Source: Nitrospirota bacterium
GTDB taxonomy: Bacteria; Nitrospirota; Thermodesulfovibrionia; Thermodesulfovibrionales; UBA1546
Direction: 5' to 3'
Length of the DNA stretch: 64,000 nt
Assembly (NCBI GenBank): GCA_021824065.1
Contig: JAKALU010000001.1
Span: 16,154 to 80,153, forward strand
Position numbers and translations under genes: made by a program. Position 1 is the stretch's first letter, and each line of letters starts with the position of its first letter. The notes beneath the pieces were generated by a model. That model made no database searches. It was not told where the DNA came from and worked only from the letters and a program-made list of their open reading frames with translations. Shown piece by piece: positions 1 through 64,000 of this stretch.

Positions 1-804
1 TCATGAACGCTTTTTATTCCAGCGATTATATACCCGACCTCTCCTGAAGCGAGCTCATCAGTCTGCTGCATCTTTGGCGTGAAGGTCCCGACCTGTGATA
101 CCTCAAAGACATTCCCTGCTGCCATTAGCTTTATTTTTTTGCCGGGCATTACCTTGCCGTCAAATACTCTCACAAGGACAATAACGCCCTGATAATTGTC
201 AAACCAGGAATCAAACAACAAAGCCTTTAATGGCTTTTCATCGCCCCCCTTTGGAGATGGAATCTTTTTAACGATAGCCTCAAGTATCTCTTTAGTGCCT
301 ATCCCTTCCTTAGCACTCGCAAGTATCGCCTCAGTGCAATCAATCCCAATAGCGTCCTCAATCTGGTCTTTTGTCTTTGCAGGGTCAGCAGCCGGAAGGT
401 CTATCTTGTTTATCACAGGTATTATCTCAAGGTTATGCTCAACAGCAAGATAGGCATTAGCGAGTGTCTGCGCCTCAACCCCCTGTGAAGCATCAACAAC
501 AAGGAGCGCACCCTCGCATGAGGCAAGGCTCCTTGAAACCTCGTATGAGAAATCAACATGTCCTGGCGTGTCTATGAGATTAAGAATATAGTCATTTCCG
601 TCATCAGATTTATAATTAAGTCTGACCGAATGGGCCTTAATCGTAATACCCCTTTCCCTTTCGAGATCCATAGAGTCCAGAACCTGTTCCATCATCTCCC
701 TTTCACTGAGCGCACCTGTGTACTCAAGAAGCCTGTCAGCCAATGTAGACTTCCCGTGATCTATGTGGGCGATAATTGAGAAATTACGTATATTTTTTGA
801 CATA
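1..804 (-). CDS. lepA: Elongation factor 4 (LepA), N-terminal 268 codons; 3' end lies outside the window
   Basis: Absent from the ORF track because no stop falls in the window. Reverse translation from ATG at 804..802 gives [26 protein letters not shown]...[18 protein letters not shown]...[12 protein letters not shown]. These are the translational GTPase G1-G4 motifs in a LepA-type sequence. Confidence 0.93.
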
Positions 805-896
805 ATTCATTCGAGGACTAATATCGAAGTCTTTTATTTTAACACAAAATACTGTTATGAATGAAGGGTAACAAAAATAGCCAGCAATTCAGGGGC

Positions 897-2234
897 TTAG
901 ATAATGACATCAATTATTATTGCCTTCTTATCAGGAGGAATCTCGCTTAGCTGAATCCCTGAAAGGAACATATCCTCTGCCTCTTTAATGCATGCCTCAT
1001 CATTATAGTGAAACATTGCGATAGGTTCATCGGGGTTTATATAATCGCCAACCTTTTTATTAATGACTACCCCTGCGGAATGGTCGATCCTGTCTCCGGG
1101 CCGCTGTCTGCCGGCACCTAAAAGCATAGACGCTATACCGACTTTTTCAGCATCCATGGTCTGTATATACCCCTTGTCAGGAACGCTTACCTGTTTTACC
1201 TTGCCTGCTGATGGAATCATATTAGGTTTAAAAGCGACCTCAGGGTCACCGTGCTGGGCATCAATAAACTCAACAAATTTTTTAAACGCATCTCCTTTCT
1301 CTATAAAATCCATCAGTTCGGACTTATACTTTATCAATACATGTTCAGACAGCTTGGACACTGTTGCTTCCTCTGTGACACAATCCGCTACATAAATCAT
1401 CCATGCACCAAGTGTGAGAACCACCTCTTTTAAGTCATCCGGCATTTTACCTCTTAAGGCAGAGATGCTCTCTTTAATCTCAAGGCCGTTGCCAACAGTC
1501 CTTCCGAGTGGCTGACTCATGTCTGTGAGAATTGCAACTGTTTTCAGCCCCTTTGAATTGCCTGTATTGACCATAGTCCTTGCAAGCTTCCTTGCATCCT
1601 GAACAGTTTTCATGAATGCGCCTGAGCCAACCTTCACATCAAGCACAAGGCCGCCGATGCCTTCTGCAAGCTTCTTTGACATAATGCTTGCTGCAATTAG
1701 AGGGATTGACTCCACCGTTGCAGTTACATCCCTCAGGCTATAGAGCTTTTTATCGGCGGGGGCAATTTCATCTGTAGGGCTGATTATTGAAAAACCAATG
1801 TCCTTAACATTCTCTTTGAATTCCTGTATTGACAGATCCGTCCTTAGACCAGGTATTGATTCGAGTTTGTCAATAGTTCCTCCGGTATGACCGAGCCCCC
1901 TGCCTGCAATCATTGGAACCTTCACATTCATAGCTGCAATTAAGGGGGCAAGGATTATGCTTGTCTTATCACCGACCCCGCCTGTTGAATGTTTGTCAAC
2001 CTTGGAAACCGTGATATCGGTGAGATCAGTCCTGCTTCCCGAAGAAAGCATTAGCTCGGTCAGGGTTATTGTCTCGTTATCTGTCATCCCATTTAAATAA
2101 ACCGCCATGAGAAAAGAGGACATCTGATAGTCAGGGATTTCATTGGAAAGGTATTTAGTTATAAGAAATGTGAGTTCTTCCCTTGAGAGCTCTATCCCGT
2201 CACGCTTCTTCCTTATAATGTCATATGCACGCAT
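897..2234 (-). CDS. pdp: Pyrimidine-nucleoside (thymidine) phosphorylase
   Basis: ORF 897..2255. Contains MRAYDIIRKKRDG..., KHSTGGVGDK and LGHTGGTIDKLESIPG motifs. The ATG at 2234 has an AGGTG 7 nt upstream and is preferred over the GTG at 2255, which lies inside the queC 3' end. Confidence 0.9.
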   Translation of the reverse strand: MRAYDIIRKKRDGIELSREELTFLITKYLSNEIPDYQMSSFLMAVYLNGMTDNETITLTELMLSSGSRTDLTDITVSKVDKHSTGGVGDKTSIILAPLIAAMNVKVPMIAGRGLGHTGGTIDKLESIPGLRTDLSIQEFKENVKDIGFSIISPTDEIAPADKKLYSLRDVTATVESIPLIAASIMSKKLAEGIGGLVLDVKVGSGAFMKTVQDARKLARTMVNTGNSKGLKTVAILTDMSQPLGRTVGNGLEIKESISALRGKMPDDLKEVVLTLGAWMIYVADCVTEEATVSKLSEHVLIKYKSELMDFIEKGDAFKKFVEFIDAQHGDPEVAFKPNMIPSAGKVKQVSVPDKGYIQTMDAEKVGIASMLLGAGRQRPGDRIDHSAGVVINKKVGDYINPDEPIAMFHYNDEACIKEAEDMFLSGIQLSEIPPDKKAIIIDVII

Positions 2235-2247
2235 TTGAGCACACCTA

Positions 2248-3036
2248 TTATACACTTATTAAGGGATCTTTTATTCCTGCCTCTCTGAACCCCTTCGCCC
2301 TGAAAAGACAGCTGTCACACCTGCCGCAGGGTTTGAAAAGAACTTTGACTTTCTGCGGATCATAGCAGCTCCATGTCAGCGAATAATCAAGCCTCAGCTC
2401 TGTGCCTTTTTTAACAATTTCTGCCTTTGTCATACTAATCAATGGTGCGCTAATCTTGAATTTCATCTCCCCTTCAACAGATGCCTTTGTTGCGAGATTG
2501 GCCATATCTTCAAATGCCTTTAGATATTCTGGCCTGCAGTCCGGATAACCGCTATAATCAACCGCATTTGCGCCGATAAAGATATCCCCTGCCTTCAGCA
2601 CCTCTGCCCATGCAAGGGCAAAAGACAGAAAGATTGTGTTTCGGGCAGGAACGTAGGTGATTGGGATTTGAGATTTGAGATTTGAGATTTGAGATTTCGG
2701 CACTTCCATCTTTGATGTCAATGCTGAGCCGCCAATCTCCCTTAAATCGAATTTTATTACAAGATGTTTTTTTACACTTAATGCCAAAGCAATCTTTGTG
2801 GCTGATTCAAGTTCTATTTTATGTCTCTGGTTATAATCAAAACTGAGTGCGTATAATTCATAGCCCCCTGACTTTGCAATGGCGAGAGTAGTTGAGGAGT
2901 CAATACCACCACTTAGAAGGACAATTGCACGCTTGATATTCTGACTTCTGGCTTCCCGCCTCGGCGGGTCGCCGTAGGAGACTGACTTCTGGCTTTTAAC
3001 TTTAATAGATATCGTCCTCTGTTCCTTCTTTCCCAT
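2248..3036 (-). CDS. queC: 7-cyano-7-deazaguanine synthase QueC with an unusual ~43-aa N-terminal extension
   Basis: Contains [10 protein letters not shown] (PP-loop), YVPARNTIF and the C-terminal CGRCDSC zinc site. The nearest in-frame canonical start upstream of the PP-loop is the ATG at 3036. The start is uncertain and the extension is encoded by a repeat element. Confidence 0.85.
2665..2697. repeat. Tandem heptamer GATTTGA x ~4.7 inside queC
   Basis: Read directly: gatttga gatttga gatttga gatttga gattt. Translated in-frame as SQISNLKSQ in the loop before the PITYVPARN motif. Confidence 0.95.
2941..2995. repeat. Composite repeat: 14-nt direct repeats CTGACTTCTGGCTT flanking a CCCGCC-TC-GGCGGG hairpin
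   Basis: Direct repeats at 2941..2954 and 2982..2995, hairpin at 2955..2968. The coding strand reads CCAGAAGTCAG, the same word as the priA tandem array. Confidence 0.9.
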
Positions 3037-4075
3037 CAGGGCCTGTGCTGAAGAGGATGAAATTATTACCTTCTGCTTTATAAATATAAGGTCTTCCCCA
3101 CCTGTCATTAACTTTTGTTATCTGTTCAATTGATGGCGGATATGTGCCATTCTCATACTTGTATGCCTCAATTCTGAATCTGATACCATCTATATCTTCA
3201 GATGCCTTCATACTGTCAATGTTATTACCCCCCTGAAGCACCAATGGGATTAAAGTGATAAAAATACCGATTAAAAATGCGATTGAAAATACAACCGGTG
3301 TAATAAATTTAGCAAGTGCTATCCTCTTTTTTGCTGGTGCCATTACTTCGGGTAAGGCAATCACAGGAGTTACGGGGATAGCCTCTTTTGGCTCTATCGC
3401 ACCTTTTCCCAGGAGTGATACAAGGGCTTTTGACGCCTGAAAACTATCCATCTGACTGGCGTCAACTATAGCGCTGACATCGTTTTCGCCATCCACAAAT
3501 CCGAGTATCTCTTCTTCATCCGGTGTAAGTTCAACACCGGATTTTGCCGTCCTCCCGAATACGGTATCGAGGGTTAGCTTGCCTTCTATAAGTGACCCCT
3601 CATCAATTATGCGGAGACCTTCCATCAGGAGATGCTGCGTATCAAGTGCTATCGGGATCTCTTTATCAACAGGAACTCCCTGTGGTGAAAACTCGTAAAT
3701 CCCTTCCTTCCAGCCAAAAATCTGAACAACAGTCTCTGTTATCTGGGATGTGATAATCTCCTGTAGCTGCTCTTTTTTTACAAGGTCAGTCTTTATAAGG
3801 ATATTGCCTATTTTCGCACCTGTTGACTTCTGCTCTTCGAGTGCCTTCTGAAGGTCTTCATCTTTAATAACTCCTTTTTTTACAAGAACTTTCCCAAGTC
3901 GATTTGCTTCAACCCTCCTTTTTGATTCTGCTGATACGATATTACCTTCGTAAAACATGAGACGGACTTTGTCCAACCTGCCTTCGAGAGTAAGGATGCC
4001 TGTCTTGCGCTGAAAATATATCAGCTGCAATATGTCGGCTAATCCAAACTCTTTTAAAGAGCCCTCTAAAGCCAT
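3002..4075 (-). CDS. DUF4388-domain membrane protein with a C-terminal GspG/pseudopilin-like globular domain
   Basis: The N-terminus [26 protein letters not shown] is typical of DUF4388. It has one TM helix ([24 protein letters not shown]). The C-terminus [10 protein letters not shown]...DRWGRPYIY...[15 protein letters not shown] resembles the T2SS major pseudopilin C-terminal domain. Confidence 0.6.
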
Positions 4076-5769
4076 CCTCTGCTAAGCCTCCTCCTTACAG
4101 ACATATTAGAAATAAGGTATAAAACAGCCATCAATATCAGTGCCGGGATATTTATCCACCTGTGGGGGAAAAATGAAAGGCCAGTGGGGAAAAATGGGTT
4201 CAGCAACAGCAAAATCAGCGAGAATAAAAATAACCACAGGAATAGACTGCCTATCAGGATCCTCCCTGAATAGATATGGGCTATTCCTGGAGGGGCAAAT
4301 GAAAGAACCTTCGCAGTATTTCTTTTCTTTGCCTGAAGTTCCTGAACCTCAAGTAACTTAGCAACCCTCTCTCTTGGATCGAGTTTATCGAGTTTGACCA
4401 GAGACTTATAACATTGCGCACACATCTGTCCCCAGAACAATTCTTTCTCACATTTACCGCAGAGTATTGTATTGCACCTTTTGCACCTATATGCCCTGTA
4501 TTTCAGGCGGGTGTCAACTATATAGAATAGCAGGATTAAGATTATCGCGATTGTAACTGTAATAGCTGAATCCAATGGAGTGATCTTTATTAATTCCCGC
4601 GTCCTGTTGTTTGCGTACTTCCACAGAGCATAGATGGGAAGGGTCTCATCAATAACAAAACGATTTGGATTTCTGCTTACAGTAGAGGTAAATACGGATA
4701 CCGATTCTCTGCTGAGTCTCGTTGCTTCAAGGAAATACTCCTCGCCTTTTGCAAAATCAAGTGTTTCTCGCGATACCTGACTCAGATTATAATACGCCGA
4801 GACAAGCGGCTTTAGTTCTATGGATTTTTTGTAGAAATTTTTTGCATTAGCCATATCACTAATACTGAAATAACAATTCCCGAGATTTACGTAAACCAGT
4901 GGTTCATATGAAACCCGCGTAGGCGAAGAAAATGATGATAAAAGATATTTATAGGCTGCTATTGCCTCTTCATAATGGCCTTCCCTTTTAAGTGCAAGGG
5001 CATATGAAAACAAAGGGGCAAAATCATTCCTGCCTTTCAAGGCAGAAAGTGCATATTTGTTGTCCCTGTTTTCATTTACAGCCACGATAGCTCTGAGTTC
5101 AGGTGAAGGTGCGGAGAGGAAAAAATTTGTTATGCGCAAAAAAAGGGGTGAAATAAGAAGGGTTACGATAGATGCATAAACAATAGTTTTATCTATCTTT
5201 CTGAAATATAGCCCGATGAGAAATAGCGCACCTGCTATAAAAAATAAAGGCCCGAGGAAAGAAAGCGGAATAAGGGCCAAAACTATTAAGGCCTTCTTTT
5301 TATCTTCTGTTATGTCATGAGATAAAAGCGGTACCTCTATAAAAAATCTTATACAGATGACCGCTATTAGAACAATGATAAACGAAGATATGAGGCTTAT
5401 AAATAACAGACCACTAATACTCATCAACCACCAGAAGTTCCTTTTATAAGCTTTGAACCCCTGTATCATATAATCAAGGGTTTCAAATATTCCCTCCGGC
5501 GATAGTGAAAAACTTATCCTTGCCATTTCAAAGTACGCAGCCGGAAGGTCTGGTGAATATTTTATTGCCTCTATTAAAATACCCTTTGCATTTGCGGGAT
5601 CAGTCTGAGCTTTTTTTATCAAATCATAAGAATACGGCTCGGTATTCTTCAGGCCGTTATCAAGCCTGGATCCATAAATATCCTCCGCAAAAGAGAACAA
5701 CGGGAAGGATGCCATTGCAAACACCGCAAAAACTAAGCCCCCCAGATATATGGATTTCAGCTTCATCAA
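4066..5769 (-). CDS. Multi-pass membrane protein with TPR-like repeats and an internal Cys4 zinc-ribbon
   Basis: Signal-like N-terminus, several hydrophobic helices and TPR-like segments (GHYEEAIAAYKYLL, NLGNCYFSISDMANAKNFYKKSIEL). Zinc-ribbon motif CKRCNTILCGKCEKELFWGQMCAQC. Overlaps its neighbours at both ends, consistent with an operon. Confidence 0.5.
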   Translation of the reverse strand: MMKLKSIYLGGLVFAVFAMASFPLFSFAEDIYGSRLDNGLKNTEPYSYDLIKKAQTDPANAKGILIEAIKYSPDLPAAYFEMARISFSLSPEGIFETLDYMIQGFKAYKRNFWWLMSISGLLFISLISSFIIVLIAVICIRFFIEVPLLSHDITEDKKKALIVLALIPLSFLGPLFFIAGALFLIGLYFRKIDKTIVYASIVTLLISPLFLRITNFFLSAPSPELRAIVAVNENRDNKYALSALKGRNDFAPLFSYALALKREGHYEEAIAAYKYLLSSFSSPTRVSYEPLVYVNLGNCYFSISDMANAKNFYKKSIELKPLVSAYYNLSQVSRETLDFAKGEEYFLEATRLSRESVSVFTSTVSRNPNRFVIDETLPIYALWKYANNRTRELIKITPLDSAITVTIAIILILLFYIVDTRLKYRAYRCKRCNTILCGKCEKELFWGQMCAQCYKSLVKLDKLDPRERVAKLLEVQELQAKKRNTAKVLSFAPPGIAHIYSGRILIGSLFLWLFLFSLILLLLNPFFPTGLSFFPHRWINIPALILMAVLYLISNMSVRRRLSRGWL

Positions 5770-6362
5770 GACTGCTCTCCGATCTTTCTCTCCGTTCCTT
5801 TTATGAGTCTCTCTATATTCCCGATATGCCTTAATAAAATTAAAAGTGTAATCACAGCTGAGATGATTATTTTTATCTTTTTCACCTCCGGCGTCTCAAA
5901 TATAAATACATTTAGTGGCAAAAGCGCAAATGACACAATTGCCCCCAAAGAAGAATATCTTGTCACAAGCACCACCACCAGCCATATTATAAGTGTAAGT
6001 ATAGCAATTTGTGGAGAATAAATTAACAGGACACCAAGGCTTGTTGCAACACCTTTTCCCCCTTTAAACCTAAGAAATATGGAAAAGTTATGCCCGAATA
6101 TAGCTGAAAGCCCCATTAACCCTTCATATACAGGTTCTACCGACAGGTACATCCCAATTGCTACAGCAACAGTGCCCTTTAACATATCTCCTAAGAGTGT
6201 TATGGCAGCGGAGCCTTTACCGAGAGCCCTCAGGACATTTGTTGCTCCTATATTCCCGCTTCCGATCCTCTTCAGGTCAACCCCCCTGACCTTTGCGACT
6301 ATTACACCAAATGGGATTGAGCCCAGTATAAAGGCAAAGATTATAAGCAGTATTATTCTCAT
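5766..6362 (-). CDS. plsY: Glycerol-3-phosphate acyltransferase PlsY
   Basis: GSIPFGVIVAK...GSGNIGATNVLRALGK and FKGGKGVATSLG motifs; 198 aa polytopic protein. Confidence 0.9.
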   Translation of the reverse strand: MRIILLIIFAFILGSIPFGVIVAKVRGVDLKRIGSGNIGATNVLRALGKGSAAITLLGDMLKGTVAVAIGMYLSVEPVYEGLMGLSAIFGHNFSIFLRFKGGKGVATSLGVLLIYSPQIAILTLIIWLVVVLVTRYSSLGAIVSFALLPLNVFIFETPEVKKIKIIISAVITLLILLRHIGNIERLIKGTERKIGEQS

Positions 6363-6895
6363 CGCATTTTTCTCCAGAAAGAAACCGTATACTGCACGCC
6401 TGAAATCACGGACAGGACAAGGGCTGTCCAGATAAATATTATGCCGATATCATACAGGTCTATATCAAAAATACTGATGTCAAGTATAAGGCAGAGGATT
6501 GCTATTATCTGCGTTGTTGTCTTAAGTTTTCCACCCATTTCAGCAGGGATAACGATATCTTTTGAAAGTGCAACAACCCTCAGGCCCGTTACAAAAAACT
6601 CCCTGACAATAATAACTATTGCTATCCATGCAGAAAGCCTTGCCATATCCACCAGAACTACGAGGGCTGATATGACAAGAAATTTATCCGCCAGGGGGTC
6701 AAGTATAATACCGAATTTTGTTATCTGGCCTGAACGTCTTGCAAAGTAGCCATCAAGAAAATCTGTAATAGATGCGATACCGAAAACCGCAACTCCCAAA
6801 AATGGATGCTGGTAAACAACGATAACAAATACAGGGATAAGAACAATCCTGCTTAAAGTAAGGGCTGTGGGAAGATTAAATCTCAAGGTACTCAT
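6359..6895 (-). CDS. pgsA: CDP-diacylglycerol--glycerol-3-phosphate 3-phosphatidyltransferase
   Basis: CDP-alcohol phosphatidyltransferase motif DFLDGYFARRSGQITKFGIILDPLADK; 178 aa membrane protein. Confidence 0.88.
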   Translation of the reverse strand: MSTLRFNLPTALTLSRIVLIPVFVIVVYQHPFLGVAVFGIASITDFLDGYFARRSGQITKFGIILDPLADKFLVISALVVLVDMARLSAWIAIVIIVREFFVTGLRVVALSKDIVIPAEMGGKLKTTTQIIAILCLILDISIFDIDLYDIGIIFIWTALVLSVISGVQYTVSFWRKMR

Positions 6896-7415
6896 TTATA
6901 ATGCCATCCCACAACCCTTTAGCCTTTAAAATTAGATCCGTAACCTCTCTTGCTGCGCATCTTCCGCCTCTATTTTTGGTTACTGCTGTTGCATGCGACT
7001 TAACCTCGTCAGACGAATCAGCAACAGCAAAAGAAAGCCCAACCCTTCTCATCAGAGGTAAATCTACAATATCATCACCCACATATGCTACCTCGACATC
7101 TTTGAGCGAAAACTTCTTTTTGATCCGTTCATATGCATCTGTTTTGTCATAGCATTTCTGATATACCTCGGTGATGCCGAGTTCCTGTGCCCTTCTTTCC
7201 ACAACCTTTGACTGCCTTCCTGAGATAATTGCAACCTGAATCCCCGCCCTGATGAGCATCTTTATCCCATGCCCGTCACGCACGTGAAACGCCTTGAATT
7301 CATTACCTTCATTGTCGAGGATAATGTTCCCGTCTGTGAGGACACCGTCAACATCAAGGATGAGAAGCTTAATATTTTTAGCGAGTTTTTCAAGTTGTTT
7401 TTTAGTCTTTTTCAT
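6876..7415 (-). CDS. kdsC: 3-deoxy-D-manno-octulosonate-8-phosphate phosphatase (HAD, KdsC family)
   Basis: LLILDVDGVLTDG..., HVRDGHGIKML, ISGRQS and YVGDDIVDLP motifs. The rest of the kds genes are nearby. Confidence 0.88.
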   Translation of the reverse strand: MKKTKKQLEKLAKNIKLLILDVDGVLTDGNIILDNEGNEFKAFHVRDGHGIKMLIRAGIQVAIISGRQSKVVERRAQELGITEVYQKCYDKTDAYERIKKKFSLKDVEVAYVGDDIVDLPLMRRVGLSFAVADSSDEVKSHATAVTKNRGGRCAAREVTDLILKAKGLWDGIINEYLEI

Positions 7416-7541
7416 AATGCCTCTTTACTTAGATTCTAATTCGCTACACGGTGTGTAGCTTTTTAAAATTTCCCAGACGGCGTCTGCCCCTTTTCACTTT
7501 CAGTGATTTCCGAGACAATGTTTCGGAAATCGCATCCAATT

Positions 7542-8315
7542 TTATTTTCCTTCTAAAATCTCAAAAAGGTATTTGCCAATTCTGTCTTTATTGGTAGCTA
7601 AGGTTGAAAACTGTTTATCACAAACATCACTAAAGCGAGCTAATACCTTTCGGTTTATAGATTCCTGATCTTCAAAGACAGCCATTGTTTTGAATGGGGT
7701 CCCAAATTTTTCATATTGAAGGCATGAAATTGTAACGTCTCTGCATTTATCATCATTCTGAATCCCAAAAACAAATAGAGGCCGTGCAATACCGTTTATT
7801 CTACAATCAATCATATACTTTCCATCGGGGTCATGTTGCTTATCAAAATAATTAAACATACGTCTTTCTGCTGGAACTTTTTCTTCTAAAAAAGCCCTGA
7901 AATCTTCCATGAAAGTTGACCTTACACGCTCTCTGGAGAGATAACTAATATCTGTTATTTTTATTAATCCTTGAAGGTAACTATATAATGCATCTCCAAA
8001 ATGATTGTCCGGTACCTCAGAGATCAACTCCCCTTCCTGGTTTTTTATCCCGTAACTTGCAAACACATTATCAATAATCTTTTTTCTTGTACCCTTATCA
8101 ATATCGATATCATCATAGCTTACATGCATAAATGTATGGCCTTCATCGGTGAAAAGCCATTTCCCTTCCTTGCCCTTTAGTAAAACTACGATATGGTCTC
8201 CGTCATCAAACATGAAAGGATTAAAGACAATAAATCTGCTTAAGCCTTCCTGTGTCAAGGCTATCTCATCACAGACCTTACTCTTAAATTCTTTTTCTAT
8301 AAGCTCTAAATTCAT
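7542..8315 (-). CDS. Hypothetical protein, tentatively DUF1828/DUF1829-like
   Basis: 257 aa. The family call is from memory of that family's sequence pattern (NPFMFDDGDHIVVLL...FTDEGHTFMHV...) and is not verified. Its start ATG overlaps the upstream gene's stop (ATGA at 8312..8315). Confidence 0.45.
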   Translation of the reverse strand: MNLELIEKEFKSKVCDEIALTQEGLSRFIVFNPFMFDDGDHIVVLLKGKEGKWLFTDEGHTFMHVSYDDIDIDKGTRKKIIDNVFASYGIKNQEGELISEVPDNHFGDALYSYLQGLIKITDISYLSRERVRSTFMEDFRAFLEEKVPAERRMFNYFDKQHDPDGKYMIDCRINGIARPLFVFGIQNDDKCRDVTISCLQYEKFGTPFKTMAVFEDQESINRKVLARFSDVCDKQFSTLATNKDRIGKYLFEILEGK

Positions 8316-8831
8316 GAGATACCACCTCCTTCAAAGAGAGATGTCTGCTTATCATCCTCACGCTTCACATTACATTCTAACAAGAATTGCTCAACTGCTG
8401 CATGAAAGTCTGAGTATTTTGTTGTAACTTCGGCATAACCATCGATTTTGTAGCCGCTTTCCTGATATCTCTGTGTTGCCTTATGAAATATGGAACGCCG
8501 GGGCAAAGGTGTAGTCAGATAATCCATTTTCTTTTTCCCATTTATTAGTATGCTTTGATGGATGCTTCCCGTTATATCTGAGCAAAATATACTCCAGAGT
8601 GGAATCCTTCTCTTTTACTGTGAGGATAATTGAAAAATCCAAGATGTTGAGCTTATTTTGCCTGAGGATTATTCTAAATAAATTGCCACTGCTCCCCTCG
8701 ATTTCAACTTCCCTCTCTTTGTGCTGATAGTGGGTTTTGTCTTTTGTCTCTAATCGTGAAAACCAATTGGTAGGCACAATCTTCGGCTCTGAGATTAAAG
8801 CAGCTATTTCTTCATCTGTAAGGATACGCAC
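8312..8831 (-). pseudogene. Small His-rich hypothetical gene split by a 1-nt frameshift (ORFs 8481..8831 and 8312..8527)
   Basis: ORF1 ends ...FAPAFHIS*. ORF2 continues in the next frame as ...IFHKATQRYQESGY. Removing one T from the coding-strand ATTTCAT at 8484..8492 gives a continuous ~172-aa product (...FHIHKATQRYQ...). Confidence 0.6.
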
Positions 8832-8916
8832 CTATCTTGTCCCTTCCATATTCACAATATCTTAAGCACCTGCTGCACCTTTTTCAATCATTTCCTCAAC
8901 TTTCCGTTTTTCATAA

Positions 8917-10029
8917 TCAAACCTCTGGTAATCCCAACTCTTCAAACACCTGCTGGACAAATGTATCTGCTTGTTTGTGGTCAAGGGTTCTGTTAAAGAA
9001 TGCCTCGAAAAGTTTTGCCTTTAAGTCTTTAAGGTATTTTTCATAGTCGTTGATTGCGTTTATTAATACGGGTGTTTTCTTGGGAATTTTTATTACAAAG
9101 CTATCAGGTTTTTGTGCATAGACGATATACTTTGCTTCATCGAAGCTTGAGGCGTCGTACTTAAAGCCGCTATCTGAAATGACTTCCTGTTGTCCTATGA
9201 AGTACGAGCCGAGCTTTAAGGTTTCGCCCGTGACAGAGATTTCTTTGCTATCCTTGAGGTGTTTTGAATCAATGAATTCTTCTGGAAATTTCTTAACGCC
9301 GTCAGGGATGATTTCTTCAATAATCTGCTCCTTGAGATTTTCAATATCCTTCTGAGTCTTTGCTTGCTTTATTTTCTTGCGTGATTTAGCAAGGTCAATT
9401 CTTTCTCTTACCATTTCAGTAAGCCCATCATATAAAGGCTTGAGATATTTTTTAGGGTCAAGCCTCAACGCCTCAAGCACAGCACTGTCCAGCGCCTGCC
9501 TGTCTTTCATCTTGACCTCTTCAAAGATGGGTTTGATTGGGCGGGTAAAGAGGGTATTGAAAGCTTTCAATATTTTTTCTTTTTGCTTGGTAGCGATTTT
9601 CTCTACATTAGGAACTAAAAGGCTATTTATATCAGGGCCATAGAATGTCAGCAAGCCCTCGCCGAGATTCAAACGACCCAGAAGTTCTACACCCAAAAAA
9701 GTAATACTTGAATTTAAAAGGGCAGAATTTATAAAAGCATCTTTCTTATTGCGAAACACACCCTCAAAAGCTATGTCACCAATTAATGATTGTGACTTAT
9801 TTGCTGGAAAATAAAAGCGTTCACTTATGAAGCGATTAACGACAAAATGTCCTGGTTTTCTTTCACCTATTCCATACCAAAAAGTCCTTCCCTGAACCGA
9901 GGGAACTTCTGGAAAGGGTATTCCTTCTTTCTTGTGCCCGCGACCACCTTTTGTTTTTTGTTTTTCACCCCACTCAATGTAACTTAGAACTCCAGTTTTC
10001 TTTGCCTTTCTAAGTTCTTTTTTGTCCAA
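8917..10029 (-). CDS. C-terminal (target-recognition-like) segment of a type IIG R-M enzyme, in-frame with the upstream ORF
   Basis: Same reading frame as 10051..12402 (12402-10029 = 2373 = 3x791). The listed start is TTG. Sequence YIEWGEKQ...GRTFWYGIG...ALLNSSITFLGVELLGRLNLGEGLL resembles the region downstream of the catalytic domain in large gamma-class N6-adenine methyltransferases. Confidence 0.6.
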   Translation of the reverse strand: MDKKELRKAKKTGVLSYIEWGEKQKTKGGRGHKKEGIPFPEVPSVQGRTFWYGIGERKPGHFVVNRFISERFYFPANKSQSLIGDIAFEGVFRNKKDAFINSALLNSSITFLGVELLGRLNLGEGLLTFYGPDINSLLVPNVEKIATKQKEKILKAFNTLFTRPIKPIFEEVKMKDRQALDSAVLEALRLDPKKYLKPLYDGLTEMVRERIDLAKSRKKIKQAKTQKDIENLKEQIIEEIIPDGVKKFPEEFIDSKHLKDSKEISVTGETLKLGSYFIGQQEVISDSGFKYDASSFDEAKYIVYAQKPDSFVIKIPKKTPVLINAINDYEKYLKDLKAKLFEAFFNRTLDHKQADTFVQQVFEELGLPEV

Positions 10030-10050
10030 GTTGCAGTAAAGAACCGAGAA

Positions 10051-12402
10051 TTAAATTTTTTTAGGATCAATTTCTATAGATTCGATTTCTTTAGGAGAAG
10101 TAACTAAGGGAAGAAGAAATTCTTTTTCGATACCCCAATGCGTAATCTTTTCATCTGTTAGATGGAAAAATTCATTTATCCCTGTCTTAATACCGAAACT
10201 TACTTCTGCCACTTCCTCTAATGTCACAATTTTGTCTTTGCATCTACCCAATATCTCAAAATAAATCTCCGGCGCTCTGAAATACTGTCCCCATTTGACG
10301 GTCTTCCTTGCTTCCTCTACTTGCTCAAGAAGTTCACCCTGCCTTAAAACCCTGATTCTGAAATTGTCGTCTTCATAAGTCTCATGACCTTTTAAGTCAT
10401 TTATAAACTTTGTGCCTTTCAGCTTGTAATGCTCTGCTCCTGCCTTTTCAGTTGCATGAATTAACTTATCGAGTCCTAACCATCTCTGCATTGGAAGTTT
10501 AATGTCCCATGGAATTAGTTCTTTAAGTCTCTTTTTAATCTTTACAAACTTTACATTGTTGTCATCTCTCTGTTCTTTGTCTCTACAACGCTCAAGCACT
10601 GTAACAACTGTGTTTACCGCAGCGTCCTCAAACCACGGCTCGCAGCGCGACTCAATGATTGCGACAATCTTAAAGTTCTTTAAGAAGAATTTCTGCATTT
10701 CGTATCCATATGCAACATCAAGCCACGAGTTGGATGTAACAATACCCATTCTGCCAGCGTCTTTTAGATGTTTTGCCGTGTGGAAGAACAAATAGGCGTA
10801 TATATCAGCCTGACCGGAAAGCTTTAATTCTCCATCTTCAAAAAGCTCCGGATAATCCTGCCGCCAGCCCTGTGTAAGAACTTTTATAAGCGTGTTTTTA
10901 TATCCCTTAATCCTTTTCTCGATTAGCTCCTGTCTGATGTACGGAAAATTGCCGACAATTCCATCGAAAAGAGGAATCTTTTCATCTATCAAGAACCCCC
11001 CGTTTAATTCCCCCCTTGCTAAGGGGGGAGGTGAGGGGGGTATAGGTTTAGGCGGAGGGAATTTAAAAGTATCATCAGGCTTAACTTCAAAAAAATCCTT
11101 TGAGATTACCCTCGGAAAATTCGCATAATCCTCTATGTTCTGCTTGTAAAGATTAATCGTTGCAAGTTCGGCAGGGAAATGGGCAACATCAATCCCCCAT
11201 ATTTGGGAGAGAAGCTTCTTATGATCTTTTTCTCCAGAATTTCTTAATCGGTCATAGGCCCTTATAAGAAATGTCCCGGTTCCGCATGTGGGGTCTAAGA
11301 CCTTATCGGATTTTGACCTTACACAGAAAGCGGTTATCATATCAACAAGGTTTTCATTTGTGAAATACTGTCCAAGTGCGTGCCGTTCTTCAGGCGGTAT
11401 CAGCTTTTCAAAGACATTCCCAACAACATCCTGCGGCATGTGTGAGAAGTTATACCTGTTGAGGTCGTCAAGAAGATTTGTCAGGGGTTCAATTCCTGTT
11501 GACGGAAAAGGCACCTTATCTGGAAAATCTTCTTCAAACACAGCCTGATAATCAATCTGCCTTGCAATCTCAAAATATTCATTCAGTTTCTCTGAAATTT
11601 TGGATGGATTTACCCCATGCAAATCAAGCTTTGGCACATCTGTTCTGAATCTTCTTAATGTGAGATAGAAAAGAATTTTGCCAAGAAGCCTGTAAACAAG
11701 CTGCCTCGATACAACTTCAAAGAATGGCTCGCCGGCTTCATAAGTTGAAATGCCCTGCTTTACAGCCCAGTCAAAAAGCCCTTCTTTAAACTTGTGGCTT
11801 TTTCCTATCTCTGAAATCAATGATTTGTGAATGTGTGGCCAGAGGGTTTTAACCGCCTCAGAGAGCTTATGAACAAAGAAAACAGAATCAACTTCTATGA
11901 GGTGAAGATGTCCTTCTCTTTGAAGAGTCGTAAGGTCGTTTAAAATCTCTTTTGCTTTTGCTTTGAGAAGTTCCTGTTTAAAAACTACCCAAAGGTCATC
12001 AGGAGATGAAACTTGAGAAATCGGAGAGTAAGTCTTCAGGCGGTGAATTCTTGAAACTTCTTCAGTCCAGAGAGGAGTTCTCCAGATAACTGCATCCCTC
12101 ATATTCCATGTAACAAAATAATCTGCACGCATTGCCCTTGCCTTCTCAGCAGCATTACTAAGAAGCTCATGGTCATCAACAGGGGTAGCTGGAGTTTTTA
12201 ATTCCCATCCGCAAAAACCTTGATGAGCTTTTCTGTTAAGCCATATCTGAATATCAGGAAATTTTGTTTTCTTTTCTGAAACTTTTACAGAGGGGTCTGA
12301 TGAAGCAACTTCAAAAGGATACGAGCCAGCTTTCAAAAACTCATTAAGCCAGGATGTAACCTGACTCATAAATTCTCTTTCATTGGATTTTATGTCAGAC
12401 AT
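10051..12402 (-). CDS. Type IIG restriction-modification enzyme, N-terminal nuclease-like region plus N6-adenine methyltransferase domain (ends at an in-frame TAA)
   Basis: Motif I VLDPTCGTGTFL preceded by GQYFTNENLVDMI, and motif IV GNFPYIRQE (gamma-class order). The N-terminal FPDIQIW...GWELKTP fits a PD-(D/E)xK pattern. Confidence 0.75.
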   Translation of the reverse strand: MSDIKSNEREFMSQVTSWLNEFLKAGSYPFEVASSDPSVKVSEKKTKFPDIQIWLNRKAHQGFCGWELKTPATPVDDHELLSNAAEKARAMRADYFVTWNMRDAVIWRTPLWTEEVSRIHRLKTYSPISQVSSPDDLWVVFKQELLKAKAKEILNDLTTLQREGHLHLIEVDSVFFVHKLSEAVKTLWPHIHKSLISEIGKSHKFKEGLFDWAVKQGISTYEAGEPFFEVVSRQLVYRLLGKILFYLTLRRFRTDVPKLDLHGVNPSKISEKLNEYFEIARQIDYQAVFEEDFPDKVPFPSTGIEPLTNLLDDLNRYNFSHMPQDVVGNVFEKLIPPEERHALGQYFTNENLVDMITAFCVRSKSDKVLDPTCGTGTFLIRAYDRLRNSGEKDHKKLLSQIWGIDVAHFPAELATINLYKQNIEDYANFPRVISKDFFEVKPDDTFKFPPPKPIPPSPPPLARGELNGGFLIDEKIPLFDGIVGNFPYIRQELIEKRIKGYKNTLIKVLTQGWRQDYPELFEDGELKLSGQADIYAYLFFHTAKHLKDAGRMGIVTSNSWLDVAYGYEMQKFFLKNFKIVAIIESRCEPWFEDAAVNTVVTVLERCRDKEQRDDNNVKFVKIKKRLKELIPWDIKLPMQRWLGLDKLIHATEKAGAEHYKLKGTKFINDLKGHETYEDDNFRIRVLRQGELLEQVEEARKTVKWGQYFRAPEIYFEILGRCKDKIVTLEEVAEVSFGIKTGINEFFHLTDEKITHWGIEKEFLLPLVTSPKEIESIEIDPKKI
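11010..11028. repeat. GC-rich palindrome CCCCCC-TTGCTAA-GGGGGG embedded in the methyltransferase CDS
   Basis: Read directly. The surrounding G/C runs (10996..11058) translate as PPKPIPPSPPPLARGELNGG. Confidence 0.85.
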
Positions 12403-12463
12403 TCAATATTAAGCCACTGCTTTTTCTGATTTCATCCATGCAGACAGCAACTCCCCTGTTGCC

Positions 12464-13432
12464 TCACACTATCCCCTGCCTCAATATGTCATGCAGATGG
12501 ATTATGCCCTTTGTTCTTCCTTCTTCATCGGGAACTACGAGGGATGTTATGGATTTGCTTTCCATCAATGACAGGGCTTTTGCAGCAAGCTCGTCTTCGC
12601 CTATGGTCTTCGGGTTTTTAGTCATCACCTCTCCTGCCTTCATGTCAAAAACACCCTTGCCCCATTTTTCTATCCCCCGTCTCAGGTCGCCGTCTGTAAT
12701 AATGCCGAGAATTTTTTTATCAGAGGCAGCAACCACTGTAACTCCAAGCCTTTTTGATGATATCTCCATAACAGCCTTTGTCATCGGTGTGTCCTGAGAT
12801 ACTACAGGGAGGGCATCTCCTGTGTGCATAAGGTCTTTAACCTTTATGAATAATTTTTTCCCGAGGCTTCCGCCTGGATGGAAAAATGCAAAATCCTCTT
12901 CCTTATACCCCCTTTTCATTAAAAGCGCAACTGCCACGGCATCGCCCATTGCCAGAGTTGCAGTTGTTGATGCTGTGGGAACGACTCCGAGAGGGCAGGC
13001 CTCCTCTTTTACAGATACATCAAGATTTACTTCCGCTGCTTTTGAAAGTGTTGAATTTGGGTCCCCTGTCATGGAGATAAGGCTGACATTAAATCTCTTT
13101 AAAAACGGTATTAATCCCACAAGCTCATCTGTTTCGCCGCTGTTTGAGATTGCGATTATCACATCATCAGAAGTTACCATGCCGAGGTCTCCATGGCTTG
13201 CCTCAGCAGGGTGCAAAAAAAATGCAGGCGTACCAGTTGATGATAGTGTAGCTGCTATTTTTTTCCCTACGAGGCCAGACTTTCCCATGCCGGTTACAAC
13301 AACCCTGCCCTTGCTTTTAAAAATAATCTCAACTGCCTTTTCAAAATTACTGTTGAGCTTTTCAATCAGCGCTGAAACAGCATCAGCCTCTGTCTTTAAA
13401 ACTTTTTTTGCTATGTCGAGAATATTATCCAT
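12464..13432 (-). CDS. kdsD: Arabinose-5-phosphate isomerase (KpsF/GutQ/KdsD family; SIS + tandem CBS)
   Basis: VVVTGMGKSG, AISNSGET and ASTTATLAMGDA (SIS domain) followed by CBS-like C-terminal repeats. Confidence 0.9.
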   Translation of the reverse strand: MDNILDIAKKVLKTEADAVSALIEKLNSNFEKAVEIIFKSKGRVVVTGMGKSGLVGKKIAATLSSTGTPAFFLHPAEASHGDLGMVTSDDVIIAISNSGETDELVGLIPFLKRFNVSLISMTGDPNSTLSKAAEVNLDVSVKEEACPLGVVPTASTTATLAMGDAVAVALLMKRGYKEEDFAFFHPGGSLGKKLFIKVKDLMHTGDALPVVSQDTPMTKAVMEISSKRLGVTVVAASDKKILGIITDGDLRRGIEKWGKGVFDMKAGEVMTKNPKTIGEDELAAKALSLMESKSITSLVVPDEEGRTKGIIHLHDILRQGIV

Positions 13433-13513
13433 GGTATATTACCCTCTAAGGAGGAAGGCATATTGTTTGAGCGGTTTATTTTGCCGATATTCCAACGGCA
13501 AAAATATAAAATC

Positions 13514-13574
13514 AAGAGGCAAAATCCTCGGAGGTCGGAACGACCGAGAATGAGCGAAAATACTATGCCTTCCT
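13514..13574. repeat. Intergenic repeat copy A (conserved arms plus variable hairpin); second copy at 51609..51675
   Basis: AAGAGGCAAAAtCCTCGGAG-gtcggaacgac-CGAGAATGAGCGAAAATACTA-tgCCTTCCT. It lies within a larger unit bounded by the inverted repeat GAGGAAGGCATA (13450..13462) / TATGCCTTCCTC (13563..13575). Confidence 0.85.
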
Positions 13575-13586
13575 CTCTGCAATAAA

Positions 13587-14057
13587 TCACTCAAACTGGC
13601 ACCTCAACCATCCCGGTGGAATTCCTTTCCTGTGCGCTTCGTCTTCAAAATCACTAATGTCTTTTTCTGCATACTTCAACTGCCTCTTTTGTTTTTCAAG
13701 ACTTCTATTAAGAGACCTTCTGCTTTTCCAGCAAAGATTATTTCTTGAAAGTGCTTTTTCTGTATCTGCTATATTTTCCTGTATCCTTTCCTTTTTGTTT
13801 TTATATTGAGTCGCTTTCTTACACCAGGATTCCTTTTCGCGTTCTTCTTTTATCTTCTGCGGATCTTCCCTTTTTTCTCCTGTCTTATCTATCTTCGTAA
13901 CCTGAGGGTTACCGTCAGATGGTTTCTTATATTTCTCAATATCTTCATTTGTAAAATAAGGGACTTGCCTTTGAGTAGTGCTATCTTCCCCTATCGCAGA
14001 AACCGAAAATAACAATATAAAAGTGATTACCAATATCCCGATAATTCTTGGCAACAT
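13587..14057 (-). CDS. Exported Lys/Glu-rich hypothetical protein
   Basis: N-terminal signal-like helix (MLPRIIGILVITFILLFSVSAIG), a charged coiled-coil-like body and three Cys. It sits inside the kds/pyrG gene string. Confidence 0.5.
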   Translation of the reverse strand: MLPRIIGILVITFILLFSVSAIGEDSTTQRQVPYFTNEDIEKYKKPSDGNPQVTKIDKTGEKREDPQKIKEEREKESWCKKATQYKNKKERIQENIADTEKALSRNNLCWKSRRSLNRSLEKQKRQLKYAEKDISDFEDEAHRKGIPPGWLRCQFE

Positions 14058-14058
14058 T

Positions 14059-14901
14059 TTATCTGCTCACCTTTGCAGCTTGCTTTGATATCAGATTATG
14101 AATCTCTTTTAGAGTCTTTAACAGATCATGAACAGTGTCCAGTTTTATCATATTAGGCCCGTCACATAATGCCTTGTCCGGCTCTGGATGAACCTCCATG
14201 AATAAACCATCAACCCCAACAGCCACTGCTGCCCTTGTTAGAGGCTCTGCAAATTCCCTTTGCCCCCCGGAAGAGCTTCCCTGCCCGCCTGGAAGCTGAA
14301 GGCTGTGGGTAATATCAAAGATAACAGGATATCCAAAAGACCTCATTATAGGAAATGCCCTGAAGTCAACAACAAGATTGTTATATCCAAATGATGTGCC
14401 CCTCTCGGTTATAGATAAATTCTGATTTCCTGTGGATGTAAATTTCTCTATTATATTTTTTATATCCCACGGCGAAAGGAACTGTCCTTTTTTAATATTC
14501 ACTGGTTTCCCTGTTTTTGATGCAGCAAGTATTAAATCTGTCTGCCTGCATAAAAAAGCAGGTATCTGCAATGCATCCAGAACCTCTGACGCAGGTTTTA
14601 TTTCTTCCACAGAATGGATGTCAGATAGGACAGGAATGTTCAGTTTGCTTTTAACATCTGCTAAAACTCTTAATCCCTTCTCTATCCCAGGGCCTCTAAA
14701 GGATTTTATTGACGTCCTGTTTGCCTTGTCGTATGAGCTTTTGAAAATAAATGGAAGACCGACATTAGAGCATATCTCCTTCAGTCTCTGAGCAGTCCGA
14801 AGGGTTATGTCTTCGGTCTCAATGACACATGGCCCGGCAATAATCAGAGGCAGGTTGTTTCGCCCCATCTTTATGCCGGATATGATTATCTCTTTGGTCA
14901 T
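14059..14901 (-). CDS. kdsA: 2-dehydro-3-deoxyphosphooctonate aldolase (KDO-8-P synthase)
   Basis: IAGPCVIE, FKSSYDKANRTS, KKGQFLSP and FDITHSLQLPGG motifs. Confidence 0.93.
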   Translation of the reverse strand: MTKEIIISGIKMGRNNLPLIIAGPCVIETEDITLRTAQRLKEICSNVGLPFIFKSSYDKANRTSIKSFRGPGIEKGLRVLADVKSKLNIPVLSDIHSVEEIKPASEVLDALQIPAFLCRQTDLILAASKTGKPVNIKKGQFLSPWDIKNIIEKFTSTGNQNLSITERGTSFGYNNLVVDFRAFPIMRSFGYPVIFDITHSLQLPGGQGSSSGGQREFAEPLTRAAVAVGVDGLFMEVHPEPDKALCDGPNMIKLDTVHDLLKTLKEIHNLISKQAAKVSR

Positions 14902-14910
14902 TTTTTAGAG

Positions 14911-16578
14911 TTAAGATAATTTTTCTTTCGCAGCCTCGCTATACGGGAAAAGCGAGCGCTTCTCTTTTAATGCAGCTCCGATGAATTCTCTGAATAATGG
15001 ATGTGGGTCTGTTGGCCTTGATTTGAACTCAGGGTGGAACTGGCATCCTAAAAACCACGGGTGGTCTCCCATTTCAATAATCTCAACAAGTTCACCGTCA
15101 GGACTCAATCCGCTTATCTTCATGCCGTGTCTTGTGAGTACACCTTTGTATGCATTGTTGAATTCATATCTATGTCTGTGCCTTTCTGCTATTTCCTTTA
15201 TCCCATACGCCCTGTAGGCATTTGTCCCTTCTTCAAGAACACAGGGATACGCACCAAGTCTCATTGTCCCGCCTTTGTCTGAGACGTCTGTTCTTTCTTC
15301 AATCCTTCCTTTTCTGAAGTCAAACCACCTTTCCATGAGATAAATGACAGGGTCTTTTGTATTGAGGTCAAATTCTGTGCTGTTGGCGTTAAGACCGCAT
15401 ACATTCCTCGCATATTCAATCACAGCACACTGCATGCCGAGACATATACCGAAATAAGGGATCTTCTTTTCGCGTGCATACTTTACAGCCTCGATCTTTC
15501 CTTCAATCCCCCTGTATCCGAATCCTCCGGGCACAAGGATACCATCAGCTTCTGCAAGATATTTATCAGCGCCGTGGACTTCGATCTCCTCTGAATCTAT
15601 CCACTGTAAATTTACCCTTGCGTCGTTTGCAATACCGCCATGTGTAAGCGCTTCTATCAGGCTTTTATAAGAATCTTTAAGTCCTACATATTTGCCTACA
15701 ATTGCTATATTTACTTCATTCCTGGGCTCTTTTATCTTTCTTACTATATCCCCCCACTGTCTCAAGTCTGTGTCTCTGGAAGGCAATCTCAGTTTATTTA
15801 TTATCTGCTGGTCAAGTCCTTCTGCATTGAGTGCCAGAGGCACTTCATATATCGTCTCAACATCCATTGCAGTTATTACGGCATCTCCATCGAGGTTACA
15901 GTGGATTGCTATCTTTTTCTTTGCCTCGAGGGTAAGAGGTCTGTCTGTCCTGCAAAGGAGGACGTCAGGCTGGATACCAATTGCACGGAGTTCTCTGACA
16001 CTGTGCTGTGAAGGTTTTGTTTTAAGTTCTCCCGATGTCTTTATATAAGGGACAAGTGTAAGATGAACATAGAGAACATTTTCCCGTCCTACATCATATC
16101 TCATCTGCCTTATTGCCTCTAAAAACGGGAGACTCTCTATGTCACCGATTGTACCGCCTATCTCAACTATCACAACATCATAGTTATTGCTTACAGATTT
16201 TATTGCACGCTTTATCTCATCAGTGATATGGGGCACCACCTGAACTGTATCCCCGAGATAATCTCCACGCCTTTCTTTTGTTATAACGTTGTAGTAAATC
16301 TTCCCTGTTGTGTAATTATTTGCCTGCGTTGTCCTTATATGTGTAAACCTCTCGTAATGCCCTATGTCAAGGTCTGTTTCAGCGCCATCATCTGTTACAA
16401 AGACCTCTCCATGCTGGAATGGGCTTAATGTTCCGGGGTCGACATTGATATAAGGGTCAAGTTTCTGGAGTGTAACCTTAAGTCCTTTTGCTTCAAGGAG
16501 TGCACCTATTGCAGAAGCAGCTATGCCTTTTCCCAGAGATGATACAACTCCACCTGTTACGAAGATAAACTTAGCCAT
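14911..16578 (-). CDS. pyrG: CTP synthase
   Basis: [19 protein letters not shown]..., [10 protein letters not shown] and the glutaminase domain GICLGMQ...HRHRYE. Confidence 0.96.
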
Positions 16579-17366
16579 TTCTTTACCCTCTCTAAGTCCT
16601 CCGGGGTGTCAACCCCGATGGTTTCAAAGAATGTCTCTTTTACCTTTATCCTGAACCCATTCACGAGTGCGCGAAGTTGTTCAAGTTTCTCGGTCTGTTC
16701 CAATTCAACGGGCTTCGTTCCAGCAAGACTTAAAAGCACATCCTTTCTGTAGCTGTAAATGCCGATATGCTTGTACATGAATAGTTCAAAAGTTCCATAG
16801 TTCAAAAGTGCAAACCTTGTACCCCTCATCTTCTCCCCTTCTGCACTTCCGCGCTTCTGCACTTCTGCACTAAAGATATCTCTGTGATATGGTATCGGTG
16901 CCCTCGAAAAATACAAGGCAAATCCTTCCTTGTCGCAAACAACCTTAACAACATTAGGGTCAAAGATTTCTTCAGGGTTTTCTATTTTTTTCATCAGAGT
17001 CCCCATCGATGCCCGTTTATCATCGAGCAGGGTTATAACATCATCAATCATCTCAGGCCTTATCAATGGCTCATCACCCTGAACATTGACAATTATATCA
17101 TAATCCAGTGATGCAGCGACCTCTGCAATCCTGTCTGTTCCTGAGGCATGGGTTTTAGAGGTCATCACTGCCTTTCCTCCAAAAGATACAACCTTATCTA
17201 ATATATCCTTGCTGTCAGTTGCGACAATAATTTCTTTTGCGAGCTTCGATTTCCCTGAGTTCTCATACACATGCTGTATCAGTGGTTTGCCATTTAGGGG
17301 TGCAAGGGGCTTTCCCGGAAAACGGGTCGAATCATAACGGGCAGGGATAATCACAATCGCTGTCAT
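16557..17366 (-). CDS. kdsB: 3-deoxy-manno-octulosonate cytidylyltransferase (CMP-KDO synthetase) with a ~20-aa internal insertion
   Basis: [32 protein letters not shown] and HIGIYSYR motifs. It is about 20 aa longer than typical KdsB, and the extra segment is encoded by tandem words. Confidence 0.9.
16781..16869. repeat. Two adjacent tandem-word arrays inside kdsB: ATAGTTCAAAAGT x2 (period 16) and CTTCYSCR octamer x5
   Basis: 13-mer copies at 16781..16793 and 16797..16809. Octamers cttctccc cttctgca cttccgcg cttctgca cttctgca at 16830..16869. Translated in-frame as [31 protein letters not shown]. Confidence 0.9.
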
Positions 17367-17431
17367 TATTTTTGATAATTATATATGATTGCAGAATAAA
17401 ATTAAATAGAAATAATGTGCTAAAATTCTTC

Positions 17432-19375
17432 ATGGAATTTATTGATGTTGTTTTCCCATTAAATCTCGGTCCATTGACTTACAAATGCCCTGAACATCTA
17501 ATAGACAAAGCTGTGCCAGGCATGCTCGTTTCAGTGCCCCTGAAAAACCAGACAGCAAAGGGAATCATCCTCAGCAAATCCTCTCCCCCTGCACGCTACA
17601 CGCTGAATGCTTTACGCTCTGTTAGCGAAATCCACGGCGAGTCACCTCTGCTTGAACAGCCAATGCTGAAACTTCTCAACTGGATGTCCGAGTATTACAT
17701 TGCAAACAAAGGAATTGTTCTTAAGAGCATGCTGCCAAAGGAGGCGTTTAAACAAGTAAGGGCAAGGAAAAGCAGTTCAGAAGTCAGAAGTCAGAAGTCA
17801 GAAGTCAGATTCCCTGACGCTAATGCTCAGCTCAAAACTGAGATAGACGAAAACATCCTCTCAAAAGTCAATGACTCTATTTCAAAAAAAGAATATAAGA
17901 CATTTCTTCTCCATGCGCCAGCATCTTTGTATGAAATCTCATTTTTTGCAAAACTACTTCAATCGCAACAAAGAGCGATAATCCTTGTCCCTGAAATCGT
18001 GCATATAAACTATATTGCCCCTTTTATCAGAGAAATCGCAGGAGAAAAACTCTGCAATCTACACAGTGCTCTAAGCAAAGGCCAGCGCTCGGATGCATTC
18101 GAAAAAATTTTGTCTGGTGAATGCACTGTAGTGCTTGGAACAAGGATGGCAATCTTTGCCCCTCTAAAAAATGTATCTCTGATTGCGGTCATGCAGGAGC
18201 ACAGCAGTTCGTACAAAACAGAAGAAGGCTTTAGATTCAATGCAAGGGATGTCGCTGTCATGAGGGGTTATCTTGAAAAGGCAACGGTGGTATTATCCTC
18301 GATCTGTCCCTCGGTTGAATCAATTTACAATGTAAAGAATAATAAATATACATTACTGAGACCCGCAGTAACAATGCAGAAACCAAGAATAAAAATAGTG
18401 AACATGTACGAGGAAAAACAGCCATCTCCAAATTTCTCAAAAACAGTTATCGACGCAGTAACATCGTCAGTCAAGAGAAATGAGCGGATTATATTCGTAA
18501 TAAACAGAAAAGGATATTCTTTGCTTACCTGCAAAGAATGCAGTAATACAGAGACATGCGATAAATGCAATATCCCGTTGATATTTCACAAGGATGATAA
18601 GTCACTGAGATGCCATTATTGCGGTACCAAATCCATGCCTCCTGAGAAATGCTCTAAATGCGGTAGTTTTAAGGTTGAGCTTACAGGCTCTGGTATACAG
18701 AGAATTGAGGAAAGCATAAAAAAACTTTTTAATATCGAACCCGTGAGGATAGATAGTGATAAGATAAAAAAGAGGTCAGGATCTGCTGACCTTTCAGAAA
18801 TAATAAAAGGCGGAGCAATACTCCTCGGCACAAAATTAATGACAAAAAGACTTCACCTGTCTAAGGCGGGAGAAAAATTTGGCATGGCAGCAGTTCTTAA
18901 TGCTGATATTTATTTAAACCTTCCTGATTTCAGGGCAATAGAAAAGGCATATCAGGAACTGTCTGTCATATACGATAAAGTAAAGCCCGAAGGCAGGGTA
19001 TTTATACAGACAAGAATGCCCCGGAACTATCTTTTTAAATTTATTAAGAACTATGATTACCCCGGATTCTGTGATGAAGAGATGGCGAAAAGAAAAGAGA
19101 TGTCATATCCACCTTATTCAAAACTTGCGCTTATTACCTTTAAAGGCAGGGATTACGATGATAAAAAAGTCAGTGATGCTGTTAAAAAAGTTTCTGCTGA
19201 TAAAGATATTGAGATCCTTGGTCCTTCGCTCTCTTTCAGCAAAAAAGGACAAAAAGAATATGCCCTGCTTCTCAAAACTGTATCAAAAAACAAACTCCAT
19301 TCCTGTGCAAAAGAGTTTTTAAAACTGCTTGAGGGTTATAAAAATTTAAAGATTAACATTGCTATTGACCCCTAA
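17432..19375 (+). CDS. priA: Primosomal protein N' (replication restart helicase PriA)
   Basis: MEFIDVVFPLNLGPLTY start, helicase core, and Cys-rich zinc insertion CKECSNTETCDKCNIPLIFHKDDKSLRCHYCG...CSKCGS. The start at M21 of ORF 17372..19375 is preferred. Confidence 0.88.
   Translation: MEFIDVVFPLNLGPLTYKCPEHLIDKAVPGMLVSVPLKNQTAKGIILSKSSPPARYTLNALRSVSEIHGESPLLEQPMLKLLNWMSEYYIANKGIVLKSMLPKEAFKQVRARKSSSEVRSQKSEVRFPDANAQLKTEIDENILSKVNDSISKKEYKTFLLHAPASLYEISFFAKLLQSQQRAIILVPEIVHINYIAPFIREIAGEKLCNLHSALSKGQRSDAFEKILSGECTVVLGTRMAIFAPLKNVSLIAVMQEHSSSYKTEEGFRFNARDVAVMRGYLEKATVVLSSICPSVESIYNVKNNKYTLLRPAVTMQKPRIKIVNMYEEKQPSPNFSKTVIDAVTSSVKRNERIIFVINRKGYSLLTCKECSNTETCDKCNIPLIFHKDDKSLRCHYCGTKSMPPEKCSKCGSFKVELTGSGIQRIEESIKKLFNIEPVRIDSDKIKKRSGSADLSEIIKGGAILLGTKLMTKRLHLSKAGEKFGMAAVLNADIYLNLPDFRAIEKAYQELSVIYDKVKPEGRVFIQTRMPRNYLFKFIKNYDYPGFCDEEMAKRKEMSYPPYSKLALITFKGRDYDDKKVSDAVKKVSADKDIEILGPSLSFSKKGQKEYALLLKTVSKNKLHSCAKEFLKLLEGYKNLKINIAIDP
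17777..17810. repeat. Tandem heptamer TCAGAAG x ~4.9 inside priA
   Basis: Read directly: tcagaag x4 followed by tcagat. In-frame translation is SSEVRSQKSEVRF, in the linker before the helicase core. Confidence 0.95.
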
Positions 19376-19439
19376 CCAAACAGAAGAATTTACGAATACG
19401 GCTTATGTCTGTAAGTGAAAGGTGTAGACTTTTGTAAAT

Positions 19440-21389
19440 CTAAGCTGTTTTTTCACGCTGCTTCAGCCCTTTAAGTTCAAAAATCTTTATCTCCTTTTCC
19501 TTCCCCTTAACTTTTACAAAGGCAAGGTCTCTAAGCTCAAAATGCCCTATAGCTCCTTTTTCTATGAGCGACTCAATGCTGGTAACTGTACTCTCCGCAA
19601 CAAGGATTCTTGCACCGTACTGCCTCGTTAGTTTTTCTACCCTTGAAGCGAGATTGACATGGTCGCCTATAGCTGTGTAATCCATCTTTTTCCCCTGTGC
19701 ACCTATATTGCCTATCAGAACCTCTCCTGTATTAATCCCGATACCACAGTCGAGGACTTCACCACCCCTACTTCGCCACATCTCCTGTAACTCATTTAAC
19801 CTGTCTGACATGTTAAGGGCACATCTTACAGCAAGCTCGGCATGTCCTGGTTGTTCTACAGGAGCGCCCCAAAATGCCATGATCTCATCACCGATAAACT
19901 TATCGAGAGTTCCATCCCACTTAAATATAATATCTGCCATCTCTTTAAAATACTCATTAAGCATAGAAACCACTTCCTCAGGCTGTCTTCTTTCTGACAG
20001 GGAGGTAAAGCCAACAATGTCAGAAAAAAGTACAGTAACCACCCTGCGTTCTCCACCAAGCTTTGTCTTATCAGGGTTATCAATGAGTTCCTTAACAATC
20101 TTAGGCGATACATAACTCGAAAACATCTGCCTTATCTCCTTCGCCTTTTTTTCTTCGTAAAAGAACTTCATGACAGTCTGGATTGTAAAAATGCTGAACA
20201 TATTAGAAACAGGGTAAAGGAGATTTATCCAGAGATTATGATATATAAATAAGTAACACGCCAGAATTATATATGATATTATAAGGCCTGATGCCATTAC
20301 CGCCCCCTGGACTGCCTTCAACCTCGGTATAAAAAATCCGATAAGTATGCCTGTAAGGAGAATGGCTATCAGCTCAATTACGCCCGGGCTCTGTCTCAAG
20401 AAATTGTTATGGACCATGTTTTCTATGACATTGGCGTTTTTCTCAACCCCTGGCATATTTGATGAAAAGGGTGTAACCTTCTGGTCATAGGTTGCAATTG
20501 CAGATGTCCCGAGAAGAACAATCCTGTCCTTGAATATTGATGGTGAAACTATTCCATTGATTAAATCTGCAGCAGGAATATACCGGTAACTTTTCTCCTT
20601 GCCAACATAATTTATCAATACCCTGCCGCTCAGATCTGTAGAAATGACCCTGTCCCCAAGACCAATGCCTGACCCACCGTATAATATTAGATCCTTTGCG
20701 TCTATCCCAAGTGCAATTCTTGCCACCTGTAAAGACAAAGAAGGATAAAAGTCATCACCGTATTGCAGATAGAGAATTTCCCATCTTAATACCGCATCTC
20801 TATCGGGGTGTGTATAAACATGTCCAAGAGTTGAAGCCTTAGAAAACTCTTCTATTGGTGGAATTACGTCATCAGGCTTTACAGCCCATTCCCTCCAAGG
20901 TATTTCCTTTTCACCTTTTACAACCATGAATGCAGAGTCCCACAGAAAATCCGGGATATCCTTTGGCGCTACATTCTTCCCCTTATTGCCTGTCGGGACA
21001 TCAAACGCCATTGCAAGGACAGCGTTTTTTGCAGCTTTTATCGCAGCTAAAAGCTTGCCATCGGTTTCTTTACTCTCCCTTTCACTGAACATTATGTCAA
21101 TACCTATAACTTTTGGTCTGCCCTCTGATATCTTATTCACAAGCCCGGCCATAATATCCCTTTTCCACGGCCATCTTCCAATCTCCTTTATGCTTTTTTC
21201 ATCAACAGCAACGATAGCTATGCCATTATAAGGGGTAGGTTTTTTTATTACATTCCTGAGGTAGAGCCTGAGGTCAAATGTCTTTGTTTCAAGATGCTCC
21301 CTGATTACTAATGGATCGAATAGATTTAAACTAAGGAACAGTGACGTAGATATTAATGTGACAATATGAAATATTATTGTCTTTTTCAT
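19440..21389 (-). CDS. CHASE2 sensor domain-containing class III adenylate/guanylate cyclase
   Basis: N-terminal periplasmic CHASE2-like region (AIVAVDEKS...GRWPWKR), three TM helices, and C-terminal cyclase domain VTVLFSDIVGFTSL...FIGDEIMAFWGAP...GINTGEVLIGNIG. Confidence 0.85.
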   Translation of the reverse strand: MKKTIIFHIVTLISTSLFLSLNLFDPLVIREHLETKTFDLRLYLRNVIKKPTPYNGIAIVAVDEKSIKEIGRWPWKRDIMAGLVNKISEGRPKVIGIDIMFSERESKETDGKLLAAIKAAKNAVLAMAFDVPTGNKGKNVAPKDIPDFLWDSAFMVVKGEKEIPWREWAVKPDDVIPPIEEFSKASTLGHVYTHPDRDAVLRWEILYLQYGDDFYPSLSLQVARIALGIDAKDLILYGGSGIGLGDRVISTDLSGRVLINYVGKEKSYRYIPAADLINGIVSPSIFKDRIVLLGTSAIATYDQKVTPFSSNMPGVEKNANVIENMVHNNFLRQSPGVIELIAILLTGILIGFFIPRLKAVQGAVMASGLIISYIILACYLFIYHNLWINLLYPVSNMFSIFTIQTVMKFFYEEKKAKEIRQMFSSYVSPKIVKELIDNPDKTKLGGERRVVTVLFSDIVGFTSLSERRQPEEVVSMLNEYFKEMADIIFKWDGTLDKFIGDEIMAFWGAPVEQPGHAELAVRCALNMSDRLNELQEMWRSRGGEVLDCGIGINTGEVLIGNIGAQGKKMDYTAIGDHVNLASRVEKLTRQYGARILVAESTVTSIESLIEKGAIGHFELRDLAFVKVKGKEKEIKIFELKGLKQREKTA

Positions 21390-21427
21390 TGATAAGATTA
21401 TACAGGTTTAGGTTAAAAAAGTATTCC

Positions 21428-22957
21428 CTAATGCATCCCTCCTGGAGCGTCACCCTTTACCCTTTTCATTAAAAAGATAAGGGGCAGTATGAGGATCATA
21501 AACACACTCAAAAGATAGAAGGCATCGTTAAATGACATCATTGATGCCTGTCTCTGGAACTGCCCGTATATTGCGCTTAACCCTCCATGTTGTGAAGCAG
21601 AGGCATCAAATCCTCTCTGCTGTAAAAACTGGGCAGCATGCGATGAGGTTAATTGATAATTTGTATCAAAAGGCGTGAGATGCTCAACAAGACGAACCTG
21701 ATGAAACTGTGCGCGCCTTGCGATCATTGTAGTAACAAATGCAACGCCAAAACTGCCGCCGAGGTTTCTCAGGAGATTATAAATCGCAGAGGCATTCGCC
21801 ATATCTTCTTTCCTTATGCTTGCCATTGTCATCGTTGTGAGGGGAATAAAGAGAAATCCCATGCCAACTCCAAGAACAATCCTCGGCCAGATGATGGTAT
21901 TAAAATCAGCGAGCAGGTTAAATTGAGCCATAAGATGCGTGGAATACGCAGCCACGATTATACCAAAGGCGAGTAAAGCTTTCGGATTCAGCTTTGTTAC
22001 AAGTCTCCCTGCTATCGGCATAGCAAAAAGGGTTGCAACGCCTCCGGGCCCGAGCACCAAACCTGCAAGTGTTGATGTATAGCCCATCAATGTCTGCAGA
22101 TATATCGGCAGCAATACTATACTTCCGAAGAGATTAAAAAAAGCAAAGAACATCACGACATTGCCTGTGCTGAATGAGAGGTTTTTGAATGTCTTAAGAT
22201 TAACTATCGGATGTTCTGCAAAAAACTCAATAATCACAAACAGTATCAGAGATGTCACAGAGATTATACTCAGCCATGTGATAAAGTCAGATGAAAACCA
22301 GTCTTCTCTTTCTCCCTTATCAAGGACTATCTGCAGGCATCCAAGCCCGATGGCAAGGAATGCAAGTCCCCAGTAATCAATCTTCATTTTCATGCGTTTC
22401 ATATAAGGCGGGTCGATTATGAAAAATATCACCATAAGAATTGAGACAACGCCTATCGGAATATTTATGAAAAATATCCAGTGCCATGACCAGTTGTCTG
22501 TAATCCAGCCCCCGAGAAGCGGCCCGATGATTGGACCAAACATTATTCCAACGCCGAATATAGCCATTGCCATTCCATGCTGCTTCCGGGGAAAAGTTTC
22601 GAGCAAGATCGATTGGGATATAGGCTGAAGCGCTCCGCCCCCGATTCCCTGAAGTATCCTGAAAATTATAAGGCTCTGCAGGTTCCATGCAGAACCGCAG
22701 AGCAATGAACTAAAGGTAAATAACGATATAGAGAATATCAGGTAGCGTTTTCTTCCAAAGAGTCTGCTGAGCCAACCTGTCATCGGGATGATGATTGCAT
22801 TTGATACGAGATATGACGTTATAGTCCATGTAGATTCATCTATGCCAGCAGAAAGGCTTCCCCGGATATGGTCAAGCGAGACATTGACAACAGATGTGTC
22901 GATAATCTCGATAAGGGTCGGGAGCATTACTGTAAAAGCAACAAGCCATTTGTTCAT
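21428..22957 (-). CDS. MFS DHA2-family (EmrB/QacA-type, 14-TMS) efflux transporter
   Basis: TLIEIIDTSVVNVSL..., GWLSRLFGRKR and a 509-aa polytopic profile. Follows an HlyD/EmrA-type adaptor gene. Confidence 0.85.
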   Translation of the reverse strand: MNKWLVAFTVMLPTLIEIIDTSVVNVSLDHIRGSLSAGIDESTWTITSYLVSNAIIIPMTGWLSRLFGRKRYLIFSISLFTFSSLLCGSAWNLQSLIIFRILQGIGGGALQPISQSILLETFPRKQHGMAMAIFGVGIMFGPIIGPLLGGWITDNWSWHWIFFINIPIGVVSILMVIFFIIDPPYMKRMKMKIDYWGLAFLAIGLGCLQIVLDKGEREDWFSSDFITWLSIISVTSLILFVIIEFFAEHPIVNLKTFKNLSFSTGNVVMFFAFFNLFGSIVLLPIYLQTLMGYTSTLAGLVLGPGGVATLFAMPIAGRLVTKLNPKALLAFGIIVAAYSTHLMAQFNLLADFNTIIWPRIVLGVGMGFLFIPLTTMTMASIRKEDMANASAIYNLLRNLGGSFGVAFVTTMIARRAQFHQVRLVEHLTPFDTNYQLTSSHAAQFLQQRGFDASASQHGGLSAIYGQFQRQASMMSFNDAFYLLSVFMILILPLIFLMKRVKGDAPGGMH

Positions 22958-22982
22958 AAAAAAACTTCCTGCCTATACCACT

Positions 22983-24077
22983 CTAATCCTTAACAATTAT
23001 CGTCGGCGCAACAGACATCCCGACCCTTAAAATATGATTGGGGTCTGTCCCCTTATCAAGGATTATCTTAATGGGTATCCTCTGCACTACCTTTACATAG
23101 TTCCCTGTAGCATTCTCGGGCGGGAAGAGGGAAAAAACAGCCCCTGTGCCAGCCATGATACTATCAACCTTCCCATAAAATGTCTTGCCAGGATATGAGT
23201 CCAACTTTATCTTTACTCTCTGCTCTGGTTTCACCTTAGCAAGTTGTGTTTCCTTGTAGTTCGCAACTATCCACAGATTATCCAGAGGGACAACTGCCAT
23301 TAATGGCTGGCCTGCCTGAATCTGATTACCGGCCTCTACAGACTTTTTTGTGACATAGCCATCTGATGGCGAATAGATTTTTGTATAACCATAATTAAGT
23401 TGAGCTGCTTTTAACACAGCTTCTTTTTGTTTTGCAGATGACAACTGAGAGGTCCTTGCTGCCTCTACCTGTCTTACTATCGCTTTCTGCGATTCCAGGG
23501 CTGTTTCTGTCTGCTTTAGTTGTTCACCAGCAGCTTTAACCTGTGCAAGGACAACTTTGTATCCTGTCATTGTTTTTTCGTATTTTTCTTTAGAGACCGC
23601 CTCTTTTTTATAAAGGTTTTCTGCCCTTTTTATATCTATTTCAGCCTGTTTGAGGTTTGCCTCTTGAAGTTCAAGATTTGCCCTTGCTGCCTCCACAATT
23701 GCCTTCATCTCAGACACCTGTTTTTTTACTGCCTCAATCTTTGCGTCAATCTCCAAAATTTTTGCCCTTTCTGCATTAAGTCCTGATGATGCTTCATTTA
23801 CTTTTACATCATAATCCTCGGGGTCTATTTCTATAAGTAAGTCTCCCTTTTTAACGGGCTGGTTATCTTTCACATATATCTCTTTGACTGCCCCTGAAAC
23901 CTTTGATGCAATTGTATGAACGCGGCCTTCTACAAAGGCATCATCTGTTGTGATATGGGTCTTCTTGTAATTTATATAAAAGTATACGGTTATGGCTCCT
24001 ATAACAGTAATGACTGCAAATACAACAAGGGCAATAACCTTTCTCTGATAATTGCTTGCCTGCTTTGTCTCTTCCAT
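22983..24077 (-). CDS. HlyD/EmrA-family membrane fusion protein
   Basis: Single N-terminal TM, TDDAFVEGRV..., a long coiled coil and a beta-barrel C-terminus typical of EmrA. Confidence 0.85.
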   Translation of the reverse strand: MEETKQASNYQRKVIALVVFAVITVIGAITVYFYINYKKTHITTDDAFVEGRVHTIASKVSGAVKEIYVKDNQPVKKGDLLIEIDPEDYDVKVNEASSGLNAERAKILEIDAKIEAVKKQVSEMKAIVEAARANLELQEANLKQAEIDIKRAENLYKKEAVSKEKYEKTMTGYKVVLAQVKAAGEQLKQTETALESQKAIVRQVEAARTSQLSSAKQKEAVLKAAQLNYGYTKIYSPSDGYVTKKSVEAGNQIQAGQPLMAVVPLDNLWIVANYKETQLAKVKPEQRVKIKLDSYPGKTFYGKVDSIMAGTGAVFSLFPPENATGNYVKVVQRIPIKIILDKGTDPNHILRVGMSVAPTIIVKD

Positions 24078-25391
24078 TTATTTATACACCTCCCATAAAT
24101 CCTTTCCCATGGAATACATGAGTCCTGCCTCTGCCTTTCTGAAGTCATAAATGGATCTATAATAATTGGCCTCTGCAACGGTCAGTAATGTCACTGCGTC
24201 AAGCACTTCAGTTGCTGTGCCAATACCTTCTTCATATCTCAACCTATTTATTCTGAGGTTCTCCTCAGCCTGCTGAACAGCGTCCCTTGTCACTGCTACC
24301 CTCTCCTTAGCAGCTTTTAAATCCAGCATATATTTTTCAACCTCAAGTTTGATTTCATCTATAAGCTTACTCTTCTGTTCAAATAACTTTAGTTTTTGCT
24401 GCTCGATCTTCAATATCCCGGCCATTGTGCTTCCACCACTGAAGATATTAATGTCCATTCCCAGAGTCAATGACCAGTTTCCCTCGTGGAGCTGATAGCG
24501 ATTTTCTGTATAGTCATATGCCCCCTGCACGAAAAACCTCGGATAATATTCGGACTTTTTAGATGCCCCCTCTAAATTTAATGATTTTAGTGTCGCATCA
24601 ACAATCTGTATTTCGGGTCTCTGTTTCTCACTAATCTCCCATGTCTTCTCCATGTCCATTTCAATGCTATCTGATGGGGTTTCATTAACATCCATAACCT
24701 TAACATCTGTCTTTAATGGTCTTGCCAGCGCATTATTAAAACGGGATGCGTGTATCTCCCTGAGATTCTTGATACTTACTAATCTCTGTCTTGCATCTGA
24801 AAGTTTTACCTCTGCCTGTAGCAGGTCGTTCTTTGTTATAACGCCTTCTTTATAGAGGTTTTTTGCATCACGAAGGTGAGCTTCGAGCCTCTCTACCTCT
24901 CTTTCAGCAACCAGGACCATCTTTCCTGATTCGAGAAGATCAAAATAGATAAAGGTAAAATCAAGGGAAACAATATTTCTAATCCTCTTTGTATCAAGTC
25001 TTTTTGTATCGAGAATCATCCTGCTCGCTTCATATCGTGATGCATTCCCTCTAAAATCATAAAGAGTCTGTTGAATACTTAAACTATAAGAGAAAAAACT
25101 CTTTTCTGCTGTAGGGACAGACTGGTTGCCAAATATTGCCCCCGGCTGATATGCAAGGAATGTCTGGTCTAATGAGGTTTTTATATTAGGGAGCATCCTC
25201 GCCTTTGCAAGAAGTGTATCCGCCTCTGAGACGGCTTCCTCACGATGGGTTATCTTTATGAGCCTGTTTTCTTCTATAACAAGCCTTAAGCCATCAGACA
25301 GCGTTAATACGTCAGCATGAGCAACACTGACATCGGGAACGGAAAGAATTAAAAATAAAAAAAATATTAAAAAGACACTTGCACTTCTCAT
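24078..25391 (-). CDS. TolC-family outer membrane efflux protein (OMF 1 of 3)
   Basis: Signal peptide and a two-repeat coiled-coil/beta-barrel pattern (LTLSDGLRLVIEEN..., RINRLRYEEGIGTATEVLDA). Confidence 0.85.
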   Translation of the reverse strand: MRSASVFLIFFLFLILSVPDVSVAHADVLTLSDGLRLVIEENRLIKITHREEAVSEADTLLAKARMLPNIKTSLDQTFLAYQPGAIFGNQSVPTAEKSFFSYSLSIQQTLYDFRGNASRYEASRMILDTKRLDTKRIRNIVSLDFTFIYFDLLESGKMVLVAEREVERLEAHLRDAKNLYKEGVITKNDLLQAEVKLSDARQRLVSIKNLREIHASRFNNALARPLKTDVKVMDVNETPSDSIEMDMEKTWEISEKQRPEIQIVDATLKSLNLEGASKKSEYYPRFFVQGAYDYTENRYQLHEGNWSLTLGMDINIFSGGSTMAGILKIEQQKLKLFEQKSKLIDEIKLEVEKYMLDLKAAKERVAVTRDAVQQAEENLRINRLRYEEGIGTATEVLDAVTLLTVAEANYYRSIYDFRKAEAGLMYSMGKDLWEVYK

Positions 25392-25440
25392 TTCGATGTC
25401 TCCTTAAAAAGTTTGCATAATACCTAATATCTTGTCTTTT

Positions 25441-26670
25441 CTATTCATATCTCAATGCATCTATCGGGTTAAGCAGGGATGCCTTGTATGCTGGATAGAA
25501 TCCGAAAAATATTCCGACAACCCCGGAAAATCCGAATGCCATCAGTATCGAAAGAGGAGAAACTACAGTCGGCCAGCCTGCGAGCATCGAAAGTATCTTC
25601 GAGCCTATTACGCCGATGATCATCCCGGCGAGTCCGCCGATTAAGGATAATGTAAGTGCCTCAATTATGAACTGTAGTCTAATGTCCCATGTCTTAGCAC
25701 CTATCGCCATTCGTATCCCTATCTCCCTTGTCCTTTCAGTGACAGAAACGAGCATTATGTTCATGATTCCGATTCCTCCGACAAGCAGGGAAACCGATGC
25801 TATTGCTCCGAGCAGCAAGGTCATAACCTTTGTGGACTGTTCCGCAGCCTGCATAATCTGGGTGAGATTTCTGACCGTGAAATCATTCTCCTGTTTTGGT
25901 GCGATGCGATGCCTTTGCCTGAGCAATTCGTTTATCTGCTTGTCTGCAGATGATAGGTCTCCGGCGCTTTTCGCCTTAACCATGATTATCCTTATCATGC
26001 CGGGGAATGCAGTCCCAAAGAGTTTTTTCTGAGCCGTTGTTACAGGGACATATATAGTATCGTCCTGATCCTGTCCGGTGGGGGATTGGCCCTTGCTTTC
26101 AAGAACGCCGAGAACCGTAAATGGCACTTTTTTTATCCTGATAATTTTACCGACAGGTTCAATATCTCCAAAAAGATTATCCACAACAGTCTGTCCCAAT
26201 AAACATACTTTTGTAGCGCTTTTTACATCCTGTTCTGTAAAAGGCCTGCCTGAAGATAAACCCCAGTCCCTCACAATCAGCATGCTTGGAGTCGTTCCCA
26301 CTACACCAGTCGACCAATTCTGGTGGCCGTAGACAATCTGTGCGACACCGTTGAGAACAGGGCCAACATCATATACGGCAGGGCATTCTTTTTTTACTGC
26401 CTCTGCATCAGTTAGCGTAAGTGTGGACTGCGTGCCTGCGCCCATCCTGACTCCTCCGGCTGTTGTAGCACCGGGAAGTACGATAAGCAGATTACTGCCC
26501 ATACTTGAAATCTGCTGCTCAATCTGCCTGCTTGCCCCTGTGCCTACTGCCAGCATAGCAATAACAGCGCCTACGCCGATAATAATCCCGAGCATTGTCA
26601 GTGCCGAGCGCATCTTGTTCACCCTTAATGCCCTCAATGATATCTTTATCGTCGAAGGGATATTGATCAT
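25441..26670 (-). CDS. MacB/FtsX-type ABC transporter permease
   Basis: N-terminal TM, large periplasmic domain and C-terminal FtsX 3-TM bundle ([14 protein letters not shown]). Confidence 0.88.
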
Positions 26671-27359
26671 GATCTCTCTTTTGGCTCGTCACCGATGATG
26701 CAGCCGTCAAGAAATCTTATTACGCGCCTGCTGTATGCAGCTATATCAGCCTCATGGGTTACGAGTATTATCGTAATATTCGATCCTGTATTCAGTTTCA
26801 CAAAAAGCTCCATTATCTCTGCACTCGTTTTTGTGTCGAGGTTCCCTGTGGGCTCATCAGCAAGAATTATCGGTGCATCATTCACTAACGCCCTTGCTAT
26901 GGCGACCCTTTGCTGCTGACCGCCTGAAAGCTGGTTGGGATGATGCCCTCCTCTTCCTTCAAGCCCGACATTTTTTAAAGCCTCAGTTGCCTTTTCCATT
27001 CTCTCTTTAGCTGATATGCCGTTATAGAGAAGTGGTAGTTCTACATTTTCAAGTGCTGATGTCCTCGGCAAGAGATTGAATCCCTGGAAGACAAAACCAA
27101 TCTTTTTATTCCTTATGCTGGCGAGTTCGTCCCTGTCAAGTTTGCCAACATCTATATCTTCAAGAAAATATTGACCTCCTGTCGGTTTATCGAGACATCC
27201 GAGGATATTCATAAAGGTTGACTTACCTGAACCCGAGGGCCCCATTATAGCGACAAACTCTCCCCTTTTTATTGTCACAGACACTTCGCAGAGTGCCTTC
27301 AGATCAATATCTCCAAGCCGGTAAACCTTGCTTATCCCCTTTGCTTCAATAAATGCCAT
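26667..27359 (-). CDS. ABC transporter ATP-binding protein (MacB/LolD-type)
   Basis: Walker [10 protein letters not shown], signature [15 protein letters not shown], Walker [12 protein letters not shown]. Confidence 0.92.
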
Positions 27360-27362
27360 GTT

Positions 27363-28523
27363 TTAGAAGAATCTCGGGCCGTGGCCAGATGAAGGCTGCC
27401 CCTTTGACTTGACAAAAGATTCGACTATGACTTCCTGTCTTTCCTTTATCTCACCTGAAACGAGTTCAGTATAGTTTCCATCGCTTATGCCTGTAACAAC
27501 CTTTATGCGTTTAGGTTTATTGTTTTCGATTATCCAGACGCCTGGCCCTTTTTTCTCAGGTAATGCGGCAACTTTCTCTGTGGGTCTGAATCTCAGGGCA
27601 GCATTGGGTATCTTGAGAACATCCTTTTTTGTCGCAACGATTATAGACACATTTGCAGTCATCCCTGGCTTGAGCTTAAGCTCTGTGTTGTCAACTTTTA
27701 TCACAACATCATAAGTGACAACATTCTGTATGGTTATCGGAGCATTTCTAACCTGCCATACCCTGCCTTTGAAAGTAGTATCAGGATATGCATCAACAGT
27801 AAATTCAACATCCTGCCCTACCATTATATTGCCTATATCAGCCTCGTCCACATTTGTATCTATCTGCATCTTTGTAAGGTCCTGGGCTATCGTAAAGAGT
27901 GTGGGGGTCTGAAAACTCGCTGCAACGGTCTGCCCGACATCCACATTTCTCGATATGACAACCCCGTCAACAGGCGAGAGTATTCTCGTATATCCGAGAT
28001 TTGTCTGTGCATTTTTTAATGCAGCCTCTGTCTGTGCAACCTGGGACTTCGCCGCACTCATCTGGGCCTTTGACGTTTCATAATTCGTCTCTGCTGTGTC
28101 CAGATCACTGCGTGCAATAAGATTCCTTGAGAAAAGTTCTTTATTCCTGTCCCGCGTCCTTTTTGCATCGACAAGCGCTGCCTCTGCCTTCTCGAGATTG
28201 GCTTTAGCCGAAAGGAGATTCGCTTTTGCCTGCTCCACCTGCGCCTCGAATGTAGCTGGGTCTATCATGGCTATTAACAGTCCCTTTTTTACAGGCGAAT
28301 TGAAATCGACATAAATGTTTTTTATTGTGCCTGAAACCTGTGTGCCTACGAGAACTGTTGTTACCGCATTAACCGTGCCGGTTGCGGTAACGGTTGTGAC
28401 TATATCTCCCTTCGTAACCTTTTCAGTCCCATACTTTATGCCGTTCCCTTTATTTCTGAGAAAAACGAATGCTGTTATTACAATCAATATTACGAAGGAG
28501 ATGCCGATCAATATCTTTTTCAT
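27363..28523 (-). CDS. MacA-type periplasmic adaptor (efflux RND/ABC membrane fusion protein)
   Basis: TVTATGTVNAV..., coiled-coil hairpin and LGYTRILSPVDGVV motif. Its start overlaps the upstream TolC gene stop. Confidence 0.85.
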   Translation of the reverse strand: MKKILIGISFVILIVITAFVFLRNKGNGIKYGTEKVTKGDIVTTVTATGTVNAVTTVLVGTQVSGTIKNIYVDFNSPVKKGLLIAMIDPATFEAQVEQAKANLLSAKANLEKAEAALVDAKRTRDRNKELFSRNLIARSDLDTAETNYETSKAQMSAAKSQVAQTEAALKNAQTNLGYTRILSPVDGVVISRNVDVGQTVAASFQTPTLFTIAQDLTKMQIDTNVDEADIGNIMVGQDVEFTVDAYPDTTFKGRVWQVRNAPITIQNVVTYDVVIKVDNTELKLKPGMTANVSIIVATKKDVLKIPNAALRFRPTEKVAALPEKKGPGVWIIENNKPKRIKVVTGISDGNYTELVSGEIKERQEVIVESFVKSKGQPSSGHGPRFF

Positions 28524-29761
28524 TTTATCCCCGCTGCTTTCTCAAGATTTGCCTGTGCAACCTTGTAGTCATAAAGTGCCTGTATATACGATGACTTCGC
28601 ATTGCTCATTCCCACCTGCGCGTCGGTAACCTCGATTGGATTCCCAACTCCTGCCGCATATCTGCCATTAGCAAGTTCAAGGTTTTCCTCTGCCTGTTTC
28701 ACAATAAGTTCTGCTACCGGAATCCTTTCCTCTGCCTCTTTAAGATTTAAATATGCCTGCTGGACTTCAAGAAAAATATTTTGCCTCAGCAGTTCTTCAT
28801 TTGCCTTAAAGACATCAAGATTTGCTTTTGCTTCTTCAACCTGATACTTTGTAAAAAAACCGCTGAATATAGGGAATGACAAGGTTACCCCTGCGTCCCA
28901 CCCCTCGCTGAGTGGAAATTTCTCTCCTGACCTGTTATATGCTGCATTGCCTGCCACCACAGGATAGTATCCTGTATTTGCAAGTTTGATAGATTTCTCA
29001 GCTGCCTCTCTTTTAAAAACTACTGATGCAAGATCAGGTCTGTTCTTATAAGCCCTATCGATCGCTTCTTCAAAGGTTATTCCATATTCCTTGAATGAAA
29101 GATTATCCTCGACAGTGTATTCAGGGGCTTCAGGCACACCCATTGCATTGTTAAGCGTTGCTATTGCCACCTTGAATGCATTTGTTGCCTTAATAAGGTT
29201 CAGTCTGGAATTGCTCAGATCGACTTCAGCCTTGGTCACATCAAACTTTGGTTTTGTGCCGACCTCATAAAACCCTTTTGCCTGTTCAAGATGGCTCTTA
29301 AACTGTTTGACGGTCTCATCTGCAACATCCCTGTTCTTTTTTGCCTGCAATACTCCATAGTATGCCTGTTTTACATTAAGGATTATCTGCGCTGTTATAT
29401 TCTCCAGGTCCGATTTTGATGAATCCAGGTTCAGACTCTGGATATTTACCTGTGTTGAAGTTTTCCCAAAATCATAGATGTTCTGTTTTAGAGTGACACT
29501 GCTTGAATATTGGTCAGAAGAAGATGTTCTGCTGTAGCCTGATGACCAATCTATCTGCGGATAATAATTTGCCTTTGCCTCGCTGACCTTGCTTTGATTC
29601 ACATCCGCTGTATTTACAGCAGCAACGATGTTCGGTTGTTTTTTTACGGCTATTTCTATACATCTCTCCAGAGTAAGCAATTCTCCCTTTTTTATGATTT
29701 CCCCGGCTTCTGCCCTAAAAGGGACTATCAACAATAAAATAATCGGCATAATCACTTTCAT
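28520..29761 (-). CDS. TolC-family outer membrane efflux protein (OMF 2 of 3)
   Basis: Signal peptide and duplicated TolC repeat (LTLERCIEIAVKKQPNI..., ELANGRYAAGVGNPIEVTDAQ). Confidence 0.85.
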   Translation of the reverse strand: MKVIMPIILLLIVPFRAEAGEIIKKGELLTLERCIEIAVKKQPNIVAAVNTADVNQSKVSEAKANYYPQIDWSSGYSRTSSSDQYSSSVTLKQNIYDFGKTSTQVNIQSLNLDSSKSDLENITAQIILNVKQAYYGVLQAKKNRDVADETVKQFKSHLEQAKGFYEVGTKPKFDVTKAEVDLSNSRLNLIKATNAFKVAIATLNNAMGVPEAPEYTVEDNLSFKEYGITFEEAIDRAYKNRPDLASVVFKREAAEKSIKLANTGYYPVVAGNAAYNRSGEKFPLSEGWDAGVTLSFPIFSGFFTKYQVEEAKANLDVFKANEELLRQNIFLEVQQAYLNLKEAEERIPVAELIVKQAEENLELANGRYAAGVGNPIEVTDAQVGMSNAKSSYIQALYDYKVAQANLEKAAGIK

Positions 29762-29806
29762 ATTAATATCATCTCACACTTTGCAATTATCACACTATAT
29801 TTTTGT

Positions 29807-32800
29807 TCAGGTTTTTATCGTGTCTTTACTGCGCTTACGCCTCACAAACCAGCCGCGTGCCTTTTCCTGTATCCTGTCCATATAATAATAAACAACCGGT
29901 GTTATATAGAGGGTCAGGAGCTGGGAAACAACTAATCCGCCAACAACAGCAAGTCCGAGAGAGCGGCGTGCGTCTGCTCCTGCGCCGAATCCGATGGCTA
30001 TCGGCAGTGTGCCCATAAGCGCTGCCATCGTTGTCATCATGATAGGCCTGAAACGGATAATAGCGCCTTCGTAAATCGCATCCATCGGTTTTTTCCCTCT
30101 GCTACGCTGGGCATCCAAAGCAAAGTCTATCATCATGATGGCATTTTTCTTCACTATTCCAACAAGCATTATTATCCCGACAAAGGCGTACAGGTTCAAA
30201 TCCTTGCCAAAAATCAAGAGGGTGATCAGCGCTCCAAAGCCTGCTGACGGCAGGCCAGAGAGAATAGTTAAAGGGTGAATGTAACTCTCATAAAGAATAC
30301 CGAGCACGATATAAATCACAACAATAGCGAGTATCAGGAGCATAGCAAGACCTTTGGTTGAAGCCTGATAGACCTGCGCTGTTCCCTGAAAACCAGTAGT
30401 AATTGAGGATGGCAGGGCCTTTGCCTCCTTTTCTACAGCTGCCACTGCATCACCCAGAGGAGTGCCTGGCTTGAGATTAAAGGAGATTGTTACAGCGTTA
30501 ATCTGGCCGAGATGGTTAACAGACACCGGGCCCAGCCCCTTTTTCATAGTTGCCAGAGAAGAAAGCGGAACCAATTGGTCTTTGCTCGCACGGACATAGA
30601 GCATGTTTAGAGCTGACGGGTTCGTCTGATACTGAGGTTCCAACTCCATAATTACCTTGTACTGGTTTGCAGGAGAATATATTGTAGAGACCTGCCGGGC
30701 GCCATATGCAGAGTACAGAGAGTCCTCGATTTGCTCGGCTGTGATACCGAGAGACGCGGCACGGTCCCTGTCAATATCCAGGTTAATCTGAGGGTTATTT
30801 ATCTGTAGGTCGCTGGTTACATCCTGAAGCATCGGCAGTCCCCTCAGCTTCATCTCGAAATCTGCTGCGTGTTTGTAAAGCTCGTCTGTATCAGGACTCT
30901 GAAGCACAAACTGATACTGTGCCTTGGATAGAGTTGCCTCAAGCCGGATTGGCGGCGGGTTCTGCATGAACATCATGACACCCGGAACCCCCATCACCTT
31001 AGGCCTGAGATTCTGGATTATCTGGTCTGCATTCAGTTTACGCTCACGGTGAGGCTTAAGTTTTATGAACATGAACCCACTGTTAGAGCCTACGCGTATT
31101 CCACTCGCGCCAACAGATGACATGAATGCTTCAATATTAGTGTCCTGAAGAACTATCTCTGCCAGTTTCTGCTGATGCCTCTTCATATCCTCAAAAGATA
31201 TTCCTTGAGATCCCTCAGTAATAGCGATTATACCTCCAATATCATCAGACGGAAAAAGACCTGTGGGCATCTTTGTAAAAAGCCATACTGTAGCTGCAGT
31301 CATAATAAAAGTGACTGCTATTATGGTTCGACGGTACTTGAGCACCATCGACAGGGTTTTTTCATAAAGCTGGCGCATACCCTGAAAAAATCGCTCTATG
31401 AAATTATAGAGTCCGCCATGTTTTTTCTCTGCCAGAGGCCGCAGGAAACGGCTTGAGAGCATGGGGGTTAACGTAAGCGATACAGCGCCAGAGATGAGAA
31501 TCGCAACAGTAATCGTGACAGCAAACTCATGGAGCATCCGTCCGAGCATACCGCCCATAAAAAGGACCGGGATAAAAACAGCGACCAATGATAACGTCAT
31601 AGAAAGTATTGTGAACCCTATTTCCTTAGAGCCCCTGAAGGCTGCTTCCATTGGTTTCTCGCCGTGCTCCATATGCCGGACTATGTTTTCGAGCATGACT
31701 ATAGCATCGTCCACCACAAAACCTACCGACAGCGTGAGTGCCATCAGAGTTATATTGTTAACCGAAAAACCAAAGCCGTATATGGCAGCAAACGTACCGA
31801 TGATAGACAGCGGCAGAGCAAGGCTTGGTATGATTGTGGCCGACAGGTTACGAAGAAAGAGAAAGATTACCATAATAACCAGAGCGATTGTAAGCATCAG
31901 AGTGAATTTAACGTCTGCAACCGACTCACGGATTGACTCTGTGCGGTCGAAGAGGGTATTAAGTTGAACAGCAGCAGGCAATTGGCTGCGGAAACCCGGG
32001 ATTTGCTGCTTGATGCTGTTTACCACCTCAATTGTATTAGTGCCGGGCTGGCGCTGAATAGCCAGAACAATTGCCCTCGTTGACTTGCCTCCACTGTTGT
32101 ACCACGCAGCGATTTTATCATTCTCTACACTATCTGTTACCTTTGCAATGTCCTGCAGACGAACTGGCGAACCATCACGGTATGCGACTATCATCGGCTT
32201 GAATGCCTCTGCATTGTAAAGTTGCCCTGTTGCCTGAATGGTGAATGCCTGCTTATTGCCTTGCATCCCGCCTGTCGGCAGGTTCACGTTCCAACGCGCT
32301 AAAGCTGACTCAACTTCATCTATGCCTATCTTCCGGCTTGCCAATGTCTGAGGATCGAGTTGCACTCGCACTGCGTACTTTTGTGAGCCGTAAACCAACA
32401 CCTGAGCAACACCGCTTATCATCGAGATACGCGGGGCAATGATAGTGTCAGCAAACTCGTTAACCTCAGACAGAGGGAGTGTCGGCGAGCTAAGGGCCAA
32501 AAATAATACAGGCTGGTCAGCCGGGTTTACCTTCCTATACGAAGGCGGACTCGGCATATCCTGAGGGAGTTGACGCGCTGCCTTTGATATGGCTGCCTGT
32601 ACATCCTGGGCCGCGGCATCTATGTCGCGTTCAAGTACAAACTTAAGGGTTATAATTGAAATACCCTGGCCATTTGTCGAGGTCATGGATTCGAGGCCTG
32701 AAATAGTTGAAAACTCGCGTTCCAACGGAGTTGCAACAGCGCTGGCCATGGTCTCCGGGCTTGCCCCTGGCAGATTAGCATTCACCTGGATAGTCGGAAA

Positions 32801-32923
32801 GTCAATGCTCGGCAAATCATTAACCGGCAATGTGTTATAAGCAAAGACTCCAAAGATCATCACCGCAAGCATGACCAGGCTGGTCATAATTGGGCGTTTT
32901 ATAAAGAGGTCAGAAATGCTCAT
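29807..32923 (-). CDS. RND-family (AcrB/MexB-like) inner membrane efflux transporter
   Basis: MSISDLFIKRPIMT start with AGAGG 6 nt upstream (M18 of ORF 29807..32974). 12-TM RND architecture with two large periplasmic loops. Confidence 0.92.
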   Translation of the reverse strand: MSISDLFIKRPIMTSLVMLAVMIFGVFAYNTLPVNDLPSIDFPTIQVNANLPGASPETMASAVATPLEREFSTISGLESMTSTNGQGISIITLKFVLERDIDAAAQDVQAAISKAARQLPQDMPSPPSYRKVNPADQPVLFLALSSPTLPLSEVNEFADTIIAPRISMISGVAQVLVYGSQKYAVRVQLDPQTLASRKIGIDEVESALARWNVNLPTGGMQGNKQAFTIQATGQLYNAEAFKPMIVAYRDGSPVRLQDIAKVTDSVENDKIAAWYNSGGKSTRAIVLAIQRQPGTNTIEVVNSIKQQIPGFRSQLPAAVQLNTLFDRTESIRESVADVKFTLMLTIALVIMVIFLFLRNLSATIIPSLALPLSIIGTFAAIYGFGFSVNNITLMALTLSVGFVVDDAIVMLENIVRHMEHGEKPMEAAFRGSKEIGFTILSMTLSLVAVFIPVLFMGGMLGRMLHEFAVTITVAILISGAVSLTLTPMLSSRFLRPLAEKKHGGLYNFIERFFQGMRQLYEKTLSMVLKYRRTIIAVTFIMTAATVWLFTKMPTGLFPSDDIGGIIAITEGSQGISFEDMKRHQQKLAEIVLQDTNIEAFMSSVGASGIRVGSNSGFMFIKLKPHRERKLNADQIIQNLRPKVMGVPGVMMFMQNPPPIRLEATLSKAQYQFVLQSPDTDELYKHAADFEMKLRGLPMLQDVTSDLQINNPQINLDIDRDRAASLGITAEQIEDSLYSAYGARQVSTIYSPANQYKVIMELEPQYQTNPSALNMLYVRASKDQLVPLSSLATMKKGLGPVSVNHLGQINAVTISFNLKPGTPLGDAVAAVEKEAKALPSSITTGFQGTAQVYQASTKGLAMLLILAIVVIYIVLGILYESYIHPLTILSGLPSAGFGALITLLIFGKDLNLYAFVGIIMLVGIVKKNAIMMIDFALDAQRSRGKKPMDAIYEGAIIRFRPIMMTTMAALMGTLPIAIGFGAGADARRSLGLAVVGGLVVSQLLTLYITPVVYYYMDRIQEKARGWFVRRKRSKDTIKT

Positions 32924-32987
32924 AGCAGCCTCTGTTTTAATGTCGTCATTTTCCGGCTTGACAGGAAAATCCATATTATTTCTCTGG

Positions 32988-33012
32988 ATTCCCGCTTAAG
33001 AACTGCGGGAAT
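32988..33012. repeat. Intergenic hairpin ATTCCCGC-N9-GCGGGAAT (REP-like)
   Basis: 8-bp perfect stem read directly. Lies between the RND pump gene and its adaptor gene. Confidence 0.7.
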
Positions 33013-33083
33013 GACAGAACAGAAAAACATTACAAGAGCTATTAAAAGTTCTTTAAGATATCTGCCGATTAATAACATAATTA

Positions 33084-34265
33084 TTAATGCTTGCCTCCAG
33101 CCGATTGACCTGGCTTGCGAATCTCTACCTTAGCACCCGGCATGAGTCTCATCTGACCATCAGTAACCACCTGCTCACCCACTGTTAGTCCCTTTTCGAT
33201 GACTGTCATATCCTCGTATGTGATGCCTGTGGCAACAGGGCGAAGCTCTGCTATATCTCCTTTTACAATGAAAACATACTGCCCCTGCTGTCCTGTCTGT
33301 ATGACATGAGTTGGAACTACCACTGCATCTTGAATGTTTGAAAGGGTAATTCGGACAGTAACAAACTGTCCTGGCCAGAGGTGCTTTCCTTTATTTGCAA
33401 ATGTGCCCCTCAGTTTTATTGTCCCTGTTGTAACATCAACACTGTTATCAATAAAGGTAAGCACCCCTTCTTCAGCCTTACTGTCCTCTCTGGAAAGATA
33501 AGCCTCAACTTTAACTTTTCCGCCTGACATATATTTTTTAATCTCTGAAAGATTCTGCTCAGGCACAGAAAAGCTTACATATACAGGCTGAATCTGGTTT
33601 ATAACAACCATGGGCTTGTCATCATTAGCCTTTATCAGATTTCCTTTGTCTACAAGCATGCCTCCTGTGCGGCCTGATATCGGAGCGTATATTGAACAAT
33701 AGCTCAATTGTAATCTGGCATTTTCCAAAGCAGCCCCGTCAGCCTCAACAGTGGCTCTGAGGGCTTCTGCATTGGCAACAATCTGCTCATACTGGGATTT
33801 GCTTACAAGTTGTTCACGATATAATTCAGTATACCGCTGTACATCTTCATCTGCCTTTTTGGAAAGAGCGGTGTCCCTCAAGAGATTAGCCTTTGCGGAT
33901 TCAAGCGCTGTTTTAAAAGGTCTCGGGTCTATAGTAAAAAGCAAATCTCCCTTATTAACATCCTGCCCTTCCCTGAAATATACATGTGTTAACTCACCGC
34001 CAACTCGTGCCTTTATCTGCACAGTAGAATAAGCTTCAACATTACCGATGGCACGCAATTGCACCGGAACTGTTTTTTGAATCACTGTACCAACTGTTAC
34101 AGGCACTGCAGCCTTCTTTACCTCTTGTCCTGTTTTTCCCTTTGAACAGGCTGGCAAAAACACAAGACAGAGAACAAAAGACGGAAGACAGAAAAAAACA
34201 AATGATGACACTCCCATTTTCATTTTAATGTGCTCCATATTTAATTTGCGTACTAATCTTGCCAT
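33084..34265 (-). CDS. RND efflux periplasmic adaptor (AcrA/MexA-like lipoprotein)
   Basis: Lipobox LVFLPAC, then VTVGTVIQKTVPV..., coiled coil and LSYCSIYAPISGRTG. The true start is probably at one of the internal Met codons (34238-34217). Confidence 0.88.
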   Translation of the reverse strand: MARLVRKLNMEHIKMKMGVSSFVFFCLPSFVLCLVFLPACSKGKTGQEVKKAAVPVTVGTVIQKTVPVQLRAIGNVEAYSTVQIKARVGGELTHVYFREGQDVNKGDLLFTIDPRPFKTALESAKANLLRDTALSKKADEDVQRYTELYREQLVSKSQYEQIVANAEALRATVEADGAALENARLQLSYCSIYAPISGRTGGMLVDKGNLIKANDDKPMVVINQIQPVYVSFSVPEQNLSEIKKYMSGGKVKVEAYLSREDSKAEEGVLTFIDNSVDVTTGTIKLRGTFANKGKHLWPGQFVTVRITLSNIQDAVVVPTHVIQTGQQGQYVFIVKGDIAELRPVATGITYEDMTVIEKGLTVGEQVVTDGQMRLMPGAKVEIRKPGQSAGGKH

Positions 34266-34320
34266 ACAATTAAATCCTGAAAACTTGAATAAATTCCCAT
34301 TCTCCCCTCCTGTATGCTGA

Positions 34321-35685
34321 CTACTGTTTACTGTATACTGCTTTTAAAAGCGTTCCTGTTGCCCGTTTCAACCTGAGAACAGATAACTGGTAGTTATATC
34401 TTGCATCAGCAAGCTGCCTTTCCGCTGTAACAAGCAGGGTGTTGGCGTCCATTACATCTACGCTGTTTGCGAGACCGAACTCAAACTGCCTGGAGATGGC
34501 GTTATAATTATCTCTTGCAAACATAACCTGGTCTTCGAGGGATTTCAAAACTCCCTTCTGGGTCACAATGTCAAGATAGGCACTTTCAACGTCTATATTT
34601 ATTGTCTTCTTTAAATCTTCATAAATGAGTTCGGTTTGCCTGAGTTTCGCCTCTGCCTCTCTCACCTCAGCTTTTCTCAAGCCCCCTTCATAAAACGAGA
34701 AGTTTAGCGTAAGACCTCCGTATATGCTTTCTCTATTAAGAAATGTCGAGGCTGGGTCATCTTCATTCCTTGAATACACCCCTTCAATAGAAAGTGTCGG
34801 CCAGTAGGAACCCCGTGTATATTTAACCTGTTCTTCTTCAATTTTTTTCTGGAGTCCAAGACTCTTAAGCTCAGCCCTTTCCGATAAGGCTACCTGTTTG
34901 AAGGACTCGATTGTTTCAGCCCCCTGAATGTTCACTATATGCTGACTGCTGTCTTCCGTCTCTTTAACATCATAACTTTCATTGATTCCTACTACCCTTG
35001 CGAGAACTGCCCTTGCAAGGGCTAAACTATTCTTTGCCTTAATCTCTTCTGATTGCGCCCCTGATAACTCTGCCTCTGCCCTGAGAAGTGCGGTTTTTGT
35101 AACCTCTCCGACCTTAAGTCTTATAGCAGCAGCATCCCTGTGCTTTGTTAATCTCTCAATGTTTGCTTTCGCGATTTCTACAGCCTTCTTCGAACGAAGA
35201 ACATCATAGTAAGCAGAGGCGACACTGTAAAGATAAGACTCCCTTACAGCGTAGAGATCATATTCGCTTCTCTCAATATTCTTATTTGAGATTTTAAAGG
35301 CGGTAAGCTCTCTCCCGCTTAGAGAGAATGACTGGTCAAGCCTCACACCCCACGCTGTAGAAGTATTGGGCTGAATGACCGAGCCTGTAGAGGAAATTTT
35401 GTTTTCGGTATACCTCGTATAATTTCCAAAGGCAGAAAGCGTTGGTAAAAGGCCGGCCAACGCCTTATCCTTTGCCTTCTCTGCGATATAGAGGTCTTCT
35501 TCTGATAGCTTTATTCTTTCAGCCCGTTCAAGAGCAAACCTGTAGAAGTCCTCAAGTGAATACTCCTGTGCTGCAAGACTGTTAGATTTCAGAAGGACTA
35601 ACAAAAAAGCCAATACACAACCGACCGAAACAAAACCTGCCCTTTTCATATATATCATCCCCTGGTTACTGTATTTTGAACTCAT
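34321..35685 (-). CDS. TolC-family outer membrane efflux protein (OMF 3 of 3)
   Basis: Signal peptide and duplicated TolC repeats. Its ATG overlaps the TetR stop (ATGA), which supports the 35685 start. Confidence 0.85.
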   Translation of the reverse strand: MSSKYSNQGMIYMKRAGFVSVGCVLAFLLVLLKSNSLAAQEYSLEDFYRFALERAERIKLSEEDLYIAEKAKDKALAGLLPTLSAFGNYTRYTENKISSTGSVIQPNTSTAWGVRLDQSFSLSGRELTAFKISNKNIERSEYDLYAVRESYLYSVASAYYDVLRSKKAVEIAKANIERLTKHRDAAAIRLKVGEVTKTALLRAEAELSGAQSEEIKAKNSLALARAVLARVVGINESYDVKETEDSSQHIVNIQGAETIESFKQVALSERAELKSLGLQKKIEEEQVKYTRGSYWPTLSIEGVYSRNEDDPASTFLNRESIYGGLTLNFSFYEGGLRKAEVREAEAKLRQTELIYEDLKKTINIDVESAYLDIVTQKGVLKSLEDQVMFARDNYNAISRQFEFGLANSVDVMDANTLLVTAERQLADARYNYQLSVLRLKRATGTLLKAVYSKQ

Positions 35686-36269
35686 CTCAAAGTCCCATTG
35701 ACAAAGATTCCCACAAATTCTTTGACTACCTTTTCAGTATCGATGAACCTGTATTTTTTACGCACCATGAGTTCCTGGGCATTAAAATAAGAAAAGAACA
35801 TCCCGAGAAAAACCCGTGCGCCAAGCTCTGGATTAAAATCCCTCAGAATCCACCTGCCCTGCAATTCTTTAAAATATGCTGCCAGTGTCTTGAATATCTC
35901 ATCAATAAAGTTGTGATAAATCTCCTTAACCTTCGATGGATAATGGTGTATCTCTGAATGCATTATCCTTATTAAACCCCTTCTCTCTGATAACCTTTCT
36001 AAAAACCTCCTGGCTATCTCTGAGAGGGCATCCTCGTAATCCATATCCTTTAATTCCGGGAGCATGCCTTTTAAGGCTGGAAGGAAAGAGTAATTGTTTA
36101 CCATCTCTTCAAAAAGTTTCTCTTTGGAAGAAAAGTGTCTAAAAAGCGTAAGTTCTGCAACACCTGCCCTTTTTGCTATCTCTTTTGTTGTAGCACCAAG
36201 ATACCCCTTCTCCGAGAAGAGTTTCAACCCTGCCTCTAAAATCTTATTTTTTGTGTCTCTCGTTTTCAT
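35682..36269 (-). CDS. TetR/AcrR-family transcriptional regulator
   Basis: N-terminal HTH ILEAGLKLFSEKGYLGATTKEIAKRAGVAELTLFRHF. First gene of the RND operon. Confidence 0.9.
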   Translation of the reverse strand: MKTRDTKNKILEAGLKLFSEKGYLGATTKEIAKRAGVAELTLFRHFSSKEKLFEEMVNNYSFLPALKGMLPELKDMDYEDALSEIARRFLERLSERRGLIRIMHSEIHHYPSKVKEIYHNFIDEIFKTLAAYFKELQGRWILRDFNPELGARVFLGMFFSYFNAQELMVRKKYRFIDTEKVVKEFVGIFVNGTLR

Positions 36270-36349
36270 ATTATGTTAGCACTTACTTACATTACTTAAA
36301 AATACTGCCAATGTCAAGGATTTTTAAGACCTTTGTTTCTGGCACTCAA

Positions 36350-36379
36350 TTGACAAACAAAAAGGAAACAAAATAAAAT
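36350..36379 (+). promoter_or_regulatory. Putative sigma70-type promoter upstream of the Nif3-like gene
   Basis: TTGACA (36350..36355), 18-nt spacer, TAAAAT (36374..36379), about 30 nt before the start codon. Based on the sequence pattern only. Confidence 0.35.
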
Positions 36380-36408
36380 AGACTCACTAAACACGAAAGG
36401 ATCCAAAA

Positions 36409-37365
36409 TTGACTCTTAAAGAACTCTATAATAAGGCAATATCCACAGGCATTGAAAACGACCCGCGGGGGAAAGATGCTGTTGCAAAAGAACTTGAGGC
36501 AAGAAAAAAAGACTTTGAAAAACTCAAAGAGGATGAAAAAGAATTTTTCGACAACGAAACCCTTCAAAACCCCTATTCTGACTCGAGGATATTGAACGGC
36601 ACAGGTGAAGAGAAAATAAAGTCTGCACTTGTCGGTATAGATATAGAGGTAGGAGAGGTGCTCCTTGCTGAGAGTCTGAAGGTAAAGGGGAAAGACATAG
36701 ACCTGCTTATCTCCCATCATCCAGAAGGCAGGGCGTACGCAAACCTCTATTCCGTTATGCAGATGCAGTCAGACATACTTAACCGGTTCGGCGTACCTAT
36801 AAACATAGCAGAAGACCTTATGGAAGGCAGGATAAAAGAGATCGAAAGAAGGCTGATGCCCGTTAACCACACAAGGGCAGTTGATGCTGCAAAACTATTG
36901 GGAATCCCATTTATATGTCTTCATACCCCCGCAGACAATATGGTTGCTACATATTTGCAAAAACTTTTTGATGAAAAAAAGCCTTACAGGATTTCAGATG
37001 TGCTTGATATTCTGAAAGGCATTTCTGAATATAAAACCGCCAGCTATAATGGTGCAGGCCCCAAAATATTGATTGGTTCTAAAAACAGGAAGGCTGGCAA
37101 AATCTTTGTTGACATGACAGGCGGAACAGAAGGCTCAAAAGAGATATTCGGAAGCCTGACAGCAAGCGGAGTGAACACAATTGTGGGAATGCACCTTGGC
37201 GAGGAGCATAGAAAAGAGGCGGAAAAGAGCCACCTCAATGTTGTAATCGCAGGCCATATATCGAGTGACAATCTCGGTTTGAATCTGCTCCTGGATGAAG
37301 TCTCTAAAGATACATCTATTGAAATACTTGAGTGTTCCGGATTTAAACGGGTTGGCAGGAATTAG
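36409..37365 (+). CDS. Nif3-like dinuclear metal centre protein (DUF34/YqfO family)
   Basis: Spaced metal-ligand motifs ISHHPEG, LHTPADN and IAGHISSD match the Nif3 pattern (HHP / HTxxD / GHxxSE-D). TTG start. Sits upstream of dnaG-rpoD, as Nif3 genes do in the sigA/rpoD region of other bacteria. Confidence 0.6.
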   Translation: MTLKELYNKAISTGIENDPRGKDAVAKELEARKKDFEKLKEDEKEFFDNETLQNPYSDSRILNGTGEEKIKSALVGIDIEVGEVLLAESLKVKGKDIDLLISHHPEGRAYANLYSVMQMQSDILNRFGVPINIAEDLMEGRIKEIERRLMPVNHTRAVDAAKLLGIPFICLHTPADNMVATYLQKLFDEKKPYRISDVLDILKGISEYKTASYNGAGPKILIGSKNRKAGKIFVDMTGGTEGSKEIFGSLTASGVNTIVGMHLGEEHRKEAEKSHLNVVIAGHISSDNLGLNLLLDEVSKDTSIEILECSGFKRVGRN

Positions 37366-37446
37366 AGCAGAGGTGCAAAAGGGCAGAAGCTCGGAAGTTT
37401 TTGAGGCTTTAAAACTTCAGAACTTCTGAGCTCCAGCGCTAAATTT

Positions 37447-39126
37447 ATGAAAACCGACAGTCTTCTCGAAGATATAAAATCACGTCTGGATATAATCGAA
37501 CTGATATCAGACTATATTGAGCTCAAAAAGTCAGGCCAGAACTATAAAGCACCATGCCCTTTCCACTCAGAAAAGACCCCGTCATTTATGGTGAGCCCGG
37601 GCAAACAGATATTCCATTGTTTTGGGTGCGGAGCTGGCGGGGACATTTTTGGTTTTGTGATGAAGTATGAAAACCTGAATTTTCAGGAAGCGATTAAACT
37701 GCTTGCAAAAAAAGCCGGCATAAAACTCTCCGGATACAGACTCGAAAATGATTTAGCTGAAAAAAAAGAAAGGCTTTACGCGATTCAGAAAGAGGCGCTC
37801 AATACCTTTATAGAAAATCTTAAGAGGTCAAAGACAGCCCTTTCGTACCTCGCCCAAAGGGGCATAAAAGAGGAGATGTTGCAAGCCTTTTCATTGGGAT
37901 ATGCAAATAAGGAGTGGAAGGCTTTGTATGGACACCTAAAGGCAAAAGGATTTGAGGATTCCATCATTGCCCAATCAGGTCTTATCTTTAGTGGAGAAAA
38001 AGGGCTGCACGATATTTTCAGGAATCGAATCATATTCCCTATACTTAATATCCAGGGAGATACAGTTGCTTTTGGCGGCAGGGCTATAGATGATGCCATG
38101 CCGAAGTATCTGAATTCTCCCGAGACTCTGTTGTTCAAAAAAGGTGAAACCCTTTACGGTCTAAACATTGCAAAGGATGAAATCAGAAAAAAGGATTATG
38201 TAATGATCGTTGAAGGTTATCTCGATGTAATCATGTGCCACCAGCATGGTTTCAGAAATGTGGTTGCCCCTCTCGGCACTGCATTGACAACAGGCCACTT
38301 CCAGAAACTCGGAAGGTTTACAAAGAAGGTTTTGCTGGTTTTTGATAACGACGCCGCAGGGGTTGCTGCTGCAAAGAGATCTATCGCCCTCCTTTACGAG
38401 TATGGCTTTAGAAGTAAGGTGTTGTTATTGCCGGAAGGAGATGACCCCGACAGTTTCCTCAGGAAAAATAACAGCAATGCTTTTCAGGCTAAACTATCAA
38501 AGGCAAAGTCCTTAGTTGATTTTATCCTCGGCCTGAAAGGAGAAAAGGCGGATAATATCAGGGCTGCTATTGGAATAATAGACAATGCAAAAGATTTAAT
38601 CCTGAGAGAGGAACTTTTCAGAGAACTATCAGAAAAATCAGGGATAAGAGAGTCTGTAATCAGGGGTGAAGCTAAAAAATATGGACAGAAGCTCACAGTG
38701 GGCACTACGGCTGCTGTCTCAAATGCCCCTAACTTGCCCTGTAACGAGGATGTTCTGCTTTTAAGTGCCATTGTTGCATTTCCGGAAAAGGCCAGGCATG
38801 TTTTTGAAAACCTCAATATAGACGGCATGCATACGCCCGCAGTAAAGAAAATTTTCCAAAAAATTAAATCTTTAGCCTATAATAATAGCCTGGATATGAA
38901 TACCATGCTCAATATATTATCAGACGAAGAAAAGGCACTCATTACAAGGCTTTCACTTAATCCGGGGTTTGATGTTGAACATGTTGATAAGAACATCGGG
39001 GACTGCCTTAAAAAGATAGCACACTTCGAGCTTGAGGAAAAAATAAAAGAGGCAAGAAGCATAGGGGACCTCCGGCTTTTAAGCAGTCTGCTAATAGAAA
39101 AACAAAAAATAGCAAGATCCGTCTAA
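37447..39126 (+). CDS. dnaG: DNA primase
   Basis: Zinc-binding CPFHSEKTPSFMVSPGKQIFHCFGCGAGGD and the TOPRIM region IVEGYLDVI...VFDNDAAG. Confidence 0.95.
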   Translation: MKTDSLLEDIKSRLDIIELISDYIELKKSGQNYKAPCPFHSEKTPSFMVSPGKQIFHCFGCGAGGDIFGFVMKYENLNFQEAIKLLAKKAGIKLSGYRLENDLAEKKERLYAIQKEALNTFIENLKRSKTALSYLAQRGIKEEMLQAFSLGYANKEWKALYGHLKAKGFEDSIIAQSGLIFSGEKGLHDIFRNRIIFPILNIQGDTVAFGGRAIDDAMPKYLNSPETLLFKKGETLYGLNIAKDEIRKKDYVMIVEGYLDVIMCHQHGFRNVVAPLGTALTTGHFQKLGRFTKKVLLVFDNDAAGVAAAKRSIALLYEYGFRSKVLLLPEGDDPDSFLRKNNSNAFQAKLSKAKSLVDFILGLKGEKADNIRAAIGIIDNAKDLILREELFRELSEKSGIRESVIRGEAKKYGQKLTVGTTAAVSNAPNLPCNEDVLLLSAIVAFPEKARHVFENLNIDGMHTPAVKKIFQKIKSLAYNNSLDMNTMLNILSDEEKALITRLSLNPGFDVEHVDKNIGDCLKKIAHFELEEKIKEARSIGDLRLLSSLLIEKQKIARSV

Positions 39127-39135
39127 GGGGGTAAG

Positions 39136-40707
39136 ATGATAGAACAACCCAAGTATTTTGAAGGAGATGACGATAAAGAAGAGATTGCTCTATTAAAGGA
39201 TGTTTTAGACGAAGAATTCATCGAAGAAGCAAAGGGAAAGACCCATTTTTCAGATCTGGAATATGACCCAATAAAGATATATCTTAAAGAGATGAGCGGC
39301 GTCCCTCTCCTCACAAAAAAGGGAGAGGTAGAGATAGCAAAAAGGATTGAGAGCGGCAGAAAAAAAGTAGCAGAGATTATTTTTTCGATCCCATTCACAC
39401 TTAAAAAGCTTATTGCGCTCGGAGAGCTTATCGAAAAAGGGGAGGCTCCACTGGCAGAGATAATACAGAATGGGGAAGAAGCATTCGAGGAAGACCTTCT
39501 TATCGAAAAGAAGAGATTTTGTGGGATAACAACCCTGATAAAGAAACTGTATGAAAAGAGAAAGACATATCTAAAGAGACTGGATGTGGAAGGCACCTCA
39601 GCAAGCAAAAAAATATCCCGGCTGCTTGAAGATAATATGACTCAGATACTGAATAAGATGAATGAACTGAGGTTGAAAGAGGATTCTGTGCTTACCTTTT
39701 CTGAGGAGATAAAAAAGACAATACTCAAGATCGATGAGATGGATAAGCAAATGGCTCTCCTTAAGAAAAAGATTAAACAGCGTGGACTTGACATTGAAAA
39801 GCTGGGGAATAAAGGCACCAAAAAAATTAATAATGCTTTGAAGGGTGACATAAACACACTTCTTAATGCCTATAGGGAGTGCAAGACGGAAATAGCAAAC
39901 AAAGAGAGTATACTCGGTATTAAGTCAGAAGAAATGAAACAGACACTTAAACTTCTCCTTGAAGGAGAGAAAGAAATTCTTGAGGCAAAGAGGGCGCTTA
40001 TAGAGGCTAACCTGCGGCTTGTCATAAGCATAGCAAAGAAATATATGGGGAAAGGGCTTAGTTTTTCCGACCTGATTCAGGAAGGCAATATAGGCTTGAT
40101 GAGGGCATGTGATAAGTTTGAATATAAGAGAGGTTATAAATTTAGTACTTATGCTACATGGTGGATAAGACAGGCGATAACAAGGGCACTCGCAGACCAG
40201 TCCCGGACAATAAGAATCCCTGTCCATATGGTTGAAACCATGAATCGCATAACAAGGGCAACGCGAGTGCTTGTGCAGGAACTCGGGAGAGAGCCCGTAC
40301 CTGAAGAGATTGCGTATAAAGTGGGGCTGCCGATAGAAAAGGTTAAAGGCATTCTGAAAATATCAAAGGAGCCTATATCGCTTGAGACACCCATAGGAGA
40401 CGAAGAAGACAGCCATCTCAGTGATTTCATTGAAGACAAAACCACACTTTCACCACTTGATGCTGCAATACAAGATGACCTGAAAAATCAGATAAGCAGT
40501 GCACTCTGCACTCTCAGCCCTAAGGAAGAAAAGATTATACGGAAGAGATTTGGCATAGGAGAAGACGCTCCGCAGACCCTCGAAGAAGTCGGGCAGGAGT
40601 TTGAAGTCACAAGAGAGAGGATAAGACAGATAGAAGTAGGTGCGATTCGAAAACTAAAACACCCTTCAAGGAGCAAGTGGTTAAGGATCTTTATTCAAAG
40701 CACTTGA
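39136..40707 (+). CDS. rpoD: RNA polymerase primary sigma factor (sigma-70)
   Basis: Region 2 [39 protein letters not shown], plus regions 3 and 4 ([20 protein letters not shown]). Confidence 0.96.
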
Positions 40708-40785
40708 CCAAAATTCAATTAAAAAATTAAAATTAAAAGTTCAAAGTTGAGGGATTCCACAATTTTAAATTTTGAACTTTCTTGA

Positions 40786-40861
40786 GGGCCCATAGCTCAG
40801 TTGGTAGAGCTACCGGCTCATAACCGGTTGGTCCCAGGTTCGAGTCCTGGTGGGCCCACCA
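40786..40861 (+). tRNA. tRNA with CAT anticodon (elongator Met or lysidine-type Ile2), CCA encoded
   Basis: Perfect cloverleaf folded by hand: acceptor GGGCCCA/TGGGCCC, D arm GCTC-AGTTGGTA-GAGC, anticodon arm ACCGG-CTCATAA-CCGGT, T arm CCAGG-TTCGAGT-CCTGG. The G1-C72 pair and the anticodon stem rule out an initiator. Confidence 0.93.
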
Positions 40862-40898
40862 ACAGATTTCGTTAAGCGAAATTAGAGCTAAACGTTCG

Positions 40899-40940
40899 AA
40901 GTTAAAAAGTTGAAAGTTAAAACTCTCAACTCATAACTCT
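40899..40940. repeat. Heptamer-phased words downstream of the tRNA (AAGTTAA AAAGTTG AAAGTTA AAACTCT CAACTCA TAACTCT)
   Basis: Read directly. A related TTNAAAG-type array lies upstream at 40719..40753. Confidence 0.8.
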
Positions 40941-41027
40941 TTCGCCCCGGGTCGCTTCAGGCGACTCGATGAGGAGAGCGAACCCGCCTCGTGCGGGAAA
41001 CTCTTAACTTGAAAGAGCGGAGGTTGC

Positions 41028-41741
41028 GTGAAGGAGAATATAAAATTGCTCATTGAGCTCCAGAAGATAGATTCTGCTATCCTCAAGAAAAAAACTATTA
41101 TTAATACAATGCCCTCTAAAATCTTGGCTGTTGATCAATCATTCAAGGAAGTTCAATCCCTGTACGATAAGCAGAAACAAAAATACGAGTTGCTCGAGAA
41201 GAAAAAAAGGGACAAAGAGAAAGAGGTTGAAGATATAAATGAGAGAATAAAAAAAATAAAAGCACGCACATCAGAGATAAAGACCAATAAAGAATACCAG
41301 GCACATCTTAAGGAGATAGAAACTATAGAAAAAGAACGGTATGCGATGGAGGATGAGATACTCGTTACTATGGAAGAAATTGACTCAACAAGCAAAGCAC
41401 TAAAGGCAGAAGAGATTAAAATAAAAGCTGAAAAAGATAAGGCGGAGGCATTCAAAAAAGAGGTGGAAAAAGAGATAGCCGAGGCAGAAAAAGAATTAAA
41501 TGACCTTAAAGTAAAGCGGGTGGAAATAGTTAAACCTGTTGACGCCGAAATATATAATGACTATATGACATTGCTTGAAGCATGTAAGGGACTTGCTGTC
41601 ACAGAGGTAAAGGATGAGATCTGTCAGGGCTGCAATATGAATATACCGCCGCAGATATTCGTTGAGATAAAGAAGAATGAAGAGATAATTCAGTGCCCCC
41701 AGTGCAGAAGGATACTCTACTGGAAGGAAAAAAATGAATGA
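41028..41741 (+). CDS. Coiled-coil protein with a C-terminal C4 zinc ribbon (COG1579/DUF164-like)
   Basis: Long K/E-rich coiled coil ending in CQGCNMNIPPQ...CPQCRRILY. GTG start. Overlaps the rnhA start. Confidence 0.7.
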   Translation: MKENIKLLIELQKIDSAILKKKTIINTMPSKILAVDQSFKEVQSLYDKQKQKYELLEKKKRDKEKEVEDINERIKKIKARTSEIKTNKEYQAHLKEIETIEKERYAMEDEILVTMEEIDSTSKALKAEEIKIKAEKDKAEAFKKEVEKEIAEAEKELNDLKVKRVEIVKPVDAEIYNDYMTLLEACKGLAVTEVKDEICQGCNMNIPPQIFVEIKKNEEIIQCPQCRRILYWKEKNE

Positions 41742-42136
41742 AGGACGCGGTTCTGTATTGTGATGGTGCATCAAGCGGCAACCCGGGAGAATCAGGCATC
41801 GGCGTGATACTTACCTTTGAAGGCAAGACATACGAAATATCGGAATATATAGGGATAGCAACAAACAACATCGCAGAGTATACCGCACTTATAAGAGGAC
41901 TTTCTAAGGCACGGTCCCTCGGAATCAAAAAACTCAGCATCTTTCTCGATTCAGAACTTCTTGTAAAACAGCTTGATGGAACTTATAAAGTAAAGAATGA
42001 AAGGTTGAAAGAACTATACCACGCTGTAACCTCACACCTTAAATTTTTTAAAGATTACAGCATCAAGCATATCCCAAGGGAACAGAATAAAAAGGCAGAT
42101 TCCCTCGCAAAAAAAGCAGCAAAGACCGTTAGTTGA
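41738..42136 (+). CDS. rnhA: Ribonuclease HI family protein
   Basis: DGASSGNPGESGIG, NNIAEYTALIRGL, DSELLVKQL and REQNKKADSLA, which supply the DEDD catalytic residues. Confidence 0.85.
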   Translation: MKDAVLYCDGASSGNPGESGIGVILTFEGKTYEISEYIGIATNNIAEYTALIRGLSKARSLGIKKLSIFLDSELLVKQLDGTYKVKNERLKELYHAVTSHLKFFKDYSIKHIPREQNKKADSLAKKAAKTVS

Positions 42137-42173
42137 ATTATTTTTTTCTTTTATTCTATAATTAGACAAAATT

Positions 42174-43097
42174 ATGGGAATGGAAGACCACAAATTAAAA
42201 GTTTTCTGCACAGTTGCCGAGACAAAAAGCTTTTCCAAGGCATCTGAGATAATACATCTCACACAGCCTGCGGTCAGTCTCCTTATACAGGCTATCGAGG
42301 AGATTTATGAGACAAAACTTTTTGACAGGGCAAGTAATACGGTGACACTCACACCTGCAGGGGAGATACTCTACCGATATGCTAAGGAGATACTTAATCT
42401 TTACGCTGCTGCTGAAAAAAATATTGGTGAGATGACAGGACTTGTAAAAGGCAGTATAAGCATTGGGGCAAGTACAACCATAGCAAATTATCTCTTGCCA
42501 GGGGTCATTTCAGACTTCAGGAAGACCCATCCAAAGATAAAGGTTCACCTCCTTGTTAGCAATACAAAAAGGGTTGTAGAGCTTTTAAATGCAGGTAATA
42601 TTGACATCGGTCTTGTGGAAGGCGATGTGGCAAGGCAGAAGATGGTTGTGGAAAAACTCGTTGCAGATGAATTAACTCTAATTGTATCACCCCTTCATCC
42701 CTGGGCAAAAAAGAAAAACATATCTATTTTGGAAATTACAAAAGAACCATTTATATTCAGAGAAGAGGGTTCAGGTACAAGGCAGGTAATAGAGAAATAC
42801 CTCGGGAAATACAGGACTATCCCTCAGGACATGATGATCTCTATGGTCTTAGGCAGCACAGAGGCAATAAAGGAATCAGTTGAAAGCGGCATGGGTATCG
42901 CTATTGTATCCCGGTGGGCAATAAGAAAAGAGATCAGATATGGAACCCTGAAACCTTTGAGCTTTAAGGAAGAGAAGATGCTAAGGGAGTTTTCCTTAAT
43001 TTCCCAGAAAAGTGCAATTCCGTCTCATGCAGTGGATGAATTTCTGTCGTACCTTAAGACCTATCCTTTTGATAGACTGCTTTCATGGTCTGAATAG
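42174..43097 (+). CDS. LysR-family transcriptional regulator
   Basis: N-terminal HTH LKVFCTVAETKSFSKASEIIHLTQPAVSLLIQAIE plus a LysR substrate-binding domain. Confidence 0.9.
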   Translation: MGMEDHKLKVFCTVAETKSFSKASEIIHLTQPAVSLLIQAIEEIYETKLFDRASNTVTLTPAGEILYRYAKEILNLYAAAEKNIGEMTGLVKGSISIGASTTIANYLLPGVISDFRKTHPKIKVHLLVSNTKRVVELLNAGNIDIGLVEGDVARQKMVVEKLVADELTLIVSPLHPWAKKKNISILEITKEPFIFREEGSGTRQVIEKYLGKYRTIPQDMMISMVLGSTEAIKESVESGMGIAIVSRWAIRKEIRYGTLKPLSFKEEKMLREFSLISQKSAIPSHAVDEFLSYLKTYPFDRLLSWSE

Positions 43098-44668
43098 ACA
43101 CGGTAATCTATTTCAGAGAAAACCCGGTCTCTCTCCTCGATCTCAGACAACCATGCCTCATTTATAATGCCTGATTTGGCTGCTGTATATAACTTGTTAA
43201 ACCTTTCTATATGTTCATTGATCCTTCTCACAGCATATTCAGATGCCGCTCCTGTTTTTATTATGAATGCCCAGTCGCTATGCTGCGAGAGAAGGACTTC
43301 TCTTGCAGCTTGATTCAGCGCTCTCCTCAGCAACCCCTCAGCGCGTGGAAATATTTTTGCGAGTTCCGTCATTCTCTCGGCCGCCTTGTGCAGATGCCTG
43401 TAAACCCAGCTATTCGAGCTATTGAGCCAGACCTCATTGTAGCCTCTGTAACCCCAGCTCGACATAGAAGGATTTATGCACTGGTGCTCTAAATTTTCAC
43501 TCAGATATTCTGTGGGTGTAACTGTTCTAAATATCTCTTTGTTGCTTTGCACCTTCCTTAGAAGAAAATTGAGCCATTCCGGGCCTTCGAACCACCAGTG
43601 CCCGAAGAGCTCCGCATCATAAGGTGCTGTGATTATGGGTTTAAATCTTGAAGTGTCATACAGAAACTCTATATGCTGCTTCCTGTTAAAAATAAATTTG
43701 TCAGCATGTTCTGCTGCCTTTTGCATTGCCAGCTCTCTGACATAGGGCATCTTATTATCTGTCTTACCCGTTATCCGATGGTATTTTATCCCGGTATATG
43801 TTCTTATGCCATCAGGGTGTATGTACGGCTTGATATAATCAAGTGGCAGATCAAAGCCGATGTCCCTGTAAAAATCCCTGTAAACAAAATCTCCTGGATA
43901 ACCTTCAACAGAACTCCATACCTGTTTTGAAGACTCAATATCTCTGCCGAACGCGATGACTCCTGAAGGACATGAGACAGGCTTGTATATGCCGTACCTC
44001 GGTGTTGGCTTACCATTCAGTATCCCATGAGTTTCTATAAAAAAGAATCTTATGTCAACCTCTTTGAGCAATCCGTCCATCTCGGGGGAATAGCCACATT
44101 CAGGGAGCCATATGCCGGAAGGTGCTTTGCCGAAGTTTTTTGTGTGGTTTGCTATTGCAACCTTTATCTGTGCCCTTACAGCCTGGGGCTGAATGCTGAG
44201 TATCGGGAGATAGGCGTGAGTAGCAGCACAGGTTATGATCTCAACCTTCCCTGTATCATGCAACCTTCTGAAGGCAGACGTCAGGTCTTTTTTATAGGAT
44301 CCTTCGTAGAGGGATTTAATCTTTTTGAACCGCTCATTATACATCCTTGCAAGAGGTTCAAACGAATGGTCGCCTTTTGTTCTCAGCCTCTCTTTTTCTG
44401 ATAACTCAATGAGATTGTTTATGTATCTCAGACACCGCTCCCTGAGCAAAGAGTCATTAAACATCTCAATGAGCGTGGGGCTTAAAGACAATGTAATTCT
44501 GAACTCAACATTATCATTTATAAGGCCATCAAATATATCAAGCAGAGGGATATAACTCTCTGTGACAGCCTCATAAAACCAGTTCTCTTCAAGGAAATAA
44601 TCGTGTTCTGGATGCCTGATATAAGGCAGATGTGCATGAAGGACAAGATTTAAATAGCCCTTAGGCAT
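43061..44668 (-). CDS. Glycoside hydrolase family 57 protein (1,4-alpha-glucan branching enzyme type, DUF1957 C-terminus)
   Basis: GYLNLVLHAHLPYIRHPE..., WLPECGY and ELFGHWWFEGPEW motifs typical of GH57 branching enzymes. The 3' end overlaps the convergent LysR gene by 37 nt. Confidence 0.85.
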   Translation of the reverse strand: MPKGYLNLVLHAHLPYIRHPEHDYFLEENWFYEAVTESYIPLLDIFDGLINDNVEFRITLSLSPTLIEMFNDSLLRERCLRYINNLIELSEKERLRTKGDHSFEPLARMYNERFKKIKSLYEGSYKKDLTSAFRRLHDTGKVEIITCAATHAYLPILSIQPQAVRAQIKVAIANHTKNFGKAPSGIWLPECGYSPEMDGLLKEVDIRFFFIETHGILNGKPTPRYGIYKPVSCPSGVIAFGRDIESSKQVWSSVEGYPGDFVYRDFYRDIGFDLPLDYIKPYIHPDGIRTYTGIKYHRITGKTDNKMPYVRELAMQKAAEHADKFIFNRKQHIEFLYDTSRFKPIITAPYDAELFGHWWFEGPEWLNFLLRKVQSNKEIFRTVTPTEYLSENLEHQCINPSMSSWGYRGYNEVWLNSSNSWVYRHLHKAAERMTELAKIFPRAEGLLRRALNQAAREVLLSQHSDWAFIIKTGAASEYAVRRINEHIERFNKLYTAAKSGIINEAWLSEIEERDRVFSEIDYRVYSDHESSLSKG

Positions 44669-44681
44669 ATAACTTAAAAAA

Positions 44682-44838
44682 GTGCATAGGACAGGCAGTC
44701 TCAGAATTTTTATAATTGACAGGATAAGTATATGGCATAACTCTATCTATTTAATATTATGGTTTTCTTCAAATCTCTCAAAGGGTCTTTTTTTATAAGG
44801 TGTCGTATAAAAATTTTTCACCTGCCTGTCCTATGCAC
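44682..44838. repeat. 157-bp AT-rich unit bounded by perfect 17-bp inverted repeats (MITE-like)
   Basis: GTGCATAGGACAGGCAG at 44682..44698 and its exact reverse complement at 44822..44838. No ORF inside. Confidence 0.7.
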
Positions 44839-44901
44839 AGAAAATTTCGCCTCTCCCTTTACCCTTTTGAATACAATATGCCTGTTTAATTAATGACCAT
44901 A

Positions 44902-45915
44902 TCATAAAATTTTGATTTTCCCCTTGCCTTTTTCAACCTTGCCTATAACAGTGAATGGCACCTTCATTTTCTTAAAAACATTCAACTTATCCTTTTTCAC
45001 GGTTATAAGCAGACCTCCTGATGTCTGTGGGTCTGCTAACAGGAGTCTCTCCTCCTCAGAAAAGTCATTACGGTATTCCACTTTGCCCTCGAGAAACTTA
45101 AGATTATTATACGCACCCTCGGGAACCATGCCTGAGTCTATCATCTCCCTCGTCTTTCCAAGCACAGGAACGGTTTTATGCTCTATCACAAAATCAACCC
45201 CTGTCCCTTCGACCATGTTATACGCATGCCCAAGCAGACCGAAGCCAGTGACATCTGTGGCAGAGCTTGCACCTGCATTTAAAGCAGCTATTGCTGCCTT
45301 ATCATTTAATGTAAGCATCCACCTAACTGCATCCTCCATATCTTTATCCTTTAGCTTTCTGCCTTTTAGCGATGTTGAGAGAACCCCGATGCCGAGAGGT
45401 TTAGTAAGGATTATTATTTCACCTGGCCTTGAGCCTTTCTGCCGGAGTATTTTGTTTTTATCAATAGTCCCTGTTACAGACAGCCCGAACCTGATTTCAG
45501 GGTCTTCAAAACTGTGCCCTCCTATCAGTGAGACACCTGCCCTGTTGAGTGTATTGACTGCGCCTTTCAATACCTCTGTGATTACATCGGTTTCAAAATC
45601 ACAGGATGAAAAACCTATTAAGGCAAGTGCAGTCAATGGTTTCCCGCCCATTGCATAAACATCGCTAAGAGAATTTGCAGCGCTTATAGCGCCGAACGTG
45701 AACGGATCATTTACAACAGGAGTTATTATGTCAACGGTTTCTACAATCGCCTGCTTGCCTGAAAGAAGATAGACACCTGCATCATCGCCTGGTCCGACAA
45801 TCACAGATTTCTTCAATGGTTGCATTGTAGAGCCGATAATCTTTTCCAGGTCCGACGGACCCAGCTTACCAGCTCAACCTGCTGCCTTAACCTTCTCTGT
45901 CAGTCTATAGTCCAT
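44902..45915 (-). CDS. selD: Selenide, water dikinase (selenophosphate synthetase), selenocysteine-containing
   Basis: The track ORF 44902..45825 lacks the N-terminus. Reading on from ATG at 45915..45913 gives MDYRLTEKVKAAG-U-AGKLGPSDLEKIIGSTMQPL..., with an in-frame TGA at 45876..45874 at the position of the catalytic Cys/Sec of the G(C/U)xxK motif. Confidence 0.88.
45846..45876 (-). promoter_or_regulatory. UGA(Sec) codon plus candidate bacterial SECIS hairpin in selD mRNA
   Basis: UGA at 45876..45874. A hairpin CUGGGUCC-GUC-GGACCUGG (45864..45846, 8 bp including G-U pairs) starts 9 nt after the UGA. Confidence 0.6.
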
Positions 45916-46066
45916 TTAGGAATAATACACGATTAGGAATTGAGGATACAAGGCTATTTTAGATTAATTCCTCAATAATTAAAGCCTATTATCCTGACTG
46001 AAAATTTTCAGGTTCAAGGAGTGGCGTAACAACAATTCAGAAACTGGAGGTTCGAATATAGCAGGA

Positions 46067-46095
46067 TTGACTTTTAAAATGGTAATACCTAAAAT
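46067..46095 (+). promoter_or_regulatory. Putative promoter of vapBC
   Basis: TTGACT (46067..46072), 17 nt, TAAAAT (46090..46095). GGAGG lies at 46113..46117, before the ATG at 46125. Confidence 0.4.
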
Positions 46096-46124
46096 ATAAG
46101 TAATACTATTTTGGAGGTAAGAAA

Positions 46125-46379
46125 ATGCCAACAATAACAAAAAAGGGGCAGGTGACAATACCGAAGCCTTTTAGAGAAACCCTGCACATAAAAGAAGGTG
46201 ACAGTCTTGAATTCGAAATGAAGGACGACATGCTGATTTTAAAAAAAAAGGAAAGGAAATCAATACTCAGTCTCGGAGGAATTGCTAAGGGCAGAAAAGT
46301 TGGAATCGGAGATGAGAGGGGATTTACGAAAAAGGTTGTTTCACGGAGAATTGCAAAAGAGGGGTTAAAGAGTGGATGA
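46125..46379 (+). CDS. vapB: AbrB/MazE/SpoVT-family antitoxin (VapB-type)
   Basis: MPTITKKGQVTIPKPFRETLHIKEGDSLEF swapped-hairpin motif. Overlaps the PIN gene by 8 nt. Confidence 0.85.
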   Translation: MPTITKKGQVTIPKPFRETLHIKEGDSLEFEMKDDMLILKKKERKSILSLGGIAKGRKVGIGDERGFTKKVVSRRIAKEGLKSG

Positions 46380-46782
46380 CCCTGTTTTTGTTGATACCAA
46401 TGTGTTCCTGAGATTTTTTGTCAGGGATGACGAATCTCTTTACCAGAAAGCCAGAGAGCTTTTTGAGAAAGCTGAAAGGGGAGATGCAAAGCTTGAAACA
46501 AGCGATCTTGTTATTGCCGAAATTGTCTGGGTGCTTGAGTCATATTATAATTTTTCAAAACCAGAAGTAAAAGAAGTGGTCGAAACGATTCTCGAAACAA
46601 AAAACCTTAAAGTGGCTAACCATTCAAGAGTCAAAGAAGCGATTGATCTTTATTTTTTAGGGAAAATGGACTTTATTGATGCATATAATATTGCCTATGT
46701 AAAAGCAAAAGATTTTAAAAAAGTGGCTACGTTTGATATCAAGCATTTTAAAAATATAGAGGGTGTAACGAATTTCTGGTGA
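46372..46782 (+). CDS. vapC: PIN-domain ribonuclease toxin VapC
   Basis: VFVDTNVFLRFF N-terminal acidic motif and DFIDAYN. 136 aa, paired with the AbrB-type antitoxin. Confidence 0.85.
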   Translation: MDDPVFVDTNVFLRFFVRDDESLYQKARELFEKAERGDAKLETSDLVIAEIVWVLESYYNFSKPEVKEVVETILETKNLKVANHSRVKEAIDLYFLGKMDFIDAYNIAYVKAKDFKKVATFDIKHFKNIEGVTNFW

Positions 46783-46956
46783 GCTATTCTTCTCTGATTC
46801 AATCATATTGGAGGTTATGAATAGAGATGCTTGTTGTGCTCTCTTGCAATCTTATGTTTACTCTTGGCTGTTTTATCAACGCCCGATGTTCGACAGCTTT
46901 CAAGAGCGATTCTCCGGCTTTTACCCTCAAGCCCTTTGATAAAGGCGCATGCAGAG

Positions 46957-48624
46957 CTACTTCCTCTTAAACATCTTCTTTAAATCATCAAGTGAAAAGA
47001 AGATCCTTGTTGGTCTTCCGTGCGGGCACTGGTCAGGGTGCTCAGTTTTTTCGAGGTCGGAAAGAAGCCTTGAGAACTCTCCTTGATTCAATATTTCTTT
47101 CCCCCGCACTGATTTATGGCATGCAATCCTTGCAGCAAGTTCCCCTTTTAAAGACTTGCCTGGATGAATGCCCTCAATGATTGCAGATGCGACATCAGAA
47201 AGAATCCCCCTTAAATCAGCGTCATCCAGAGCATCGGGAAGTGAATGGATAATAAGTGTATCATGTCCAAAATCATCAATCTCAATCCCGAATTCATGAA
47301 GCAGATTTTTATTCTCAAGTATGACCCTATATTCCTTATGCGAGAGCTTTATCTGCTGGGGGAAAAGCAGTTGATGAGAATCCAAATCTGCCTTTTTTAA
47401 AAACTTTTCATAAAGTATTCGTTCATGAGCAGCATGGTGGTCTATCAAAGTCAGCCCACCTTTTCCTGAGACAGCAATGAAAGTGTCTCCAAGGTAAATA
47501 AAGGGTAAAGACGGCTTATAAATAAGTTCAAGATTTTCAGAAATTGCCGAGACAGCCTGAGAGATTGCCGGCTCATAATGGACAGTCTCAGCAGGCATGT
47601 GGCCTGGCATTTCTGTAAACTGTTTTGTGTACTCTTTCCTCTCTCCTTTTACAGCATCCCTTATGCTGACATTAACAAAACGATGAATGCTTTCCTTATC
47701 TTCAAATCTTACCTCTCTTTTTGTAGGGTGTACGTTAAAGTCAACCTTTTTGGGATCAAGCTCTATAAAAAGAAAAAATATAGGGTGTTTGTCCTTTGGA
47801 AGGACTCCTTCATAGGCATTATATACAGCATGAGAGACTGACAGGTCTTTTACTGGCCGTTTATTTATGAATATAAATTGATGCGCTCTGCTGTTTCTGA
47901 AATTCTCTGCATTCGAGACAAATGCATTTGTCTTCATGCCACCATAAACATTGTTAACTTTGATAAGCCCTGAAAGAAACTCATCTCCATATATCTGCAT
48001 TATCCTCTCCCTGAACCCCGATGCTTTTGGCAAAATCATTGCCTCTTGATTATCTGTTATCAAAGCAAAACCAATTTCAGGATGCGATAGCGCCTCTTTT
48101 GTTACAGCATCAATGATATGATAGAGTTCTGTGCTGTTAGCCTTAAGAAATTTTTTTCTTGCCGGCGTGTTGAAGAATAAATCCTTAACCTCAACCGATG
48201 TGCCTGAAAAAGGAGAATCCTTAACCTCTCTTTTTTCCCCGCCTATTATTTCTATAGATATGCCTGACTCAGAGCTTTTAAGCCCTGTTATAAGCTTTAC
48301 CTTTGAAACAGATGCGATTGAAGGCAAAGCCTCTCCTCTGAAACCCATTGTCCTGATGTTGAATAAATCAGCCTCGGTGTTAAGTTTGCTTGTTGCATGC
48401 CGCTCAAAACATAAAAGTGCATCCTCTCTATCCATACCTGTGCCATTATCAGAGACTTTTATCATTCGTTTCCCGCCATAAAGAACTTCGATTCTTATCT
48501 CAGTGCTCTGGGCATCAATCGAGTTTTCAATCAGTTCTTTAACGATAGATGCAGGCCTTTCAACTACCTCACCAGCAGCAATCTTATTCCTTAAATCAGT
48601 TGGAAGGATTTTTATCAAGGGCAT
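46957..48624 (-). CDS. mutL: DNA mismatch repair protein MutL
   Basis: GHKL ATPase N-terminus IAAGEVVERPASIVKELIENSIDA...DNGTGM and the C-terminal endonuclease-type motif DHHAAHERILYE. Confidence 0.95.
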   Translation of the reverse strand: MPLIKILPTDLRNKIAAGEVVERPASIVKELIENSIDAQSTEIRIEVLYGGKRMIKVSDNGTGMDREDALLCFERHATSKLNTEADLFNIRTMGFRGEALPSIASVSKVKLITGLKSSESGISIEIIGGEKREVKDSPFSGTSVEVKDLFFNTPARKKFLKANSTELYHIIDAVTKEALSHPEIGFALITDNQEAMILPKASGFRERIMQIYGDEFLSGLIKVNNVYGGMKTNAFVSNAENFRNSRAHQFIFINKRPVKDLSVSHAVYNAYEGVLPKDKHPIFFLFIELDPKKVDFNVHPTKREVRFEDKESIHRFVNVSIRDAVKGERKEYTKQFTEMPGHMPAETVHYEPAISQAVSAISENLELIYKPSLPFIYLGDTFIAVSGKGGLTLIDHHAAHERILYEKFLKKADLDSHQLLFPQQIKLSHKEYRVILENKNLLHEFGIEIDDFGHDTLIIHSLPDALDDADLRGILSDVASAIIEGIHPGKSLKGELAARIACHKSVRGKEILNQGEFSRLLSDLEKTEHPDQCPHGRPTRIFFSLDDLKKMFKRK

Positions 48625-48706
48625 AAGACATTTTAAAGAGAAGGGCGAGGGTTTAGCAAGAGGGGATATGTTATAATTGTGTTATAACAGGCATTGGAGG
48701 TGGATT

Positions 48707-48955
48707 ATGCATAGAAAGATATGTGCGATAGGAAATAGCCGCGGTATATCTATCCCTGCTGATGTGCTTGAGAAGCTGAACCTTTCAATAGGCACTGCGG
48801 TAGACGTAAAACTTGATGAAGAGCATTCAAAGATTGTGATTGAACCTGTTAAGAAAGGCCGGCACCCAAAGGGAATAGACAAAGAGTTTGTTTCTCAGGT
48901 AAATGATTTCATCAAAAAATATCGACCTGCTTTGAATGAACTTGCCAAAAAATGA
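48707..48955 (+). CDS. AbrB/MazE-family antitoxin partnered with Doc
   Basis: MHRKICAIGNSRGISIPADVLEKLNL. GGAGG lies 6 nt upstream of the ATG at 48707. Its stop overlaps the doc start. Confidence 0.8.
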   Translation: MHRKICAIGNSRGISIPADVLEKLNLSIGTAVDVKLDEEHSKIVIEPVKKGRHPKGIDKEFVSQVNDFIKKYRPALNELAKK

Positions 48956-49341
48956 AATATCTGACGCCAGAGCAGGTACTTTTTATCCATAGCAGGCTCA
49001 TAGATGAAACAGGCGGCAGTCACGGTGTCAGAGATTTAGGTTTGCTCACATCTGCTGTATCAAGACCACAGACAACGTTTGGCGGAAAGGATCTTTATCC
49101 TGATATTTTTCATAAGGCTGCTGCCCTGATGGAGTCCCTAATAAAGAATCATCCTTTCATTGATGGCAATAAACGGACTGCCATAACATCAACAGGCATT
49201 TTTATTCAGAGGAATGGCTATTCTCTCGAAGTTACTCAGGATACGCTTGAGGGATTTACGCTTAAGGTAGCAACCGGCAAGCATTCTTTCCAAGATGCAG
49301 TCGAGTGGTTTAAGAAACATAGTGTGAGAAGATCAAAATAG
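48952..49341 (+). CDS. doc: Fic/Doc-family toxin (death-on-curing type)
   Basis: Doc-type Fic motif HPFIDGNKRTA; 129 aa. Confidence 0.88.
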   Translation: MKYLTPEQVLFIHSRLIDETGGSHGVRDLGLLTSAVSRPQTTFGGKDLYPDIFHKAAALMESLIKNHPFIDGNKRTAITSTGIFIQRNGYSLEVTQDTLEGFTLKVATGKHSFQDAVEWFKKHSVRRSK

Positions 49342-49367
49342 TATGGTGATGGCATAAAAATAAAGGC

Positions 49368-49592
49368 ATGAAACAAATAAAAGTCAAAGTAATCCCGAAT
49401 GCAAAGAAGAATCGAGTTGTAGAAAGCGAGGGCATGTTCAAGGTCTATGTAAATGCGCCTGCAGTTGAAGGAAAGGCAAATAAGGCTTTGATTGAGTTAT
49501 TAGCTGAGCATTTTAATGTAAGGAAAAGCGCTGTGAGGATTGTCAGGGGTGAGAAGGCGAGGGAGAAGGTGGTGGAAATTGCATGCTCATAA
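49368..49592 (+). CDS. DUF167 (YggU) family protein
   Basis: VKVIPNAKKNRVV...VYVNAPAVEGKANKALIELLAEHF...VRIVRGEKAREKVVEI, typical of YggU. Confidence 0.8.
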   Translation: MKQIKVKVIPNAKKNRVVESEGMFKVYVNAPAVEGKANKALIELLAEHFNVRKSAVRIVRGEKAREKVVEIACS

Positions 49593-49598
49593 GGCATG

Positions 49599-51595
<1,997 letters not shown>

Positions 51596-51608
51596 CTATT
51601 TATTTTAA

Positions 51609-51675
51609 AGGAAGGATGTAGTATTTTCGCTCATTCTCGACCTGATAAATCAGGTCTCCGAGGTTTTTGCCTCTT
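51609..51675. repeat. Intergenic repeat copy B (reverse orientation relative to copy A at 13514..13574)
   Basis: The reverse complement reads AAGAGGCAAAAaCCTCGGAG-acctgatttatcaggt-CGAGAATGAGCGAAAATACTA-caTCCTTCCT. The arms match copy A; the central hairpin differs. Confidence 0.85.
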
Positions 51676-51716
51676 ACACCCCCACATCCCCCCTTGCGCA
51701 AAATTTTTTGCTCCGA

Positions 51717-52655
51717 CTACATCATCAGGGGGCTTTTAAGGAATTTGCTCCTTCTGGCAGACTTAACAGTATTCTCAAGAAGCATCGCTATTGTCACAGG
51801 CCCAACACCTCCAGGCACAGGTGTTACCAAGGATGCCTTGTCCTTTACAGAATCAAAATCAACATCACCTACAATCCTGCCATCTGGAAGAACCTTTATT
51901 CCAATGTCAACAATAATGACTCCATCTTTAACCATGTCTCCTTTTATAAGCCCCTGCTGACCTGTTGCTGTGCATAAGATATCTGCCTGTTTTGTTATGA
52001 CAGGAAGATTCTTTGTCTCTCTGTGGCATACTGTTACTGTTGCCTCTTTTACGAGAAGCATAGTAGACAATGGTTTGCCAACAGCGAGGCTTTTGCTTAT
52101 TACAACAGCATGCTTCCCTTTTAGCTCAACACCATAGAATTCGAGAAGTCTTATAACACCAAAAGGCGTACACGGAATAAAACTTGAAAGCGATGGCATA
52201 AACTTGCATTCCTCTATGGCCTCGCGATACTCTTCTCTAAAAAGTTGAAATGTGGATTCCTCTGCTGCGAGCCTTCCGACAGATATTGCACCAAGTCCGT
52301 CAACATCTTTTTCAGGAGTGATAGAGTTTATAGCCCTTCTTGGATTTATCCTCTTTGGGAGCGGAAGCAAGACCAGGATACCGTTAATCCTTTCGTCGCT
52401 GTTAAGGCTGTGAATTACATTCAAGAGTTCGTTTATTGTTACACTATCAGGGAATTTATGTTTGTATGCCGTAATTCCAACTGCTTTGCATGATCTTAAA
52501 ATTGCAAGAAAGTATTGTTCGGATGCAAGATTGTCACCAACAAGCACAACAGCAAGTCCAACAGCAAACCCCCGCTCGTTCAATAGCATGACATCTTTTC
52601 TGACCTCTGCCTTTATTTCTTCAGCAAGTTTTTTACCATCCATTATCTCTGGCAT
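51717..52655 (-). CDS. folD: Bifunctional methylenetetrahydrofolate dehydrogenase/cyclohydrolase FolD with a ~23-30 aa insertion
   Basis: MPEIMDGKKLAEEIK..., LVLLPLP, DVDG, PCTP and TPVPGGVGPVT motifs. There is an extra segment between GRL and PCTP. Confidence 0.9.
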   Translation of the reverse strand: MPEIMDGKKLAEEIKAEVRKDVMLLNERGFAVGLAVVLVGDNLASEQYFLAILRSCKAVGITAYKHKFPDSVTINELLNVIHSLNSDERINGILVLLPLPKRINPRRAINSITPEKDVDGLGAISVGRLAAEESTFQLFREEYREAIEECKFMPSLSSFIPCTPFGVIRLLEFYGVELKGKHAVVISKSLAVGKPLSTMLLVKEATVTVCHRETKNLPVITKQADILCTATGQQGLIKGDMVKDGVIIVDIGIKVLPDGRIVGDVDFDSVKDKASLVTPVPGGVGPVTIAMLLENTVKSARRSKFLKSPLMM

Positions 52656-52745
52656 CTTATGCACCTCGCTTTTAAAATCTTTTATAGTTTACACATTGAC
52701 AGTGGACATTGACAACCCCTCATATTTATTGTATTTTCAATCACC

Positions 52746-53312
52746 ATGAAGAAAAGACTCATTGAGCTTATCCTCAAGAGGGCATTCAAGTACAGCGAAG
52801 AGCCAATATTTAAACTCGTCTCAGGCAGGATGTCGAATTATTATTTCAACTGCAAGGCAGTGACGCTTCATCCCGAAGGAATGCATCTGATCGGCAGTCT
52901 TATTTTTGAGATGATAAAAGACCTGAATGTAAAAGCCATTGGAGGCCTTACCCTCGGAGCTGACCCTGTTGCATATGCAGTTTCATACACTTCTTATTTG
53001 AAAGGCAAACCAATAGGGGCATTTGTTGTAAGAAAATCCGCAAAATCTCACGGCACAATGCAGTGGATTGAGGGAGATGTTAAACAGGGTGACAGGGTTG
53101 TGATTGTTGATGATGTGATTACAACAGGCAAGTCAACAATAGAGGCAATTAACAGGGCTAAAGAAGCAGGGCTTGAGATAGTAAAGGTTATAAGCCTCAT
53201 TGACAGGCAGGAAGGCGGCAGGGAAAATATCGAGGCATTAGGTTATAAGGTTGATGCGGTTGTTTTAAGAGATGAAGTTATGGGGCTTTACAGGTTAGCT
53301 AATCTAACCTGA
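52746..53312 (+). CDS. pyrE: Orotate phosphoribosyltransferase
   Basis: PRPP-binding motif VVIVDDVITTGKST; 188 aa type-I PRTase. Confidence 0.88.
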   Translation: MKKRLIELILKRAFKYSEEPIFKLVSGRMSNYYFNCKAVTLHPEGMHLIGSLIFEMIKDLNVKAIGGLTLGADPVAYAVSYTSYLKGKPIGAFVVRKSAKSHGTMQWIEGDVKQGDRVVIVDDVITTGKSTIEAINRAKEAGLEIVKVISLIDRQEGGRENIEALGYKVDAVVLRDEVMGLYRLANLT

Positions 53313-53448
53313 TTTCATAGCTTTCAGAACCCCAGATATTCGGAGGAGATGTCGCACTTGAAGGCGAAATGCGGGAAGAGGCACTTTTGTCGCTGGAACT
53401 ATTTATTTCTTCAGGTAAATGAATAATGAAGGTTTGACCCTACTTGCT

Positions 53449-53616
53449 TCAATTGCTTGCTTTCCAATTAATTATTGGCTTCTTTTCAAATGGCGTTTCC
53501 CCAGCAATGGGACTTTCGGCACATTGCTTACAATAAATGTCACCCCAATGCTCAACCACCTCATTGAGAGACCACATCTCTTTACCGCATTTCTTGCAGA
53601 TGTATGGTTGACTCAT
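53449..53616 (-). CDS. 55-aa zinc-ribbon protein (CxxC-N18-CxxC), not in the ORF track
   Basis: Hand translation: MSQPYICKKCGKEMWSLNEVVEHWGDIYCKQCAESPIAGETPFEKKPIINWKASN*. Its ATG (53616..53614) overlaps the upstream TGA (53615..53613) as ATGA. Confidence 0.55.
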   Translation of the reverse strand: MSQPYICKKCGKEMWSLNEVVEHWGDIYCKQCAESPIAGETPFEKKPIINWKASN

Positions 53617-54503
53617 ATATTTTCTCTTATAAAGTCTATTTGCTCTTTAAGAGTAACCTTATTCAATTCTTTATTCATCCTGTTCATTTTTTCTGCGATT
53701 AACTTCGCCTGCTCATATTCTATCCCTGGCATAAATCCCCAAATTAACCCTTTATCACTATTAGTCATCTCCACTTCTTCAAGAAATTTTAAAATATTTG
53801 CATCTTCTGAAGTATTCTGAATATGCTCGATTAATTCATCATGGGTAATAGTTGCAAGAATTGCATGTGTCAGCCTAAGTGGCCGATTTGATAAGGTTAC
53901 GTCAGGGTAATATTTATATCGCCTTGGCTTTCTTCCCTTACCATGTTTAATTTGTTCAAGTTCGGCATTCTGCGTGTGGTAAATAGGGTCGCTGTGCATT
54001 ACGTCGTTTCGAAATTTGGCTAAATCACCAATCTCGTTTTTCATTGGTTCTGAAATCTTTCCGGCTTTAACCTCACCGACAATTCTTTCTATTTGTGCCA
54101 TCGGCTTTGGCTTCATCTTGTCAAATTTGGAAACATTGTCGCAAAGTGTTTTGTCAGATATATGTTTTGATCTAAGAACAGAAACATAGCAATGTCTTGT
54201 AAATGCCTCAATACAAGTAGCTGATAATATAATTGTTGAAAGAAGCGGGCCGGAGAGCTTTAAAGAGTAATTTGTATTTGCTATATGGACACGTGCTGCG
54301 AGAGAATTACATTTCTCTCTCCCTCTTTCACAAAGCTTTACCCACTCTAATGCTGCATGAAATGAATATAGAAAAGACGATCTTACGGCGTCTCTAAGGA
54401 AAAACCACGATGATATATGTTTACCCGCCCATATCGTTTGACAGACTCGCTTAGCGAAATGCTCCTTATCTCCCTTATCTAAATTAAAATAATCAATGCT
54501 CAT
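53613..54503 (-). CDS. Hypothetical protein with an Rx4H (HEPN-like) motif
   Basis: 296 aa. RNDVMH is encoded at 54011..53994 within a predicted helical region (ATCIEAFTRHC ... LAKFRNDVMHSD). I did not recognise any other family. Confidence 0.45.
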   Translation of the reverse strand: MSIDYFNLDKGDKEHFAKRVCQTIWAGKHISSWFFLRDAVRSSFLYSFHAALEWVKLCERGREKCNSLAARVHIANTNYSLKLSGPLLSTIILSATCIEAFTRHCYVSVLRSKHISDKTLCDNVSKFDKMKPKPMAQIERIVGEVKAGKISEPMKNEIGDLAKFRNDVMHSDPIYHTQNAELEQIKHGKGRKPRRYKYYPDVTLSNRPLRLTHAILATITHDELIEHIQNTSEDANILKFLEEVEMTNSDKGLIWGFMPGIEYEQAKLIAEKMNRMNKELNKVTLKEQIDFIRENI

Positions 54504-54639
54504 TTCACTTCGCCTTCTCCATCACCTCAAAAAATCTCTCCCTCATCATACCCGATGTTGTCATATTTGTGCGGATATGGTGACAGGCACAAGCCTCGGT
54601 CTGGTTTTTATTACCAGTGACCGCTTCCAAACCATAATG

Positions 54640-54909
54640 TTAATATTTTTTGTATCTATCCACTGCCCTGTGGCTTCCGACTGTCAGAAGGGTGAACTTT
54701 CCGCCTTTTCTTAAGAAGAAACACCTGTAATGAATATCAACATAAAACTCCCATTCGTCATTCAGTCTGTGTATTTTTAGAGAGGGATGGGCTGGATTAT
54801 AATTCAGAAACTTTAATTGTTTCTTGACCTTGCTTTTGATATTTTCCGGAAGTTTTTTATAAGCCTTTTTGAACTCTTCAGTGAGAACTATTTCTACTTG
54901 TCCAGCCAT
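54640..54909 (-). CDS. RelE/ParE-superfamily toxin
   Basis: 89 aa. FKKAYKKLPENIKSKVKKQLKFL..., HPSLKIHRL, EWEFYVDIHYRCFF and LLTVGSHRAV are typical of RelE/YafQ-type mRNA interferases. Overlaps the upstream antitoxin gene by 16 nt. Confidence 0.8.
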   Translation of the reverse strand: MAGQVEIVLTEEFKKAYKKLPENIKSKVKKQLKFLNYNPAHPSLKIHRLNDEWEFYVDIHYRCFFLRKGGKFTLLTVGSHRAVDRYKKY

Positions 54910-55133
54910 TTAAGAGCATCTTTAACATCACTAAAGGTTTTTACTCTGCCATGTTTTACATCTTCTTTTGCCCTTTTAATGCTCTCCTGCGTTTCCCTGC
55001 GGTTGAATATCTCCATACTTCTTTCGAGTTCAATAAGATGTCTATAGATGGAATAAGGCAGTATTACCTCTAACGGTTTTCCGTCTTTCCCAGTTATGAG
55101 CTTTGTCTTTTTCTCTATATCTGTAACAGTCAT
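54894..55133 (-). CDS. Putative antitoxin of the RelE-type toxin
   Basis: 79 aa. Sits immediately upstream of, and overlaps, the toxin gene. The family was not identified from the sequence. Confidence 0.6.
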   Translation of the reverse strand: MTVTDIEKKTKLITGKDGKPLEVILPYSIYRHLIELERSMEIFNRRETQESIKRAKEDVKHGRVKTFSDVKDALKWLDK

Positions 55134-55302
55134 CTTGATGTTTAGTATATCATTTTTCTTAGAATTTCATCTCTTTTCGGTAAGGTTTCTATCAATCGTA
55201 ATCCCATTATGCCCTCAGCCAAACAACCCTATGCACAGAAAAAGTTTAGCTTAATAGGTAAAGCTTAATAAATAGGTGCATTGTTTTACCTCCCCCAATT
55301 TT

Positions 55303-58155
55303 TTAAACAACCAAAAGATTATAGAGATTTCTTACTTTCTCTCTTGTTTTATCAAGCTGTTCGATTAATTCATCTTTATCTCTTAATCCCAAAAATTCAG
55401 ATGTTGAATTTAAAATATCTTCCTCGGTTTTCTTTAATAAATCTCTTTCTCTTAGTCTCAGATAGCTTTCAATTGTTCTATAAAAGATATACACATCTCT
55501 CATGAAATCTGCTTCTGATTCTTTTATTGCCCCTGCATGCCTCAATCTTTTTATGCCATTAAGTGTCCCCTGAACAAGCAAAGAAGGAAACTTATTACAA
55601 TTTCTAAGCTGAAGATATTGAACTGTAAACTCAAGTTCTTCAAGCCCGCCGGGTCCGAGTTTTATGTCGTAACCTTCTGTTTCTTTTGCGAGTTCTCTCT
55701 GGATTCTCTCTCGCATTGCCCTTACATCAGAAGCAGCTATCGTATTGCCATGTTTAATAAGAATATCCCTTGCCATATCAATGAAGCACTGCCCTGTCCT
55801 TACATCTCCTCCAACAGGCCTTGCCTTTAAGAGCGCCTGAAATTCCCAGAATGCAGCATTCTTTGAATAATAATCCTTAAATGAGCTTATGGATGAAACA
55901 AGGGGGCCTTTTGTGCCATCAGGCCTTAGTCTCATATCAACTTTATATGCAATCCCTTCACGCGTGTATGACATCATGAGTCTTAAAAGTCTCTCAGCAG
56001 TTTTTGTATGTTCTTCTGTTACATCCTCTCCTGTGGCAAAGATTATGTCGATATCAGAGTTGAATGTAATCTCTCTGCCTCCGAGCTTGCCAAGGCCTAT
56101 TATCGCGAGTAATCCTCCCGCACCGCCCTTTAGCAAGGGGGTACTTTCAATACTAACAAACAGTATTGCCTCAGCAGTTTTGCTTAACCCTTTAATGAGA
56201 TCTATCACGTTTGTCTTTTTCTGAAGAAACAACAATCCCAGTCTCAGTTCCTCAATCTGGCGCATAAGGCGTATCGCATCTCCTGTGGTCTGTCCGCCTT
56301 TGATACTGTCTTTTAGTTCAGCCTTTAATGTTTTGAGACTCTTTTTAAGAACTATTTCATGCCCTATGAGTTCAAGGTAATCAGGCCTTCTGATTATTGT
56401 TTTTGAGATATATTCGCTCTGTGAAAATAAATCTATAAGTATGGGGATAAGGTCTTTATTTTCCTTAAAGATATCGAGATAAGATTCTCTCAAACTGAGC
56501 AGAGATGCAAAGGATTGCAGATGATTTAGCGCCATATCAGGGTTACTGCTTTTAATAGCTGCATCAACAAATTCTGGAAGTATCTCGCTGAGGATTCTCC
56601 TCCCTCTGAGTGTCTGGAAATGGTAGATGCTGTCCCTTATATGCTGGATATTACGTATACCTTTACCTACATCTTTCAACCCTATTCTGCTAAGATACTC
56701 CTTAAGCTCTATGTCTGAGAGTTCCTCGTCAAAGAGTATCCCGCTCTCTGATCGCTCTTCCCCCCCTCCCCTGAAAAGTGAGTCGTAGATGGTTCTTGTC
56801 TTATTCCTTCTGAGTTCAAGCTCTGATAGAAAAGTCGACCTGCCCGGGAAGCCCATTTTTTTGCTGAGTGCATTTATTTCGTTTTCATCAGACGGCAGGC
56901 TGTGTGTTTGAATGTCATTCATCTGCTGGAGCCTGTGTTCGAGAGTTCTGAGAAATCTGTAATTGTCTAAAAGTATGGAGTAGTCATCCTGACCGATAAG
57001 ATTTTTCTGCAGAAGCCTGTGAAGTGCCTTTTGGGTATTTCTCTCCCTTAATAAGGGTTCCTTGCCAGCGTAAATGAGCTGGAGGGCATGAATAAAAAAT
57101 TCTATCTCCCTTATTCCTCCGTATCCCCTTTTTATATCATCCTTTTTAAATGCCGAATCTATCCGGCTTTTTATCTGTCTTATTTCATCAATTGCACTGA
57201 AGTCTAAGTATTTTCTATAGACAAAAGGCTTTATCATCTCTGAAAATTTATCACCGAGAATCAAATCACCTGCTATTGGTCTTGCCCTCAGGAGCATTGC
57301 CCTTTCCCATGCCCTGCCCCATGATTCATAGTATGTCTCATAGCCTGATATAGATAATGCCAGACTGCCTTTTTGCCCTTCTGGTCTTAATCTCAAATCA
57401 ACTCTGTATACAAAACCATCCTCTGTATTCAATGATAGAAACTTGTTGAGATTCTCTCCTAATTTGCAGTAATACTCATGGTTGCTTATCCTGTTCACAT
57501 TAATGCCCTGCAGTGTTCTTATACCCGATGTTTCTCCTTCTTCTGTCCCATATGCAAAAATGAGGTCCACATCAGAGCTGAAATTAAGCTCTTCGCTTCC
57601 GAGCTTCCCGAGGGAGATAATTGTAAAGGCATCTTCTCCGGGCTCGCCATATGTCTCATTAAGTATCCTCTTTAAAAGCTCTAATGACTCACCGACAATC
57701 ACATCTGCAAGCATGCTAAGCTCAAGCATAATGTCTGTTAAGTCGGTCTTCTTAAGAATATCCCTCAGTGTTATCCTGAGCAGTTCCTTCTTCTTGAACT
57801 GACGAACAATCCTCATATGCTCGCTGCTGCCTGCAATTTTTCCTTTTAAAGAGGCCGAAAGTATTCTCCTGTCCAGAGGGGTATTTATATCTTTAATTAC
57901 ATCGAAAAGGATATCCGGATTTGAGATGCAGAAACTTGCAAGGAACTGGCTATAGCTGAAAAGCAGCGATATTGGCGTTAGATTCGCTGAAAGCCTTTCT
58001 ATATGGTCGGGATTGCTATCGCAGAATGTTAAGAGGTTTTTAAATGTTCTTTCCGGGTCAGGCGTGGATAAAGCAGCATCTCTGATTAATTTTTCCATAA
58101 GTAATTGTTGCATGAAATAAGGAGTTTCAACAAGAGGTTCACATGATTTGACCAT
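55303..58155 (-). CDS. glnE: Bifunctional glutamine synthetase adenylyltransferase/adenylyl-removing enzyme
   Basis: Two nucleotidyltransferase domains (GKLGSEELNFSSDVDLIF and GKLGGREITFNSDIDIIF) with GlnE-type helical linkers. The start could be at an internal Met (58113 or 58098). Confidence 0.9.
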   Translation of the reverse strand: MVKSCEPLVETPYFMQQLLMEKLIRDAALSTPDPERTFKNLLTFCDSNPDHIERLSANLTPISLLFSYSQFLASFCISNPDILFDVIKDINTPLDRRILSASLKGKIAGSSEHMRIVRQFKKKELLRITLRDILKKTDLTDIMLELSMLADVIVGESLELLKRILNETYGEPGEDAFTIISLGKLGSEELNFSSDVDLIFAYGTEEGETSGIRTLQGINVNRISNHEYYCKLGENLNKFLSLNTEDGFVYRVDLRLRPEGQKGSLALSISGYETYYESWGRAWERAMLLRARPIAGDLILGDKFSEMIKPFVYRKYLDFSAIDEIRQIKSRIDSAFKKDDIKRGYGGIREIEFFIHALQLIYAGKEPLLRERNTQKALHRLLQKNLIGQDDYSILLDNYRFLRTLEHRLQQMNDIQTHSLPSDENEINALSKKMGFPGRSTFLSELELRRNKTRTIYDSLFRGGGEERSESGILFDEELSDIELKEYLSRIGLKDVGKGIRNIQHIRDSIYHFQTLRGRRILSEILPEFVDAAIKSSNPDMALNHLQSFASLLSLRESYLDIFKENKDLIPILIDLFSQSEYISKTIIRRPDYLELIGHEIVLKKSLKTLKAELKDSIKGGQTTGDAIRLMRQIEELRLGLLFLQKKTNVIDLIKGLSKTAEAILFVSIESTPLLKGGAGGLLAIIGLGKLGGREITFNSDIDIIFATGEDVTEEHTKTAERLLRLMMSYTREGIAYKVDMRLRPDGTKGPLVSSISSFKDYYSKNAAFWEFQALLKARPVGGDVRTGQCFIDMARDILIKHGNTIAASDVRAMRERIQRELAKETEGYDIKLGPGGLEELEFTVQYLQLRNCNKFPSLLVQGTLNGIKRLRHAGAIKESEADFMRDVYIFYRTIESYLRLRERDLLKKTEEDILNSTSEFLGLRDKDELIEQLDKTREKVRNLYNLLVV
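56126..56141. repeat. GC-rich palindrome CCCTTTAGCAAGGGGG embedded in glnE
   Basis: The insert at about 56114..56143 is translated as TPLLKGGAGG, directly before the second GKLGG nucleotidyltransferase motif. Related to the palindrome at 11010..11028. Confidence 0.8.
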
Positions 58156-58200
58156 GAAGAATTAATTGATGTAGTATTATTAGCAAAGGACTGGTAAAAA

Positions 58201-58878
58201 TTGTTCCCATTTAAAGATGATAATCCAACGCGCACGTTCCCATTTATTACAATAGGGATAATTGCGATAAACATTCTTGTCTATATCTGGGAATTAATGT
58301 CGCCTGCTGGCGAGAAATATATTGTATATAATTACGGTGCTATCCCTTCTGATCTAATATCTTTAGAGAAGACTCAGCGCTTGCATCCAGCCCTTACTAT
58401 TTTTTCATCTATGTTCCTTCACGCTGGATTATTGCATGTTGGTGGCAATATGCTCTATCTCTGGATATTCGGCAACAACATTGAAGACAGACTTGGCCAT
58501 TTCAGATTTCTGCTATTCTATCTTGTAAGCGGGATTATAGCTGCTTATTCACATGCAATAACATCTCCGGCGTCAACTATGCCGATGATAGGTGCAAGCG
58601 GTGCAGTTGCCGGGGTATTGGGAGCCTATATCCTTTTATTCCCTCATGCAAAGGTGCATACACTAATATTTTTTGGATTCTTTGTTCAGGTTGTTAAAAT
58701 TCCAGCCTTGATAGTTATTGGATTTTGGGCTATTATACAGGTCGTCAATGGAATTTTAAGCCAGAGACTCATAGCACAGGGAGGGGTTGCATGGTTCGCC
58801 CATATCGGGGGGTTCCTTGTAGGGCTCCTGACAATCAAACTCTGGCTGCCTAAAAGGAGGTTTAAAGAGTGGTCGTAA
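58201..58878 (+). CDS. Rhomboid-family intramembrane serine protease
   Basis: Catalytic GASGAVAGVLGAY and AHIGGFLVG motifs, six TM helices, TTG start. Confidence 0.88.
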   Translation: MFPFKDDNPTRTFPFITIGIIAINILVYIWELMSPAGEKYIVYNYGAIPSDLISLEKTQRLHPALTIFSSMFLHAGLLHVGGNMLYLWIFGNNIEDRLGHFRFLLFYLVSGIIAAYSHAITSPASTMPMIGASGAVAGVLGAYILLFPHAKVHTLIFFGFFVQVVKIPALIVIGFWAIIQVVNGILSQRLIAQGGVAWFAHIGGFLVGLLTIKLWLPKRRFKEWS

Positions 58879-59783
58879 TTTGCCCGAAGTGTAAACTGAA
58901 ACTCAAAGTTGCCGATGAAAAACTCACACCCGAAGGTGTACGCTTCAAATGCCCGAAGTGCAGCACGGTGCTCCTGGTAAAAAGACCAGCAGTTCAGATA
59001 AAACCGCTTGAGAATAAAGTGATCGTTGCACATGAAGACCCTAAGATAGTTGAAAGGATAAGTAAAGCACTTACACAAAAAGGTTATACGGTTATTACAG
59101 CACATGATGGGATAGAGACAATGATTAAGGCTGTAAAAGAACTGCCATTTCTTGCAATCTTAGATGTTGCGCTTCCAAAGATATACGGGTTTGAGGTATG
59201 TAAAAGACTGAAAGAGCGGGCAGAGACAAAAGAGATAAAAGTTATACTCATAAGTTCAATTTACGATAAGACAAGGTATAGGAGAGAGCCTATCTCTTTA
59301 CATGGAGCTGATGACTACATTGAGGAACATCATATTGAAGAACTCCTTATAGATAAAATTGATGTATTAAAGGGCGTGAAGACAAAAGAAGAGGTTGTAG
59401 AAAAACCAAAAGAACCCGTCTTTGAGAGACCACAACCTAAGGTAGAAATGCCAGTTAAAGAAGAGCCGCCTGTCCATGCAGCGGTTCCTCCCCGGATAAC
59501 AGTACCTCCTAAAGAAGAAATAAAAGTAGAGGCAGACGAAGCAGTAGAAAAAGCACGAAGATTAGCGAGGACTATCATATCTGACATTTATCTTTACAGT
59601 TCAACGAAAATGGAGAAAGCAATAAAAAGTAACACCTTCGATTCAGAATTCGCCTCTGAATTAAGAGAAGGTCAGAAACTATACAATGGCCGTGTCTCGC
59701 AAGATGTGAAAAATAAGGGTAATTTTTTCCGTGAGGCCATCGATAATTTTATAGAAAACAAGAAAAAGACACTGAAAATTTAG
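58869..59783 (+). CDS. MJ0042-type zinc-finger plus receiver-like domain protein
   Basis: N-terminal CPKCKLKLKV...FKCPKCSTVLLV. Receiver-like VIVAHEDPKIVE...AILDVALPKIYGFEVCKRLK. Pro/Glu-rich linker and a conserved-looking C-terminal helix region. Confidence 0.65.
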   Translation: MVVICPKCKLKLKVADEKLTPEGVRFKCPKCSTVLLVKRPAVQIKPLENKVIVAHEDPKIVERISKALTQKGYTVITAHDGIETMIKAVKELPFLAILDVALPKIYGFEVCKRLKERAETKEIKVILISSIYDKTRYRREPISLHGADDYIEEHHIEELLIDKIDVLKGVKTKEEVVEKPKEPVFERPQPKVEMPVKEEPPVHAAVPPRITVPPKEEIKVEADEAVEKARRLARTIISDIYLYSSTKMEKAIKSNTFDSEFASELREGQKLYNGRVSQDVKNKGNFFREAIDNFIENKKKTLKI

Positions 59784-59854
59784 AAAATACAAGAAAATCT
59801 AAGAAAAAATAAGTCTTAACGAGATTTTCAGCCTTTAACCCCCTCTAAAAGCCC

Positions 59855-59881
59855 TTGCCTTAAATGCGGCTTACCTATTAT
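59855..59881 (+). promoter_or_regulatory. Putative sigma70-type promoter of groESL
   Basis: TTGCCT (59855..59860), 15 nt (16 nt if CTTGCC is used), TATTAT (59876..59881). Immediately followed by CIRCE. Confidence 0.5.
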
Positions 59882-59882
59882 A

Positions 59883-59909
59883 TTAGCACTCTCTAACAAT
59901 GAGTGCTAA
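59883..59909. promoter_or_regulatory. CIRCE operator (HrcA binding site)
   Basis: Perfect consensus TTAGCACTC-N9-GAGTGCTAA read directly, 42 nt upstream of groES. Confidence 0.95.
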
Positions 59910-59950
59910 CAAAAAACCAAGAAACTTATATTAAGAAAGGAGATATGTTT

Positions 59951-60241
59951 ATGAAGTTCAAACCACTTAGAGACAGAGTATTTGTCAAGTATTCCTCGGA
60001 AGAGGAAAAAACAGCAGGCGGCCTGTATATTCCTGACGCAGCAAAAGAAAAACCTCAGAAAGGAACAGTAATAGCAGTAGGTACGGGCAGGATAACAGAT
60101 GACGGCAAACGTCAGCCTATGGAGGTTAAGGTAGGGGATACAATACTATTTGATAAGTATTCAGGCTCAAAGATCAAGATGGACAATGAAGAGTACCTCA
60201 TCATAAGAGAAGAGGACATACTGGGAATCGTTGAAGGATAA
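59951..60241 (+). CDS. groES: Co-chaperonin GroES
   Basis: [13 protein letters not shown]...[28 protein letters not shown] lies 8 nt before the ATG at 59951. Confidence 0.95.
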
Positions 60242-60274
60242 AAAACTTAAAATAATAGAAGGAGGAATTAACAA

Positions 60275-61903
60275 ATGGCTAAACAGCTTCTTTTTTATGA
60301 GGCAGCAAGGGCAGAGATACTCAAAGGTGTAAGCCAGCTTACTGATGCAGTAAAGGCGACATTAGGACCAAAGGGAAGAAATGCGATACTCGACAAAAAA
60401 TATGGTGCACCGACAATAACAAAAGACGGTGTCACTGTTGCAAAAGAGATAGAGCTTAAAGATCCGTTTCAGAATATGGGTGCACAGCTCGTCAGAGAGG
60501 TTGCATCAAAGACATCTGATGTAGCAGGAGACGGGACAACCACAGCAACTGTACTTGCGCACGCTATTTACAGAGAGGGGATGAAGAATGTTGTTGCCGG
60601 TGCAAACCCCATGGATATCAAGAGGGGGGTCGAGAAAGCAGTAGAGGTAGTTATAGCAGAGCTTAAGAAACTCAGCAAACCTGTTCAGGACAAAAAAGAA
60701 ATAGCACAGGTTGGAACAATATCTGCAAATAATGACCCATCTATTGGTGAGTTGATTGCAGAGGCAATGGACAAGGTAGGAAAAGACGGTGTAATCACAG
60801 TTGAAGAGGCAAAGAGCATGGCAACAACACTCGATGTTGTTGAGGGCATGCAGTTTGACAGGGGCTATATATCTCCATATTTCATCACAGACCCTGAAAG
60901 GATGGAGTGTGTACTTGATGACGTGTTTATCCTCATCAACGAAAAGAAAATCTCAACCATGAAGGACCTTCTTCCAATACTCGAGCAGACAGCAAAGATG
61001 GGAAGACCATTGTTAATCATTGCTGAGGAGGTTGAAGGAGAAGCGCTTGCAACATTGGTTGTCAATAAGTTACGCGGTACAATCCAGGTGTGTGCTGTAA
61101 AGGCACCCGGTTTTGGCGAAAGAAGAAAGGCAATGCTTGAGGACATCGCAATTCTTACAGGCGGCACAATGATATCAGAAGACATCGGGATAAAGCTTGA
61201 GAGCATAAAGATCTCCGACCTCGGAAGGGCAAAGAAGATTACTGTGGATAAAGAAAATACAACTATTGTTGAGGGCGCAGGAGACCATGCAAAAATTCAG
61301 GGCAGGGTAAAGCAGATAAAGGCACAGGTTGAAGAAACAACATCTGATTATGATAGAGAAAAATTACAGGAGCGTCTTGCAAAGATTGTTGGCGGAGTTG
61401 CAGTAATTAATGTCGGTGCAGCAACAGAGACAGAGATGAAGGAGAAAAAGGCAAGGGTTGAAGATGCGCTCCATGCAACAAGGGCTGCTGTTGAAGAGGG
61501 AATTGTACCTGGCGGAGGAGTCGCTGTTCTCAGATGCCTGCCCGCACTTAAAGCCCTTAAGCTCGAAGGTGACCAGCAGATAGGCATTGAAATTGTAAAA
61601 AAGGCTCTTGAAGAACCGATCAGACAGATAGTCAATAATGCAGGCATTGAGGGTTCTGTAGTAGTTGAAAAGGTAAAGCACGCAAAAGAGACAAACTACG
61701 GCTTTGATGCAGATAAAGAAGAGTATGTGGATATGATAAAGGCAGGCATTATAGACCCTACAAAGGTGACAAGATATGCACTCCAGAATGCAGCATCAGT
61801 TGCGGCATTGATGCTCACGACTGCTGTGATGGTCACAGATATCCCTGAGGAAAAACCTGAGGCGCCAGCAATGCCTCCAGGCGGAATGGGCGGGATGTAT
61901 TAA
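60275..61903 (+). CDS. groL: Chaperonin GroEL
   Basis: [18 protein letters not shown]...[12 protein letters not shown]...C-terminal GGMGGMY. Confidence 0.98.
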
Positions 61904-61912
61904 AAGCAGGGC

Positions 61913-61940
61913 TTAGCGATTAGCGGTTAGGGATTAGCTG
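61913..61940. repeat. Tandem heptamer TTAGSKR x4 downstream of groEL
   Basis: Read directly: ttagcga ttagcgg ttaggga ttagctg. Confidence 0.9.
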
Positions 61941-61949
61941 AATTTAATG

Positions 61950-61985
61950 TAGGGGCGTATTGAATACGCCCCTATTCATTTTTGT
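61950..61985 (+). terminator. Rho-independent terminator of groESL
   Basis: TAGGGGCGTA-ttgaa-TACGCCCCTA, a 10-bp stem, followed by TTCATTTTTG. Confidence 0.8.
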
Positions 61986-62028
61986 ATTCCATTGACTGCT
62001 AACTGTTAATTCTGGCATTCTAAATAAA

Positions 62029-63117
62029 GTGAAGAAAAATATTGTAGTCATACTGTTATGCCTTGTACTTCTTAATCTCATCTATATATCCATAGAATTT
62101 TTAGTCCCTTTGCCGGAAAGTACAAAGACAAAAGAGATACAGATACCAAATGGCGCCACATTCAGACAGGCAATTGAGATTCTTTCAAAAGAAGGGCTGA
62201 TAAGGGACAAAAACCTTTTCTTATTTATCGGCAGGCTTACAGGGCTGCACAGGAAAATAAGGGCAGGATTCTATTCTATTACAGGTGCAACAAATCCGCT
62301 TGATATCTTATTGCTTCTCAGGAGCGGACAGATTGTAGAGTATTCAATAACTATTGTTGAGGGGGATTCTCTTCTTGAGATAGGGGAAAAACTTTCAGGC
62401 AAAAATATTGTAGATATAGAAACATTCAGAAAACTTACACGGAGCAGAAACCTTTTGAATGCCTACAATATCACTGCGCCTTCGATAGAAGGCTATATAT
62501 TCCCTGCCACTTATCAGTTGCCCAAGGGCATAGAGCCGGAAAATGCATTGGGCATGATGATTAATACTATGCGTGATAGATTCAATGATAAATTGCGGGC
62601 AAGGGCCAAAGATATAGGTTTTACAGAGAGGGAGGTCCTTACGCTCGCTTCTATAATAGAAAAGGAGGCTATAATAGACAGTGAAAGGCCACTGATCTCT
62701 GCTGTATACCATAATAGGCTTAGGAAAAAAATGTCTTTGCAGGCAGACCCAACTGCTATTTATGGCATAAAGAGCTCAAAAGAGAGAATAACAATTAAAG
62801 ATTTAAAACGGAAAACCCCATATAACACATATGTTATAAAAGGTCTCCCGCCAGGGCCGATTGCTTCACCCGGTATCAAATCAATTGTTGCAGCGCTCAA
62901 TCCTGCAGACGTGCCTTATATATATTTTGTCTCAAACAATGATGGCACTCATCAGTTCTCTGTTACATCAGAAGAGCATCTTAAGGCAGTAGAAACCTAC
63001 AGATTAATGAGACAAATAGAGAAAGAGATACAGAAACAAAAAGAGAAAGAAAACCAGAAAGAGATAGAGAATAAAGAGAAGAATAAAGAAAATGGGAAGA
63101 AAAATGGCAGCTCGTAA
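62029..63117 (+). CDS. mltG: Endolytic murein transglycosylase MltG (YceG-like) with a K/E-rich C-terminal tail
   Basis: N-terminal TM. IPNGATFRQAIEILSKEGLI, GYIFPATY, ASIIEKEA, LQADPT and YNTY motifs. GTG start. Confidence 0.88.
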   Translation: MKKNIVVILLCLVLLNLIYISIEFLVPLPESTKTKEIQIPNGATFRQAIEILSKEGLIRDKNLFLFIGRLTGLHRKIRAGFYSITGATNPLDILLLLRSGQIVEYSITIVEGDSLLEIGEKLSGKNIVDIETFRKLTRSRNLLNAYNITAPSIEGYIFPATYQLPKGIEPENALGMMINTMRDRFNDKLRARAKDIGFTEREVLTLASIIEKEAIIDSERPLISAVYHNRLRKKMSLQADPTAIYGIKSSKERITIKDLKRKTPYNTYVIKGLPPGPIASPGIKSIVAALNPADVPYIYFVSNNDGTHQFSVTSEEHLKAVETYRLMRQIEKEIQKQKEKENQKEIENKEKNKENGKKNGSS

Positions 63118-64000
63118 AAAGACAAGGACAATTTATGTTGGCAATGTGCCTGTTGGCGGTGAGAGCCCCATCAGTGTTCAGTCAATGACAAAGACAGACA
63201 CGAGGAATGTAAAATCAACTATAAGACAGATTAAGACCCTCGAAAAAGCAGGGTGCGAGATTATAAGGCTTGCTGTGCCTGATATGGAAGCAGCAAAGTC
63301 GCTTGGCAAGATAAAAAAATCTATAAACATACCAATGATAGCGGACATCCATTTTGACTGGAGGCTTGCACTTGAGGCAATAAAACAAGGGATTGACGGG
63401 TTGAGAATAAATCCTGGCAATATCGGCGCTAAATGGAAGGTTAAAGAGGTTGTTACATCTGCAAAGGATAATCGCTTGCCCATCAGAATAGGTGTAAATG
63501 CAGGCTCACTCGAAAAGGAGCTGCTAAAAAAATACGGGCATCCAAAACCAGAGGCATTGGTTGAGAGTGCAAAAAGACATATAGAGATTCTTGAGGACAT
63601 GAATTTTCGAGATATAAAGGTCTCTCTTAAGGCATCCAATGTTCCCACAACAATAGATGCATACAGACTGTTTTCAAAAAAATATGACTACCCGCTCCAT
63701 ATAGGGATATCAGAGGCAGGTCCTCCTTCAACAGGCATAATAAAAAGCTCTGTAGGGCTTGGAATCTTACTTTCAGAAGGCATAGGAGATACCATAAGAG
63801 TTTCTTTGACTGCAGAACCGCGTGAAGAGGTGAGAGTAGCCTATGGGATATTGAAAGCCCTTGGTATAAGAGAAAAGGGCGCTGAGATAATCTCATGTCC
63901 AACATGCGGGAGATGTAATATAGGTTTGAAAGAACTTGCTGAAAAGGTAGAGGTAAGACTTAAAAACATTGATAAACCTATAACAGTTGCTGTGATGGGA
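63104..64000 (+). CDS. ispG: 4-hydroxy-3-methylbut-2-en-1-yl diphosphate synthase (IspG/GcpE), 3' end outside the window
   Basis: Not in the ORF track because no stop falls in the window. Hand translation: MAARKKTRTIYVGNVPVGGESPISVQSMTKTDT...ADIHFDWRLA...RINPGNIG...SCPTCGRC. Overlaps the mltG 3' end. An alternative ATG lies at 63092. Confidence 0.92.
   Translation, partial: MAARKKTRTIYVGNVPVGGESPISVQSMTKTDTRNVKSTIRQIKTLEKAGCEIIRLAVPDMEAAKSLGKIKKSINIPMIADIHFDWRLALEAIKQGIDGLRINPGNIGAKWKVKEVVTSAKDNRLPIRIGVNAGSLEKELLKKYGHPKPEALVESAKRHIEILEDMNFRDIKVSLKASNVPTTIDAYRLFSKKYDYPLHIGISEAGPPSTGIIKSSVGLGILLSEGIGDTIRVSLTAEPREEVRVAYGILKALGIREKGAEIISCPTCGRCNIGLKELAEKVEVRLKNIDKPITVAVMG

Follow-up and report, generated by a model that had tools for sequence, protein, structure and literature searches.

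The window, that is, the whole stretch of 64,000 nucleotides from a Thermodesulfovibrionales bacterium analysed here, harbors a queC gene close to its beginning (Table 1). The product was assigned to the QueC (7-cyano-7-deazaguanine synthase) family by a full-length, significant profile match to PF06508 in Pfam (E = 2.5e-74, residues 60-277 of the 286-aa ORF, profile positions 1-209 of 210), and it also matches the solved QueC structures 3bl5 and 2pg3. The SGGxDS PP-loop (LLSGGIDS) and the C-terminal cysteine cluster (CGRCDSC) are present, both in invariant alignment columns. The order of queC and its upstream neighbour is conserved in relatives, and the last 35 nt of the upstream gene overlap the extended queC frame. 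No preQ1 riboswitch or other known RNA family was found near queC by Rfam in 2500-3200, even at E <= 10; across the whole window, one tRNA was the sole match above the gathering score. The queC leader was considered as a distinctive RNA structure and rejected, as 2925-3010 folds at -19.7 kcal/mol (z = -1.07 vs shuffles). Its GC hairpin has no T-run behind it and is thus not a classical terminator.

Table 1. Genes, start codons and repeats discussed in the text, in window coordinates
Feature	Position	Strand	Basis or remark
queC CDS, as read from ATG 3036	2248..3036	-	262 aa + stop
QueC core	~2937 down to 2251	-	PF06508 and solved structures
queC heptamer array AAATCTC x5.3 (4.7 perfect)	2661..2697	-	Tandem Repeats Finder (TRF)
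ATC at usual ortholog start position (IKRAIVLL here vs MKRAVVLL)	2935..2937	-	Ortholog alignment
55-nt unit in queC	2941-2995	-	Just upstream of usual start position
Four-unit array, proximal half (AAGCCAG AAGTCAG)	2941..2954	-	Exact 14-mer repeat
27-nt palindromic dispersed element TCTCCTACGGCGACCCGCCGAGGCGGG	2955..2981	-	Nested at array unit boundary
Four-unit array, distal half (AAGCCAG AAGTCAG)	2982..2995	-	Exact 14-mer repeat
Nearest canonical in-frame start, ATG	3034..3036	-	ORF list and translation
Upstream gene, DUF4388/PatA_N domain and T2SS-G-like C-terminus	3002..4075	-	Pfam matches
kdsB 8-mer array, sense TTTGAACT x4	16783..16814	-	TRF; Pfam CTP_transf_3
kdsB 8-mer array, sense TGCAGAAG x5.2	16830..16871	-	TRF
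priA perfect heptamer array TCAGAAG x4.7	17777..17809	+	Linker after 3' DNA-binding domain
Degenerate heptamer array	34310..34340	-	3' end of ORF 34321..35685 and spacer before HlyD-family gene
tgt 8-mer array, sense GGTCAAAG x4.5	51031..51066	-	TRF
Intergenic heptamer array TTAGCGA x3.7	61913..61938	+	Between gene stop and terminator-like hairpin

The first repeat in queC is a heptamer array that lies within the reading frame. TRF reports it with period 7, 96% matches and a score of 67 over 37 nt, and on the coding strand the perfect AAATCTC copies are accompanied by one degenerate unit. These are head-to-tail 7-nt units beyond chance length, as in the STRR of cyanobacteria. They are translated in frame as 12 residues (114-125 of 262), immediately N-terminal to ITYVPARN, and the translated array that the original prediction had placed before PITYVPARN is therefore real. 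AlphaFold2 models this loop as coil, with a pLDDT of about 50. The same prediction took the array for an insertion, and this part did not stand. The LLSGG-to-TYVPARN distance measures 261 nt, which is more frequent in the clade than any other value (range 249-360 nt), the loop exceeds the solved QueC structures by 1-4 residues only, and the array is found at the DNA level, with unchanged unit count, in 7 orthologs of 67-82% identity. It is no recent or net insertion. The array also evolves more slowly than the remainder of the gene, synonymous sites included. Its DNA identity across the 7 orthologs is 86-94%, against 68-79% for the rest of queC. Where a pair of orthologs shares an amino acid, the codon is identical in 72% of cases in the array, against 45% outside it and 42% when only the amino acids found in the array are counted there, in a set that was picked by peptide identity and whose pairs are phylogenetically non-independent. 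Columns with an invariant codon number 4 of 10 in the array and 5 of 115 outside it. The orthologs bearing the array-encoded peptide SQISNLKSQ do not form a monophyletic group; a neighbour-joining tree built on the conserved core places them at scattered positions, as would fit an ancestral state with later overwriting. The AAATCTC array is probably an old, fixed, vertically inherited copy that codes for a flexible QueC loop, and it behaves as ordinary, indeed unusually conserved, coding sequence and not as a switch.

A switch is what had originally been read from the architecture of the array. As in the contingency loci of pathogens, a unit whose length is not a multiple of 3 stands inside a reading frame, here in 4.7 perfect copies, so that slippage of one 7-nt unit would toggle queC, and likewise kdsB, priA and tgt. 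We found phase variation of this kind very improbable, on several grounds. First, the exact 262-aa QueC product is recorded in 6 public contigs, and KdsB and Tgt are identical in 8 contigs each, from several metagenome assemblies; there is no copy-number polymorphism, as assessed at the consensus level, and no out-of-frame allele. Furthermore, the unit count is constant in 7 species. In the clade, 109 arrays occur at three queC positions, with units that differ by lineage. Between conserved motifs, 30 and 35 distinct spacings were counted at the two internal sites, and the spacing is divisible by 3 in 84/84 loci (site 2) and 83/84 loci (site 3). The sole exceptions, L065 and L074, are MFD-series MAGs in which sequencing error is suspected. 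Stops are absent in 82/84 loci. Finally, the hosts QueC, KdsB, PriA and Tgt belong to core metabolism and replication, not to surface or restriction functions, and perfect arrays end at about 5 units, as expected if selection removes longer, unstable arrays.

The second repeat in queC is the 55-nt unit. A direct-repeat/hairpin/direct-repeat structure is present as had been described, with the 14-mer AAGCCAGAAGTCAG occurring exactly twice, at 2941-2954 and 2982-2995, around 27 nt that include CCCGCCGAGGCGGG at 2955-2968. When up to 2 mismatches were allowed, AAGCCAGAAGTCAG gave 9 matches vs 0.67 expected. The sharing of a word with priA was also correctly recognised, as CAGAAGTCAG is common to this unit and the priA array. 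In the 55-nt unit, a dispersed 27-nt palindrome interrupts an array of four AAGYCAG units exactly between two units, and the direct repeats are the halves of this array. Target duplication was considered for the direct repeats and could not be demonstrated, since the flanking 14-mers follow the periodicity of the array itself and a duplication cannot be distinguished inside it. The 27-mer alone folds to one hairpin (-11.9 to -14.4 kcal/mol); its variation falls in the bulge, and the divergent copy in L017 shows one compensatory change, T-A to C-G. Besides the window, copies are found in L001 (queC site 3), in L084 (queC site 2) and in 17 metagenome loci, with at least 20 further places reported overall. 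All 17 metagenome copies and that of L084 are located in long sense-strand ORFs, and the L001 copy is inside queC. The host genes differ and all three frames are in use, so that this hairpin-forming palindrome is dispersed among unrelated genes. Nearly all copies sit in AAGTCAG-type arrays. The whole 55-nt unit of the window is identical at 52/55 positions to the L084 copy, which is located elsewhere in queC.

Whether this unit is translated depends on the start codon of queC. As originally stated, ATG 3036 is the closest in-frame ATG/GTG/TTG upstream of the SGGxDS loop, and in the absence of a non-canonical start translation has to pass through the 55-nt unit. This ATG lies within the upstream gene, at its 3' end, and stands in the +1 frame relative to the ...PDGKEG... 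codons there. We infer that translation most likely begins there, inside the end of the neighbouring gene, because the usual ATG is an ATC here. The product would carry a disordered N-terminal tail of about 33 residues; AlphaFold2 predicts the tail as coil, with a pLDDT of about 50-60 (a range given for tail and loop). ATG 3036 was chosen by gene callers in all public copies, and they placed the start at the equivalent ATG in products P0009, P0019 and P0028. At least five other lineages (L007, L018, L019, L030 and L051) likewise depend on an upstream start, none of the canonical codons being close by; in L019, the start position is taken up by a CCAATCC array. The nearest canonical start was thus rightly named, but ortholog alignment puts the usual start at the ATC, which makes the predicted N-terminal extension probable rather than established.

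Alternatively, the extension is not made, queC starts at the near-cognate AUC or at another non-canonical codon, and the 55-nt unit is a 5'-leader element. Among the 78 orthologous loci where the SGG motif was found, 72 have a canonical start (ATG/GTG/TTG) within 8 codons of it, 23 exactly at the ATC position of the window, and this ATC is one base from ATG. The arrays and hairpins that relatives carry upstream of the start are intergenic, and the 55-nt unit occupies what most of them have as intergenic spacer. However, in the bacteria that have been studied AUC initiates very poorly, and the upstream starts of the lineages mentioned above and the choice of ATG 3036 by gene callers also speak against this alternative, which we regard as possible but doubtful. 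The open frame was tried as evidence for the extension and set aside, because array word and palindrome are stop-free in all three sense frames and the frame is thus uninformative on translation. No obvious Shine-Dalgarno sequence was seen in the clade queC leaders inspected, those of orthologs with a clear ATG included, and the start is therefore not selectable on this basis.

Similar arrays are present in other parts of the window. At a period of 7 or 8 and a minimum of 3.5 copies, seven arrays were detected, compared with a mean of 0.04 and a maximum of 2 in 100 dinucleotide-preserving shuffles of the window, and four of them score at least 50, which no array did in any shuffle; the excess over a composition-matched control that had been foreseen is confirmed. 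Five of the seven are translated, in queC, kdsB (two), priA and tgt, and in these genes 4-5 units of 7-8 nt stand at loop positions and are read through in frame, as the original prediction said. Its placement of the arrays inside housekeeping genes applies to these four genes and does not extend to those near 40719 and at 61913, which are extragenic. The array it indicated at 16781 is in a gene and consists in fact of two 8-mer arrays in kdsB, which together lengthen a loop by 16 aa vs the solved KdsB structure. The tgt array sits in the single length-variable loop that Tgt has in the clade. The array near 40719 flanks a tRNA-Met gene. The TTAGCGA array contains stop codons in both orientations; upstream of it is ORF 60275..61903, whose C-terminus (PPGGMGGMY) is GroEL-like by eye, and downstream there is a GC-rich stem followed by a T-run that resembles an intrinsic terminator. 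The HlyD-family gene that follows the degenerate heptamer array starts at 34265.

The in-frame small-repeat pattern is clade-wide in Thermodesulfovibrionales. A period census of 83 loci (about 500 kb, mostly from this order) gave, for arrays of at least 3 copies, 126 of period 7, 17 of period 8, 6 of period 6 and 6 of period 9, and perfect runs likewise show an excess of period 7; the arrays are thus STRR-like in being many and in favouring period 7 over neighbouring periods. Nitrospirota flanks contain 10 arrays per 100 kb. For the loci from other phyla the density is 6 per 100 kb (5 arrays in 81 kb), but 4 of these arrays are in L060, whose binning is doubtful, and a single one is in the rest. 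At period 7, arrays of 4-5 units dominate, with a sharp drop above 5.5 units, and array lengths form a narrow peak at about 31-33 nt. Besides the three positions in queC, there is one hotspot loop in tgt. Whole in-frame modules differ between close relatives, such as P0043/P0036 (97% identical) and P0018/P0069 (93.5%). A composite module, (RCAGGAT)n - A-rich spacer - (ATCRTGC)n, recurs in two genes, queC and tgt, and also between genes. Adjacent arrays are complementary in this module and in the CAGAAGT/ATTCTGA and AAGAGTC/AACTCTT modules. As a general rule this fails, for CGTTCAG/AAACTCC and for the kdsB pair, and in comparison with the terminal inverted repeats of MITEs, paired arrays are complementary at 5-6 of 7 positions in some modules, not in all. 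Clustering of the heptamer words at one substitution by single linkage merged nearly all of them into one group, and is meaningless because rotations and both strands make the test too permissive.

We estimate a probability of roughly 0.7 that the two queC features are members of a single family of very small repeats that is specific to this lineage, filtered by frame, stops and loops and translated. This family would pervade Thermodesulfovibrionales genomes and would consist of 4-5 tandem units of 7 nt (less often 8 nt), often paired as quasi-complementary fold-back modules, with the small palindromic elements nested in heptamer arrays as further members. The repeats would arise or land anywhere. 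The peak at 4-5 units and the sharp fall above 5.5, which depart from the prediction of simple slippage, count against this reading. Within genes, the copies that persist would be those that add a multiple of 3 nt, have no stop in any sense unit rotation and fall in permissive loops or termini, where they would simply be translated. The anatomy of the two features, the preservation of frame, the dispersal of element and modules, the conservation and the invariance between assemblies are observed directly. The mode of spread may be mobility or slippage with gene conversion; dispersal and presence/absence patterns, rather than an identified enzyme or mechanism, suggest that the repeats are mobile.

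Mobility would be superfluous if the arrays came purely from in-place replication slippage and concerted evolution, with no movement between sites and with shared words due to mutational or compositional bias. In many bacteria, long simple repeats are most often heptanucleotides, and a polymerase footprint of 7 nt has been put forward (Mrazek 2007, after the summary in PMC4679880); graded peptide series also suggest unit-wide changes in place. Against this, identical composite modules, spacers included, occur in different genes, the 55-nt unit is 95% identical at two queC positions though the QueC proteins are 68% identical (BLASTP), and relatives of 93-97% identity differ in the presence of whole modules. 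We consider slippage alone improbable.

The arrays, and perhaps the palindrome, could instead be functional cis-elements, that is, mRNA or DNA sites or structures recognised by a conserved factor and selected at the nucleotide level, the peptide being a tolerated by-product. The slower evolution of the arrays, which includes synonymous sites, is not predicted for a purely neutral passenger and hints at a constraint on the nucleic acid. Furthermore, L028 and L029 are 73% identical overall and carry nearly identical double arrays, an AGTTCAA array is nearly identical in four lineages of 70-82% identity, identical words recur across genes and genomes, and array length has the peak described above. 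Many arrays also lie just upstream of start codons without an obvious Shine-Dalgarno sequence, like the TAACTGA repeats of Beggiatoaceae (PMC4679880). However, the units at one site are wholly different between lineages, and close relatives do without whole modules with no apparent consequence. The conservation comes from the peptide-selected, non-independent ortholog set, and homogenisation within arrays could equally erase new variants. No factor is known, and the queC leader does not fold better than its shuffled versions. We find a cis-element role of the repeats unlikely; it can coexist with the translated small-repeat family that we prefer.

The length peak and the conservation beyond synonymous sites raise the question of whether the heptamer words are recognised by a dedicated factor. 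More speculatively, the repeats may be undescribed ultra-small mobile or templated modules, whose words stay constant order-wide because they are written or read by a dedicated factor acting in trans, be it a recombinase, a polymerase or an RNA-binding protein. They would routinely reshape the N-termini and surface loops of core enzymes while keeping the frame, and this system would have produced both the queC array and the 55-nt unit. Such modules would be heptamer-array fold-backs of about 30 nt per arm and nested palindromes of 14-33 nt. We put this forward tentatively.

The queC repeats extend two known classes, the heptanucleotide simple repeats and the in-frame palindromic elements of the Rickettsia type. 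The first includes the STRR of heterocystous cyanobacteria, GGGAATC in Xanthomonas and GGGGA(C/T)T in Nostoc (PMC4692102; PMC4679880). The resemblance to STRR, which the original prediction had pointed out together with their mostly intergenic position, is apt. Like these repeats, the arrays found here have tandem 7-nt units, about four or more per array, are numerous and are restricted to a lineage; period 7 is favoured in both (PMC4692102; Mrazek 2007 via PMC4679880). In contrast, STRR-type arrays are mostly intergenic and under-represented in coding sequence (PMC4692102), while most of those in the window are translated in housekeeping genes. In addition, many words exist side by side here; they are often paired in a quasi-complementary manner and turn up repeatedly at homologous loops of the proteins. 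None of the canonical STRR words (CCCCAGT, TTGGTCA, CAACAGT) and none of the Xanthomonas, Nostoc and TAACTGA units occurs in tandem in the window. A literature search on heptamer repeats in Nitrospirae or Thermodesulfovibrio returned nothing specific.

The TAACTGA repeats occur in marine Beggiatoaceae, some cyanobacteria and Bacteroidetes in sets of 2-6 heptamers, often directly upstream of starts that have no Shine-Dalgarno sequence, with their orientation within ORFs set by stop codons in the unit (MacGregor 2015, PMC4679880). Similarly, relatives of the window carry TATCATG-type arrays at -45 to -12 of queC, where no obvious Shine-Dalgarno sequence is seen. TAACTGA is, however, a single dominant word and mostly intergenic, whereas dozens of words exist here, with frequent in-frame copies in core enzymes.

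The second class is represented by the Rickettsia palindromic elements (RPE), dispersed palindromes that lie in frame in unrelated metabolic genes and are structurally tolerated (PMC10969869). The 27-nt palindrome is likewise dispersed and in frame in unrelated genes, a likeness by description and not by sequence comparison. RPE have about 100-150 bp, one conserved peptide and one frame, while the window element has 27 nt, uses three frames and is nested in heptamer arrays. After RPE, this would be the second large-scale case of selfish or semi-selfish DNA reshaping protein surfaces. Coding DNA is expected to be purged of repeats with a unit length that does not divide by 3, unless they act like switches; here such repeats are tolerated order-wide in core enzymes, sit at the same loops, and belong to modules that reappear in different genes. 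They are not assembly artefacts. Annotation in the clade is affected in its start codons, in apparent alignment "insertions" and in homology-based boundaries. The palindrome also resembles the small dispersed repeats (SDR) of Nostoc, which are reportedly 21-27 nt long, have hairpin potential, are nested in other repeats and vary in presence/absence between orthologous sites. SDR have been reported only from Nostocaceae, phylum and sequence differ, and membership is not claimed for the window element.

Tandem repeats within ORFs of Borg elements are reported to have units divisible by three. The units described here are of 7-8 nt, and the encoded peptide consequently repeats every 7 residues through all three frames. 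In Borg elements, the repeats within ORFs likewise create new, probably disordered segments (PMC9879509).

Repeat arrays with a period of 7 or 8 and 3.5 or more copies are in large excess in the window: 7 were found, against a mean of 0.04 and a maximum of 2 in 100 dinucleotide-preserving shuffles. Five of them are translated, in queC, kdsB (two 8-mer arrays), priA and tgt. The original prediction of a window-wide pattern inside genes holds for these four genes, but the arrays near 40719 and 61913 are intergenic. The loop that carries the tgt array exceeds its counterpart in a solved Tgt by 4 residues, the pair of arrays in kdsB together accounts for 16 extra residues, and the priA array is located in an interdomain linker.

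The coding strand of the queC array has 4.7 perfect AAATCTC copies and one degenerate unit, translated as QueC residues 114-125 with ITYVPARN directly after. Tandem Repeats Finder (TRF) and translation confirm the predicted in-frame position just before the PITYVPARN motif. The array had also been taken for an insertion, but it is not a recent one. Its loop exceeds two solved QueC proteins by just 1-4 residues, and the distance from LLSGG to TYVPARN, 261 nt, is the most frequent value of the clade (range 249-360 nt). SQISNLKSQ or a one-residue variant is present in homologs P0002, P0003, P0005, P0008, P0020, P0050 and P0059 (67-82% identical to the window's QueC), and array DNA with an equal number of units was found in 7/7 sequences examined (the window and loci L001, L085 and L104-L107). 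Nucleotide identity of six orthologs to the window is 86-94% in the array versus 68-79% in the remaining queC. Among all same-amino-acid pairs, codons are identical in 172/240 (72%) within the array versus 1505/3337 (45%) in the remaining queC, or 558/1337 (42%) there when restricted to the array's own amino acids; among invariant-amino-acid columns the codon is invariant in 4/10 versus 5/115. A neighbour-joining tree built from the conserved core scatters the array-bearing queC sequences, and xIxNLKSx is often kept at the C-terminal end of longer loops in other lineages, which would fit an ancestral array, extended or overwritten later. The loop array is best read as an old, fixed copy. In the AlphaFold2 model of QueC (mean pLDDT 82.6), residues 1-35 (pLDDT about 60) and 102-131 (about 50) are coil. 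Array peptides repeat every 7 residues because 7 nt x 3 equals 7 codons. In the queC array peptide, whose 12 residues are too few for a coiled coil, I and L have the a/d-like spacing also described for TAACTGA repeats.

The nearest relatives are metagenome-assembled Nitrospirota/Thermodesulfovibrionales genomes. Arrays of at least 3 copies in 83 loci (about 500 kb) are mostly of period 7 (n=126), followed by periods 8 (n=17), 6 (n=6) and 9 (n=6), and perfect runs show the period-7 excess likewise. Rounded copy number is 3 in 23 arrays, 4 in 72, 5 in 66, 6 in 6 and more than 6 in 7; arrays of 31-33 nt are the most frequent, and perfect ones end at about 5 units. Flanks of ingroup loci contain about 10 arrays per 100 kb. 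Loci of other phyla have 5 arrays in 81 kb, 4 of these in the doubtfully binned L060 and a single one in the remaining loci together. L060, labelled Syntrophorhabdaceae, carries typical heptamer arrays and a QueC 69% identical to the window's, and may be a mis-binned Thermodesulfovibrionales contig.

There are 109 arrays at three queC hotspots, just upstream of the start, in the loop before IPxTYVPARN (site 2) and in the loop between SCYDPQ and PCGRCDSC (site 3), with words that differ between lineages. The motif-to-motif distance has 30 different values at one internal site and 35 at the other, and is divisible by 3 in 84/84 and 83/84 loci, respectively. Of the loci, 82/84 are stop-free, and the repeats are therefore translated, not bypassed. 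The exceptions, L065 and L074, are both MAGs of the MFD series, and sequencing error is suspected in them. From three units upward, every reading frame of a heptamer array runs through all seven circular triplets; array orientation is strict because only units free of stop triplets can survive on the sense strand. At site 3 the window has a stretch of about 2 units, AAAGTCAAAGTTC, which resembles the leftover of an AGTTCAA-family array; relatives carry this array at full length there.

Positions of repeats and neighboring features in the window, and copies of palindromes in compared loci (L) and homologous proteins (P)
Feature	Location	Strand	Description
queC ORF	2248..3108	-	Pfam PF06508 (QueC), E = 2.5e-74; matches solved QueC structures 3bl5 and 2pg3
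AAAGTCAAAGTTC	2340-2352	-	queC site 3; peptide KVKVLFK
AAATCTC array in queC	2661-2697	-	TRF: period 7, 5.3 copies, 96% matches
AAGCCAGAAGTCAG, two copies	2941-2954; 2982-2995	-	outer parts of 55-nt unit
Downstream ORF overlapping kdsB	14911..16578		22-nt overlap at 16557-16578
kdsB start region	17351-17378		back to back with divergent priA ORF
priA array	17777-17809		perfect; word CAGAAGTCAG
AT-rich arrays	40717-40738; 40899-40922		AATTAAAA and AAGTTAA types
tRNA-Met	40786-40861		only tRNA gene of the window
TTAGCGA array	within 61913-61985		intergenic
YceG/MltG-like ORF	62029..63117	+
Purine-rich imperfect repeat	63012-63071		period 6/12/24 nt
27-mer copy	L001 queC site 3		inside AGGGGTT array
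27-mer copy	L084 queC site 2		inside AGAAGCCAGAAGTCAG...AAGTCAGAAGTCAG
27-mer copies	17 metagenome loci
CCCCCC..GGGGGG palindrome	L020, L028, L029 queC site 3; Tgt homologs P0134, P0136, P0222 and others

Upstream of the queC array, AAGCCAGAAGTCAG occurs exactly twice, and the 27 nt between the copies include CCCGCCGAGGCGGG. A direct-repeat/hairpin/direct-repeat unit had been described here, and two exact 14-mers do surround a hairpin, but they are the array's own units. The 55-nt unit is a heptamer array split by a dispersed palindrome, its "direct repeats" being the alternating units AAGCCAG and AAGTCAG, among which a target duplication would look no different. The predicted sharing of a word with the priA array was also found (CAGAAGTCAG). 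The 27-mer follows the pattern TCTCCT(NN)GGCGACCCGCCG(R)GGCGGG; its size reportedly resembles that of small dispersed repeats of Nostoc. All 17 metagenome copies and the L084 copy are within long sense-strand ORFs, and the L001 copy is inside queC. In nearly every copy the array that is split is of AAGTCAG type, with ...TCAG before the element and AAG... after it. The copies are in different host ORFs, which by eye are housekeeping-like (MurE-, ABC-ATPase- and HemC-like motifs, and another queC); the element is read in 3/3 frames, with peptides including VSFGDPPRRE and SPSATRRGGK. The 55-nt units of the window and L084 are identical at 52/55 positions and occupy different positions in queC, the QueC proteins being 68% identical (BLASTP). 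Isolated, the 27-mer forms a single hairpin (-11.9 to -14.4 kcal/mol). Differences among copies fall in the bulge, and the divergent L017 copy has a T-A to C-G compensatory change.

Other palindromes were detected. ACAGGAT arrays upstream of queC in L001 and at queC site 2 of P0043 harbour a nested near-palindrome of 33 nt, TCGGAGCGACTCTCAGCGGAGACTCGCTTCGAG (peptide RSDSQRRLASR), which is absent from P0036, 97% identical to P0043. A further in-frame palindrome, CCCCCC..CCCCCC-spacer-GGGGGG..GGGGGG, with peptides of PPLPPL...GGxGG type, recurs in QueC and Tgt loops.

The gene upstream of queC, with a DUF4388/PatA_N domain and a T2SS-G-like tail, ends at 3002. A canonical start is at most 8 codons from the SGG motif in 72/78 orthologous loci where this motif was found. 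In 23 of these 72 loci the start is an ATG exactly at the window's ATC (2937-2935), MKRAVVLL in orthologs versus IKRAIVLL in the window. Some relatives start instead at an ATG contained in the GAT GAC codons of the upstream gene; the window reads GAC GAT there, and that ATG is gone as well. With both of these ATGs lost, no canonical start is nearer than ATG 3036, which is in the +1 frame relative to the PDGKEG codons of the upstream gene. A nearby start is also absent in five other lineages (L007, L018, L019, L030 and L051); the start position of L019 is covered by a CCAATCC array, a precedent for repeat-derived N-terminal extensions. The predicted extension through the 55-nt unit is probable: we place translation from ATG 3036 at about 0.65-0.7. 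Initiation at the AUC (2937-2935), where the ortholog start falls, is less likely. No obvious Shine-Dalgarno sequence was detected in the queC leaders inspected in the clade. The open frame across the unit is uninformative either way because array word and palindrome are stop-free in 3/3 sense frames; each occurs elsewhere in 3/3 frames.

The same modules are found in different genes. Tgt homologs have a single length-variable loop (WAxxCKE...ALFGI) with peptide types as at the QueC hotspots: IQDxGYKxQDK...SCIVHHA, SELRVKS...TQNSKLKTQ, KSTPPxPPLxxGGxGG and TRRxGDTE...SPIHxFTHSPI. A composite (RCAGGAT)n - A-rich spacer - (ATCRTGC)n, with arms complementary at 5-6 of 7 positions, occurs in tgt (L112), in queC (L009, L041), in the sequence just upstream of queC in L003 and L028, and about 2 kb downstream of queC in L006. 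Three pairs of near relatives are distinguished by whole in-frame modules: an 11-residue hairpin element (P0043/P0036, 97.4% identity), a 30-residue double array (P0018/P0069, 93.5%) and a 29-residue array plus 27-nt element (P0006/P0012, 89%). At site 3 of L003 and L004 (queC 92% identical), different small palindromes, TCCCGATTTATTCGGGA and TCCGCCGCGGCGGA, interrupt one AGTTCAA array at an identical point, as though one hairpin had been exchanged for another. L028 and L029 are 73% identical overall, with nearly identical double arrays.

The architecture had been likened to phase-variable contingency loci. The exact QueC protein is present in 6 contigs, and exact KdsB and Tgt in 8 each, from several metagenome assemblies at consensus level. 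These identical proteins, the constancy of units across species and the lack of out-of-frame alleles in consensus assemblies argue against a contingency switch, although rare within-population variants would be possible.

We propose that heptamer-array modules and nested palindromes form a lineage-specific family that would be spreading or expanding genome-wide, with selection retaining only copies that are in frame, free of stops and located in permissive loops. The 55-nt unit would once have been in an intergenic spacer, becoming coding probably upon loss of the queC ATG. A passenger model leaves three facts unexplained, the period-7 preference, the 4-5-unit peak and the conservation beyond synonymous sites; the latter two would be compatible with a function at the nucleic-acid level or with a dedicated writing or reading factor.

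Heptanucleotides are the commonest long simple repeats of many bacteria, a polymerase footprint has been proposed as the reason for period 7, and units of multiples of three are expected within genes (Mrazek 2007, cited through PMC4679880). The G-rich heptamers of Xanthomonas and Nostoc, usually of at least 4 units, are chiefly intergenic and under-represented in coding DNA (PMC4692102), whereas 5/7 window arrays are translated. Beggiatoaceae TAACTGA repeats are upstream of start codons without Shine-Dalgarno (PMC4679880), and the classic example of selfish DNA inserted in frame is that of the palindromic elements of Rickettsia (PMC10969869). In the literature on Nitrospirota we found no description of such in-frame heptamer arrays.

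Two short AT-rich arrays stand either side of the tRNA-Met gene. The TTAGCGA array is between the stop of an upstream ORF (C-terminus PPGGMGGMY; by eye GroEL-like) and what looks like an intrinsic terminator, a GC-rich hairpin followed by a T-run (GTAGGGGCGTATTGAATACGCCCCTAT TCATTTTT). Behind the YceG domain, the purine-rich repeat gives the protein a low-complexity tail rich in K and E (RQIEKEIQKQKEKENQKEIENKEKNKENGKKNG); this repeat is of another kind than the heptamer arrays. The ORF downstream of kdsB has an equivalent in L108 with CTP synthase domains; its overlap with kdsB and the back-to-back priA indicate that genes are tightly packed around the arrays.
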